NCBI GenBank assembly: GCA_044892525.1
Contig: CM097885.1
Location: 26,040,001-26,104,000 of the forward strand
Length of the DNA stretch: 64,000 bases
Direction: 5' to 3'
Source: Schmidtea polychroa
Taxonomy: Eukaryota
In this document: positions 1 to 64,000 of the stretch, piece by piece
Layout: every line of letters begins with the position of its first letter
Position numbering within the stretch: position 1 is the first letter of the stretch
The notes under the pieces: model-generated
Database searches by the model: none
What the model was told of the DNA's origin: nothing
Seen by the model: the letters and a program-made list of their open reading frames with translations, nothing else
Position numbers and translations under genes: made by a program

Positions 1-492
1 TTGAAAAAATATTTTGTATATCAAGGTAATAAAACTTGGATAAATGTTTTGCCAAAAATTATTTTCAGTTACAATCATTCACCACACAGAGGATTAAAAG
101 GACAAACACCTGCAGATTTTACTAAAAATCAAACAAAGTCAGAAAAAATCAATAAACCGAAATACAAGGTTGGTGATCATGTAAGAATTAGTAAAATCAA
201 TTCTTCACCATTCATCAAAAACTTTGATAATAATTGGAGTGATGAAGTATATCAAATTTTTAAAATCGATACAAAACAGAATCCTGTCATGTATGTGATA
301 GTTGATCATGAAAACAAACCAATCACTGGTAAATTCTATGAACAAGAACTCCAAGTAATTCCTGCTCCTACAATATTTAGAATTCAAAAGATTTTAAAAA
401 CCAAAAAAGATGGTAAATATAAACAATACTATGTTAAATGGCATGGATATGAAACTCCATCTTGGATATCTGAAAATCAATTGATTAAATAA
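1..492 (+). CDS. Retroviral-like integrase, C-terminal part with chromodomain (5' truncated by the window)
   Basis: YNHSPHRGL..TPA, KYKVGDHVRISK, NWSDEVYQI and GKFYEQELQ motifs of Polinton integrases, followed by the chromodomain-like KILKTK..YYVKWHGY..PSWI. Confidence 0.93.
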   Translation: MKKYFVYQGNKTWINVLPKIIFSYNHSPHRGLKGQTPADFTKNQTKSEKINKPKYKVGDHVRISKINSSPFIKNFDNNWSDEVYQIFKIDTKQNPVMYVIVDHENKPITGKFYEQELQVIPAPTIFRIQKILKTKKDGKYKQYYVKWHGYETPSWISENQLIK

Positions 493-497
493 ATATT

Positions 498-1523
498 ATG
501 AAAGATTTTTATATTATTTTACCTTCTAATAGTTGTCCTCTTATTTTCCCCGATAATGAAGCTAGTAAATTTAATGTCGAATTTCAAAATCCTATTTACT
601 TGGATGGTGAATGGGAAGTAGCTCTCATGGACTTTACCTTTGTGTATAATACTTTTCCTTATTACAGTAATTCATTGATACAATATGAAAAAGTAAAGAT
701 GGATGAAGAAATTAAATATTTTAGAATAAATAATTCAAATCGAACCTTTGAAGTAATAAATCCTAAAAATACTCCTGAAGTTGACATGTTCATTGAAAGA
801 TATGAGAATTTGGTTGTTGTTTGTCCACATGTTCCATTTAAAATAACGTTTCCAGATTTTGAACATGCTATTAAATTTGGATTAAAATCAGTATCGGTTA
901 TTAGTGATAGTGATCATTTGCGAATTAAATTACCAAAATTTACAGAAGATAAAACAATTGATCAATTTGGTATAATTATAAGTGTTGTTGAAAAAACAAA
1001 ATTTGAACATTATTTCGAAGATGAACTATACATCAATACTTTATCTGAAATACATGGTCAGTTAATGACAATTAATCCGTCTCCCTTTAAAGATTTAAAA
1101 ATACAAAATAATGAATTGGTTAAAATAAGTCTTGCTGATAACATTTCATCAATAACCTTTGATAAAAATTTAACAAAAACATTGGGATTAAAGAAACAAA
1201 CATTTACAGAGAAAGAAATTATTGGAACAAAAATTCCAAAGTTATTTAATCATCATCAACAAATGTTTATTTACTCAAATATTATCGAACCATTGACTGT
1301 TGGAGATGTATGAGTTCCGTTATTGAAATCTATTTGGATAAAAAAATATGAACAAGGAGAAATTGTGCAACTAGAAATGAAGAATCCAATGTATCTACCA
1401 ATTTCTAATTCTTCTATAAACAACATTGAAATCAATATACGAGATGATAGTGGAAAATTAATAAAATTTAGTAGAGATACAAAAACACACTTGACATTAC
1501 ATTTTCGTAAAATAAATGATTAA
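498..1523 (+). pseudogene. Minor capsid protein (penton) copy 1, interrupted by an in-frame TGA at 1311-1313
   Basis: FYIILPSNS..FPDN..F.V....I.LDGEWEVAL N-terminus and IEINIRDDSG..LTLHFR C-terminus. The frame continues directly after the TGA (VPLLKSIW), matching paralogue LVPLLKCIW. Confidence 0.88.
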
Positions 1524-2532
1524 AAAAGATTTTTATGTGAATTTACCTTCTAATAGTTGTCCTCAGACTCATCCAAATAATGAAGCTGGTAAATTTAATG
1601 TCGAATTTCAAAATCCTATTTACTTGGATGGTGAATGGGAAGTAGCTCTCATGGACTTTACCTTTGTGTATAATTATTTTCCTTTTTACAGTAATTCAAA
1701 TGTCAAATATAGTAAAAGTGTATTACATACAAGTTATGAATACTTTTACTTTAACCAAGAAAAAAATGAATATACAATCAGTCACGACTCTCCATTTTAT
1801 TTAATATATATTGATGGAAATACATTGAACATTAATTGTAAATATTTTCCTTTTAAAGTAGAATTCGATAGTATTAAAGAAGCGCAGAAATTGGGATTTT
1901 CAGAAAAAGAAATAACTTTTAAAAAAGCCTTGAACCAAATCACTATTCCTCCAAATAATCGAAAAATAAAGTTTGATACAATTCGACTAACTATACAATA
2001 TTATTACGATGTCGAGTATACAGATACATTCGAAGAAAATATCATTACAGATCTTTCACAAATAAATGATCAACTATCACTCTTTTATCCTCGTCCATTT
2101 AAATCTGTTGATATTCAAAAAGGAAAAATCGTTAAAATTGTAATGGATGATGATGTCAGTAAAGTTCAATTTAGTAAATTTTTAGCCAATAGTTTAGGAT
2201 TATTAGAAGAAGCATATACTGACAAACTTATTATTGGTTTTAAAGAACCTGAAGTATTACAACGCAATCAACAATTGATGATCTATACAAATATTATCGA
2301 ACCTATTATTGTTGGTGATACATTGGTCCCTCTTTTGAAATGTATTTGGGTGGAAAAACATAAAAAAGATGATTTAGTACAAATAATTGAAAAGAATCCA
2401 ATGTACTTACCTGTATCGTCTTCATATATAAACAATATAGAAATCAATATACGAGATGATAGTGGAAAATATATATTTGGAAAAGAAGATAAAACATACT
2501 TGACATTACATTTTCGTAAAATAAATGAGTAA
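1516..2532 (+). CDS. Minor capsid protein (penton) copy 2, intact
   Basis: Same terminal motifs as copy 1; uninterrupted 338-aa ORF whose ATG overlaps the copy 1 stop. Confidence 0.88.
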   Translation: MIKKDFYVNLPSNSCPQTHPNNEAGKFNVEFQNPIYLDGEWEVALMDFTFVYNYFPFYSNSNVKYSKSVLHTSYEYFYFNQEKNEYTISHDSPFYLIYIDGNTLNINCKYFPFKVEFDSIKEAQKLGFSEKEITFKKALNQITIPPNNRKIKFDTIRLTIQYYYDVEYTDTFEENIITDLSQINDQLSLFYPRPFKSVDIQKGKIVKIVMDDDVSKVQFSKFLANSLGLLEEAYTDKLIIGFKEPEVLQRNQQLMIYTNIIEPIIVGDTLVPLLKCIWVEKHKKDDLVQIIEKNPMYLPVSSSYINNIEINIRDDSGKYIFGKEDKTYLTLHFRKINE

Positions 2533-2923
2533 TCCTGACATAATACATTTTTATAGTAGTAACCAATCGGGTGGTGATTTACCATATTTTGTTGGTAAAC
2601 AATATGGAACCGGTTGGTTGAAGACAATAGGTAGATTTGCACTCCCAATTCTTAGACGAATAGGAAATTTTGGTATGAAAACAGCTAATGACGTAATAAA
2701 TAACAATGCAAATATCTTGCCTGCTTTAAAATCAAATGCAATTTCTGAAATTAAAGAATCATTACCAGCTGTGATGCAACATTTACCTGAAGTAATTAAT
2801 AAAGTATCCGATGTATTTAAAAATGATAAAGAACAAAAAGGCGGAATACTTAAACGCCGAAAAATTATGAAGAAACATATAAACAAAAGAATGAAAGGAT
2901 ATGGTACCATCTTTGAAAAATGA
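2525..2923 (+). CDS. Small conserved Polinton virion protein (pVI-like, putatively membrane-active)
   Basis: QSGG..LPYF.G.QYG.GW...IGRFALPILRRIG amphipathic motif, basic C-terminus, and position between penton and major capsid genes. Confidence 0.7.
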   Translation: MSNPDIIHFYSSNQSGGDLPYFVGKQYGTGWLKTIGRFALPILRRIGNFGMKTANDVINNNANILPALKSNAISEIKESLPAVMQHLPEVINKVSDVFKNDKEQKGGILKRRKIMKKHINKRMKGYGTIFEK

Positions 2924-4143
2924 TTAGTGCTAAATCAGAATTATGTCTTTTTGATAGACCTTCTCCCCAAGCAGTGATTGAACATGGAGCATTTGAAGAT
3001 GTATACCCAAGAAATTCTATTACAGATGCTGGTTCTTCTTCGATTCAATTTTACATAAATGGATCGCAGACTGAATATTTAGATTTGAATGATACTTTGT
3101 TATATATTCAATTGAAAGTTGTTAATAATTTAGGTGAGAATTTAGGCGAATCAGAAGTAATTCCAAATAATTTCTTCTTCCAAACCCTTTTTAAAGATGT
3201 TGAATTAATTTTTAATTCAATCAAAGTTGAAGGATCAAATGATAGATTTGCCCACAAAGCATTAATTGAAACACTTATAAATTATGACGGAGATACTAAA
3301 CGAACATCTTTAGGTGGAATGGGGTATACTAACAAAGATCTTACGAGAAAAACATGGATTGAAAAATCAAAATCCTTTTCTTTATGTTCCCCACTTCAAT
3401 TTGATTTCTTTGATCAACCTAAATATTTACTACCAGGTGTTAGTGTTCAAATTAAATTAACAAGATCAAATCCAACACTTAGTTTAACTTGTGCGAAAAT
3501 TGAACCGAAAATTTTATTATTAGACGCAAAATTAATGGTTAGAAGAGTTCGTGTTGAACCATCGGTTTTGGCAGGACATCAAATTGGTCTGTCTACCAAA
3601 AATGCAATTTATCCTTTAAGAAGCAAAGAAGTTGTTGATTTCTCATTACCTATTGGTTCTTCCTCTTTTTATAAAGAACAAATATTTGGAGATAGACGAT
3701 TACCTAATTTTATACTTGTTGCATTTCAATCTAGTAAAAGATTTAGTGGATCGTTTTCAGAATCATTTTCTTTATTTGATCACTTTAATGTCAAGTCCAT
3801 AACTTTAAGTAAAGGAAGTGATTATCGCGAAAAATATAGTCAAGATTTTGAGAATGATGATTATAGTACAAGTTATATGCAATCGATTATTAGAAATATG
3901 GGTTATCTAAATAAAAATATGAATTGTGGTATCACCATGTCTGATTTTAAGAGCAAGTATCCATTCTTTACATTCGTATTGGCACCAGATTTTGATCTTC
4001 ATCAAAGTCAGTTACCACAAAGTGGAAATTTGCGATTAGATATTAAATTCGCATCTTCACTTACTGAAGCTGTTTCTGTAATCGTATATGGAGTTTTTGA
4101 AAAAGAAATTCAAATTACATCTACTCGTACTGTTTTGGTATAA
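2920..4143 (+). CDS. Double jelly-roll major capsid protein (hexon/PY)
   Basis: KSELCLF..P..Q..I....F..VYP...I....IQF.I.G...EYLDL..T.LY N-terminus and G.LRLDIKF..L...V..IVYG C-terminus typical of Polinton MCP; 407 aa. Confidence 0.93.
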   Translation: MISAKSELCLFDRPSPQAVIEHGAFEDVYPRNSITDAGSSSIQFYINGSQTEYLDLNDTLLYIQLKVVNNLGENLGESEVIPNNFFFQTLFKDVELIFNSIKVEGSNDRFAHKALIETLINYDGDTKRTSLGGMGYTNKDLTRKTWIEKSKSFSLCSPLQFDFFDQPKYLLPGVSVQIKLTRSNPTLSLTCAKIEPKILLLDAKLMVRRVRVEPSVLAGHQIGLSTKNAIYPLRSKEVVDFSLPIGSSSFYKEQIFGDRRLPNFILVAFQSSKRFSGSFSESFSLFDHFNVKSITLSKGSDYREKYSQDFENDDYSTSYMQSIIRNMGYLNKNMNCGITMSDFKSKYPFFTFVLAPDFDLHQSQLPQSGNLRLDIKFASSLTEAVSVIVYGVFEKEIQITSTRTVLV

Positions 4144-4177
4144 TATAAACCAAATATCGAAAATCAATTAATCAAAT

Positions 4178-4556
4178 ATGAAGTAAGAATTAATTTAAAT
4201 TATTTAATTATTATTAATTTAGTTCTATTCAGATACATGTTATCGGAAGAAAATTACTAGGAAAAGAATTTCTAGGTGTTTTCCCATTAGACAAAATACC
4301 TTATTTAGATGTCAACAAAGCAATAATTGTAAATACTCAATCTGCTAATCTGAATGGTGAACATTGGCTTGCAGTATACGTGAAACCAGACAAAATATAT
4401 GCATTTGATCCAATGGGATTCTATTATCCACCTATATTAATCAATAAACTACAATCAATGTCAATGCCGATTGAATACAATCGAATACGTTACCAAAACC
4501 CTATAACAAAAACATGTGGACAACATTGTTTGGCTTGGTTAAAGTCAATGAAATAA
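4178..4556 (+). CDS. Adenain-like cysteine protease; two exons (4178-4182, 4223-4556), 40-nt intron 4183-4222; 112 aa
   Basis: The spliced product MNSIQIHVIGRKLLGKEFLGVFPLDKIP...NTQSANLNGEHWLAV...YAFDPMG...YQNPITKTCGQHCLAWL has the adenain H/D/Q/C catalytic residues. Unspliced, the frame has an upstream TAA and no N-terminal ATG. The intron is GTAAG...TTTAG. Confidence 0.9.
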
Positions 4557-4970
4557 ATTTTTATAATAAAAAGTTGTTTTCAATAAATTTTAGCTGATTA
4601 TTTCAATAAATTTTTAGTTGATTATTAATTCAATATAATTGATTATTAAAATTTAAATTTTAGTTGATTATTAAACTAAATCTTTAATTAAGTTAATTAT
4701 TATGTAAGGTATTAAATCCTTTAATTATTATGCAAGTTATTTAATCCTTTAATTATTATGTAAGTTATTTAATCTTTTAATTATTACGCATGGTATCAAA
4801 TTTAATCCTTTAATTATTACGTAATGTATTAAGTAGAAGAAGAAGTATATAAATGATTTGTTTTTAAAATTTGCTCATAATTTGCTAGTACCAAGGATTG
4901 TAAGAATTTTATTTTTTAATTATTAAAATTTAATTATTTTTTAGATAAAAAAGATTGAAACTAAAAAACT

Positions 4971-5117
4971 ATGAAAATGAACAAAAATTCTGAAATGAAT
5001 GAAACTATGAACAAAAATTCTGAAATGAATGAAACTATGAACAAAAATGTCAAATGTAAGTATTTTTATCAATTTTTTTATAAAATTTTATAAGATGAAA
5101 TTACTAATATTTTTTAA
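4971..5117 (+). CDS. Putative small spliced Polinton gene (about 35 aa, 30-nt internal repeat)
   Basis: TATATAAA at 4846, candidate 5'UTR intron 4900-4944 (GTAAG...TTAG), ATG 4971 and donor GTAAGT at 5056. An acceptor at 5094 gives MKMNKNSEMNETMNKNSEMNETMNKNVKYEITNIF. The 3' exon assignment is uncertain. Confidence 0.4.
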
Positions 5118-5229
5118 TGATTATTAATGATATTTTTATATAATTTTTTAATAAAATTTTATTTGATCTTAAGAGGAAATTCACTCATTTTTTATAATCT
5201 AATATTTTACTAATATTTTAAATAAAATT

Positions 5230-5640
5230 TTATAATGAAATAAGGGTAAATCCCTCGTAAAAATTTTTTTTTATATAATGATGAAATTATTAACATTTTT
5301 AAATAATATTTTATAATGAAATTATTATTAATGTTATTTTTTAATGATATTTATTTTGAAATAAGGGGAAATCCCTCGTAAAATTTTTTTATAATGATGA
5401 AATTATTAACATTTTTAAATAATATTTTATAATGAAATTATTATTAATGATATTTATTTTGAAATAAGGGGAAATCCCTCGCAAATTTTTTTTATAATGA
5501 TAATAATGTAGTCTACAGTGAGCACGTAGCTACATAATAGTCTGCAGTGAGCATGCAGTACTCTTTAATATAATAATGTAGTCTACAGTGAGCACGTAGC
5601 TACATAATAGTCTGCAGTGAGCATGCAGTACTCTTTAATA
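5230..5640. repeat. Polinton intergenic repeats: 3x GAAATAAGGG(G/T)AAATCCCTCG units and a perfect 70-bp tandem duplication (5501-5570, 5571-5640)
   Basis: Direct comparison of the copies. Confidence 0.9.
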
Positions 5641-5714
5641 ATAATCTGACCCTTATTAAATACTTATTAACTTTAAAATTTTTTTCAACAACATTTAAAA
5701 TAACACTTAAATAT

Positions 5715-6147
5715 TTATTCAAAAACATTTGTAATTTTCCAAATTGGTTTAATTATAACTCCATTTATCTTGACTCCTTGAATAAGTATTCGCACTTTTG
5801 ATTTTTTATCTTCGTCTAATTTACACCCTTTTTCACAATTGATAAATGTAAATTTTTCATTAAAAATCATTTCTTTATTAATTAATTTAAGAATTTCTCC
5901 AAGATTTTTTCTATCTTCTTCCCCAATATCTCCAATTTGAATATTGAATTGACATGTTTTTAAATTAACTGGTTCCTATAACAAATTAATATTAAATAAT
6001 TAAATAAAAAATTACCTTGAACGAATAAGTAATAGGATATTTCAAATAGTACATATTATATTGAAGGAATTGAATAGGAGGTTTACATACCATACCTATA
6101 ACTGATGTACTATTTTCTTCTAATAGGATACTATTTATAGTAGACAT
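5715..6147 (-). CDS. Uncharacterised Polinton protein, 130 aa; two exons (6147-6016, 5975-5715), 40-nt intron 6015-5976; possibly an OB-fold ssDNA-binding protein
   Basis: ATG at 6147, a 132-nt exon, a GTAATT...TATAG intron, then a 261-nt exon ending in TAA, open throughout. The C-terminus KVRILIQGVKINGVIIKPIWKITNV is beta-rich. Confidence 0.8.
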
Positions 6148-6202
6148 TTTTTGTTAAATTTATTTCATTAAATTATCATTTATAGCAAATAATTAATTTT
6201 GA

Positions 6203-9200
6203 TTGGATGCATACATGCAAAATTATAAGAAAATTTTAATAGTATTATTTTTATCAAATGTTTTAGCCAAATTTTTAAATGTATATATTTTAGGTATACT
6301 TTATCCAAATTATTGTTCGTCGAAAGAACATAATAATTGCCATTCTATAATGGAGAATTATTATTCTAAAAAATACTATAATAAAACTTTTTTTATATGC
6401 CCCATATGTAAGATTAGCGAGCCCTTAACATATAGCGTTTTTTATAATAAGCATAAACAACATTTAGATAGGTTCAATTCTAAAAAAGATGTTATTTTTA
6501 AACGTCCTTCAACTATTGAAATAAATACTACTAATAAAAAAATTAAATTAAATACATTTGTTGAATCCCAGGTCGGATTAGTTGATGAATCCAATGATGG
6601 ATTGCCTTTTGCTGAATCCAATGTTGGATTGTCTTTTGCTGAATCCAATGATGGATTGTCTTTTGCTGAATCCGATGATGGATTGTCTTTTGCTGAATCC
6701 AATGATGGATTGCCTTTTGTTGAATCCCAGGTCGGATTAGTTGATGAATCCTATAATGAATTTGATAATCTTTCACTCGACTCTTGGGATGTAGGCGAAC
6801 CCAATAATGAATTTGATAATCTTTCACTCGACTCTTGGGATGTAGGCGAACCCAATAATGAATTTGATAATCTTTCGCTCGACTCTTGGGATGTAGGCGA
6901 ACCCAATAATGAATTTGATAATCTTTCACTCGACTCTTCGACTACTAATGTACAAATAGGAGGTAATGTACCCATAGTACAAAAAGATTTAAGGGGTACA
7001 CATCAAATTTTAAGTCTAAATACAAGTAACTTGAATATAAAGGAAATAATATTTCCAGAACAATTAATTATAAAATTACGAGATATTATTAACGAATTAG
7101 GCTCCGTCAAAATTCAATTCGGAATAACAATCGAATTTGAAAAAGACGGGGAAATAAAGGTTAATAATATTTCGAATTACGCAAAACCTTTAACTGCCTC
7201 ATTTTTTGACGAAGGCATTAGAGAACTAAACGAGAAAATAAGTAATATCACAGAGTTAGGAAGTAGCTGGATCATAAAAAAAATAACTGAAATTCACTTC
7301 ACCATAACAAAGATAAGTAGGCTAAGTAGATTAAGTGGTAGGAGTTTCATTGAACTACCTACTTGTCTAAAAAATAAAAAATGCTTAATTAATGTAAAAA
7401 ACACCGACGATTCGTGTTTTTTATATAGCATTTTAGCTATTTTAAAATATGATGAAGTTATTAAACAATATAGAAATAGAACATCCAGTTATAATTTATC
7501 TGAGTTAATATATAATCCATTAGACTTACCAATGAAATTAAAAGATATTAGAAAATTCGAGGCCAAAAATCCTGGTTTAATAATTAATGTTTTTTCTTAT
7601 GACAATAACAAACAATTAATAGATAATTACGTTTTAAAACACCCCCATTTAGACATTATACATCGTTCCAAAGTTTTAAATGGAACAGTAATTAATTTAC
7701 TATTATTAAATAAAGGGAACAATTTCCATTACATTGCTATAAGCAATTTAAATAGGTTACTGAATTGCCACATAAACACTAGTTGTCCTACACGCATACA
7801 ATCAATATGGTGTCATCGTTGTTTGAATGGTTTTAAAAATAGAAACGCACTAGAAAAACATGAAATATTATGCAAACGCAATCAATTAGGAACTACTCTT
7901 TATACTTTCCCTCAAAATAAATTCTTACAGTTTACTGACTGGTCGAAAACAGTAACTCCTCCTTTCGTAGTTTATGCCGATTTTGAGGCTATTTTACCTT
8001 GTGATAATGTTCATTTTCAGCGACACATGCCAATATCTGCTGGTCTTTTACTAGTAAATAACTTTGACGGATCTAAATCCTATCAACAGTTTATAGGTTT
8101 AGATTGCGTCGAGAGTTTTTTAAGTGCTATAGAGGATATAGCATTAAATAAGGTTCTTCCTTTTTATTATAAAATGGGTAGGAAACCAATGATTAAATTA
8201 ACTAAAAATGAGCAACAACAATTCATTAATTCAACGGTTTGTTATCTTTGTTTGAAATCTATCGTGGATCCTGTTAGAGATCACGATCATTTTACGGGCA
8301 AATACTTGGGTGCAGCTTGTAGCACATGTAACGTAAATAGAAAAATAAATAAAATTTTGCCTATCGTATTTCACAACTTGAAGGGATACGATATGCATCA
8401 TATACTTAAATATGGATTAAATAAATTTAAAAATTGGAATTTAGGGTGCATCCCAATAACTACGGAAAAATTTATATCTTTGATTGCTCATTTAGGCAAA
8501 ATTAGCATAAGATTCATTGATTCATATCAATTTGTCAATGATTCTTTGGCTAAAGCAGTCAAAACTTTGAATTCTTTGCCTTTTACTAATTCTGCTTTTT
8601 CTGGCACCATAGTAGGTGAAAAAGGAATCTTCCCTTATAATTTCGCCACTTCTTTAGATGTTCTACAAACTACGTATGAATTACCACCAATCTGGGAGGG
8701 TGTCACTGAGCTTGAGTATGAAAAAGCTCAGGAGATTTGGGTAGAATCTAATTGCAGAACTTTATTAGATTATATGATGATCTACCTAAAACTTGATTGT
8801 TTTCTTTTGGCTGATTTCTTTCATCAGTTTAGGTTGAAATCAATTGCTCACAATAGATTAGAACCTTTGAATTATTTCGGAATTCCAGGCATGTCTTGGT
8901 CTTCTGCATTAATGTCTTTAAATGAACCAATTGAACTCATAACTGAAAACGAAATGTTTAGCTTTTATGAGGGTGGAATAAGAGGCGGTCTTACTTTTGT
9001 GAATAAGCATTACGTAAAAACCGACGAGAACACCGAGTTACTTTATATAGATATTAATAATCTTTATGGGTGGGCTTTAAGTCAATCATTACCTTGTGGC
9101 GAATTTTGTTGGGTTCTTGATGGATTTGATGGAAATACTGGATGAATGTAGGAATTTAAATCTTGAATCTTTGTCTTATGGATACACACTTGAAGTTGAT

Positions 9201-10463
9201 CTTGTAATTCCTTCTGAGCTTCATGATAAGTTGGATGATTTCCCTGTAGCTGCTGAAAAAATGAAACCTGCTGGGTCTAAGGTTGAAAAATTATTATTAA
9301 CTCATCTTCCAAAATCTAATTATGTTATTCATTGGAGATTATTAAAATTATATTTAGAACTTGGTGTTAAAGTAACACGTGTAAATAGAGGTGTAAGATT
9401 TAAGCAATCACCAATTTTTAAAAAATATATAGATACAAATACCGAATTAAGATCAAAAAGCGTAAATAACTTAGATAAAAATTATTATAAATTGCTAAAT
9501 AACAGTTTATACGGCAAAACAGTTGAAAATTTAAAGAGAAGAATGAATCTTCGTCTTTGTACAACTGCCGGTAAATTAGTTAAATATTCGTCAAAACCGA
9601 CTTTTAAAAAATCTATTAAAATAGCTGATAATTTAATTGCAACACTTTTGAATTCAGATTCTATATGTTTAGATAGACCGAGTTACATTGGTCAATCTGT
9701 ACTTGATCTATCTAAACTTAGAATGTATGAATTGCAATATAAGGATCTGGAATCATTTCGCAATGAGTTTAATTGTAAAATTAATATCGTTGCTGGTGAT
9801 ACAGATTCTTTTTTCCTCGAAGTCATTAACTGCAAACTTGAGGTTCTTTTACCTGCAATGATTCGAGATAATTTATTAGATACTTCCAATTACAATAGTT
9901 GTCATTCCTTATATAGTAAGAACCTTGATTCAGTCATTGGAAAGTTCAAAGACGAGAATAAAGGTCTTAAATATAAGGAGTGGGTTTTTCTTAGACCTAA
10001 ATGTTATAGCTTGTTGGGTGATGAGGAAACAAAAAAGGCTAAAGGTGTAACATTGAAAGGTAGTGACATAAAACATCAGTCATACCTAGATTGTTATAAC
10101 ACTAACCAGATTTTTTCGGTTCCTCAGACTAAAATAACAAGCAAAAATCATCAAATTTTTACAATTAAAAACACAAAAATAGCACTAACAAACAAAGATG
10201 ACAAAAGGGTTTGGGTGGGGAAAAATGCTAGTCTTGCATATGGGCATGTAAGATTAAGTGAATTAAATATTGGAGAAAATGTTGGAGAAATTGTTGCAGA
10301 AAATGTTTCAGAAAATGATGGAGAAGATGTTTCAGAAAATGATGGAGAAAATGATGGAGAAGATGAGGAAGAATTAAATGAAGATTTTGGAGAAGATGAG
10401 GAAGAATTTAATGAAGAAGATGACATCGATATCGATGACGTTATTTTGTCCGATGAGGACTAA
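6203..10463 (+). CDS. polB: Protein-primed family B DNA polymerase (pPolB), split by a +1 frameshift near 9113-9145
   Basis: ExoI VVYADFEAIL; endonuclease VII-like CYLC..VRDHDHFTGKYLGAACSTCN; FHNLKGYD; FIDSYQF; KGIFPY; motif A YIDINNLYGWALSQ.LP in ORF1. ORF2 has motif B YKLLNNSLYGKT, motif C GDTDS, RPKCY and KAKGV. Confidence 0.95.
6581..6940 (+). repeat. In-frame coding tandem repeats in the pPolB N-terminus: 27-nt (ESNDGLSFA) x5 and 51-nt (NNEFDNLSLDSWDVGEP) x3+
   Basis: Visible directly in the DNA and the translation. Confidence 0.95.
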
Positions 10464-10529
10464 TTTTATTGAATAAATTTTATATCTTTACATTTGTTAA
10501 TTGTTTGTGTTTTATGTGTCTAGTTCATT

Positions 10530-10548
10530 TTTATGTATTTGGTCGATA

Positions 10549-10625
<77 letters not shown>

Positions 10626-10626
10626 T
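10530..10626. repeat. (ATT)n microsatellite
   Basis: Long ATT run after the polB stop. Confidence 0.95.
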
Positions 10627-10654
10627 TTCGTTAAAATTTTCATTTGACTTTGAA

Positions 10655-12111
10655 AAATATTTCATAAAAATTTTCATTAAAAGTTATCTTAAAAATTTCC
10701 ATCTAAAATTACCTAAAAAAAATATTTCATAAAAATTTCCATTAAAAATTACTTAAAAAAATATTTCATAAAAATTTCCATTAAAAATTACTTAAAAAAA
10801 TATTTCATAAAAATTTCCATTAAAAAATTTCAATTCTCAAACACCTTCAACTTTTTGTTAATAAATTTTAAAATCTTACTTTAATTTACTTATTACATTA
10901 CTTTAATTTACTTATTTAAAAATTATTACTTTAATTTACTTATTTAAAAATTATTACTTATTTAAAATTTTTTACCATTGATTACTTAATTTTAAATTTA
11001 GACCTTAATTAACTTTAATTTAATTTTTTAGAACCTTAATTTACTTTAATTTAATTTTTAGAACCATTATTTACTGTAATTGAAAAATTTGAGCCATAAT
11101 TAACTTTAATTTAATTTTTAGAACCATTATTTACTTTAATTGAAAAATCTGGACCATAATTTACTGTAATTTAATATTTTAGAACCATAATTTACTTTAA
11201 TTTAATTTTTAGAACCATTATTTACTTTAATTGAAAAATTTGGACCATAATTTACTGTAATTTAATATTTTAGAACCATAATTTACTTTAATTTAATTTT
11301 TAGAACCATAATTACCTTATTTGAAAAATTTGAGCCATAATTAACTTTAATTTAATTTTTAGAACCATTATTTACTTTAATTGAAAAATTTGAACCGTAA
11401 TTTACTTTAATTGAAAAATTTACCACGTTTTTTAGTGTAGACCACCTATTTCTCAGGACCAAGGAGACTCACCTCACTATAGCGTGATAAATCCTTGGCT
11501 TTTTTATTGATAGTAGGATTTTTGTATAGAAAAAAATTTTTCGTATTGAAAATCCCAGGACCAAGGAGACTCACCTCACTATAGTCTGAAAAATCCTTGG
11601 CTTTTTTAGTGGTAGTCGGATTTTTGTATTGAAAAAAAATTTTTGTATTGAAAATCCCAGGACCATCGAGACCCCCTCACTATAGTGTGAATAATCCTTG
11701 GCTTTTTTAGTGGTAGTCGGATTTTTGTATTGAAAAAAATTTTTTGTATTGAAAATCCCAGGACCATCGAGACCCCCTCACTATAGTGTGAATAATCCTT
11801 GGCTTTTTTAGTGGTAGTCGGATTTTTGTATAGAAAAAATTTTTTGTATTGAAAATCCCAGGACCATCGAGACCCCCTCACTATAGTGTGAATAATCCTT
11901 GACTTTTTTATTGATAGTCGGATTTTTGTATAGAAATTCCCAGGACCATCAAGACCCTCTCACTATAGTGTGATAAAAAAAAATTTGGACCAAAAATCCC
12001 TGAAAGCAAAAAATGAGTTGGGAACAATTGCGTAATAAAAATTTGGGAACAAACCCCCCCCCCCCCCGGGGGGGGGGGGTAATTGTTCCCGTAGGCCACT
12101 ATCTACCTACT
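10655..12111. repeat. Polinton right terminal/subterminal region (probable TIR): 39-bp AT repeats, degenerate AT repeats, about 101-bp tandem units (11453-11975) and a C14G12 hairpin
   Basis: Units start at about 11453, 11555, 11657, 11758, 11858 and 11939. The same motifs occur in inverted form next to the second terminus at 62634. The inner boundary is estimated. Confidence 0.75.
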
Positions 12112-13071
12112 CACCCAAAATAGCAGTGATAAGCATTCCTAATCATTGGAGTAAGAGAACGTTTCTGTGTGGAAAATGTCGCTTTACCGCACACATAACA
12201 GAATTTATCAGCTTTATTTACACACTTTTGAGGTATTTCAAGATAATGAATGCTAACTGACACGAAAAATTCATGTGCACTACTCAAAAGCTTGTCTATG
12301 ACTGATTCATAACAGAGGAAGATATTTAATCAGTAAATGTGCTGACTCAGCACCAAATTGTTGTAAATGTGAGGACGTAGCACAAAATTCGTACAGGACT
12401 GCTATAGCAAGTACAACTGAAACGAAGATATACCCAATGTTTAAGAAAACAGCAGTTTCTAAGTAAAATTTACTGTATCATAAAAACTAGAGCTAAACAA
12501 CATTTTTTAATGTCATACTATTTTTCAGCACAGCAAAATTAGTTATAATTGACTGATTTCATCACCGATACATATTTTGGCTGTTTATCGGTTATAATTA
12601 TAATTAATAAACATTCATTTATTAAATTTCAAATTATTATATATTTTACTAACAATTTACATGTTATATGGCATTTAAGATAGTTGATAGTTATTAAAAT
12701 GTTGCATATTTTCATTGTAAATAAATCAAACCTATTTATCAAAATATTAAAAGATTGTACTAATTGCAAGATTTGAATAAATGTTGATTTATCGTTTCCA
12801 TTAAAACTATTTCTTATGTATGACACTATATAATTTATCCTATGAAGAAGGATGGATGCAAGATAATTCTGATGTTTTAGTCACGACATTAAACCTTTCG
12901 GCAATTTTCTAAAAAGTTTTTGAGAAAATATTAAATTAACTTATTTATACTTGATAAAGAACTGTAATATTTAGGACGCGCAAATTTCTTTTAAGTGATA
13001 CTATACAAATTTTACTCTAAATTTTGAAACAATTACTCACAATACATTTTCAATTATTTATTTATTTTTAG

Positions 13072-16000
13072 GTAAGATTTCCAAATATTGTAACGGTTAA
13101 TAGAGCGACAGCTCACAATCACATTGATAAGGAAACTGGACTTGTTCATTTTTTGGGATTTGCTAATTACCCTGTTCCTTCATATGCTTTTTTTACAATA
13201 CCTCCAATTAAGAAAGAAGATTCTGCAAATTTGAATGGGAAATATGATATGGAGAAATTACTTACTGAAGCAAAGATAGTTGGAAAGGTTAAATTTTATT
13301 CTATTAAAATATTTTTCCTTTTAAAAAACAAATGATTTTTATTATTGCTATGCGGTTATTATATTAAAAGGTTTTTCGATTAGTTTGGACAATCTTTTAT
13401 CATTCAATTTGAGCATGGATAATTTTTATTGAGTAAAAAACAAATTTACAATATAGATGGAGATAAAAATGCAATACGAGATTTAAAATCCTCAATAAAG
13501 TTTTGACTATTTTTCATTTTGTTAAAAGTTTGGACGGTCATGATGGTACCATATGAGAAATCAGTAAAAACCTAAGAATATACCGTATTTTAGCGCATAT
13601 AACGCGCACGTTATACGCATTTTTACAAACCGTGCACCCCCCATGCGCGGTATCTGTGGGTGCGCGCTTTATGATTTATATTTTACACGTGGCGGCATTG
13701 CCAGTGGAAATATTTTTATGATGTGACAGTAACCCTACCATCGGTTTTATTGTTTATTGTAATCAGATACCGTGCGCGTTATATGCGCTAAAATACGGTA
13801 TATTGTTTTTTTATTTTCCATGTGATAACTTCACTCACCAATCAAGACAGATGTTTGTGGTTTTTTAAATAATATTTTATTGAAACTCAAGTAACAAATA
13901 GTGCCATAAATCCTTATTACTTAATATGAATCGTAAATTGAGTCTCGAGAGTTTTGTAATGCTAATTTTGCACATACTGTATGGTCTTCTCAGCTCAAAT
14001 ATTGCTGTACTGGTTGTCGATTACCAATGGCTCCCAACTCCAATAAAACACTTTTTTGCCTTTTCATTGTTTTTGACTCTTATTCAATTTAGCGTAGGAA
14101 TTTTATCTATAACCGTGATCAGAAAGCCAAATGTCAAATCACGCTCCAAAAATGAACGAACATTTCTCATTTGTGGCAATAAAATAAAACCCTAGATAAC
14201 ATAGATTGCACACAAATTCCACCATGTATTACTCAAAATTGAAAGTATATCATCTATCCATTTAATTGCAGGCATTTCGAACTTTGTCTGGCTTTGGTTG
14301 TGTACAATTCTTTCCATTGGACATTCATATTAGCTTACAATTTCATCGACAAAATCGAATGCAATATTTTGGGGCGAGTTTCACCGCCTTAGTTTTCATC
14401 CTTTAAAGCGATTCAGAATCTGGCGTTGACAGTCAATATATTGTGCAGTCCGTAAATCTAATAATTTCTGCTGATGATGTAGACAGACCATAACGTCATT
14501 GTTCGCTCAGTATTCAAAGCCGTTGTGTCCATGGCGATCATTTTTATCGTTCCCCATACTCGAACATATTCTTTATACCAGTGACAATTGTTTGCATGCT
14601 CGAATTTTCCATTGTGAGTACTCTCAATCTAATTTCTTTCTGAAATTTTTAATAAAATCATCTGCTGGGAAAATTTTCTTTTCTTCCATTTCGCCAGGAC
14701 GCTTTAGAAAGCTTTCGTGTTCAGATATTTTCTCGCTATAGACTTTGATGTTATTAAGGAAATTTAACTTTCAGACCTACAGAGTATTCAATTCTCTAGC
14801 AATCATTTTTATATCTGTTTTTGCGGTACTTCTCATTTCTTGTAAGATAATTACATGCTCTGATAATGGCACTTTTCTTAAGAATTGTGCAAAATTTTTC
14901 TAATGAATCTTCAACACTTGGGATGTTTTTCATTGTTGAACAACCTTGTCAAATCTTACCAGATTATCGGCCCACGTGGCAGTGTTTTCATTAATATCAT
15001 TACTTGATTGTCTGAAAGCCATAAAAATCTCTCAATGACCAAAAATGTGCAATAGTTTGACAAAATAAGTACAGTATTATTATTTATATATTTATTTATA
15101 ATTTACATAGGTATATTTTACAGTGTAATTGTACAATATTTGCAATATTAATTATTACATAATAACATTTTGCACTGTATCATGGGCACAATTTATCATG
15201 TAAAAATATATATTTTAATAATAGATGATATAACGGACAGTCTACTTTTTTGAAGTTTTAGAACTAATAACAACAAAATTTATTATGAATGAGCTTTTTA
15301 GACTTTCTGATATTGCCATATAATTCTATTCCTTATATTTTCTGTTTTTTAAATACCGATGTAAGTAACATTTTTTCATCTTTCTCTAAATAATTCAAAG
15401 AATCTTCTAAAATGTAAAATATTACCATCAAATATCAACTATTCATTATTCGTTGTTGATAATTGCCCAAATGTTTATCGAGTCATGATGACGATGCTTC
15501 ATTTGTTATTTTAGTTCGAAATTGTTTCTTACGATTTGCATTCAATTGAAATATGATGAGCAGGGTCTCGAGACCTATTAACATAGGAAAATTTCAAAAT
15601 TGACTTTTTGACCTATCGTTTGTAGAACAAATTCTTTTTGTTTATTATTATTACTTAAAGTTTTATATTATAAAACTTTAAGTAATAATAAGAAACAAAA
15701 AAAATTTATAAGAATAATAAATTAATTATTCTTTACTTGAAGTTTTTTCAATTATGAGAATTTTCAGAATTGACAAACTTTCGCTTGCAGAATGCTTTCA
15801 ATTTTGTAGCATGTCATCGATGTATGGGAAATATTTATTGTGTAAAGAGCAATCTTGAATTTATTCCATTATTTAACTGCTTTTCCAAACTCGACTAAGC
15901 TCGCCTTCAAATGATATAGTTTTCACAAGTTGTAAAAGAATAAATTTCTTTGGAAATTTGTCAAGTGGTAATGGCAATTTTTACTATTTAGGTTGTTTCG

Positions 16001-19000
16001 TGACATATTTTTGTCTTAGATCACATCCTGTGTTTGTTTGACTAACATTATTTCTTTTCAATCTGTCTTACTGTTTCCAATCAACTACCATTTTTGAAAC
16101 AATTAGTGTCCATGAAGCGAAAATAGTTTCGTTATTTCATTGCACAATTATGTACAAAAAAGAGTAAAAGATATGCTTAGTTTCAAGTACGTTGCAAAGA
16201 ACCGGATTGTGAATTAATAATTTTTCAGCTAGATAAGAATTACGATTTGATGAAAACAAGTAAAAGCTGTGTTTTAAATATCTCAAATATCAGCGCTTAA
16301 ACTGTTTTAGTATTGATTTTTTATATGCAAAATCTCACGGTTTCAAATCATTTTGGAATTCATTTAATTTTTTTCAAAATTCAAAAAGCCGCTAAAATTT
16401 CAAGTTTTAGCGCTGTGAACACAACTTCAATGTGTTGGTGTGTGTGAGTGAGGCAACAAAGCTTAATAAAACGCATTGTTATCGACAATGAGTCTATTCG
16501 CCAAGTTTTAGCTCGATCGAATCACTGGAAGTTACTTAGAGCACACAAGATTTGCGTATCACATTCGTTCAACGACAACGCAGTTTAATATAAAGGATTT
16601 TAAAAATGTTTGGATGACGACATGATAAATAAAACCATGTTTGTCAACACGAAGAAACTGTTGCAACTAGAAAGACTATGTCAACTGAGGAGATCCTTCA
16701 AATTTTTGTTTAATTGCTATTGTAGATATAGTGGGAACAAATATTGAAATATGACACTCTACTGGGCTATTTATTATAAGGACTTGAATATAATTACTGC
16801 ATGTCTATTCACTTTCTTTTGCAGCTGACCGAATGTTAGAGATTATTTTTGAAAATAATTTTTGATTTGCACAAAGAATGTTGTTATGTTTTTAGTAAGT
16901 ATTCCTCCATACAAATAACAGCATATTCACCTTTTAATTTGAATGATTTTATTTTGATGTCATAATTTCAACAACTTAGATAAATGCTCGTTGGAAGCTG
17001 AATCCAAGCTATTATCACAGCTTTGGAATAACGGAAAATTATTACATTCACTTGGAATGTCCTTTGACTATCAGCATTGTTGAAATGATGAAAACAAAGA
17101 TATGGGGTTCTTCATTTGCAGATGCCTTTAAATGGTGGCCTCAAGAAAAAGTTCGATTTTATTTGCACTTATTTGTATTTGTTGTTGAAAATCAAAATTA
17201 GACAATAATTCATGTGATGGACAGAAAAAGTGGCGAATTATTGTCACATGTTTATGTGACAGATCCTTTGTTTACTTTTCACCACATCAATGCTTATGAA
17301 GATCAAGGTAAATGAAGACCTTTAATTGTTTATTAAATTTTAACATCTATTGTCATGTTGATAAATTGGATACACTTTGATTTGTTTACTATTATTTTCA
17401 TTTATTATTCCTTTAGATTTATTGTATTTATTATTTATTTATGAGTTGTAATATTTTATTATTGGATTTATTTTAATTTTAAGTGTAGGTACCAAGGAAT
17501 AGTAAAATTTTATTCGATCTGACTTATCCCAAAATTTGATACATTATATTAGGTTTTTCCAAAAAGTAGCGACTGATTTTTATTTTCAAATTGAAATAAG
17601 CATAACTTTCCATTAATTTATTCAGTGGCGTAGCTAGAGTACTTGGCGCCCTGGGCTTACTATAAAAAATTTTTTGTGATATTAAAATAGACATATGTAA
17701 AAACGCCAAATATAAAATGCATATTAATAAATTCTAAAATAATATTTTAAAAAAATATAAAATATAAAATATAAAATATAACAAAACTAGAAAAAAACTG
17801 GAAAACAGAAAAATAAAATCCCTTTTTCATCGTTTATTTAAAAAAAATTTCAATGCTTGGCTATATTTATATATTTTATATATATATATATTGCGTTCAA
17901 TCCGGCGCCCCAAAAATTGTGGCGCCCGGGGCAACTGTCACCCCTCGCCCCTCCTCGCTACGCCACTGAATTCATTGCTGTCCAACTTCTCAGCAAGTGT
18001 ATGCCATTTTAAGAAAACTTAAAGAAAAAAAGTTATTAACATAATTATTAATGAGAAAACTGCGTATTTATATGGGCAGAGAGAGCTTCGATATGAATAT
18101 CAATTTTGATTGAGGAAAATTTTAAAATTTCTTCTAACGTTTTGTTGGTCGCTGAATTTCTATATTTAGATTTGATATATTTCATGTCCGCAAAAGCTTG
18201 CTCACAAATATAATTTTAAGCTCAAATCGCGAATTTTCGGATATTTTTCTTTTCGAAACATTTTGAATAAATTTACTGCCTTTATTTAAAAAATTCATCT
18301 GCTTGCAATTCACATAGTTCAATTTGATGTTTAATATTGGTTTCTTCAACTTCGAAAGTGAACGGATTATTAAATAATTTTAAACCCTGCGCTTAGCCAG
18401 CGAACTTGGCTATGCAAAAGTAGGTCACCATATTTGACATTAACTTCTAGAAATTCTGTAAATTTACGATGAGTGAGTCCTCGGTTTCCGCCTCTTATTG
18501 CATTTGTTATTTTCATAGCAGTACTCATCGTGCAACTTAATCTCATAGTGTTTCCACATAAAGCTTGCCGAAGAATAATTAATCCCAATATTGTTTGAGC
18601 AGTCCAGCAAGTACTATTTTTCCCCAACCATTGGTTTTGCTCCATCAGTTACAATGGCAGTGAAATTTTCAAAACCATACACACACACAACCTTTTTGAG
18701 TTCCTCATAAATATCGACACCTTTTGATGTTGAATATAGGGAAGCCAAAGTGCATTTCCAAACTTTGTTAATGTTTCACAAAAAGTTGTATATTCTCTTT
18801 TATGTCGTGTGTCTAACAAAGGCCAGTTAAAAGTGGAAACATGTCAAATTGAAGTTTTTTTAAATTTGATTTCCATACATCTAATTTTTTGATTAACGCT
18901 TTTACTTTGTCTATTGGAATCAGTTGCTGAATTTGTGGACCTTGAATTGGTTTAGTTAAAGCCCTCAGTTACATAAATTTTAGTATGTAAGCACTGAATA

Positions 19001-22000
19001 AATTACTTCAATTTATTTTGGCACGTTATTGAATATCAGAACATATATTTATGTATATAAGTGACGATCTTAGACAATTTTAAAATAATGCCGCACAAGG
19101 ATAATCGCAGTGCCGACCGAAGTCATATATTTTCTTTTCAATTGACATTGTATTTATTAAAATGCTTGACTATGAATATATGAATTTTCGACACAGCCTT
19201 TTTCAAGTGATTTTGATCTTTATTGGTCCTTTTTATCTTTATTATGATAATTATTTTATGTTGTTTTATATCGACGTATTTTTGGGAAAACATTTATACT
19301 ACTGATTTTTATAAAAAAAATGTAAATAAGATTTTGCTTTAACTCTACAATATCCAGAAGTTATTAATAATTACTAACAGGCTTCATGAATTAGTTGAGT
19401 TGATTAAGACCTTTAAATATTTTGAGAATTCAAAATTGATGTTGCCATTAATTATACGTTTCACGGATGTGTAAGAAGGGAATCCCTACAAGATATAGTT
19501 AGTAATAATGAGTAGCGGTAAATTGCTCGAAATAGTGAAATATGTTGCTCAAAGAAAAATAATTAAATTGGCTAGAACTAAGACAAACACATTTTCATTG
19601 AATTAATCAAATATCTGTCTATAGGACACATTGTTATCGACTATTGTGGCTATGATGATGGATCTGTTGTTCTGAATTTATTCATTGACAGCTTGAGAGA
19701 AAAATTTCCAAAATCAGTCCCAAGTGTGCCACGAAGATTAATAGTTCCATTAAAATTTGATGAAAAGGTTATTTATTTTTTCTTATTTATTTTGATTAAA
19801 TCAATAAAAGTTAAAATTTTAAATTATTTTTAAAGTTTATAAAAAATTTTATAAACAAAATACTTTATGTAATGATGTTATAATTGGTTATTTCAAGTAA
19901 TTACTTATTCATGAGCCACTAATATACTTTTAATGTTTAATAATAACTGTGGGCAAATTCTCCAAATGAATCAATTGTCCTCAACATCAATGGTGTCACT
20001 TGGGTTTGTGTCACCCAATGCAGTAAAATAATAGTGTCGCCCACTCATCCATCCAGAGTCTAAACTTTTACTATGGAGTCATGAAGAATCTTCCTCCACT
20101 TGACCATTCATAATCGGCTATAGTAATGTTTGTAAAATAACTCGAAAAATAAATAAGGGCATAAGAAAAAAGACAAAATAAATAATTTCCTGTAAAAAAT
20201 GATTCTTAATTCATTAAGATGTATTTGAAATTTTCCTTTCCCGGTCTTCAAAGCTATTAACCTGTTAATCAATGCATGAAAATCACCATATAACTTTCAA
20301 TTTATAATAAAGTCAGATCAGAAAGTTTTGACTGTTTCAAGGTGAATCTCAAATAGTTCTTTATAAGTTTATGTTTTGGAAAGCTCTTCTCACATGAAAC
20401 CTCAGACACGCGGATAGTAGGAAATAAAAGTATAAAATTACATAAGAATAATCATTCTCATAAAAATTAATATTTAAAAACATCTTCAATTTTCTGAAAC
20501 CATGTGACTTGGCACGTTGACAACTCTAAATTTTCCTCCGAGCAGTTCTGAATCTTGTATTTATTTAAGCACCAGATACAGTAGTGGCACTCTGTATCTG
20601 CTCAGGTATTTAATTATGATTGGTTATGGAACCCAACTAGGTATAGTTCTGTCTGCTCTGCCAAATTTGCAATTTTCCATTTTAGTGTCACTCGGTGGAG
20701 CCCGTACCCCACAAAGCCTTGTAATAACGTCACTACTCAAAATTTATATACAATTATTCCATGTTCTATATGATTTTAGACCACTATAAATTATGTGCAA
20801 CTTCCAAATTTTGAGACAATAATTTAAATATATTGACATTAATATTGGAATAAATATGGCAATGATTTAATTATTAGAAAGCGTTTCTCAAACATCAACA
20901 ACATAGAAATTACAATGGATATTATAGATTTATTAAACAATTAATTAATAATCCATTAATTTTAAAATTTTAACAATAATATTTAAATTAACCATTCAAT
21001 ACTTTTGAGAAAAAAACAACAACAATACGCATGCACGTAATTTACCATACAAGACTATTTAAAAACTTTCAAATAACATCATTTTGCACATTAGTTTTTG
21101 AATCCAACGATCTTATCAACAGCGCTACTCAATAATTATTAAAAATCTTAAACAAAATTTTAAAACCAGATATGCCTTTTTCCCTCGCATAAATTTTTTA
21201 CTTACTAATATTGGTCAATCCATTCAATAGACAATGTTCAAGAACTCAAGTACAAAGATGACGGGAAGTCTCTCCAATGTTTGTGGCATTACATCTATTA
21301 CATGTAAATTGATAAACGAGATCTGATCATAATCCAGTCACAGTTGTAGACTTGTTAATAAACATGTTGTTTACTTTACACGAATTACTATCGATTCTGT
21401 AATTTAAATTGATAAGTTGTTTGTTTATTTTCCTTTTATAATTTTTGTAATCTTCCGAGTATGTAGTATCAAAACGAATTTAGGCTCATAATATTGTTCG
21501 AAACTAGTTTTTCCATTAGAAATTTCATTGAAGATTACTTTAAAACTTAATTTTATTCAGTTATTCGTCCTAAAACTAAAATTTAATTTGGAATTTTTGT
21601 CATAAAAGAAATGAAATATCAAAAAAGAAAACAGATCAAAGGAGACCAAAAAATAAAGAGAAATTTACTAAAAGCAAAAATCAAAATAAATTTTCTCTAT
21701 TTGTATATTTTCATCTCAAAATTTAAAATTTAAATAGCATTTAAATATAAAATTGTTTCAGTGCATAAAATAATATCAGTCCAGTAAATTATTTATTTAT
21801 TTTCAAAAAAAAATGCAAATATATTTTAAGTAACGGAGAAATTTTTTTATTTATATTATATTATACAAGATTTTTTGTTTCTACTGACTCAAATAATTTT
21901 AACTTGGTCAACGACTACTTGATAAAAGCAATGACCAAAATCCGTGCAAATATTTTAAACAAAATTTTGATAGATTGCTGTAAATGTTACTTTTAGTAAC

Positions 22001-24516
22001 ATTTATAAATATTTTATAACGAGTTAAACCATTTTTAAAATAACTTTATTCATAGAATTATGCAACAAAAATTACGTTGCCTGTTGTTTTATATTATATT
22101 TTTGATATTTTAATCTATTAAACATGTATGGTAAATAATCTTTGTCCACTTAATTCATGTTCCGTGAGATTAAAAGGTATAAATATATATTTAATTTATC
22201 AACTCATGGTCAAAAAGAAGCATCAGAATATGAAAACCCCAGAAGATATGCCCTTGAATACAAAGAAGAGTTTAGTATTTCAGCGAACTTCATACACACT
22301 TGATAAAGGCTATTACAAAATATTGTGTACCCTATATATTATTTTGTTCTATAGTCTTACAAACACTAATATGAAATTATTGAATTAAAAAAAGATAAAG
22401 GGGGAAATCAAAAGATGAATATCAAAAAAAATTTATTTTATTGATTGTGTCAGCATAAACGATAGCATAAATTCAATTTGTGTAGAAGATTTCGCACTAT
22501 TGAAAAGTATTCCATAAGAAATCACAATCTGATTTTGATGGTTTTAGATACCGCAAGCTATATGGTTAAGACTGTTAAAAATATCAAAATTTGTATCTCT
22601 AATCTTTTTCATGTACAATGCCTTGCCCATCTTGTCCATAATTCCGGCTTGAGGATTAAAGCAAGTCATTCGTAAGTTGATTTTTAATAGTTTCAAAAAT
22701 AGCTATTACAATCTAAAATAAGACAATGATGAGATCAAAATTTGTAATAATTGGATCTCCCATCGCTATGAAAATTACTAGATGGTCATCTTGGTTAAAG
22801 GCTGCTATTTATTATAGCGAAATAAAAAGAATCATTGAAGAATTAATTGAAGAGGAAATTTTATTGAAAATAAAGATAAGGAATCACTAAACAATGCGCG
22901 AATGTTTAACGATCTTATCGAAATCCTGGAAATGTTTGAATGTTCAGAATATGATATGCAACTCTTAGAAACCTAAACTTTATTCCTGATCCATGTAATT
23001 TACAAGATTTTATATCAACAAAATTACGATCAAATGATATATTTAATATTACTATCTTTTCTAATTCAGAAATATGCAGATCTTTTAAAATTTCCACCCA
23101 CGTCCAGTGACGTAGTAAGCATAACTGGCGCTCCACCAAAAACCATACAGTAATATAAAATATAGAATATACTCGTAATAGGAATATAATATAAATAATA
23201 ATAGAATGCAGTACCTACCTTAAAATACTTACCAATAAATAATTACCACAAGTCACTATCTAATTATGCTTCTACCAAATACTACTCTGTTTTTCTGGAT
23301 AAATAGGAACACAGGTTCAGGTTAGGCTTTAAATTTTACTGTATTTAAACTGGATTGGGTCTGAAATATGCGCAATCCATGAATAATCAATTCCATATTA
23401 TTTGAAGATTATTACTGAATTTTAAATAAGGAACATCTTTGAACTCCAGATCGTCCGGAATTATAATGTGCGTTTCTGTTGCATTTTCTGTACTTTTCAT
23501 TTAAAATAATAAAAATATGTCACTATCCCATATAAATAAAGTGTTCAGAAAGAAAGAAAGAAGAAAGTTTTGAATACGGAAATATTTGATTGATTTACTA
23601 TAAACATTATCTATAGTATATTTTATCAGATAAATCAAGATAGGAAATTAATTATATGAAAATAATTATTAATTTAAAATATATTTCCAAGAAATCGATC
23701 ATAATAAAAATTGAACTTTTCCGGAAAATCTTGTTTGCCCTGAGGATCATTTTGTGCTCCTCTGTGAGTTACGTAATGGCATGATATACCCCCTTGTCCC
23801 CTTCACTACGTCACTGTCTACTTTTATCGCAGGCTAAAAACATATTTGTACAGAATTATATATTATTTATTAAATAATAATGATTATTATTATTTATGAT
23901 TTTGTCAGAGTGCCTGCGACACAAATCTAATTAGATTGCCCAATACAGATTGCACCGCCAATATAGTTGAAAACCGTAACAATAAATGTGTTGTGCATTG
24001 CCACCATGAGGAATTGTCTGACAATGTATATATGGAATTACCAACTATAAATTACAATGCATATAATGGCAAAAAATATAGATATCTATATGGAGTCGGA
24101 GAAAACATGGTAGAAATTAATTAATTGATGCTTAATGAATACTGATTCCATCTTTGACAGTTGAAAAAGGTTGACACTAAGACTAAAACAAGTCTTTTTT
24201 GGTGCAATGAGGAGCCCGGATATGCTTGTGAATCAATTTTTGTTAAACATCCTAATGCGGATGATAATAATCCAGAGGATGAGGATTACGGTTTGATTAA
24301 TTGTAATCTTAATTTTATTTCCTGATTTCCATTCCTGCAGGGGTTTTATTGACTCCGGTATTAGTGCGAGACGAGACCGTTAACACAGACCGATACCAGT
24401 CGCTTGTATTTATTGATGCAAAGTCCATGAAAGAAATCAGTAGAACTGAATTTCGATCGGTCTCGATTCCATTGTCATTTCATGGAGTTTTTCAACCAAT
24501 CAATTCACTTGGTTAA
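13072..24516 (+). CDS. Carotenoid oxygenase (BCO/RPE65/NinaB family), 3' seven exons: 13072-13287, 16980-17150, 17202-17307, 19625-19767, 23909-24109, 24161-24290, 24341-24516
   Basis: The exons join in phase with GT-AG boundaries. They carry all four iron-ligand His motifs (ATAH, PSYYHSFG, FHHINAYE, FHG) plus ELPTINY..YNGKKYRY. N-terminal exons were not found in the window. Confidence 0.93.
13583..13798. mobile_element. Tc1/mariner-pogo-type MITE
   Basis: Near-perfect TIRs CCGTATTTTAGCGCATATAACGCGCAC, flanked by TA on both sides. Confidence 0.9.
13900..15000 (-). pseudogene. Highly decayed DDE (hAT-like) transposase remnant
   Basis: Minus-strand fragment IAMDTTALNT resembles the DTTasNTG catalytic-Asp motif; many stops and frameshifts. 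Confidence 0.4.
17623..17968. mobile_element. hAT-type MITE, copy 1
   Basis: TIRs CAGTGGCGTAGC...GCTACGCCACTG; 8-bp TSD AATTTATT/AATTCATT. Confidence 0.9.
18330..18720 (-). pseudogene. hAT (Buster/Charlie, GTF2IRD2-like) transposase fragment
   Basis: AMKITNAIRGGNRGLTHRKFTEFL..YGDLLLHSQVRWLSAG motif. Confidence 0.8.
20230..20450 (-). pseudogene. hAT transposase dimerisation-domain fragment
   Basis: Minus-strand VSEVSCEKSFPKHKLIKNYLRFTLKQSKLSDL. Confidence 0.75.
22400..23100 (+). pseudogene. Decayed hAT-like (CGGBP1-related) transposase
   Basis: DTASYMVK...LFHVQCLAHLVHN and ITRWSSWLKAAIYYSE motifs, with frameshifts. Confidence 0.7.
23105..23816. mobile_element. hAT-type non-autonomous element
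   Basis: CAGTGACGTAGT...ACTACGTCACTG TIRs; TSD not recognisable. Confidence 0.55.
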
Positions 24517-25104
24517 TTAATTACCCGCTGTTACCGCAAAACATTTCAATTTCATTCTATTTACAACTTGTTTTTTAGATAACTTTCTAATATTATGATT
24601 TTGTTGATTTTGAATTTTTTGATAATTTTTTTGATAGAAATTTTTAATAAAACATTTTGTTATTTTTGATAATTTATTGATTGGAAATTTTGATAATAAT
24701 TTTTTTATATTTTGATTTTTTTCTGTTAGTCAAGTGGCCAAAGTAAATAATATACAACAAATAATTTTAAAATAATGTAGGAAGTATAGAATGTGTAGAG
24801 GCAAATTAATTAATTAAATTATTTATCAATCATTGTGAAATAGAAAACTCAAGTTAATACCTACTTGTTTCTTGTCAATTATTAATTCCTTGCCTATCAG
24901 AAAATCAAATAGAACTCGTAAGTGAAAATGTAATAAGAAATAATTCTAGTAAAGAAGCTTTCCTGCTTATTTATTTTCAGTCACTATGTACATTTCCAAC
25001 ATAATCATGAAGACATTTAAGGAAGAGTTGATGATAAATCTATCATCAACTTTAGAATCTTTTAACAACACGTATAAATGAGTTTTATAAATGAGTGTTT
25101 AAAC

Positions 25105-25800
25105 CAGAGACTGAAACCGAACCAGAACCCTGATGAACCCAGAAACTCATACAAAAATTTATTCTGTGCATTTTTTTAGATAAATAAAGAGGACAAAAAT
25201 GTAGTAAAGTTTTCGTTTGCCTAGTTTATTTTCTTAAAGTAGATTACTACGATACAAAATACAAATAGTAAAGTTTCTCGTGTTCATTAATGTTTCCTAA
25301 CGATTTTGCTTTTATTATTATTTGGAATTTTGACTTTCTATGATTAAAGTTTAATAATAATCATTATTAATCATTAAACGTGTTTTTTTTGTTTGCTAAA
25401 TTCTATATTAAGAAGAGGATATTCTTGAACAAGTTTTAAAGAAAAATGAGATGGAAATATACGAAAATTATCCAAGTCTGTCAAAAGAAAAAAGTATTTT
25501 AGAATTTTGGGAGCAACATAAAATACAAACACCTTTACTATATCAGGTGGAACCAAATAATATTTGCAGTCCCTGTTTTCATCTTTAAAATGTATACTAT
25601 CACGACAACGAGCAAATCTAACAGAAGAGAACTTAAAAAATATTTTAACTGTTAAATTAAATGAAAAATTTTTGAAAAATAAATAAAAGATAAGGCCTTT
25701 TTCTAAATTTTGAACCCGAATTTGAACCCTGGACCGAACTTTTTATTTTGATTAACCTGAACCTGAACCTGAACCCAAATTTTCCGGGTTTCAGTCACTG
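25105..25800. mobile_element. hAT non-autonomous element
   Basis: TIRs CAGAGACTGAAACC/GGTTTCAGTCACTG, 8-bp TSD GTTTAAAC/TTTTAAAC and an internal ILEFWEQHK remnant. Confidence 0.85.
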
Positions 25801-25919
25801 TTTTAAACTCATGTATTTTATCAAATAATCTCATTAAAGCAATAAAGGAGAAAAATATGTATGAGCAGAACAATAGGTTTATTATTTTTTTATGAAGGGG
25901 ACACTTTTGTCTTCTTTGA

Positions 25920-26049
25920 NNNNNNNNNNNNNNNNNNNNNNNNNNNNNNNNNNNNNNNNNNNNNNNNNNNNNNNNNNNNNNNNNNNNNNNNNNNNNNNNN
26001 NNNNNNNNNNNNNNNNNNNNNNNNNNNNNNNNNNNNNNNNNNNNNNNNN
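25920..26049. other. Assembly gap (N run)
   Basis: Ns in the sequence. Confidence 1.
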
Positions 26050-26091
26050 TTGCATCTAAAAGTTTTCATTTATATTTTCATTGTCCTATCC

Positions 26092-26661
26092 AACACAAAT
26101 TTTTGACACCGTTTTTATCCATTTACATTTGAAAGTGAATGGAATGTTCAAATTAAACAGATCAAATATGAACGTAAAATAGAGGATTTTACTGATAAAT
26201 CAACGAGCATGAATTATTTCCACAAACCTTCACAAAGGTTTGCCAGATTTAGATATGATATCCTCAAAATTTCAAATAAATTCCGTAAAAATCAAATAAT
26301 ATTTATTATCTAAGCACATTTGTTTGTTTATGCATCAATTTATTATTGTTATTATTTACTAGAAATGTTTCAAGCTTTATGTCAAATAATGCAATACGTT
26401 TGTTGTCGCAAAGGTGACAGGACTGAAGAAAAGAAAAAGGTTCTTTACCAACCAATAGACAATGATAACATTGCAGCATTGATAAAAAATAAATTAGATT
26501 TAATAGAAAAGACTAAAGGTCGCCTCCCAGAAAGCAATGCGTTAGTTTCTCCATTGATTAAGGACGAGAATTGAATGTGTTTGGAATTATTTCCATTTAA
26601 AATGGGCGCATATTTTTATGTCAAATCTTTTATTACTGCAAGTTTTATGTTTGATAATGTT
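26092..26661 (+). repeat. Segmental duplicate copy 1, containing the 3' exons of an unknown gene (78-nt intron 26285-26362, stop at 26574)
   Basis: Nearly identical to 30256-30837. Splicing joins ...KISNKF-Q-MFQALCQ... in frame. Confidence 0.75.
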
Positions 26662-26780
26662 AAACGATAAAGGCAAAGTCGAAAATTTGTTTTGCAAAGA
26701 AAAATGATGAATGGTGACAAACATAGTAAAATTAATTATTTACAATAATTTATAAAAGATGCTGATAATAAATTATTTAA

Positions 26781-27445
26781 CACGTTTGTGATATTTGTTT
26801 TTTTAACATTTTTGTCATTTGGACATCGTGTTCCACAGGTGGTACACTAACGATTTGTTTTCTGGTCGTATGCGCCACCGGTGGTACACGATGTGTATGT
26901 TTATAGTACTTTATGAAAATTCTAACATATTGTATTAAAACTATGTTTTTATACTTACGACTGTCAAAAATATTCAAAAATTGATTATATTATGCGTGTA
27001 CACAACCATTTTATATAGTAAACTATTTAAATAGTACTTAAATTTAAAAAAACATTTTGTTGAAAGAAATTAAATAATTCATATTTTATTGATAAATAAA
27101 ATGAAATTCACTATAATGAAATATAACATTAGGTATACCATATAATAACATTAATATAAATTGTATTTAACGATGTTTTGCATTGAAACATTTCAAACAC
27201 ATTACAGGTTTATCACTGCCATTGTTGAAAAAGATTTGTACTCTTTTGGCTTCACTGTGAGCTACTTTAGCCCATTTTACTTTCTGTATATTTCGGTAGC
27301 AAGATAGACATCTTTTTCTAGTGGTTGCCTCCGGACCATCGTGTTCAATTAATTGATGAGTTAGATTTTTTTTAAGGTTGACTGAGGGAGTGCTGGTACT
27401 AGGTTGAATATTCTCATTTTTATTATCATTATCCCTGTTGTTCAC
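26781..27445 (-). mobile_element. piggyBac-like 3' remnant
   Basis: C-terminal Cys-rich domain RKRCLSCY...KPVMCLKCFNAKH, and a TTAA|CACGTT end at 26777-26786. Confidence 0.7.
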
Positions 27446-30255
27446 TTAGGGGTGTGTCATTTTAAATTTTAAATACGTTAGGGGTAATCATAGATTTTCA
27501 CTCGACTCTTTCCTAAGCACCTCCATGACTATTGCACTTTGAACCTTTTGTGTACCCATGGCGACGACAATGTTGGTACTGTACACAAAGGCGAAAAACA
27601 ATGAGCAGGTGAGCTCTATTGCTGAAACTACTCCTCATTGTATTTTTCTTATGGGTCCTAGACTGCCGATAGAAGGTCTTACGTCATTATTCATTGGCTA
27701 ATCTACTGTTAGTGTTGTCATATGTTCATTTAACTGTGGTCTTCGTTACTAAATGTTTTCTATGGTTCTCTTCAAATTTTTGAGCAGGGATCAGCCCTTA
27801 TTTCTAAACTAATAAATGTAATTTCATACTCCTCATAAAATTTGAGTAGGGTTCTGCCTGTATTTCGTATTCCGACCTGTGTCCTGCCAAAAACGAACAC
27901 GTCCTATACTAGCTATATTTAAACAAAACTTCAAACTCCAAAAATGACTCTATATTTCCCATCAGCCCTATTCCTAACTATATCCTATAAAATAATATAC
28001 CAAACTGGCGAAAACATCTGTCGACCAACAGCAAAATGGCCATCCGCTCACAAACATTCTGTTTAATCTAGGACATCAATAAAACATGAAGATTCATAGT
28101 ATCAGATCAAATAATATTTATGTAAATTATGATTGTTATTCAAAATGCAAAAATAAAGTAACCATAAAAAACAAAACGTAAAAAAATTATAACTAAAACA
28201 AATCAAATTTAAAAATTTTATTAATCATAAAATTAAATCCATTTATGCCTTTCATAAAATTACATGAAATTATTAAAAATACAATTCAACTTACCGCAAT
28301 TTGCATAAACTGAAAACTGAGAGCTAAATGTTTTCACTGTCTAACAATGTGTGTGCAACTGAATTTGCAATCAGCATTTATACTGATTTTGACTGTGCAT
28401 ACATGCATTCTCTTCAATTCTATCCAATTGGAATGCGAGAAATTTTGAATTACTTTTACATGCATGCATGAGTGTGTGCAATTATTTATTTTTTAATTTA
28501 ATTGATCTAATTAATTAATTATTTAATTTTTTATTAATTTTAATAATTTAATTTTATAAATTTTATAATTTAAATAATTTTGGTTATTTTAATTTTTACT
28601 AATTTAAATACTTTTATTCTTTAAATTTCATAGGTAACATAATTCTAATCATTTAATTCTATAAACTTTACAATTTACATAATGTTAACTAATTTTATTA
28701 TTTTGACGATTTAATTTTATATAGTTTAAATAATTTTTACTAATTCTATTTTACATTTTATTATTTTTCTATCGAAATTTTAAGTTTTCAATTTTTTTTG
28801 TTAAAATTTATTTATCTCTTTGTTCTATTATACGGGGTTTAGTGATTCTTAATGTGTTTTGTAATTTATTTTATTTATTTTATATTAAATCTTGATAATA
28901 GATTTTTTCAACTTTGCGGTTTTTGTGTTAAATATTTTCGATCCATTAAAACAAATTCTCAGTTCTTTGTTTCAGCCCAACATCCCTTAGTAGACCTTCT
29001 ATTACATTTTCTTTGAAATTAAGCATGGTAATGGTTTTATTTGGTACTGATTCATAATAATTTTTTTATTTTTATTAACTTTTTAGTGCAAACTTTATAA
29101 AAAGAATTTCAAGTATAGATTTAAATGTGTAATTATAGATTTTAAAGTGAACTTATTACTTTTTTGTTTTATCTCGCTATAACGCGGGGTTTTGAAATTT
29201 TCAAAAAATTATTTCGACTTAAATATAGAGGATGACGTCATCTGCATTTTTAATGACCACAATATTTTTTTAATCTCTTTTAGATTTGTCTGGCGAAAAA
29301 TTTAAATTTTTCAAAAAGAAAAACTTGACTAGAAAAAGGATCCTTGAGATTTATGAAAATTTCTTTTTCAAAATATTTAGAGTTACGAGCCCTAGAACTT
29401 TACTAACCACGACTTGTTTTAAATTTTTTTTTTAAATATTTTGTACATTAAATTGCGCCAGGTTCCAGAACTTATCATACAAAAGTCTTTGAATGTTCCT
29501 TTGTAAAATGTTAGAGCTTTGAGAGAAGTATATCTTTGCTGAACAAATCATTTTCGTAACTTTTTAAAAAAACTGTTAAATTCACATTTAAAAATCAGTC
29601 TAATATAAAATTTTCAAATTCCCTTCATATGGGTTATTGAGCTCCCATCCCCCTTTCAAGGTCAAATTTTGGCGGCTTTTTGTTTAAAAATATGCTATTG
29701 ATTTTTAAGTGCACTTTTACCATAGTCAGGGGTCTTTTTGGTTATTCTTAATATGGAAACCAAATTTTGTCCAGACACTTTATACGAAAAAGATGTATTC
29801 TTTGACGACAATCAAGAATTCGTACAAAAATCATGGAAAAGATTTCTTTTCGATAGACTTTTTTTGAATTAAGGAATATTTTTGGGAATTAGGAATGCGA
29901 CATAATTTGTCAAGAAATTCTTCATAAAAAGGTTATGTCTTGATTCAAATTAGAAAATTCTTTAATAAAATTCTCTAAAGGTTTTTATTCCTCCCAGAAA
30001 TTAAGAAATGTAAAATCTATCGATAATTCTCAAAAATTTGCCTATGCCAGAATGGACTGAAATATTTTCATTCTATTTATTTATGATAGTTCATCGAAAA
30101 ATTGTGATATTTTAACGGGACTTTAAACTTGTCGTAATAATTTTCAATGGAGATGTCGAATCTTTGCTCAAATATTATTGCGGGAAAGTTGAATTTTTGT
30201 TTAAATAAATTCATTTTATTAATGTATAGAGCCCACATGAATGGAGAGATATTAT

Positions 30256-30837
30256 AACACAAATTTTTGACACCGCTTTTATCCATTTACATTTGAAAGT
30301 GAATGGAATGTTCAAATTAAACAGATCAAATATGAACGTAAAATAGAGGATTTTACTGATAAATCAACGAGCATGAATTATTTCCACAAACCTTCACAAA
30401 GGTTTGCCAGATTTAGATATGATATCCTCAAAATTTCAAATAAATTCCGTAAAAATCAAATAATATTTATTATCTAAGCATATTTGTTTGTTTATGCATC
30501 AATTTATTATTGTTATTATTTACTAAAAATGTTTCAAGCTTTATGTCAAATAATGCAATACGTTTGTTGTCGCAAAGTCGACAGGACTGAAGAAAAGAAA
30601 AAGGTTCTTTACCAACCGATAGACAATGATAACATTGCAGCATTGATGAAAAATAAATTAGATTTAATAGAAAAGACTAAAGGTCGCCTCCCAGAAAGCA
30701 ATGCGTTAGTCTCTCCATTGATTAAGGACGAGAATTGAATGTGTTTGGAATTATTTCCATTCTCTCGGCATAATAAAATGGGCGAATATTTTTATGTCAA
30801 ACCTTTTATTTCTACAAGCTTTATGTTTGATAATGTT
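30256..30837 (+). repeat. Segmental duplicate copy 2 of the unknown gene; splice acceptor mutated AG to AA
   Basis: Alignment to 26092-26661: TTTACTAG|AAATG becomes TTTACTAAAAATG at about 30525. Confidence 0.75.
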
Positions 30838-31583
30838 CATATTTTATTCATTTACCTCAGAGTGTGGCAGAATGGACACTTGAACTGATTTAATATATAA
30901 ACCGGAGGCCCTACCTTGATATCTTGTTTTATTTATGCATTTCTGACTTTGATAACACAATTTAGCTATTTTTATACGCAATGTAATGCATATATCTAAC
31001 TTAAATATTTTCGATATTTTTGAAAATGTACATTTTTATCTCTTCTACAAGTTCTTATTATGTAATTTGCAGTTTTTAGATTTCTTAATCTCTCCTTTTC
31101 CCAACATGCTATATTTTTGAAAATGCCAACACTAAACTAACAAGTGAATAAATGGCCAATTCTTTGAAAGTGAGAATAAAAAAAAGAATATTTGTTATCT
31201 ATTTGGCGAGTTTACGCTGAAAAAGATGCAACATATAATTAATAATATTCGATTATTTTTATACAAATAGTTTTTTATACTCATACTCAAAAAGAAATGT
31301 GACACAGATGTGACATTAATAAGTTTTGCCGACGTATGATAAGTGAGTGTGATCTGTTAATCTTACTCACATCCAATAAGTATAGCTGTCCTTTGTACAC
31401 TAGTAATTCACATTTGAAAATTTGTCGTATATTGTAGGAAAATAATGAAGGATTTATTGTTTTTGAAATTGTTGATTTGGATACGCAAGACGCTCAAATG
31501 AAAACGAAAGGCCATCAACATTCACTAAAACTAAACAGAAAAGAAAGCCGAGCGAGAAATATTAAGTCGACCGAGATTGTGCG

Positions 31584-32767
31584 GATTGACCTGGGTTTTA
31601 GAACCCGAAATTTAATTTAATTTTTTTCTATATTTTCTATTTTTTAACCATTATACATTTCATTGAACAATAAGAAATGACTGACAACTTTTATTTATGA
31701 AACAAAACTGTTATTAAGTGTAGAGTGAGGATGACGTCATGAAATAAATTTTTAGCGATTACAATAATGAAGTTAGGAAATACATTCTGTCGACGAAACT
31801 GAATCCTATACATAAATTCATGTAGGTAAGAAGGAAATAGAGCATGACTGATTCCAAACTGCCGTTTCAGTTTGCGTTTGCTTCTACACTCTGGATGTGG
31901 ACTTTGTCATCTGTCGGATCAACAAAGTTCTGTTGGTGGACAACTACCGAATGCTCATAGATGTCGAGTCTGATCTGGTTCACGTTGGCATACGCCGCCC
32001 AACTATCAGAGACTTCCTGGCAGAATGTATTCATCATTGAGGGCCTATAGTGTTAATACACGCCTGTCTGGGACTTCGACGAGAAAGAACTTCATACTCT
32101 CTCAACACCACCAAACACCCAGTGGCCATCACGCCAATAGCCTCTGTGGTATTTACGGTGAAAATACTTTGTTTCATCGATTTCAACGACGATTTATTGA
32201 CCATTAGCGTCAAAGCTTCCAATCTCTCCAGCGTTTCTCTCAGGCCAGTTTTCACATTCCTCCCACATTAAGTTGCACCAATCGATGACTATGTCACGAT
32301 CTCCTATGTTGGCCTCATATTTGATCTTGAGGTATGTCATGTGACCAGCAATATACCATCAAAACAATTTATTGAATGGTCAAACAGCTACGTGTGAAAA
32401 ACGATCCATCGCGTACAGATTTTCTACTACTGCAACTTTCACATGACCACCTCTTCCCGTCAAGCCCTTGGCTGTATGTTTGAAGTGTACACAGCTGATT
32501 GCATGTCATTGTGTCGCGAATCAAACTCCTAGATGCACACAACTGTAATGCGCGAAGGGTCTTTCAATTCTACAGCTAATGACGACAATCGCAATGCCGC
32601 CTGCTTAATAACTTTAATAACAAGATTAACAAGAACAATGCTAGTGGCATTCCTTGCTCTCCCAGCCGCCATTATTCAAATAATCGATTTATAAATGTTT
32701 AAAAAAAAGTAAATGTCAATTAAATAAAAAATTAATTAAAATTCAAATGCTAAAACCCAGGTTTACC
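31584..32767 (-). mobile_element. Merlin (IS1016/IS1595-like) DNA transposon with a decayed transposase
   Basis: VVEIDETKYFHRKYHRG..HWVFGGVER, EHSVVVHQQNFVDP..HIQSVE and SYLHEFMYR. Imperfect TIRs (GG.A.ACCTGGGTTTT); 8-bp TSD ATTGTGCG/CTTGTGCG. Confidence 0.92.
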
Positions 32768-33310
32768 CTTGTGCGTACTCGAGCAGCTAATGATGTTAAG
32801 AAGTCGACTGCCGATGAATACCAAAGTCTAAAATTTCATGATCAAGTTTTCAATGTTTGCTTTTCACTTATTAAAATGGATTCTGATATTTTCTTTTCAA
32901 CTACTAAATCATATCAGATTTTATTTTTAAACATTTAAATTCCATTTAACATTTGAAACTTGCTGCAATCTTGTAATTCCATTCATTTAAAATTTGGTTT
33001 CTGTGAATGCATCAACATCATCCGATATTTAATGTTGACTTGGCAAGACTTGACCGTTAGATAGAAAAATCATCAAATTACTGAATCAAATCATCCATAA
33101 TAAAACCAAATATTACAATTTGATTTCCGATTCCATAAATATATCCAACAAATTAAATGTCATAATTGTGTATTTCAAAATATCCGCTAAATAATAAACA
33201 TAAAACAAAACTCAATTCGTTCATTTATAATATTAGAATTCAAATAACATTACATTTTTATTAATGACAATTCAAAAGTACTAATAAACATATTAACAAA
33301 ATTAAAAATA

Positions 33311-33903
33311 TCAAAATCTTCGTATATTATTTTGCCTATTGATGTTTTGTCTTGGTTCTTCAATGATTGAAACTTCGACAAAATCTCCTATCTAGTCAAG
33401 GATTAACAAATTACATTAAATTAACATAATAAATTTACCTGGAATTTTTTTGAGGACAAAGTAACAAATGAGTCATCAGGAGAACGAAAAGAACCATCAA
33501 TATTTCGTTTATTTCTACCAACAATTACTTTACCGATTTCTCTTCGTCTATAATCGCTTGAATGTTTTTCAGGATATACAATTGCAAAGCATAATGTTAG
33601 ACCGGGTTTTCTCGCTTCAATACACGTGTCACGAATTTCACTTGACAACTCGCGTAAAGACGCGTCAATCCAAGTGTTAATTTCAATTTTATGTAACTCA
33701 TTTCTGGATCTTTTATATGCTGTAAGTGGATTCCAACGTCCACTCATACTGATAAAGCAATTTATGAGAATAGGACAAGTTAATCTTCTGTCAATTTCAG
33801 TTACTATTGGGTTAGTTACTTCAACCACAGACTGTAATTGATTAGATTCAATCGCAGGTTCCACTTTAGGCAAAACCACAACAGCAGATGATAAAGAAAT
33901 CAT
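33311..33903 (-). CDS. SAP18: Histone deacetylase complex subunit SAP18 homologue; exons 33903-33439 and 33391-33311
   Basis: IDRRLTCPILI, INTWIDASLRELS..I.....EARKPG...FAIVYP..YRRREIG and DDS..TL.SKKFQ|IGDFVEVSI; 47-nt GT-AG intron. The start codon is tentative. Confidence 0.9.
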
Positions 33904-34559
33904 ATAATTAGTATATAAAATTCCAACTTTATAATACAGATTCAATATTGCTAAAAAATATATTTGAACAGATCTAAGGTTTCGAAATTTTAAACAAAAT
34001 ATTATTATACAATAATTGAAATTGAGATTACTGATTTTATTAAGTTTAAATTTTGAAGTTTTATTCTAACAGTAAATTTCAGCTCAATACTTACGAAAAT
34101 TTAATTTTATTTTTTAATTCAAACCATGTTTTGTCAAAAATTTGAATTAAAATGAGTTTATAGCCAATATTTTTAATAGGATAATAAAAAATGTTTAGTT
34201 CAAAATTAAATAAAAATTTTGATAAAATTCTCTACTCTTTTGTCTGCAATAAGTACTAAAATTAATATAATAGATTAGAATTGTGATTAGGATTGTGTAT
34301 AATAATTGGAAAACGTAATTAATTTTTGGAATTTTTTGGGAAACATTAAAAAAGAGTAGAGTAACAATAGAGTAACAAAATTTTTATTGAATCTCTGAAA
34401 ATCAATTAGAGCAAAATAATACCACTTAAAATCTAAACTATAGTTGCGCAATTATAATTAAAAACTATAAGATTCGTGAAATTTTGTAGCATAAACACCT
34501 AAAGAGATGAAAATTTAACAATAATTCTTGGAATATTCAATGAAATTCATACAAAATAG

Positions 34560-35090
34560 AAACGGGTTAATGCAACGTAAAGCTAACCATGGCTAAAAAC
34601 TGGTTCCGACAGAAAGACACTGACACTGTCGAAAGATTGTCATTGAGCACCTTGATAGTCATTGACAAAGCGATAGATATGACTACCAGAAATTGTCGCC
34701 GTCTCATGCAGAATGGCAAAGTACGCTCACATGGCTCCAGATCTATGCAAGGAATACGTACTTTTTCAACCTTATTACTACCTGTGATGATCTCTCTTCT
34801 TATGAAATTCCAATAAAGATTTTTCACGACTAATAATGCGCCATTTAGAATTTCTTTTCTTGAATTAAAATTTCTAAGTAAGTAGATGCACCAATTTTTA
34901 CTTTTAATAGATGTGGTGGAGTTCCAGGTGGGCACTGTTCGTGAAAAGTTTCGATCAGAAAATGTATTATATCGTTAGGGTCCTCCAATATTATAGAGTC
35001 AATGCTCATAAAGGTTGTTTCATCTTCTGTTATTAGATCTAATAGTTTATAATTAAATGCAGTCGTATTGATGTTTTTCAGTGTCAATAT
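34560..35090 (-). pseudogene. Helitron Pif1-like helicase C-terminal fragment
   Basis: PPGTPPHLLKVKIGA, NGALLVVKNL..IITGSNK.EKVRIPCIDL..LPFCMRRRQF; frameshifted. Confidence 0.88.
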
Positions 35091-36721
35091 AACTTTATTT
35101 GCAACGTCTGAAATTTTATCAGGAGGGCTTGTGCGTATATCGGTATCAAATCTTAAAGAATTGCAAAAAAATAATTAAAGAATTAGCTACTACACTTAGT
35201 AAAATACACAAAATATATAAATATTTTATAAACAGCAAAGTTCAAGATAGGGAATCGTAAGGAGTAATAAAATATTACAATTGAACCAGTTGCTGTGGCA
35301 AAAGTTTAAATTTGCACTGATAATTATGATGCCACTTTTATCATTTTCACTTTGACGCCCATTCTAGTGCAATGGTTGATGAAATGGAAAATCTCAGATA
35401 GACGAAACTTTTAATGAAATCCGAAATTAACAATTGCATAGATTTTTTTCAAATCTTTATGGACCTCCTCATATTGCTTTAAGCACTTACTAACATCCCG
35501 CTAAAATCGGAGAGCTCGCTCAAGTAAACGGCGCAGAAAAACTATTCCGAATAAACGGAATAGTACAACTGCCATTTCGTGTTGAACGCATCATATTAAT
35601 TACTTGCTATGTGAAGTGGCTATGATCCGAAAAAAATGTGCGATGTTAGGTTGAGAAATGATTTCATTTTTAGAAAAATATATATAACCCAAACTCAAAA
35701 TCCGAGGCTGTATAGTTTAGTTCATATTATATCAAAACTCTCAAAATAAATCTTTACTTTCCAAAAATTCAATCGTGACTAAAATTTTACAATGGGTTGA
35801 TTTAATTGTGGCAGAAATTCACAAACTGGTTAATGTGTTTTAGGTTACCCTGTGACTAAAAATTCGTCGATTCAGTAATAGATTCATTAATACAAATTTG
35901 TATTATTTTAATTCTACTAAATTTAGAATCTTCATTTTTATCAATTTTGATGGCGACTTTTCGTAAATAATTATTTATTTTGTTTTCTAATTTTTATATT
36001 TTATTTATTTTTAATTAATTTCGCCGCCATATGGATATTTTAGTTTTCTGTTCATTTCTATTGTAAATATTTTATCCCTATTTCATTTTCTGATGTTATT
36101 TTATGTAAATATTTCTAATTTCCATTCCTATCTCTCCGTATCGCCAATAATTCCAATTTGCTTTTACTTCTGTTATTTATATAATAGATACTGTTTATGT
36201 TGTGTTTGCGTGTACTTCATGTAATACTTCTTGCTTTGTTTCATTTTAGTTGATATTTGTATTTATTATTTTTGTGTTGAGTGGATTCTAGTCGGTTGTT
36301 TAATTGATGTTTAGACGAGTTTGATTTTAATTCAACTTGATGTTAGGTTTACGTGCTATGTCCCGAAATATTCCAGTCCCGATTCAGCCACTTGTACTCA
36401 AAATCAGTTCTAGCCCAAAATTACTGTCTTTATTGTAGTTTCATTCATGGAGAAAACTTTAGAAATATCAATTGAAAAATTGTCAGCGTAGATACTGCCA
36501 AATCCGCAAAGTTGGCAAAGTTGGTCAAGAGAAGCTAGGGAATAAGAAGGTGAATATTATCTTTTGCCAAAGCATAAACACCGAGCAGAGAATCGGTCAA
36601 ACTTGTAAAACTTTGGTTATTGATTATTTAATTTCGAGAGAAATATTTTTGTGATTCAAATATACATGGGGTAGTTTATTGTTTTGATTAAAAGGACATG
36701 CGGAGTCAGAGGTTACCGACT

Positions 36722-36877
36722 NNNNNNNNNNNNNNNNNNNNNNNNNNNNNNNNNNNNNNNNNNNNNNNNNNNNNNNNNNNNNNNNNNNNNNNNNNNNNNN
36801 NNNNNNNNNNNNNNNNNNNNNNNNNNNNNNNNNNNNNNNNNNNNNNNNNNNNNNNNNNNNNNNNNNNNNNNNNNNNN
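36722..36877. other. Assembly gap (N run)
   Basis: Ns in the sequence. Confidence 1.
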
Positions 36878-39443
36878 ACATTAGTTTACTGTGAACATAA
36901 TTGGACCCAAATTTCGGGAATAATTGGCCAACATAAAAAAACATTTAAAGTCATATAGTTAAGAACTTATGAAAAAGGAAATTCGTCACATTGAACTTTA
37001 TCCCAGTAGCGTCACTACAGTTGGTGTCACCCAGTGCGGTAACTCATTGTGTCACCCCACTCACGACATCCCTGAACCATGTGCCCTCCAGTTCCCGGAA
37101 CCGTCCCTTGAACTTAGTAAGCCTTGCTTGCAATCCTTCGGCTTGTTGTTTGGCTTGTTCCCACTCCTGATGTAAGTTCGCGAACAGCTTGAACACTGAA
37201 TACAGAAAAATGGGATAAACGGGTTTTCTCTGTTGGGTTAATAATTAGTGGTTCGATAGAAAACGCCAACCCGGAAGTGCCTCTCCTTTTGTACTATTGC
37301 TACTAGTCAGGTGTTATTCTCTATCCCTATTGTTTAATTGAATGCATTACCTCAGCAGTATGATGGCGTCTTATCGCCTCATTTACTATATCCTTAAAAC
37401 ATAAGCGCATCGAATCGCAGCGAGATTAAGCGAGATCTATTTTGTAGAATGCGCATACACGCGAATGTGGTCCGAGGAAATCGTTACATTTTTATTATAT
37501 GATCTTACTACGATGATCAACACATCCAAAGACAACATAAATTGAATTCCCCAGCAAACTTGAAACGAAATCATATGATTCAGCCTTAACACTGGTTGAA
37601 ATATTTACTTGATGTAAACAGGAATTCAAAAATCATTTAAGTTCTTTCAGTGTAATGAACGATGGAGTCAACGAGTCATTAAAACGATCTTCAAATTAAA
37701 CACTATCTAATAAAACCGAAATACGTTAGAAAACTGAGTATAAATAAAAATTAATAACATCAAATGAGTCAAAATACAGAGACACAGATTACGCAAATGA
37801 AACCAATTGAAATCGGAGACAGCTAAATACAGTGATAGATAAGTGAGTGCGTCCCAATCGCGAAAAGATAGATCGTCAGACGGTGGACTTCACTGACCCA
37901 GTAGGACTTTGCGAGGTCGGCCTCGCTTCCTGGGCGTAGTGGTTGTTGGTGCCCGGGGTTCGCCTGACTTCTTTCGCGGGTGGTCTATTCCGCGCTGAAT
38001 GGCGGCAGTTCTTTTTGGGTGGTATTGTGACTTTGCCGTCCCGTCCGGGTCTCCAAGCTCGCCGGCCAGAGTTTCCGTCTCTAATCTACGTAGCCGACCC
38101 ACAGCACACCGAATGTAAGTCGAAGGCACGCATCAGGTCTAACTTAATCCAGTTGATGTACGGTTCGATCTTTGGGTCCACCAACGAGATGTCTTCATGT
38201 ATCCATTCGTGAATCTTGTAGCATATCCACCTGATCAGGGATTGGTCGAATGTATACCTGGGAGAAAGGGGTGGACCTACGTCATTGACTGTAGTAGACC
38301 CATGCGGCAAATTAGCTGAAGAAACACTGTCCTTGGCCATTGTACGGCGCTTCGTTTGTTCAGGCATGACTAAATTATATTATACAGCTAACACTATCTT
38401 CAAATGATTAATTCCAATAATAACATCACGACTCTTATGACCACATCGGCTCTTTCTAGCTTGTAAAATGTTTCATTTTTAAAATAGTAATATGGAACGG
38501 AATTATCACATAATAAATATTATTTATTAATTGGTAAGATTTGGAAACGGTTATATTAGAACAGTAATTAAATTTTTTATTGGAAAACATTTGTGAAAGT
38601 TACATTTTATTGCTACCAAATTTAAAGTAAAATTGAAACATTATTTTTGTTGCCATTTTGAAAATTTAATTTTTTAAGATATTTGAAGTTAATTATTAAT
38701 TTTGGAAAGATATGCTTGACTGGATTAGAGTAGGAAATAACGTTGGAATTTTTGTGCTATAGTTTTTGTTTTTAATTTTGAATTATCTTTTATTAAATTT
38801 GCCTTCATGATGGATTTGGGCATTTCCAGAACATTCCATATCAAATTAATTTAAATTTTATTTTAGAATCGTTTTTTATGTATTCTTTTTAATGATTTTT
38901 ATTTTTTAAACTGAATTATTTATTTTCATTAACTTTTATTGTATTTAATGGCATCCATGATGGATTTCGCCATTTTTATGGATTGTTCTGGGTTTATGTC
39001 TAGAATTTTCCTTTATTTTAGGTTTTCTACAGTTTTTCGACTTCATTCGAGTTTGTTTTTGCAATTTGTGCTTTTCTGTTATATTTGAGTCAGTTTTCAT
39101 GTGATACTTCTTGCATTTGTTTTGTTTTATTTCTTAATTTAGATGTTTCTTTTTTGGGTTATTTTTGCACTTTATTTTCATTTGTTTATTTGATGTGGTA
39201 TATTTTCTATTTAAATAAACTTAATGGAAGGTATGCGTGTTATGTGCCACCACATTTCGTAACATTTTCAAGATTTGGGTCTAGAATTCAGTTCTAGCTC
39301 AACAAAATGCGATAGAAGAAAAAATTAATTCAAGGTCGGTTGGTAAAAGATTGTAAGAAGTTAAAAACTAAGAACTACATAGAAAATATATTTTAATTGT
39401 CATTTTAACATTAAAGTTTATGTCATATTAAATCTTGACTAAA

Positions 39444-40516
39444 TCAAAACTTTCTTTTCATGGGCTTTAGAGCTTCAAATTTGTTAATTACTTCATCGAA
39501 ATCAACTCCTTTCGCTAAATCACTTTCAATTGATAATACTGGAAGATCAGAAACCCTTGGCTGTCCCATGGTAGATCGCAAATAATTTATTATAAACTTT
39601 ACCTTTGAAAAACTCCTCTCACATGAAACCACAGACACCAAGATTGTAAGAAATAATTTTAGGTTCACTAAGAGATATAAGAGAGATTCTAGGAAGTTCC
39701 ATTCAGCTATGAATTTTAAAACGTCAAGTACTGACCAGTCTTTGGCTTCTTCAAGATCAATCTCTGCTGCCACCAGGTACCTTCTAAGCCTTGATATTTC
39801 TAATAAAACCTCTTCCTCTGATAACTCATCATAGAAAGTGGTCAATTTTGAATGGACACCAGTAACTCTTCTTCAGTGAAGATAATAAACTCTTGGCTTG
39901 AACAACCTCAAACATGACTGCTACTTCCCTGAAGGTTCTTGATTTGATCTGGAGTTCCAAATTGAAAACGATCAATATTCTCAAGCATCACTCTCTTGTT
40001 TTCTTCTAGCAGAGTTAGTCCAGCATCTTTTGTCTTCTAACATGTCATCCTCTTCTTGAACCTGGGTCTACTATCTACTGAAATTCCATATTGGTCTGAT
40101 TTTAAAAGCACCCGTTAAATTGCCTGTTCCACAAGATCATTGCGCTGATCTTTCATAAAAAGTCTTTGCGTCTCTAACTTTAACATCACTTTGCTCTTAG
40201 TCTGAAGGTACAGCTGTGTAAGATTAACTTCTTCAATTACATCACACAAAAGGAAGAGGTAGCACAGAAAAATGAAATTGCAGACAGCAGGTAAGAGACC
40301 TTGAGCTGTACCTTTTGTGTCTAAATTTTCATCTGGATTACTTAGAGCTTCAATTGACGCCACACATTCATCGATCTTTTCTTTCACTGACTTTACTGCA
40401 GCATGATGGAAACTCCAGCGTATTACCACAATACACAATATAGATACCATAAATTCCATGCTATAAACATCAACTTCAAAATCACAAACATCCAATACAA
40501 CGACAAAAACAAACAC
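39444..40516 (-). pseudogene. hAT (ZMYM1-like) transposase remnant
   Basis: LKLFLTILVSVVSCERSFSKVKFIINYLRSTMGQPRVSDL.VLSIE dimerisation domain, plus upstream FIFLCYL...DVIEEVNL..LYLQ. Confidence 0.88.
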
Positions 40517-40667
40517 TATTGTAGGTTATGTTAGACATGAACTAGCTAACTGTATGAAAAAGCCGCAGTGTAGCTGCGGAGAGCTGATCTACGGCCCAAA
40601 ATTCGATACATGCAAAACCATATCACATTTTTGTGTGTATAACTAAAAGAACAAAGATATATTTGTA

Positions 40668-40735
40668 CAGTAAAACCTCTCTAAATTGGAAATTTTAGTT
40701 TCGAAAAATATTTCCGATTTAGAGAGGTTTTACTG
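40668..40735. mobile_element. 68-bp minimal pogo/Tigger-type MITE
   Basis: 25-bp TIRs CAGTAAAACCTCTCTAAAT(T/C)GGAAA (24/25 match), 18-bp spacer, TA on both sides. Confidence 0.88.
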
Positions 40736-40894
40736 TATTTCAAAAATACAATACAATTCTTCCCAAAATAATGGAAATCAATGGATAATATAAATGCAAA
40801 GATTTCATTTGTATGGCCATCAAATTATCCCACATTTCCAAATAACCTTGCTGGCCGAAGAAAATCGACTACTGATTACTATTTTTAATTCTTA

Positions 40895-41626
40895 ATGGGA
40901 TGTTGCTGTTCTATCGATAGAGAAAAGCGAGTAAAAACCTTCAAGTATTTTGTGAAATCAAATCGAAGAATTGGAAATTCAACGAAAAAGACAAGTTTAC
41001 GAAATAGTCAGACTTATGATCCTTCCCCTAGGAAACATGAAAAGAAATTATTAATCGAGAATTATGTAAAACAACACACCCCTAAATCTTGTGAAAGTAT
41101 CACTTATAGCTTTGATTCACTGGAAAATGTAAAAACCTTTCCGTACCAAGGTGACATTGAACACGTCATTCCACCGATTTATCCAAAGGGTATATTTGAA
41201 ATTAAAACTGGAAAAGGTCTTTGTTACGTTTGTAATATTCATGTTAAAGATGATCTAAGAACGACGAGAGATTATCTAGATGTTAATAAAATCGACTTCC
41301 AAGTCGTGACGCCCTACATAAGAACTTCGATTTTTCAGTCGGAACATATTAAGAATTGGAAAGATTCGCAAAAACACCCAAGTAGACGTTTGTATCAAAA
41401 GTTTAAATTTAATTTCGGAGTCACTTTAAAAATTAGCCAGCATTTCGTCAGCAGAAAGGGTGTTATCATGCGATGCTACTCGTTTATTGGGAAGAATATC
41501 AACAATGTGTTAAAGGCAACTAATTGGTGTTTATTGCACTTGAAAGAGTTTCAACACGTTTCCTGCGAAACCGGATGCAATTCAATTTTAGATAAGGAAG
41601 AATTACTTTCTGGAATTTGTTATTGA
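40895..41626 (+). CDS. Intronless orphan ORF, 243 aa, with an N-terminal MGCCCS lipidation motif
   Basis: A 732-nt open frame in AT-rich DNA with protein-like composition; no family recognised. Confidence 0.6.
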   Translation: MGCCCSIDREKRVKTFKYFVKSNRRIGNSTKKTSLRNSQTYDPSPRKHEKKLLIENYVKQHTPKSCESITYSFDSLENVKTFPYQGDIEHVIPPIYPKGIFEIKTGKGLCYVCNIHVKDDLRTTRDYLDVNKIDFQVVTPYIRTSIFQSEHIKNWKDSQKHPSRRLYQKFKFNFGVTLKISQHFVSRKGVIMRCYSFIGKNINNVLKATNWCLLHLKEFQHVSCETGCNSILDKEELLSGICY

Positions 41627-44600
41627 TGAATTTCCCATATTTTGATTAAAGAACTTTCAAATTAATTCTTTGCCCTTTTGATTTCTTTTCAAATTACGTC
41701 CAAATATTAGTGGTTACTTATAATTAATGGTTAAATCCTTTACACCGGCGGTTTATATTTTACTGGCACATCGGCAAGATCATAAATCTGCAATCAATTG
41801 TACCGGAAGATCGCAATAGAAAACTTATATCAAGACTGAGATGCTCCTGGTATGGTGTCATCAGTGGGCCAGATGTTGTCACACATCATAGGCCTAGGGA
41901 GAGACGGTCACTTGTATCATCCGGAACGACGTCGGTTGAGAGGGTGTTAGCAATGGCATCATCGGCGACAGTACTGGAGAAACTGTGAATAAGATTGCTT
42001 CCGTAGCGGCTCTCTCGTCTCGTTTACGTTTAGATTTCTCTGCCCGAGTCATTCGCTTTCACTTTGGGCGAGAGATAACATTGCCGGTAACGAGTCGGTT
42101 GTTCGTTGCTTGAGAATCGGTTGGAGGAAGCACTGGCTTAGTGGGCGCTTCGCTGTTGCTGATGTATAGGACATCAGGAAAGGGGTGCGGAGATTCCGCG
42201 CCGTGCCTCGTACACGAAGGTTTATAAGAAAATAGCAGGTCGTCACGCAGGCGATGCGCTGGAAAAACATTGTTTTTATCGAGGACAGGGCATTCGGAAA
42301 TCCGTTTTTTGAGTTCGGACTCCATGTATATCATATGGAGTGCTTCTCATTGCGGCTTGATAGTGAGGCGCAGGTTTCTATTTTCCTCAAGGATACTATC
42401 CATGCAATGTTCAAGCATCAATAACTTTCTATTGTGTTCCAAGGGGTAAACCAAGTACCCTCCAGTAAATCTATTCTCTTTTTTAGGGATCCTATTTTTG
42501 TCTGTCCTTGTCGGATAGCGACATTCTTGTCCGTGCAGGAAAAGCACGGGTTGAGGTTGGGTTTTTGCAAGTCTGGTCAAGACATTTTCTAGAATGAGGT
42601 GGTTTTAATCGAAAATATTTACAATAACATCGGTCAAGGAAATCGATCTACAAATAATTCATCCACATCGCACTTCACACATTCATTCGAACATTGTCTT
42701 TAAGGAGGGTAATTGAAGACGCTAGACCCGACTGAGGGATGACGATGGAAGATACTTGCTCTATTCGTTCGACTCTAGTTTTCTATCCCCTTCATTGGTC
42801 AAACAATCGTCATGCTAGATTATTGTTATCATTAGAATTAAAATGTCATTATTGACTTAGTAATGTTAGCCGTATTTCAATTAACCCCAATGTCAAAAAT
42901 TCTTTTAATTTCGATTTTATTACCACCCTGCTTTAGCATAACTAATATTCTGCTTATTATGACTAACGAAATCTTTACGTTTAACTTTATTCACATCATT
43001 TATTAATACTTAATAATATTTTGGTGATTCGACAATTTACTTAATTTAATTCTGTTCGTACTATGTATTAATGGCATTTAGATCATTATCTCTATCGAGA
43101 TTTTCAATTTTAATTTTAACAGCTTCCGGTATCAGCACTATTAGTAGTCTATTTGTACGATTTTGAGATACTGAATTGAATTTTACTATTGTCCGAGTGA
43201 AATTTATTTATGTTATTTTATTTAACTTATTTTAAGTTTGCAAGCGTAGGTTCTAGGTTGAAATATATAGTCTAATAATAAATATTTTAATGAAGTGTGA
43301 ATTCATTTAACTTTATATAAATTAAATTTACTTCTATTTAATTTTTTTAACTCTGTCTTACAAGTTACAGTCTTACATTAGCTGCCAGCAATCATTTTAT
43401 ATGGACGCTGGACTGGACGGGCCCCAGTTTGAATTGCAGCCAGGGGCCCCGTGCAAGCTTAATCCGCCCCTGAGTTACATGAACATCATGAATAAATAAA
43501 TAAAACTTACATTGGTTTCCAAATGGTTGATTCTCAATTCACAAAAGAAATTTTCTAGATGCTAAATCTTGAAATTGTAATTATTGAAGTTCCGTGATGA
43601 AAATGGTTATGAAATCTTGTCGATCCTGTTAGTTTTGAAATAGCACTTAAAATTGTTTACAAAAAAAATTAAAGTCTACCTGTTAGTTTTGAAATAGCAT
43701 TGAATAATCAATCTCAGATGTGGGTATTTATATTATTTCGTCGCACTTTCATCCAATCTGGATTAAGCGATGTTGTATTTTGTTTCTTTTCTATTTTATT
43801 TAGTTTTTTATTGTTATTTTGCTAATTTTTAATGATTTTCCACTTTATTTATTTTCTTTTATTCTTTCCTAAAAACAATTTTATTTTAATTTTAATGAAT
43901 GCTCTATTTTGGTGTCTTTTATTTTTTTTTCTTATTTATTAATTTTCTACTTATTTCCTTTGAATTATTATTTTAGTTACTAATTTTTATTTTCTATTAT
44001 CTAATTAGTTATTTTTAAGTTTTTCGTCATCCGATTAATTATTATTTATTTTTAATTTTTCCCATCATCTGGTTGACTCTTCAATGCTACACCTCTTACT
44101 TAAGAAACATGATCTTATATTCCAGACAAGAAGGAAAATTAAAGAAAGATTAACCATTATATAATTTGTGAATTTTTCACAACGTATTTCTCCTGGCCCA
44201 ACATATGCATCGGTAAAGTAAATTTTAAGAAACAGGAATGTATAGAAATTCCGCTAGCATTGTAATATTTGTTACATTATTTCCGTCTCAGTGCATCCGC
44301 GCTAAAACACAAGAAGACAACGCGTCGACAAGACCTCGTACGCTGCTTTTATACGAATCACAGCCGTACAAGAATTGTCAGTTGAGATTGTGCTATAATA
44401 CGTATGTATATCAGAATAATGCCATAATATGTTATGTATTATCCAATTTGTATTATAATATAAGACATTCTTTTGAAACCTTTTTCTTCAGATATTTTCT
44501 TTTTTTAATTCATTGTTCAATAAGGATTGCTATCTCGAATTTTAAGTACTTTAATATAACGTTGTAAGCATAGAATACCAACTAGTCTGTCAACATCATT

Positions 44601-44779
44601 ATGCCATTTTATAGTTCTGCCAAATATTAGAATATCATTTAGATTGATGATTATAGATTGTGGTGATTTGCACCTATTTGATCCATTTATATTTATTGAT
44701 TTTTATTTTCAGCATCGAAAAAAATCGATTTTCAGTGTAAATTACTTTATTATTGTTTGAGGAATGTAAGTAATTTTTT

Positions 44780-45730
44780 TAATAATGATAATAATAATTA
44801 ACAATAACAATAATAACAGTAATAATAATAGTAATAAAAAATAATCATAATAAAACAGTAACGATAATAATAAATATTGAAAGTAATAATACAAAAATAA
44901 TAATAATAACATTAATAATAATAATGGTGGGATTGGAAAGAAAACAAAAAAATTAATATATAAAAGGAAGGCATAACAAATATTGGTAAAATCAATAAAA
45001 GTGCAAAATTAATTGAAACTTAATAAAAATCAAAAATCAATATTCAACGGGGGTATCGAGTATGGTTGAACGTTAAAATTGATAGACGAGTTCAGAAATT
45101 ATAATGAAAATTTAATAAGGGGTTCACAGAGAAAGTTAATGCGAAAAAACAAATTAATTTATCTGTAAAGAAAACCCCGAGCTCATGGGAAACCCTAGCG
45201 CTGTAAGAAACCCGAATATTCCGAGCGCCAATCTAGATAATTAACACATTAAGAAACACTCAAATGTTTACCTGAGATTCCCGGCAGATAATTAATTGCA
45301 ATTCTTTAGATAATTGCCCTCGCAGAAACAATATAAAAAGTGAGATCAGAAACAGACAGGTTGGTCGACGAAATAAAGATAAGATCAGAGATTCAGGCGA
45401 TCAGTGATCATGGAACAAAATATAGTAATTGTAAAAAAAGTTTTAACTCTCGAACCAGAAAAAGGGATTGCCTCTTGGGTTATCTACCTTAGCGAGTAAT
45501 ATTTATATTGAGCGAAAATTACAAATATATTGACAAATTGTAATTTGATTGAAATTGAATAAAGTTATTCTGCGTTGGTTTTCGCTTTATTTGTTAAAAT
45601 AAAAACCCGAGGAGTAACAAGGAACCGACCTGAAAAATAAAACCCAACAACAACAACAATAATAATAACAATAACAATATTATTGATAATAATAATTGAT
45701 CAATAATAATTGTAATAATAACAATAATAG
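44780..45730. repeat. (AAT/AAC)n-rich simple repeats flanking a decayed repeat fragment
   Basis: AAT/AAC runs at about 44780-44925 and 45645-45730. Confidence 0.7.
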
Positions 45731-48700
45731 TAGTGATAATTTATCATTATTTAAAAATTTATATTTATATAACAATTTTCTAATTTAAACTAAGTATGGG
45801 TACCTTAACAAAAAAAAGAAGAGAATAGGAGAATAATTTATTGGTTCAACGCAATTTAAACTTTTTGCTTTCCTTTTTCATATACTCGGATAATTTTTGA
45901 GACTTCCAATTCTTCCCAATTTATTGAGATCTTTTTTGTTTTATTTTTTAGCTATCCTCAACAATTTTAGGCACCCCAATATTAGTAATCCAACTTCTTT
46001 AACACTGGTTAAGAAAATTAATGCCAACCTTCGTAACCTTACTGCTTCCATAGTAGAGGGACACCATCCTTAGAACGGCCGAGTTATTTTATAATGGAGA
46101 TTTTGCAATATACAAGAATTGACATGTTAAAAAAATTACACCAATATTATAAAATAAATTTTTATAAACTTTGCGGGTTTATCAAATTTCTTTGCTATTT
46201 TAACACGTTTGTAAATATTATACATAAGAAATACCTCAAATATAATTATTTATTTTAAAAGTAAAATAATCAGTAATAAATAATTTAGGACGTTAAAATT
46301 ATCGTAAATTTTGCTGATTAAATAATACCTTCAGAACAATGTTGTATCTAGTTAGATAATAAAAAACGAAAGTTGAGCAGAATAAAATTTAAAATTATCT
46401 TTGTTTAAGTAAGATGATTTATCTATGTAACTATTTGAAATAATTTTATTCTTGGTATTCATAAAATGAGACGGTGGTTAAAATCACATTACATTATTTG
46501 CTATGCAATTTGTATTTTCATTTATATATTTGCTCATTGTTATCCTAAGGAGGGATCGATGTTGGAAGCATGTATCAATCAATGTCAATCAAATAGTCCC
46601 ATCATTTTTAGATGGAGTAATTTGATTTTTCATTTAAATTTTTACTAAATATTTTTAGGTCACATTTCTCACTGTTTTTGCTTTTTCATGTGCTTTATCA
46701 AGTAGATCGAAAATTTATATATTGAATTGGCGATTTCTTAGTAAAAACTTGACTAATGTTATTGATTTGATTATATAATAATGATGATAATAAGCTCATC
46801 AGTATGATATATTGCGCAAAGGGGTTTGATAATATCTGTTATTTTGTTTTCTCTTTTTGACGATATTAATGTATAATTGAATTAGTTTATCGTTTACACT
46901 TATGATTTTGTAATAATTTATCGATTTAACAATAGAAAAAATAGTTATTGATATTCGATTATTCGATCAACTGGCGGCTCATCTGTTTTTGAGCTCTTTT
47001 TCATACTCTTTCTGAGAGGGCAGTTATCTACAGAATTTAAGATTATTGAAAATAATTAGTGTTAAGAGAACCTTGTGTAAATATTTTGAGGCTTATCACA
47101 TTGTTTTAATTTATTTACCTGCTTTCCTATCTAATCGGTCAGGTCTAAATGCGCTTCGGCTTTTCTCTAGCGCTCGAGCTTCCTATTAGGTCAGACTTCC
47201 CATTACTTGTTAATTAATTTGTTTTTGTTATAACTTTCCCTATGAACAACTTACTAAATTTTCATTTTTATTTCTGAATTTTTCTTTCAGTTTGGCGTTT
47301 AACCATACCCATTTACCGCGTTCAATATTAGTTCTCGTTTTTTATTAAATTTTTGTACTTTTGTTTGGAGATTTTTATTGATTTTAATAATATTTATCAC
47401 ACTTTCTTTTTATTTGTTTTCAGGTTTAAATACTAACCCCAACAATAATAAGGAATGAGACTAAAGAAAACTGCCTTAAGTAGAAAATGAATTTGATATA
47501 GATTTAGTAGAAATTTCTCTTTGGGTCTTGTTTCAAAATTTTAACTCTGGTTTAACTGTTTGTCTCGCCTAGTAACTCAGTTTCAAAATAGATTATTTGC
47601 CTGAATGGAGCCGAAAAAGTTTAGCTATCTCATTTTAATTTAACAGGCTGCAACCATACCTGTTTTTAATAAAATTGATCATGTTGAGGTTTTAAAAGTA
47701 AATTATTAAATTATATATTTCAGATTAAAAGGAAAGCCGAAATTGAATGGCGGCCAAGCAGAGAAGCAATGGCAAAGAAAGATATGATAAAAACAGAACT
47801 ATAAAAGGGTACAATCAGACATGAAATGGGAAAATGCGCAAACCTGAGGAAGTTGAATAAAGTGAAAAGTTATCGAAATCGAAGCTGGAAAACGGGAGAG
47901 GGGTAGGTTAGGGGATGGTGAAGAAGACAATGAGCAAGAAATTGTTAGAAAATGTTTAGAAAGGGTCGTAAAACAGGCAAATAAAAAACACAAAATATTA
48001 ATTAATTAATTTATTGGCTAATGGGAAAACCCGAGCGCGGCAATTTGAGAGGATAAACAAATGGGAAGTCAGAGAGCAATTATCCAAACAGCCGGATAAA
48101 CGAGGGTAAACAAAAGAAGGGGAATCAGGAAGAGGGTCAACCGAAACAGTTAATTAGGGAATGATAACTAAGGAAGTCAAAACTAATTAGGTCAAAAATA
48201 GGGCAATTACAACGATTATGGGAGTATATAAGGAAACTCCAAATTCACATAATCGGCAATAGCCTTAGGTAGGGAAGAAGAAACCGAAATTAAGAGTTAG
48301 AGGAATAGAATAAAAGAAGAAAAAGAATTATAGGAAAAATTAAAGAGTTGGACAAGGAGCGTCAAAAAAAATTGGATCAGAGAGTGGAACTAAATCAAAA
48401 GGTGAAACTTAATTTTTACTCGTACAAGGTTGAGACCTTCCAGAGCAGAGTCTGATCTGAAATTGCGTGAGAATTATGGTTAACCAGTTGTGTAATTAAT
48501 TGTGAGAGTTGTAAATCTTTATAAAACAAATATACGTTGGAAGTTTGAGTTTATTGATTTTGGAACACGTGAAGTCAGAGTAACCAACGGTTGATTTTGA
48601 TATCATAAAACCCAACAATTAGTTTATGATTACTTAACTACTTTCTATATTTTAAATGACCCCAATCGATTTAATATTATTATACCCGCATTCATATTAG

Positions 48701-49149
48701 TATACCCTAACATCCTTCTCGAAAAATATAAAATTTTCATTTTTTCATGATATTTTAATTAATTTTGCATTTCACTTTTATTCTCGAAATTTTGTATTTT
48801 ATTAAATTTGAACACAATCCTATGTCTCCGCATCAATTTTATATATTCCCAACAAAACTGATTAATTAAAAAACGATTAAAAAATAATTGGGAAATATGG
48901 GGATATATATTACGGTATAAATTATTGGTACTCAATTAAGAGATACAAATTGTAGTTTAATCCTGACTTTCAATAGATCTTCTACTCATAGTATCATACT
49001 CATTGGCAAAAGTGGAATCTGCCATAAATAAAGGTAGAGAATCGGACTGATGGTGCATCAAAAAACATCATGTAGACATAACCGTAAGTCGAGTTGAAAT
49101 AAAAACACGTAAAACACAATTTAAATCCGTTAAATGGAACCAAAACTTG

Positions 49150-49489
49150 CGGTGGCGTAGCTAGAGTACTTGGCGCCCAGGGGCAGGGATATTTTTGGCG
49201 CCCTGGGCTTACTATAAAATTTTTTTTGTGATATTGAAATAGACATATGTAAAAATGCCAAATATAAAATGCATATTAATAAATTCTAAAATAATATTTT
49301 AAAAAAATATAAAAATATAACAAAACTAGAAAAAAACTGGAAAACAGAAAAATAAAATCCCTTTTTCATCGTATATTTTAAAAAATTTTCAATGCTTGGC
49401 TATATTTATATATATTGCGTTCAATCCGGCGCCCCAAAAATTGTGGCGCCCGGGGCAACTGTCACCCTCACCCCCTCGCTACGCCACTG
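49150..49489. mobile_element. hAT-type MITE, copy 2 (same family as 17623-17968)
   Basis: Near-identical internal sequence and TIRs; no TSD recognised. Confidence 0.88.
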
Positions 49490-50875
49490 CTGATATTTGA
49501 AGATCCTCACTACAAAAATAACTATATAAATCACAGTTTTCCTTAGTCAAAACACCGAAAAATTGTATGTTAAGAGGTGCTAATACCCGTGTGGCCAGAA
49601 ACGAATTAGGTTATTCGAAATGACTGGATAATTTGATTTTAATAAAATTAATTAATTGGTTTAACGCTGATATTTTTTCTGAGTAATAGGATTTTTGTAA
49701 ATTGAGATTAAAAAGTGGCGATAAAGGAGAATGAACAGGCCTAAATGTTAAAGCACGGATTGAGGTTATGATAATAGAGGTAAAATAATCGTCAAATATA
49801 AAACTATAAATGAAATTGCAAATAATGTTCAGTTACCCGACGCACTTAAATCAAAAATAAACGAACAGATCCAATTAATGAAAGATACATTGAATAGTTA
49901 GAAAATACGCGAGTTGATATACTTAAATCTGATTAATTAGTAACAAGTAAATTGAATGCAGTGACTAACTTCAAATCGGGAGGGCAAAGATGTTAAGCTT
50001 CGAATAAATTACTTTAATTCATTTCCTTTTTAGTAAACAGCATTTTAGAGGGTTTCCGAAACGAAATCGCCCGATATGTGAAGAATGTAGATTGTGCCTC
50101 GAATTAATTTTATTCCGACTGAGATGAGGACTTACAAAGGAACCACATTAAAATTTTCATTTGTATTTTGGGCGACTCAACAAAAATGGTTCTAATAATA
50201 TTCTGATTGGCTCACCTTTGATCCTCCTACACGAGGTCGATGTAATTATGTTGTATATGAAAATAAAATCGTGATATTTTCATGTAAAATAATTTGAAGA
50301 GCCATTGCAAGCCTGTCAAAAAATATTTCGGGACAGCCGAATGTTTGTTGTTTCACATGTGTAAACCCGTCATTGTAAATCATTATTTTTAGATAGGAAA
50401 TAAAGTACTTAAAAATACTTCTACACTATGCCAAGATAAACATGATGTGTATGAAAGTATTTACATGCAAAATAAATTTGTAGGGCCATGGCGAGTCTGT
50501 TACATATAAAAGATGTTTTGGGACAGCCGAATTGCGTATATGTTAGTAATTGAAAGTGTGTGCTTGCGTATGTAAATATTTATAGACAGTCACTATAAAA
50601 ATAATTTTTATTCTTCAACAGGAAATAAAGTACTTAGACAACATTTTCATAATGTGTATCCATGTGTCTTTTATAAATTTTCATATTTAACGGATTTGTA
50701 TTTTCTCTAACTTATTTTATTCCTTAAAATTTTTATTCTTCCATCAATTTTCTCAATCTTCATTTTTTGCAAGGGGAAATAATAACAATGAATACCATTA
50801 TCCTACTCGTTAAAAGTCAGTATATGAGATTCTCAATCAATTGGAAATGTAACCGACAAAATTATTTATTTTAAA

Positions 50876-59942
<9,067 letters not shown>

Positions 59943-60426
59943 CTGTTAAATTATATAAATAATACAATATATAATTTCATTTAAAAGTTTTGGAGATGTT
60001 AGACAATTGAAATCAATGAAAATAGTTTGAAATATTATCAGCTAGGCAACATATATTACCTAAATTTTTCTGGATGAGGCGTCGTTTAATGTTTCTTGCT
60101 TTCAGTGTAACACGATAGTTTACGTCTTAAATCATTAGAATATAACTTATTAATATTAATTATTTGTACTTCCAATGATTGTTACTATAATAGAACTTCC
60201 ATTCAATATAACTCGGTTTCTACACATTTCAAACCTTATACAATATTATTTATTGCGAGGATATTTACCAATACACCAAAGCACAATTGAAAAGAGTTTA
60301 AATATCATAAATTTAGAGTTTCAATAACTTTAAAAAATACCCATTTGAATGGAATAAAAACTTCTATAATATTAAAAAATCAACAAAGTTATACACCACC
60401 ACGTTGCAATTGATAAAAATAGTCTA

Positions 60427-61446
60427 TGTTATTGTTGAGGATACTTAAATAATAATTTACAAATAAATAAATAAAATTACCTAGAGGAAGGTCGTCATAA
60501 CAAACGGGACGATCTAGGGGAAATCAGAAAAGAAAACGGAAGCAAAAAGAAATGAGAAATGAGATGGGGGAGGAAACAAAAGAAATTAAACAAGAAAATA
60601 AAAACCAAAGTCAGTATTAATTAATTAGTACAAAAAGGAAAAGGAATTTCGAAAGTGGAAAAATAGAAAAACAACAATACTCTTATCTCGACAGCTTGTC
60701 AGTGATAACAGAATTGCTGAGAGAAGGCGGTTAAACAAAAAAGGGAAAATAGCTTGACAGCCGTCAGAGAAAAAAACACTTGATTATCTTTAGTGCCACA
60801 ATATAAGCAAGCTTTAAAAAGAGAAACTATAAGAGACAAAAGAAAACAAAATTAGAGACAAAGAGTGACGCGAAATTGAGACGAAACATGACAGAAAAAT
60901 TGAGACAAAAAGTGAAGCGAAATTAAGACAATTTGGGACGAATGTGACAATTGTGAGACGATTTGAGAGACAAACGTGGGAGAAAATTATTGGGAAAATT
61001 TAGACAACGTTGGACGAAACGTTGTTGGATAAACGATTTGTGAAAAATAATTGTAAAGAAAACGATTGTGGAGAATAATTATTGAAGAAGAGTTGAAGAA
61101 AAGAATTAGTTGAAAAATAAAACGAAAAGAAGTTATTTGAGTATTTGAGTAAATTTGTGAAGAAGATCAAAGAAAACAACGAGCTCAAAGTCCCAGTTGA
61201 TAAACCAATCAGTAATTAGTGATCTTTTAACCCGTGTTATACGCAAGTGCTATTCCTCACCGAGTGTTGTAATAAGCATTGTATAGTCACCAAGCAGAGT
61301 GTTGTATTGATTGTCAGTGTAAAGAGAAAGTTTATTTGTGATTATCAATAAAGATTTCTATTGTCAAGTGTTATTTGTGGATCGTATAAAGACTCGTTTG
61401 GAGTCATAGTAAGATTTAAATTTATCACCAACTCTATAACCCAACA
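60427..61446 (-). repeat. About 1-kb solo-LTR-like repeat, copy 2 (inverted relative to copy 1)
   Basis: TGTTATTG...CCCAACA termini; no TSD found. Confidence 0.7.
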
Positions 61447-61605
61447 TTATTAAAAAAATCAATAAATTATATTATAAGATAAATACAAACTCACCTATGT
61501 GCTAAAAATGCATTAGCAGTTACACCTGCTAATTTATTTTAGAATTCCAGAAAGGGTAGAACAATTATTGACTTTACCTTTCTTGAGTCAGTTGATCATT
61601 ATACT

Positions 61606-62028
61606 CAGGGCCGTAGCAAGGGTGGTGCGAGCGGTGCAGTCGCACAGGGCGCACATCTGAAAGGGGCGCAAAATTGGAATGTAACATTTTTTTAATGTTA
61701 CCAAAAAATAAAAAAATATAAATAAAATAAATAATCAAATGGCCTGCACGAAAAAAACGACACACTAACTAGCCTATCTTTAACATTGCTGATTGGACTG
61801 GTCCATTAGCGTGCCTTCGTAGGTGTGTATTTTGAAAAATGTTAGTCCACAATTAGCAACATAATTTTAAGAGCATTACTACCCATTATAATAGCTGGAG
61901 ATGAATACATAGTTAACAATCTCAACATGAATATTATAATTATTATAGTAGGCTGATTTGAATTCGAGTTTTAGGGGCGCCAGATATATGAACCGCACAG
62001 GGCACAATAATGCCTTGTTAGGCCCCTG
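61606..62028. mobile_element. hAT-type MITE
   Basis: CAGGGCCGTAGCAAGG...CCTTGTTAGGCCCCTG imperfect TIRs. Confidence 0.65.
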
Positions 62029-62633
62029 ATTAAACAAATCATATTTAAATAAATTTTATTTCAATAAAAGCCCCTTCTGAAGAGCATTGCGGGTCCTTTA
62101 AACAGGACGAGCGTCAACTGAGATCCAAAACTGACTTTTCTTCATTTGATATAAATGTTCACGTTCTGAGCCCTGATCTATTTTAAGGATCAAGACTTTT
62201 TTCGGATAAGTAAAATAAACTTTTGTATTTTGATCATTGTTATTTAATGCGTGTTTAAATTTGAATGGTTATTATTAATTTTTTCGGAATGCAGCAATAT
62301 CGTTTTATTGGGGGGGGGGGTTGTTTTGAATTTCATGTTGGATAATGTTTTGAATGTTGTCGCTGCTAAAGCTTTTGATGTTTCAATTAACTTTATTCGT
62401 ATTGATTTTGGAGGGTTGTAGGTTTGATAATCTTGGGCATTGGTAGTGTTTTCTTTAGTTTCTTTTATCTTTATCATTTATTACAAGTATATTTTTATAA
62501 CTTTTTAACTCATGACAACAAAAATAAAACAAAAAAATTAAAATTAAACCATCGCAATGCATAAAAAAGGAGCCATCACGAGACACAATTCGTAAAAATA
62601 TGTAATCTCTAATGCGAAACATTGTTTAATAAT

Positions 62634-62960
62634 AGTAGGTAGTTAGTAGTTCCCTGCAGCAAATTGCGGCAACTCGTTTTTTTATTACGTAGTTGCGGCA
62701 GGAAGCTACTCATATTTTTTTTAATACAAATAGAAGGGGCCTATAGAAAAAAGCCAGGATTTCTCTGACTATAGTCAGCAGCTCTCGATGGAACCTGAGA
62801 ATTTCAATAAAAAAAGGGTTTACACTAATTTTTAATGGAAATTTTTATGAAATAGTTTTTTGTAAGTCAATTTTAATGAAAATTTTAATCGAATAATTTT
62901 TTAAGACAATTTTAGCTACTACTTACTAATAATCAATATTTTAGTTTAAATTCTAAATTT
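62634..62960 (+). mobile_element. Left terminus of a second, diverged Polinton-family element
   Basis: Starts AGTAGGTAG and contains single diverged copies of the inverted 101-bp and 39-bp motifs of the first element's terminal region. Confidence 0.75.
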
Positions 62961-63586
62961 TTCCCAAAGTCTCTTATTAGAAACTTTGAACTTTGAAGAA
63001 AGACAAAAAGTTCCACTTTTATCCTATCCACGCTTATATGTCTATGCTTGATTGTTCTTGAAACTGGGTGATCTCTGTCATCCAATTCATGCTGATCTGA
63101 CAGAGGGTGTCAATGCGGATATCCTGTTCGATCTGCCGGATTCGTGCAACTGAGTGGCCAATGTCGGAGATGACTTGAACTTTAGACACTTGTCACCCCT
63201 CCAAATGGTATCAATATTGGTGAAATAATTAATAGTAGTGAAATGAACATCGAAGAATCATCAACTTTTTAGTATTAAAATAAAAGGACCTTAACGTGTA
63301 GAGATGATAAGCGAAATTGGGTGGAGGCATATGGCCATTATAGGGGAGGTGATACCGATGTATTCATAGATCCAACAGAAGATGTCCCGATGGCAGACTC
63401 CTACAGGCCGGCAGAAGAAGATCCGTCTAATTTCCATGATCCAGCAGGTGTTCATTATTTTGAACATGATTATTTTAGATGATGATGGAGAATATTGATT
63501 TAAAAAAATGAGAACGAACCATCGATCCCCTTCAGGGCCACCAATTATGATTGTGCAAAAATTGCGAAATCAATTAAAACCAAAAA

Positions 63587-63589
<3 letters not shown>

Positions 63590-63633
<44 letters not shown>

Positions 63634-63817
63634 GTGTATATTTAATGTGTATATTTAATGTGTATATTTAAAGTATAATATTTAGAAATATGTTTAATAA
63701 ATGTATAGGCTTGAATGTGAGAAGTACCCATAGGGGGACAGAATATCTTGTCGGATAAACTCGGAGTATATAATATTAATATTAATAATTGGTCGAGGGT
63801 CGAGGGTAGAGGATAGA

Positions 63818-63884
<67 letters not shown>
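63590..63884. repeat. Two (TA)n microsatellites (about 63590-63628 and 63821-63884)
   Basis: TA runs in the sequence. Confidence 0.95.
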
Positions 63885-63886
<2 letters not shown>

Positions 63887-64000
63887 CATCTGTTTATTTA
63901 TTTATTTGTGATCCTGGAATGCTCAAAGTTTACTACGGTTTTTTCCCAATTCATTATTTTTTACAATTTTTTAATAGCGCATTTTTGAAGACCATTTACC

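What the first reader, a model, noticed from the sequence alone, without database searches (positions are those of the whole stretch)
498..2532. Tandem penton paralogues with identical ends and a strongly diverged middle
Seen: the two minor-capsid genes share an 86-bp perfectly identical block (565-650 vs 1589-1674) and identical 29-30-bp blocks near the 3' end. The roughly 200-aa middle is barely alignable. Both end in ...TTTCGTAAAATAAATGA, so each stop overlaps the next ATG. Inference: the jelly-roll scaffold is homogenised by gene conversion or recent recombination while the insert diversifies, as expected for a receptor-binding or immune-exposed spike. Two alternative vertex proteins could give tropism switching.
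Basis: partly seen in the sequence, partly recalled or inferred. Interest (0 to 1): 0.7.

Follow-up and report, generated by a model that had tools for sequence, protein, structure and literature searches.

The report
Twin penton genes in animal Polinton
A virus-like Polinton element in an animal genome carries two long-diverged copies of its capsid vertex protein gene that have recently swapped short stretches of DNA; duplicated vertex genes are already reported in this virus group, and a switch of target cell is not shown.

Summary
The pair is real. Both genes are Polinton/adintovirus pentons: a single jelly roll with a nested domain inserted in the D-E loop. The 86-bp identity is exact. Contigs of another study break exactly at its ends, so it is no assembly artefact. 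The duplication is old: a relative carries both types (P0004, P0003), and two further independent pairs exist. Recent gene conversion is well supported, but only in short tracts: 46 of 47 identical codons in residues 1-62 against 52 of 86 in residues 53-303. The other pairs show no such tract. The variable middle is alignable (29%) and is a family-wide trait, not a sign of rapid diversification. Copy 1 has a premature stop at 1311-1313, absent from the other runs that cover it. A sister element has one penton only. Each gene's TATAAAC box lies inside the upstream gene's 3' end, so a duplicate arrives with its own promoter. Duplicate pentons and nested inserts are already in print (PMC11071296). 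Tropism switching is untested.

The parts
1..492 (+). C-terminal part of the integrase-position ORF with a chromodomain-like end (5' end outside the window)
   Evidence: ORF; PF00385 E 2.5e-4, 21.3 bits, below the 25.1 cut-off; identity as integrase inferred from position and PMC11071296 section 16
418..424 (+). TATAAAC box 80 nt before the penton 1 start, inside the upstream ORF
   Evidence: promoter role inferred
498..1523 (+). Penton copy 1 (type A), 341 codons, interrupted by an in-frame stop at 1311-1313 in this window
   Evidence: orthologue P0004 73% identical
565..650 (+). 86-bp tract identical to 1589-1674 (predicted jelly-roll strands C-D); part of a patchy converted zone 518-674
   Evidence: X5 contigs start at 621 and 1645
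666..1238 (+). Insertion domain of copy 1 (approximate limits by alignment to copy 2)
1311..1313 (+). Premature stop in copy 1, not carried by contigs of runs X1, X5, X16
1415..1421 (+). TATAAAC box 101 nt before the penton 2 start, inside copy 1
1428..1458 (+). 31-bp block identical to 2440-2470
   Evidence: an X5 contig ends at 2469
1489..1519 (+). 31-bp block identical to 2498-2528, holding AATAAA (1511) and the next ATG
1516..2532 (+). Penton copy 2 (type B), 338 aa, open
   Evidence: orthologue P0003 70% identical
1589..1674 (+). 86-bp tract identical to 565-650
1684..2259 (+). Insertion domain of copy 2: basal domain with a second beta domain nested in it (about 1729-2010)
   Evidence: models; fold search
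2427..2433 (+). TATAAAC box 98 nt before the small ORF, inside copy 2
2440..2470 (+). 31-bp block identical to 1428-1458
2498..2528 (+). 31-bp block identical to 1489-1519, holding AATAAA (2520) and the next ATG
2525..2923 (+). 132-aa ORF in the PW position between minor and major capsid genes; holds a TATAAAC box at 2878
   Evidence: position as in PMC8097293; no Pfam family at cut-off
2920..4143 (+). Major capsid protein (double jelly roll-like), 407 aa
   Evidence: ESM Atlas features 0.98 to clusters where 24-30% of members carry PF21738; recognition value below threshold; no Pfam or PDB sequence hit
4144..4556 (+). TATAAAC box (4144) and adenain-like protease gene, probably with a short intron after its start at 4178
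   Evidence: PF00770 E 1.4e-5, above cut-off; intron inferred from sequence
6203..10463 (+). Protein-primed DNA polymerase B, split over two overlapping frames (6203-9145, 9096-10463) in this window
   Evidence: PF03175 E 1.3e-8

Best explanation
An endogenous Polinton/adintovirus carries an old tandem duplication of its penton gene. Shown: both products are single jelly-roll vertex proteins with a nested insertion in the D-E loop; types A and B are each kept in a relative; short tracts in residues 1-62, and more weakly 304-338, have been made identical recently in this lineage. Inferred mechanism: each late gene is transcribed from a TATAAAC box embedded in the last 40-100 nt of the gene before it, so a head-to-tail copy of the penton gene brings a promoter for its neighbour and both pentons can be expressed. 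The conserved jelly-roll ends are the only parts similar enough for homologous strand exchange. They therefore take up occasional conversion tracts, and can also mediate collapse to one gene, while the 19-40% identical inserts are too diverged to convert. The result is an accordion locus with two vertex types that share a similar base and differ in their outer domain. The likeliest use is two surface variants on particles (inferred, no receptor known). In this insertion copy 1 is dead.
For: Fold: pLDDT 92.9; Foldseek top hit mavirus penton E 2.6e-8; VIA Z 13.5 PBCV-1 chain (rmsd 3.4, 141 aligned), 12.7 mavirus (6.2, 228), 12.5 Sputnik (5.8, 235), 11.7 fowl adenovirus (5.7, 252). Insert alone: mavirus residues 63-195 Z 6.9 (3.1, 98), adenovirus-derived ADDobody Z 5.7 (3.0, 96). 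Age: A clade support 0.997, B 1.0, A+B 0.998 among 58 proteins; 53 orthologue-type sites against 24 window-shared sites in residues 53-303, and 0 against 10 in residues 26-52. Conversion: identical codons 46 of 47 against 52 of 86, Fisher p 3.6e-7; pS 0.08 and 0.15 at the ends against 0.45-0.60 between; residues 23-52 are 29 of 30 identical in the window pair and 18 of 30 in P0004/P0003; 0 of 79 comparably diverged pairs reach that. Reality: X5 contigs begin at 621 and 1645 and end at 2469, 30 nt inside the blocks, as a 31-letter-word graph would give; one X13 contig (1480-1630, 4 differences) joins a penton end to the copy 2 start; X5 depth is 22-29 on copy 1 and 25 on copy 2. Promoter: all 5 plus-strand TATAAAC in 1-4600 lie 34-101 nt before a gene start; codon resampling put a box before all four tested starts in 0 of 5,000 runs. 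Single-penton sister: X1 and X5 contigs skip from 1469 to 2491.
Against: No RNA or particle evidence. Co-location of P0003/P0004 and of the two other pairs rests on equal contig lengths (3 of 96 lengths doubled; chance estimate 0.0009 for three of 2,200 nt or more; P0026/P0057 clusters share four lengths), not on DNA that I read. The 3' tracts are weak: 15 of 79 comparable pairs are as alike in residues 304-338 at protein level, and promoter and poly(A) constraints could explain them. For the first gene the box arises by codon resampling in 68% of runs, so that box alone says little. No single contig spans both genes in any run. VIA Z of 5-8 for the insert is within the range of common arrangements. 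Direction of conversion is unresolved.
Confidence: 0.72

Rival explanations
1. Selected two-vertex system: conversion is kept by selection so that A and B stay compatible in mixed pentamers or with the same hexon, while the inserts are driven apart to bind different receptors or evade host defence, giving switchable tropism.
For: Both types kept in a relative at 70-73% identity; three independent duplications among 58 proteins; tracts lie in jelly-roll strands; apical dN 1.11 against dS 0.69; surface insert proposed for host recognition in virophages (PMC6048507); two different fibres with different receptors in human adenovirus 52 (PMC4335501, abstract start only).
Against: The other pairs have persisted without homogenised blocks. 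A single-penton sister exists. Residues 251-303 of the jelly roll are unconverted. The apical dN/dS is saturated, alignment-dependent and AT-biased, so it is no proof of positive selection. No switch-like element (inversion, exclusive promoter) was seen; both genes have the same box.
Confidence: 0.15
2. Recent duplication followed by replacement of the middle: one penton was copied recently and its insert was then swapped for a foreign cassette by recombination at the conserved ends.
For: Near-zero synonymous distance at both ends; inserts vary in length and nesting across the family (132-339 residues between the flanking motifs in 189 proteins; PMC11071296 section 16).
Against: Orthologue-type sites remain inside the ends (positions 9, 18, 19, 25, 319, 325, 328) and in jelly-roll residues 251-303; trees of the N block, insert and C part all group A with A and B with B.
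Confidence: 0.06
3. The identity comes from purifying selection on protein and overlapping cis-elements (promoter, start site, poly(A) signal), with no conversion.
For: The 3' blocks sit between TATAAAC and the next ATG and hold AATAAA; the I-N pair under the box is kept in 48 of 51 family members; AT-rich codon bias raises chance identity to 60%.
Against: It cannot explain the 86-bp block: 27 of 27 identical codons where the relative pair differs at 12 of 30 residues, with no box or signal found there.
Confidence: 0.05
4. Assembly artefact: the assembler joined two elements or copied reads between paralogues.
For: High-copy family; no contig spans both genes; the window copy has a stop that other runs lack.
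Against: Contig ends in an independent run fall exactly at the block limits, and a contig from a third study joins a penton end to the copy 2 start; 11 listed runs hold half or more of the words.
Confidence: 0.02

Closest known systems
Adintoviruses with duplicate Pentons (Adinto23690 from coral, Adinto18043 from estuary sediment) and nested DE-loop inserts (Adinto2681); Buck et al. 2024, PMC11071296
   Same: Two penton genes in one genome; insertion in the D-E loop; a second domain nested in the first (section 16 read whole; naming table seen).
   Different: That section reports no conversion tracts, no dating of the duplication and no embedded promoter. I did not compare sequences with those genomes. 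Whether the nested apical domain here has the same fold as the basal one was not tested.
Polinton/Maverick PX minor capsid protein (Krupovic et al. 2014, PMC4028283; Barreat and Katzourakis 2021, PMC8097293)
   Same: Gene order integrase, minor capsid, PW, major capsid, protease; N-terminal and C-terminal motifs like those of PX proteins in the supplement.
   Different: One penton in the described architecture, two here. The polymerase lies on the same strand as the capsid module here, whereas vertebrate Mavericks have the two modules on opposite strands.
Mavirus and Sputnik virophage pentons (PDB 6g41, 3j26; PMC6048507)
   Same: Single jelly roll plus insertion domain between strands D and E; best structural matches.
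   Different: The mavirus insertion is 139 residues; here it is about 195 with an extra nested beta domain; sequence identity about 9-10%.
Adenoviruses with two fibre genes (human adenovirus 52, PMC4335501, abstract start only)
   Same: Works-like analogy only: two paralogous vertex attachment proteins in one genome.
   Different: There the duplicated gene is the fibre and receptors are shown; here it is the penton itself and no receptor is known.

Membership tests
Penton (single jelly-roll minor capsid protein) | Single jelly-roll fold matching solved pentons | tested here: met
   (copy 2 model); copy 1 by homology, 46% identical to P0003 over full length
Penton (single jelly-roll minor capsid protein) | Insertion domain between strands D and E | tested here: met
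   three strands precede the insert in the DSSP list (strand letters assigned by me); insert aligns to mavirus 63-195, Z 6.9, rmsd 3.1, 98 aligned
Penton (single jelly-roll minor capsid protein) | Pentamer at the five-fold vertex | not testable with these tools
   five chains of 338 residues exceed the 1000-residue limit of the complex tool; no job sent
Polinton/Maverick (adintovirus) | Protein-primed DNA polymerase B | tested here: met
   PF03175 E 1.3e-8 on 9096-10460; gene split in this window
Polinton/Maverick (adintovirus) | Retroviral-type integrase with C-terminal chromodomain | tested here: inconclusive
   only the last 163 codons are in the window; chromodomain hit below cut-off
Polinton/Maverick (adintovirus) | Double jelly-roll major capsid protein near the penton | tested here: inconclusive
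   feature match 0.98 to PF21738-bearing clusters but low recognition value; no Pfam or PDB sequence hit; position fits
Polinton/Maverick (adintovirus) | Adenain-like protease | tested here: met
   PF00770 25.3 bits, cut-off 21.3
Polinton/Maverick (adintovirus) | Packaging ATPase, terminal inverted repeats, 6-bp target duplication | not testable with these tools
   left part of the element is outside the window and no genome is held
Adintovirus Alpha or Beta class | PolB class and N-terminal OTU-like domain | not tested
   definition read in 10.1101/697771; no class assignment made
Gene conversion between tandem paralogues | Local loss of synonymous differences with flanks that follow orthology | tested here: met
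   for residues 1-62; weaker for 304-338 (25 of 27 codons, p 0.0017)

The most novel reading that the evidence does not exclude
Animal Polintons repeatedly evolve a two-penton vertex system. The penton gene carries its neighbour's promoter, so tandem copies are expressed at once. Recombination at the jelly-roll ends keeps the two bases compatible and expands or collapses the array, and the two outer domains give particles two binding specificities, which could help these elements move between cell types or hosts.
Probability: 0.18. Interest if true: 0.7.

Novelty: new member of a known kind. Interest (0 to 1): 0.4.

Why it matters
Long retention of two intact penton types in relatives, and repeated independent duplication, argue that Polinton capsid vertices are under selection for particle function. 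That bears on the open question of whether animal Polintons form virions. The pair offers a natural comparison for finding what the penton insert binds. The duplication and the nested insert are already reported. The conversion tract, the single-penton sister and the embedded promoter were not found in my searches, but they are ordinary processes for tandem genes.

Tried and rejected
No genome was held, so a copy census and GENECONV-type test over genomic copies could not be run. Locus searches found no relative: viral contigs with P0002 (6 stretches, 0 confirmed) and with alignment A2 (357, 0); metagenome contigs with A2 (593, 0) and P0006 (174, 0). So I read no DNA of any related pair. Pfam has no family for P0001-P0004. 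Foldseek of the insert against viral models gave nothing at E 0.001 or better. The apical subdomain has only low matches (Z 4.5 or less for residues 16-106 of the insert model), so no receptor or sugar-binding fold can be named. A second look-up of 10 more clusters gave no further equal contig lengths, so pairs are 3 among the 20 clusters looked up. No RNA holder was listed. In run X16 (organism B) the copy 2 insert is covered (321 nt, 9 differences) while the copy 1 insert has almost no cover; no contig joins across, so this is not used as evidence. No complex prediction was sent, since two pentons would tend to pass by likeness to solved pentamers. dN/dS in the apical domain was rejected as evidence of positive selection (saturation, AT bias). 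The test that the apical part is no more diverged than in other pairs (62 of 79 at or above the window value) is partly circular, because pairs were chosen by insert identity. Earlier scan notes by sequence, words and relatives returned nothing. Passages on minor capsid or duplication in PMC4642659, 10.1101/2023.08.22.554363, 10.64898/2026.10.13.758929, PMC9952930, PMC8097293 and 10.1101/697771 showed no penton conversion. Supplement S5.doc of PMC4028283 could not be read, bioRxiv supplements are closed, and files 1 and 2 of PMC11071296 were cut when stored; these may hold more two-penton cases.

Full report
Setting. The window is an AT-rich eukaryotic sequence (GC 21-39%). Positions 1 to about 12,100 are the right-hand part of a Polinton/Maverick. 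In order they hold an integrase-position ORF end with a weak chromodomain hit, two penton-like genes, a 132-aa ORF, a 407-aa major capsid candidate, an adenain-like protease (PF00770 above cut-off) and a split protein-primed polymerase (PF03175). The order integrase, minor capsid, PW, major capsid, protease is that described for vertebrate Mavericks (PMC8097293, passages). No genome was held. An earlier, unchecked scan note calls the host flatworm-like; I did not test that.

The observation. 565-650 and 1589-1674 are identical over 86 bp. Further exact blocks are 23 bp (518-540/1542-1564), 13 bp (662-674/1686-1698) and two of 31 bp (1428-1458/2440-2470, 1489-1519/2498-2528). The middle is colinear and alignable, 55 of 191 residues identical, E 2e-23. 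The true stops are TAA codons at 1521-1523 and 2530-2532, overlapping the next start by 8 nt. Copy 1 has an in-frame stop at 1311-1313 (codon 272 of 341). Three of the four runs laid cover that place, and in them 99-100% of the contig depth lacks the stop, so it belongs to this insertion or its assembly.

Not an artefact. Twenty listed runs from 9 studies hold part of 1-4600, 11 of them half the words or more. I laid 4 of the 24 listed. In X5, contigs begin at 621 and 1645 and one ends at 2469. Each point is 30 nt inside an identical block, which is where a graph of 31-letter words must branch if the blocks are identical in that sample too. An X13 contig (1480-1630, 4 differences) joins a penton end to the start of copy 2. 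X5 depth is similar on both inserts (22-29 and 25). No contig spans both genes. X1 and X5 also hold a sister element, about 80% identical to copy 1, that runs from the penton (to 1469) straight into the copy 2 end and next gene (from 2491): one penton only.

Structure. The copy 2 model (65-sequence alignment, pLDDT 92.9) has three N-terminal strands (5-51) and C-terminal strands (252-335) enclosing an insert of about 195 residues. In the insert, long strands 62-80 and 155-171 carry a nested beta domain. Foldseek ranks the mavirus penton first (E 2.6e-8), then Sputnik and adenovirus penton bases. VIA gives Z 13.5, 12.7, 12.5 and 11.7 for PBCV-1, mavirus, Sputnik and fowl adenovirus chains. The insert folded alone matches an EhV-201 capsid chain (Z 8.2, rmsd 2.7, 94 aligned), mavirus residues 63-195 (Z 6.9, 3.1, 98) and an adenovirus-derived ADDobody (Z 5.7, 3.0, 96). 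These Z values are middling, but pentons fill most of the top rows. In mavirus this domain lies between strands D and E and is described as surface-exposed, sequence-variable and putatively for host recognition (PMC6048507 section 9). Outward projection here is thus inferred by homology, not from a pentamer model.

Age and spread. The search with copy 2 gave 98 proteins among 1,092 candidates; a profile found 14,092 clusters at E 0.001. P0003 is 70% identical to copy 2 and P0004 73% to copy 1, and both have a longest contig of 4,061 nt. In a tree of 58 near-full-length proteins, A (P0001, P0004, P0102) and B (P0002, P0003, P0101) are sister clades (0.997, 1.0, together 0.998). P0013/P0043 and P0026/P0057 fall in two other clades, so there are three independent duplications. 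I left out partial, fused and most distant hits from that tree. Co-location of these pairs is inferred from equal contig lengths: 3 of 96 lengths are doubled (estimated chance 0.0009), and the P0026 and P0057 clusters share 14,413, 16,321, 16,190 and 11,483. Ten more clusters gave no further match. I could not fetch their DNA.

Conversion. Among identical residues (Met and Trp excluded), codons are identical in 46 of 47 cases in residues 1-62 and 25 of 27 in 304-338, against 52 of 86 in 53-303 (Fisher p 3.6e-7 and 0.0017). Synonymous difference is 0.08 and 0.15 at the ends and 0.45-0.60 between. In residues 26-52 there are 0 orthologue-type sites against 10 where the window pair agrees and a relative differs; in 53-303 the count is 53 against 24. 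The window pair is 29 of 30 identical in residues 23-52, the relative pair 18 of 30, and none of 79 family pairs with similar insert identity reaches that (maximum 87%). Orthologue-type sites persist between the blocks, so this is a patchwork of short tracts in an old pair and not a recent duplication. Against a general rule: the other pairs are 57-62% identical in that block, jelly-roll residues 251-303 are unconverted, and 15 of 79 pairs match the window's protein identity in 304-338. Direction is unresolved.

The variable middle. Across 58 family members the commonest residue has frequency 0.55-0.65 in residues 1-60, 0.20-0.38 in 61-240 and 0.46-0.73 beyond. The span between flanking motifs ranges from 132 to 339 residues in 189 proteins. 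Conserved ends with a variable middle is therefore how this whole family evolves. Each insert type is 58-73% identical to its orthologue, so A and B look like two stable types. The apical dN/dS above 1 is saturated and not relied on.

How both genes can be expressed. An earlier scan note reported a TATAAAC box before Polinton late genes in this genome. Tested here: all 5 plus-strand TATAAAC in 1-4600 lie before a gene start, at 80, 101, 98 and 42 nt, and 34 nt before the probable protease start. There are none on the minus strand, and none on the plus strand in 4601-12104. Synonymous resampling gave a box before all four tested starts in 0 of 5,000 runs (per gene 0.68, 0.025, 0.029, 0.051). 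The boxes for penton 2 and the small ORF lie inside the 3' coding end of each penton, followed by the two 31-bp blocks, AATAAA and the next ATG. Inference: a tandem copy of the penton gene carries the promoter for whatever follows, which makes duplication easy. It also gives the 3' identity a second cause besides conversion. No RNA data were available.

Comparison with print. Buck et al. 2024 (PMC11071296, section 16 read whole; supplement search) report adintoviruses with duplicate pentons and with nested D-E loop inserts, from coral, sediment and Tasmanian devil data. Krupovic et al. 2014 (PMC4028283, passages and four supplement PDFs searched) defined PX as the Polinton penton. Passages only were seen for 10.1101/697771, PMC9952930, PMC4642659, PMC8097293, 10.1101/2023.08.22.554363 and 10.64898/2026.10.13.758929 (abstract and passages). 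PMC4335501 was seen as a listing with the start of its abstract. Searches for penton duplication or conversion in Polintons and for the promoter found no report of conversion tracts or of the embedded box; the library lacks most subscription journals.

Verdict. Real and well supported: an old penton duplication, kept in relatives, with recent local gene conversion and a private stop in copy 1. It is a new member of a known kind. The selected two-tropism reading is possible (about 0.15-0.18) but has no direct evidence. Interest 0.4.

Noticed in passing
P0182, P0194, P0245: Proteins of 504-540 aa that look like two pentons fused head to tail in one ORF (N motif, C motif, N motif, C motif); real fusion or read-through not checked.
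   Followed up: partly
window 4178-4556: The protease ORF has no in-frame ATG after its upstream stop. An ATG at 4178 followed by a GT..AG stretch of about 40 nt (4183-4222) suggests a short intron after the start, 34 nt downstream of a TATAAAC box.
   Followed up: partly
window 6203-10463: The polymerase is split over two overlapping frames near 9100-9145, has an endonuclease VII-like hit (PF02945, below cut-off) and tandem 27-bp and 51-bp coding repeats near its start. With the stop in penton 1, this insertion looks defective.
   Followed up: no
runs X1 and X5 laid on window 300-2950: A sister element about 80% identical to copy 1 has a single penton followed directly by the small ORF.
   Followed up: partly
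run X16, organism B, window 1967-2285: A second organism label holds a 321-nt piece of the copy 2 insert with 9 differences; close relative or horizontal transfer not examined.
   Followed up: no
window 10647-11976 and 12098-12104: Arrays of 13, 30 and 101-bp repeats lead to a C/G run and a likely element end near 12104; the matching left end is outside the window.
   Followed up: no
window 51591-52568 and 60430-61455: Long inverted repeat arms (83-93% complementary) about 8-9 kb apart, probably another transposon.
   Followed up: no
P0031, P0035, P0138, P0183: Pentons of 440-457 aa whose profile match overlaps itself in the insert, suggesting an extra insert module.
   Followed up: no

Follow-up and report, generated by a model that had tools for sequence, protein, structure and literature searches.

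The maturation protease of a Polinton in Schmidtea polychroa probably has its start codon split off by a canonical spliceosomal intron of 40 nt, which the host spliceosome would remove constitutively. The gene lies in a 64,000-nucleotide stretch of contig CM097885.1 (positions 26,040,001 to 26,104,000; hereafter the window, in whose coordinates all positions are given unless a locus is named), and its parts are as follows.

4144..4150, + strand: TATA-like box TATAAAC, predicted promoter, 34 nt 5′ of the ATG
4178..4182, + strand: predicted coding part of micro-exon 1 (start codon plus two bases); ATG-R-A abuts GTAAG in 17/17 representatives
4183..4222, + strand: predicted 40-nt GT-AG intron, phase 2, present in 30/30 family copies and in genomic pattern matches
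4223..4556, + strand: exon 2, adenain-type (Peptidase_C5) maturation protease of 110 codons plus stop, supported by Pfam, a 1AVP profile match and dN/dS

The ATG occupies 4178-4180, and the segment at 4183-4222 starts with GTAAG and ends with TAG. Beyond it, the protease frame is open from 4224 for 110 codons, up to the TAA at 4554-4556. With five bases in exon 1 the segment is in phase 2, as required for entering the protease frame, whereas unspliced reading from the same ATG gives Met-Lys-stop. The initial annotation had stated that the protease is missing from the open reading frame track and that its frame is closed by an upstream TAA. Both points are correct: a TAA three codons upstream closes the frame, and the gene is absent from the window's list of ATG-start ORFs (at least 60 aa). 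The first in-frame Met of the protease frame is residue 64, which lies downstream of the catalytic His and Asp. When the upstream spacer was shuffled in 200,000 trials, ATGnnGT arose at a usable distance in 0.5% of cases and ATGnnGTAAG in 0.0025%. The intron interior is about 90% A+T. A [TA]ATAAA[CT] motif begins 32-37 nt 5′ of the ATG in 8 of 10 families; if this TATA-like box acts as a promoter, it predicts that exon 1 is only about 10 nt long.

Removal of 4183-4222 does yield the adenain-type protease that had been proposed. The frame matches Peptidase_C5 (PF00770) with an E-value of 1.3e-5, above the Pfam cut-off, and a 17-sequence profile of protease relatives matches residues 18-133 of the adenovirus proteinase 1AVP (E 8e-7). 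Across the 17 relatives, His47, Gln91 and Cys98 are invariant and Asp62 is nearly so. The product shares the His/acidic/Gln/Cys core with adenain (PDB 1AVP) and differs from it in size, at about 112 aa versus 204 aa. The description ‘complete adenain’ in the initial annotation accordingly holds for a compact family of about 112 aa, whose closest Met-starting relatives are mostly 111-127 aa long, and not for the 204-aa form of adenoviruses. Exon 2 is under purifying selection, with dN of 0.06-0.30 against dS of 0.61-2.76 in 28 family pairs (dN/dS about 0.08-0.3). Because most dS values exceed 1 and silent sites are near saturation, the splice sites have outlasted near-saturation at these positions.

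The genome searched comprises 781 Mb, mostly in four large contigs, and contains thousands of Polinton/Maverick copies. Identical 110 residues are encoded by 143 of the 150 scored protease matches (5,335 candidates). In the family of the window copy (family A), the ATG, GTAAG and TAG are kept in all 30 loci read, with a median difference from the window copy of 0.4%. Family B, at 85% identity, has a 41-nt segment with a different interior; GT and AG are present in 30/30 of its loci and the ATG in 28/30. Two overlapping patterns for the interrupted form returned 339 and 2,022 genomic matches, and the reversed controls returned 0. Two patterns that tolerate gaps of 0-30 and 0-28 nt found no intron-less protease copy: they gave 2 and 7 matches, none with a zero gap, and the 2 are not protease genes while the 7 have gaps of 5-27 nt. 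The initial annotation had named continuous ATG-led copies, and with them a private insertion in the window copy, as the outcome that would overturn its reading. A private insertion is ruled out by the 30/30 family copies and the absence of zero-gap copies. A distant protease used as genome query recovered only the same families and none further. Among the loci encountered, G000:C2:102217171-102296768 holds about 16 protease-bearing units at a spacing of 3.5-7 kb, with one 17-kb gap, and represents a tandem array of element fragments. Mirror-image Polinton gene layouts (inverted duplications) were seen inside single loci at G000:C2:147741701-147751700 (L068) and G000:C1:79933334-79935038.

The same intron site and phase are found in eight in-genome families and in two metagenomic lineages at 51-57% identity. 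Among 13 protease-bearing loci picked by integrase patterns, which are blind to the protease start, 12 have the GT-AG segment (59-74% identity), and the exception is a decayed copy. Six metagenomic loci were considered: L130 to L132, which make up the two lineages at 51-57%, share the position and phase of the segment; L133 (51% identity) has a continuous Met-led protease frame and no intron; and L134 (34%) and L135 (a fragment) were left unclassed. No relatives were found in IMG/VR with the protease, the protease alignment, a capsid ORF or the ATPase as query. Intron length in the 17 representatives ranges over 36-42 nt and takes all three remainders modulo 3, which rules out a coding segment; without splicing, each of the 17 reads Met-Lys/Glu-stop. 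All 10 families in the comparison set have a GT donor and a YAG acceptor in the frame-restoring phase (GTAAG..TAG, phase 2). In this set only positions +1 to +5 and −3 to −1 are invariant, partly by construction as the script demanded GTAA and AG, although 9 of the 10 loci were picked without an intron pattern; the interior has an identity of 0.62 versus 0.57 when shuffled. The expectation that the ends of the segment are kept while its interior drifts across copies was therefore borne out, and comparison strongly supports the proposed intron of spliceosomal type, whose removal would depend on the host. A single gain is likely, one that predates the divergence of these families from the metagenomic relatives at 51-57% identity.

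Database relatives of the protease point in the same direction. In 101 of 149 of them a Met stands 17-22 residues ahead of the GVF motif, which is where exon 1 would put it. P0005 and P0017 are Met-led and may come from intron-less genes or from spliced transcripts. Five others (P0002, P0003, P0026, P0029 and P0057) are shortened or have extensions of AT-rich codons, and these odd N-termini would be explained by gene callers reading through the intron, as judged from the proteins and not from DNA. The earlier statement that ORF-based annotation would miss such genes holds in that the window list lacks the protease and five database relatives appear mis-started, though for the latter the read-through is deduced from proteins only.

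The element itself is a 16.7-kb Polinton with its left end at L031:5434 (4.6 kb left of the window) and its right end at 12111. Its ends are inverted and both are flanked by CACCCA, a perfect 6-bp target-site duplication of the kind by which Polintons/Mavericks are recognised, as they also are by an adenain-type protease (PF00770; PDB 1AVP). Its other features in the window are listed here.

1..492, + strand: 3′ part (exon 2) of the rve integrase, with a 42-nt GT-AG segment at L031:9840-9881
498..2532, + strand: two paralogous putative minor-capsid ORFs, no intron; the capsid identity is a lead only
2920..4143, + strand: putative major capsid protein, a single ORF with no intron, from Atlas matches
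5715..6147, − strand: antisense two-exon ORF of 44 + 86 codons, family unassigned, with a 40-nt GT-AG phase-0 segment at 6015-5976 and no Pfam match
6292..10463, + strand: main exon of protein-primed DNA polymerase B (pPolB), with a conserved phase-1 acceptor AG (6292-6293) in front
10464..12111, no strand: right arm with the terminal inverted repeat; its end at 12111 adjoins CACCCA

The integrase matches rve (PF00665) on exon 1 with an E-value of 2.1e-8; on exon 2, the rve_3 and chromo matches stay below cut-off. The A32-type packaging ATPase (PF04665, E 7.9e-7, over cut-off) is a continuous ORF, and a TBP-like protein (PF00352, E 5.5e-16) is encoded head-to-head with it at L031:7587-8111 on the minus strand. 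The putative capsid ORFs, candidates for the double jelly-roll major and single jelly-roll minor capsid proteins typical of Polintons/Mavericks, have no Pfam match. Their Atlas leads are PF21738-bearing and Preplasmiviricota clusters, with recognition under threshold; the major capsid candidate matches at 0.98 clusters that have the PF21738 double jelly roll in 24-30% of members, again with recognition below threshold. The pPolB matches PF03175 (E 1.4e-8, over cut-off) and has a frameshift near 9120-9145 that is private to the window copy, as is the stop at 1311-1313 that cuts the first putative minor-capsid ORF. In the three sister copies read, the pPolB and minor-capsid frames are open and both the protease and integrase introns are present. 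Acidic tandem repeats (27-nt and 51-nt units) occur in the N-terminal part of pPolB at 6215-7100 and vary in number between sister copies, and residues 662-707 of the polymerase give a weak endonuclease VII match, below cut-off. A broken hAT-like transposase lies to the left of the Polinton (L031:2388-4338 and flanks), and the Polinton appears to be inserted in another repeat, whose text resumes at 12112.

Further GT-AG segments interrupt other genes of the element. The integrase is split inside its catalytic LQTDxG/KEF motif by the insert at L031:9840-9881, about 120-160 nt before base 1 of the window. This insert is AT-rich in families A and B: it is 42 nt long and contains an in-frame stop in family A, and is 43 nt long, causing a frameshift, in family B. 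In family F the inserts are in-frame ATT repeats of variable length (42-60 nt or more) that would give poly-Ile if read through. Families C, D and G have a continuous integrase with the exact intron-less motif, and L132 is also continuous; further integrase loci with or without the insert are L177, L179, L180 and L185, and L089, L167, L171 and L183. Genome-wide, the integrase motif gave 868 matches with the insert and 124 without, by patterns that differ in stringency. In a tree of integrase exon 2 (22 rows; L092 and other short matches were left out), the two insert types stand in separate groups among insert-free lineages, which amounts to two changes, although the test does not reject one origin (p-AU 0.085). 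The capsid tree is likewise patchy. It is possible that the integrase gained an intron twice at one AG/GT site. An origin by tandem duplication of the AG/GT flanks was considered and is unsupported, with the best alignment at 25/42 matches versus a shuffled mean of 20.8 (p 0.068).

The intron of the antisense ORF is 50 nt long at the same position in family B, and its distant counterparts in L089, L092 and L132 are unbroken ORFs. This ORF sits between the genes for the protease and the polymerase and may lie in a pPolB intron; in other families its homologue is found in the left arm and is intron-free. A phase-1 AG precedes the pPolB frame in families A, B, C, D and F, and the true start of the polymerase likely lies on one or more upstream exons. 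In the window, 4850-5100 contains a TATATAAAT box, a 45-nt GTAAG..TAG segment (4900-4944), a repeat-rich Met-led stretch (4971-5055) and a GTAAG donor at 5056, and family B has a similar layout; this region could represent either a small gene or the 5′ end of pPolB, joined to it by splicing. The three introns of the element (protease, integrase and antisense ORF) differ in sequence, and those of the integrase and the antisense ORF are probably introns of the same kind that individual families gained later.

For the host, a heuristic scan of myosin loci, not RNA-validated, gave 32 candidate AT-rich GT-AG segments, some of them overlapping and mostly 42-60 nt long; the Polinton introns resemble these candidates in being short and AT-rich, and at 36-42 nt are at or below their short end. 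Four contig-only runs compared with L063:60-7590 gave no joint at the protease or integrase intron among the 15 of 89 joints listed, the integrase intron being masked as repeat. One run guessed to be RNA covers all L063 bins, as DNA would, and another has poly(A) loose ends and leaves the introns uncovered. Poly(A) loose ends from one RNA-guessed run fall at L063:2330 and 4773, within the integrase and the second putative minor-capsid ORF, and would reflect internal priming or early polyadenylation.

Under constitutive splicing, the gene would be transcribed in the nucleus from the TATA-like box about 30 nt upstream, giving a micro first exon, and the spliceosome would join 4182 to 4223 in phase 2. 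The spliced RNA would then encode a protease of about 112 residues that processes virion proteins, in keeping with the established role of adenain in virion maturation. Selection would keep the splice sites, since unspliced RNA encodes only Met-Lys/Glu-stop, and the intron's persistence is likely due to replication as DNA, which offers no reverse-transcription step at which it could be lost. The integrase insert also counts for splicing: it breaks the catalytic motif, with a stop in family A and a shifted frame in family B. Even so, the median difference among family A copies is only 0.4% and the element has a perfect target-site duplication. However, integrase could be supplied in trans from intron-less families, which would weaken this argument from a recent burst.

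The initial annotation had further suggested that host splicing is possibly a late or tissue-specific switch for maturation. In such a reading the intron would be a regulated gate, retained in most cells and spliced late or in particular tissues, so as to time the protease and virion maturation. Several observations are compatible with a gate: the unspliced form is a two-codon ORF in 17/17 representatives, no loss of the intron is seen among thousands of copies although dS exceeds 1, the intron is very short and would lie near the cap, and the putative capsid and ATPase ORFs are intron-free. We nevertheless regard regulation of this kind as unlikely. The early stop is an automatic by-product of a phase-2 GTAA donor and not evidence of regulation, and retention over time is the default for DNA replicators. 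In addition, the donor is a plain, strong GTAAG, the interior is unconstrained with no conserved regulatory word, a similar intron occurs in the integrase, which is not a late gene, and L133 functions without an intron, which makes the protease intron dispensable. The wider proposal, that an old animal polintovirus lineage gates its protease by host splicing of a TATA-proximal micro-exon while its core genes keep gaining introns, possibly twice at the integrase AG/GT, is for us similarly doubtful.

Readings without a cis-spliced intron fare less well. Translation could begin at a near-cognate codon in exon 2 (e.g. ATT at 4227), with the upstream ATG-GTAAG being a promoter or leader motif. Exon 1 contributes only two residues, an in-frame TTG stands just 5′ of the acceptor in some families and is where the database proteins P0004 and P0006 begin, and no spliced RNA was seen among the joints listed from the four contig runs. 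But family A has no such TTG and has a stop three codons upstream, and the invariant same-phase TAG and fixed spacing of 36-42 nt would be left unexplained. Choosing another start would, moreover, not get round the GT-AG inserts of the integrase core and of the antisense ORF, and we consider a near-cognate start improbable. It is more improbable still that the segment is a disabling insertion or decayed remnant in non-autonomous copies. The private minor-capsid stop and polymerase frameshift of the window copy fit such decay, but three sister copies keep those frames open and still have both introns, the segment is present in all families next to an exon with dN/dS of about 0.08-0.3, and the gap patterns found no intron-less protease copy in the genome. 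Finally, spliced leaders ending in AUG are known in flatworms, and the AG at 4221-4222 could be a trans-splice acceptor at which such a leader supplies the Met. The flatworm-like host and the very short predicted first exon suit this idea, which we hold to be scarcely credible: an AUG joined at this acceptor reads frame 0 and not the protease, and the conserved cis donor would have no explanation.

Introns are ordinary in DNA transposons and in nuclear DNA viruses. Adenoviruses use host splicing and place a leader before an unbroken protease ORF; adenovirus splicing thus leaves that ORF whole, whereas the intron described here splits codon 2. For Mavericks, the available text of two studies describes intronless core genes, in vertebrates (PMC8097293, Barreat and Katzourakis 2021) and in nematodes (bioRxiv 10.1101/2022.07.12.499685, Widen et al.), where introns occur only in host-derived cargo genes. 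In the former, elements with intronless ORFs are scored as intact and Genewise introns are taken as degradation. As far as these texts describe them, vertebrate and nematode Mavericks resemble the present element in terminal inverted repeats, 6-bp target-site duplication, rve integrase, pPolB, A32-type ATPase, adenain-type protease and putative capsid genes, and differ from it in that core genes here (protease, integrase and likely pPolB) have GT-AG introns. Intronless core ORFs are a described trait outside the gene-content definition, and this Polinton does not share it.

Intron-like sequences inside Polinton-group viral elements have also been described in dinoflagellate eupolintoviruses, as introners of which about a quarter are in coding regions (PMC12166617, 2025). 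According to the portions available, these are mobile, mostly post-integration and found in protist elements of uncertain intactness, whereas the protease intron here is fixed, old, splice-site-constrained and in an animal lineage. Cryptophyte Polinton-like viruses have introns within viral genes too, although these are self-splicing group I introns of 309-376 nt and not spliceosomal (PMC12220804, available text). Ginger1 integrase-type transposase genes contain 1-4 mostly GT-AG introns (PMC2836005, in part); unlike this Polinton, Ginger1 elements are simple cut-and-paste transposons without virion genes. The accessible parts of PMC8502044 and bioRxiv 10.1101/2023.08.22.554363 do not mention a spliceosomal intron in Polinton genes, and those of PMC6431247, PMC11296320, PMC11244446, 10.64898/2026.07.28.741278 and 10.1101/2024.03.25.586562 contain nothing on Polinton core-gene introns. 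Introns are ignored in viral gene calling in bioRxiv 10.1101/2022.05.02.489867 and 10.1101/2025.04.19.649669, again for the text available, the latter of which places Orthopolintovirales insertions in flatworms. Silencing of planarian Polintons by piRNA, and their de-repression, are covered in the available part of PMC8532177. Within this literature, much of it in partial text, a conserved spliceosomal intron did not turn up for either the protease or the integrase of an animal Polinton; Repbase, which lies outside the search, may already annotate such introns.

The predicted introns, among them an old one in the protease and a presence/absence series in the integrase, contradict the intronless description of these elements. 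Animal Polintons are called intact or degraded by ORF continuity, so if the introns are spliced, elements that are intact pass for broken or for lacking a protease, and database proteins carry wrong N-termini. Splicing would also place transcription of the core genes in the nucleus and make their RNA a substrate of the host spliceosome. Thousands of copies, from at least eight families, would then be available in a single genome: their protease intron is old and fixed, and those of the integrase and the antisense ORF are present or absent at exact positions. A virus-like element thereby becomes a test case for how introns are gained and lost and for how short a spliced intron can be.

What the first reader, a model, noticed from the sequence alone, without database searches (positions are those of the whole stretch)
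5715..6147. Second hidden spliced viral gene, head-to-head with polB, also with an exactly 40-nt intron
Seen: minus-strand ATG 6147, a 44-codon exon, a phase-0 GTAATT...TATAG intron (6015-5976) and an 87-codon exon give a 130-aa protein. Its ATG is only about 55-200 nt from the possible polB starts, implying a compact bidirectional promoter. Both confident viral introns are 40 nt, shorter than the 45-51 nt short host introns measured here. Inference: the beta-rich C-terminus (KVRILIQGVKINGVIIKPIWKITNV) and pairing with pPolB suggest an OB-fold ssDNA-binding replication partner. This is a guess, not a recognised match.
Basis: partly seen in the sequence, partly recalled or inferred. Interest (0 to 1): 0.75.

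Follow-up and report, generated by a model that had tools for sequence, protein, structure and literature searches.

The report
Maverick's spliced T7-type DNA-coating gene
A virus-like jumping gene (a Maverick) with at least 150 copies in this genome carries a small two-exon gene whose intron-free relatives are predicted to fold like phage T7's single-stranded-DNA-binding protein, so it likely coats DNA during the element's own copying, and it likely sits backwards inside an intron of the polymerase gene.

Summary
Exons 6147-6016 and 5975-5715 flank a 40-nt GT-AG intron in a ~16.7-kb Maverick with at least 150 copies. Sister families carry intronless homologs. A profile built only from them ranks the two exons first and second among 1950 window ORFs, abutting at the junction. 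An AlphaFold model of one intronless homolog (pLDDT 83) best matches T7-type ssDNA-binding proteins (ASFV CP312R, DUF2815, Enc34 SSB, T7 gp2.5; Z 6.3-7.1) and giant-virus proteins, so the SSB guess is supported. The acidic tail is absent. "Exactly 40 nt" fails: copies range 39-48 nt, and other viral introns are 44-46 nt. "Head-to-head with polB" is probably wrong. polB has a conserved acceptor at 6293 and an in-frame donor at 5056, so the gene likely lies antisense inside a 1238-nt polB intron, with its own CCAAT+TATA promoter. Splicing and DNA binding are inferred, not observed. My paper searches found no T7-type SSB in a Maverick. An earlier scan note reports an RPA-like OB protein in another genome's Polinton.

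The parts
6016..6147 (-). Exon 1 of the SSB-like gene (44 codons; carries the first long barrel strand of the homolog model)
   Evidence: profile positions 22-46; length unchanged in 28 of 29 copies
5976..6015 (-). Phase-0 GT-AG intron, 40 nt here and 39-48 nt in sister copies; absent from all homolog families found, so likely gained in this family
5715..5975 (-). Exon 2 (86 codons + stop; long helix and C-terminal strands); AATAAA overlaps the stop at 5719-5714
   Evidence: profile 47-135, E 2e-11
6179..6206 (-). Likely promoter of the SSB-like gene: CCAAT box (6206-6202) and TATAAA (6184-6179)
   Evidence: same spacing (CCAAT/ATTGG at -61 to -67, TATA at -41 to -45) in 6 of 8 homolog loci
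4971..5055 (+). Likely first coding exon of polB (ATG + 28 codons of tandem repeats, phase-1 donor)
   Evidence: in-frame, stop-free exon before the donor in 32 of 34 family copies
4900..4944 (+). Likely 45-nt 5'-UTR intron of the polB unit (44-46 nt in copies)
5056..6293 (+). Likely 1238-nt phase-1 polB intron holding the SSB-like gene in antisense (932-1531 nt in copies; 205 nt and without the gene in a sister family)
6294..10463 (+). Main polB exon (protein-primed family B polymerase with an Endonuclease VII-like domain); this copy is broken by a frameshift between 9081 and 9145
   Evidence: PF03175, PF02945
4183..4556 (+). Adenovirus-type protease: 40-nt intron 4183-4222 and its main exon
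   Evidence: (PF00770)
1..4143 (+). Integrase 3' part with chromodomain (1-492), two paralogous ORFs (489-1313, 1516-2532), a 132-aa ORF (2525-2923) and a 408-aa ORF (2917-4143). The labels minor capsid, membrane-lytic protein and major capsid are inferred from order and recall, not from a call
10769..12111 (.). Right terminal inverted repeat; its partner is at L031:5434-7046, giving an element of about 16.7 kb

Best explanation
This two-exon gene of a high-copy Maverick encodes a ~130-aa protein predicted to be a single T7 gp2.5-type OB fold that likely coats the displaced single strand during the element's protein-primed DNA copying, and it likely lies antisense inside polB's first coding intron with its own CCAAT+TATA promoter. 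Shown: the exons, the intron, intronless homologs in several sister families, colinearity across the junction, and promoter spacing. Predicted: the fold, modelled on homolog L055. Inferred: splicing, ssDNA binding, the role in replication, the long polB intron, and intron gain in this family (the other families found have none).
For: Colinearity of both exons with 8 intronless homologs. Intron length changes in 14 of 29 copies with GT/AG kept in 29 of 29, against one exon-1 length change. The protein is kept at 21-34% identity across families whose polymerases are 27-60% identical. AlphaFold model pLDDT 83, pTM 0.74, with a 14-residue helix (67-80) after the early strands; a long helix after strand 2 is the T7-type hallmark in PMC5686142 (passages). 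The top four of 48,161 PDB chains are ASFV CP312R (Z 7.1, rmsd 3.8, 124 aligned), DUF2815 4klk (6.8, 3.0, 99), Enc34 SSB (6.7, 3.2, 99) and T7 gp2.5 (6.3, 3.2, 104); next 5.2, and most lower rows are OB folds. BFVD gives 22 hits at E<=1e-3; all 18 named ones are giant-virus proteins, best E 7e-6. For nesting: polB conservation starts at the acceptor in three families. In families B and A' no ATG lies between the last stop and the conserved stretch. A phase-1 GTAAGT donor with an open ATG exon is present in 32 of 34 family copies. Family A' has three short 5' exons, all phase 1, in 3 of 4 arms that matched (9 tested), ending in a 205-nt intron without this gene. All three families make Cys at that junction.
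Against: The fold comes from a homolog (26% and 32% identical to the two exons) with a 10-row alignment, and 2 of 5 models failed (pLDDT 41). Z 6-7 is within the range the tool calls common for unrelated arrangements, and Foldseek against PDB gave no E<=1e-3. No acidic C-terminal tail in any of the 9 C-termini aligned. The Trp at the start of the penultimate strand in the homologs is missing in the window protein. The steadier neighbour is a TBP-like gene (18 of 21 homolog loci), not polB. Family A' polB arms lack the gene. All 34 family-A copies have some in-frame ATG just upstream of the polB acceptor (frame open 30 codons in 19, 5 codons in 15), so an unspliced polB start is possible. The family-B donor was found in only 4 of 6 copies. 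Intron length variants lie in a T run and some may be assembly errors. The copies are related, so counts are not independent.
Confidence: 0.7

Rival explanations
1. Same gene and fold, but the protein serves transcription of the element, for example as an ssDNA- or RNA-binding partner of the element's TBP-like protein, or serves annealing and recombination, rather than replication.
For: It sits next to the TBP-like gene in 18 of 21 homolog loci (PF00352 E 5.5e-16). It lacks the acidic tail that T7 gp2.5 uses to contact polymerase and helicase (PMC5686142 passages). The promoter has a TATA box.
Against: The four best structural matches all belong to the T7-type SSB group. In the window's family the TBP-like gene is about 8 kb away and this gene lies by polB.
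Confidence: 0.17
2. One reading: polB starts unspliced at 6200-6350 and shares a compact bidirectional promoter with this gene; the upstream exon at 4971-5055 is a separate small gene or noise.
For: In-frame ATGs lie upstream of the acceptor in 34 of 34 family copies. A CCAAT box sits in the interval; that such boxes are common in bidirectional promoters is recalled. In family B the homolog is head-to-head with a Bcl-2-like gene, 155 nt apart.
Against: The stretch upstream of the acceptor changes frame between copies and is not conserved, while conservation starts at the acceptor in three families. Matching phase-1 donors exist upstream in all three. The TATA box points at the small gene only.
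Confidence: 0.2
3. The 40-nt stretch is a frameshifting insertion that inactivated the gene in this family (a pseudogene), not an intron.
For: All homolog families found lack it. A 40-nt insertion breaks the frame.
Against: Canonical GT-AG ends lie exactly at the colinear point. Both exons stay intact across copies while the insert varies in length. The element has other short introns of the same make. At least 150 near-identical copies point to recent activity.
Confidence: 0.04

Closest known systems
T7 gp2.5-type SSBs (T7 gp2.5 1je5, Enc34 ORF6 5odk, DUF2815 4klk)
   Same: Predicted OB barrel with a long helix after the early strands; Z 6.3-6.8 over 99-104 residues
   Different: 7-8% identity; smaller (130-157 aa); no acidic tail; encoded by a protein-primed element rather than an RNA-primed phage
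T7-like SSBs of Nucleocytoviricota and mriyaviruses (ASFV CP312R 8hw5; BFVD hits such as mimivirus R506, EsV-1-76, iridovirus P31K)
   Same: Best structural matches overall. T7-like SSBs are reported for Phycodnaviridae, Mimiviridae, Iridoviridae, Marseilleviridae and gamadviruses (PMC11253617 and PMC4889955 passages). That these particular BFVD entries are those SSBs is inferred
   Different: Mostly 180-400 aa; no sequence-level match found; in large viruses, not in an integrated Maverick
SSBs of protein-primed replicons (PRD1 P12, Bam35/phi29 SSB, adenovirus DBP)
   Same: Same proposed job: protect the displaced strand in protein-primed replication (PMC11886824 passages)
   Different: These are described as non-OB, OB-like without a closed barrel, or highly divergent OB (PMC4889955, PMC8276246, PMC11886824 passages); none is among the 50 rows, which does not exclude them
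Mavericks/Polintons (adintoviruses)
   Same: pPolB, integrase with chromodomain, A32-type ATPase, adenovirus-type protease, protein-X motif, long TIRs
   Different: Intact vertebrate Mavericks are reported as intronless (PMC8097293 passages); this family has several introns, an SSB-like gene and a TBP-like gene, and a sister family has a Bcl-2-like gene

Membership tests
T7-type SSB | OB-fold barrel structurally closest to gp2.5/DUF2815 | tested here: met
   Model of homolog L055: top four VIA rows are all of this group, Z 6.3-7.1, next 5.2. Predicted, and Z is under 8
T7-type SSB | Long helix immediately after strand 2 capping the barrel | tested here: met
   Helix 67-80 follows strands 51-55 and 60-64; the strand numbering is my reading of the DSSP order
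T7-type SSB | Long acidic C-terminal tail (defined for the phage members) | tested here: not met
   3-15 residues after the last conserved Trp, not acidic, in 9 of 9 C-termini. It works like a T7-type SSB core but is not filed as a full member
T7-type SSB | Aromatic residue at the start of strand 4 stacking on bases | tested here: inconclusive
   Trp in 8 of 8 intronless homologs at the start of strand 113-125, absent in the window protein; no residue-level superposition was available
T7-type SSB | Preferential binding of ssDNA | not testable with these tools
   Needs a binding assay
T7-type SSB | Sequence match to DUF2815/DUF2738-type profiles | tested here: inconclusive
   No significant Pfam, PHROGs or PDB-sequence hit; too divergent to decide
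Maverick/Polinton | pPolB, integrase, packaging ATPase and protease | tested here: met
   PF03175, PF00770, PF04665 and a chromodomain; the integrase core is labelled from recall
Maverick/Polinton | Long terminal inverted repeats | tested here: met
   window 10769-12111 against L031 5434-7046, 82-95% identity
Maverick/Polinton | 6-bp target-site duplication and jelly-roll capsid folds | not tested
   Exact termini were not located; the capsid ORFs were not folded
Spliceosomal (U2) intron | GT-AG ends whose removal restores colinearity with intronless homologs | tested here: met
Spliceosomal (U2) intron | Junction seen in RNA | tested here: inconclusive
   No run on record as RNA was available

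The most novel reading that the evidence does not exclude
These Mavericks run a nucleocytovirus-like mini-module: a tailless T7-type SSB, their own TBP-like factor with TATA promoters, and in one family a Bcl-2. They pair a T7-type OB-fold SSB with a protein-primed polymerase, supplying the unknown strand-protecting factor of animal Polintons. In one family the SSB gene gained an intron and moved antisense into polB's first intron, as host-like gene architecture built up in a still-active endogenous virus.
Probability: 0.45. Interest if true: 0.8.

Novelty: new variant of a known kind. Interest (0 to 1): 0.66.

Why it matters
How Mavericks protect the strand displaced by their polymerase is not addressed in the Maverick papers I searched (0 hits for SSB terms in PMC11161782, PMC10748475, PMC8097293 and two 2026 preprints). 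A survey states that SSBs of protein-primed viruses are unrelated to OB-fold proteins (PMC4889955). A small, intronless, easily expressed T7-type candidate makes this testable, and it links animal Mavericks to the SSB family of giant viruses. It also shows that ORF-based annotation misses real Maverick genes and mis-starts polB where introns have been gained.

Tried and rejected
RNA evidence. No RNA holder was listed. Contigs of two runs guessed to be RNA cross the intron acceptor unspliced (X1 5599-6011, X2 5730-5988). No joint was listed for this intron, the long polB intron or the protease intron. One X1 contig starts exactly at 6294. These runs may be DNA, so nothing is concluded.

An intronless or short-gap copy of this family in the genome: pattern search, 0 matches.

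Homologs outside this genome. Three protein searches found none (near lengths only). Phage tblastn none. Viral contigs 0 of 7 candidates. Metagenomes 1 of 44, a 24-residue match rejected without follow-up. One alignment scan could not build patterns. The representative search and the Atlas were unavailable. Distribution beyond this host is therefore open.

Pfam, PHROGs and PDB sequence searches: nothing significant. Folding exon 2 alone without an alignment failed (pLDDT 36). The HIV gp120 rows (TM 0.12-0.16) were rejected as artefacts. PRD1 P12, phi29 SSB and adenovirus DBP are not among the rows, which does not exclude them.

The ATPase query was taken from the wrong strand, so its printed orientation is reversed; it was not used. 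Host introns were not measured (searches gave no usable multi-exon gene). The 2012 paper on NCLDV SSBs is not held; I rely on papers citing it. No supplements were read, and gene tables there may already list such a gene. The host was guessed as a planarian from recall for one paper search (listing only); no call tested it.

Full report
Setting. Window 1-12111 is the right-hand part of a Maverick/Polinton; the left part lies in the preceding 10 kb (L031). Pfam finds a type-B polymerase, an adenovirus-type protease, a chromodomain, an A32-type ATPase, a protein-X motif and a TBP domain. Inverted repeats at window 10769-12111 and L031 5434-7046 bound about 16.7 kb. Exon 2 has 150 of 150 scored matches at 98-100% identity in the 781-Mb genome, from 2524 candidates, so the family expanded recently. 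This copy's polB is split by a frameshift between 9081 and 9145.

Observation. The coordinates hold. The intron is AT-rich (7.5% GC) and the unspliced reading stops within it. Of 30 sister loci, 29 were parsed: intron lengths 40 (15), 47 (6), 42 (5), 43 (2), 48 (1), all GT-AG, with exon 1 unchanged in length in 28. The 30th reads 39 nt. These loci were picked for an intact exon 2, are related, and vary in a T run, so this is support rather than proof. It does remove 'exactly 40'. Other introns are 44-46 nt (5' UTR; 26 loci plus the window), 44 and 46 nt (family A'), and 40 nt (protease, 4 of 4 matched).

The decisive comparison. A polymerase search gave 91 matches, of which I fetched 20. Six held a diverged family B (polB 57-58% identical) with an exon-2 match at 34-35%. 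There the homolog is a single 136-codon ORF. Searching with it gave 150 matches, from 100% down to 33% identity; I fetched 20. Twelve hold long single-ORF homologs and the rest are broken by stops. Eight hand-picked intronless homologs aligned with the two exons as separate rows put exon 1's last residue and exon 2's first in adjacent columns. A profile from those eight alone ranks exon 2 and the exon-1 ORF first and second among 1950 window ORFs, at model positions 47-135 and 22-46; no scored shuffle reached either score. The promoter agrees: CCAAT at -59 and TATAAA at -37 in the window, and -61 to -67 and -41 to -45 in 6 of 8 homolog loci. The gene is real, and the intron is specific to this family among those found. 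A search made with an intronless query favours intronless hits, so gain is likely but not shown.

Fold. AlphaFold2 on homolog L055 with the 10-row alignment gave pLDDT 83 and pTM 0.74; three of five models were confident. Full alignment to 48,161 PDB chains ranks ASFV CP312R, a DUF2815 protein, Enc34 SSB and T7 gp2.5 first to fourth (Z 7.1-6.3, rmsd 3.0-3.8, 99-124 residues), then 5.2. Foldseek against PDB found Enc34 SSB at probability 0.99 but E 0.025, among artefact rows. Against BFVD, 22 hits had E<=1e-3, and all 18 named ones are giant-virus proteins. CP312R is described as having an ssDNA-binding site (PMC9963768 passages). The long helix after the early strands fits the T7-type hallmark (PMC5686142 passages). 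Against this: the Z values are middling, the acidic tail is absent, one candidate stacking Trp is lost in the window protein, and exon 2 folded alone gave nothing.

Layout. Protein conservation of polB across families A, A' and B begins right after an AG ending at 6293. Upstream, the sequence is unconserved, with stops in A' and B. A phase-1 GTAAGT donor at 5056, preceded by a stop-free ATG exon whose repeats vary from 18 to about 90 codons, is present in 32 of 34 family-A copies, 932-1531 nt from the acceptor. Family B has such a donor about 1.42 kb upstream in 4 of 6 copies. Family A' has three short exons, all phase 1, before a 205-nt intron that lacks the gene (in frame in 3 of 4 arms matched, 9 tested). 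Each donor yields Cys at the junction, ahead of a conserved Cys/His cluster. The gene therefore likely lies antisense inside polB's intron. Counter-evidence: all 34 A copies have an in-frame ATG shortly before the acceptor. In other families the gene's position varies; it is next to the TBP-like gene in 18 of 21 loci and pairs with polymerases as distant as 27%.

Mechanism. Shown: gene structure, homology and promoter motifs. Predicted: a T7-type OB barrel. Inferred: pPolB copies the excised linear element by strand displacement (PMC4889955 and PMC11886824 passages), and this protein binds the displaced strand, probably without tail-mediated contact to the polymerase. Confidence is about 0.95 for the spliced gene, 0.85 for the fold, 0.7 for the replication role and 0.75 for nesting.

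Known context. T7-like SSBs are reported in phages, four nucleocytovirus families and gamadviruses. SSBs of protein-primed viruses are described as non-OB or highly divergent OB. Intact vertebrate Mavericks are reported as intronless. Introners in dinoflagellate Maverick-like elements are a precedent for introns (PMC11957031 passages). A PLV figure legend lists a DUF2738/5871 gene (10.1101/2022.07.28.501842, one passage); that this is the giant-virus SSB family is my recall, and it would be a precedent in PLVs. Seven paper searches (listings) and term look-ups in 14 papers (passages only, no whole text, no supplements) showed no T7-type SSB in a Maverick.

Verdict. A real spliced gene, a likely tailless T7-type SSB of a Maverick, probably nested in polB's intron. 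New variant of a known kind; interest 0.66.

Noticed in passing
L032:6275-6733 (-); weaker matches in L036, L058, L060, L061, L064, L066, L067, L071: A Bcl-2 family gene (PF00452, E 1.3e-7, over the cut-off) in sister Maverick families, head-to-head with the SSB-like gene in family B (155 nt apart); a likely anti-apoptotic cargo
   Followed up: partly
L031:7587-8111 (-) and 18 of 21 homolog loci: A TBP-like gene (PF00352, E 5.5e-16) in these Maverick families; it may act on the element's TATA promoters. A TBP-like gene appears in a figure legend of PMC8502044
   Followed up: partly
L031:7190-7567 (-); homolog L032:7931-8257 (+): A conserved 108-125-aa Cys-containing ORF that follows the TBP-like gene; no Pfam match
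   Followed up: no
L040, L042, L047, L049, L051: Palindromic arrangements with two polB arms pointing outward around a centre of a few kb; those examined lack the SSB-like gene. Possibly replication by-products or non-autonomous forms
   Followed up: partly
window 489-1313 and 1516-2532: Tandem duplication of the likely minor capsid gene (first 180 nt 91% identical); the sister-family loci that cover this region show one copy
   Followed up: no
window 6555-6938, 10253-10417 and 4971-5055: In-frame tandem repeats in polB (27-nt, 51-nt and 12-nt units) and in its likely first exon; the exon repeat varies in length and sequence between copies
   Followed up: partly
L039:2612-2647 (approximate): The protease intron seems to sit at the same position in a diverged family, about 36 nt by eye in a degraded copy
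   Followed up: no
L054:6326 onward (+): A sister element with a very different pPolB (27% identity, zinc-finger-like start) but the same core genes and SSB-like gene, suggesting polymerase exchange
   Followed up: no
run X1 at window 4222 and 4256-4347: One contig joins 195 unrelated letters to the protease acceptor, and another replaces 90 nt of the protease exon; unexplained
   Followed up: no
window 33424-34065 (-): A host SAP18 gene (PF06487, E 7.8e-20) in one open frame
   Followed up: no
window 40889-41623 (+): A 245-codon open frame with no Pfam match
   Followed up: no
window 51591-52568 and 60430-61455: A long inverted repeat (83-93% complementary) about 8-9 kb apart, probably another DNA transposon
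   Followed up: no
L031:2388-4338 (+): A broken hAT-like transposase just outside the Maverick's left repeat (label from recall)
   Followed up: no
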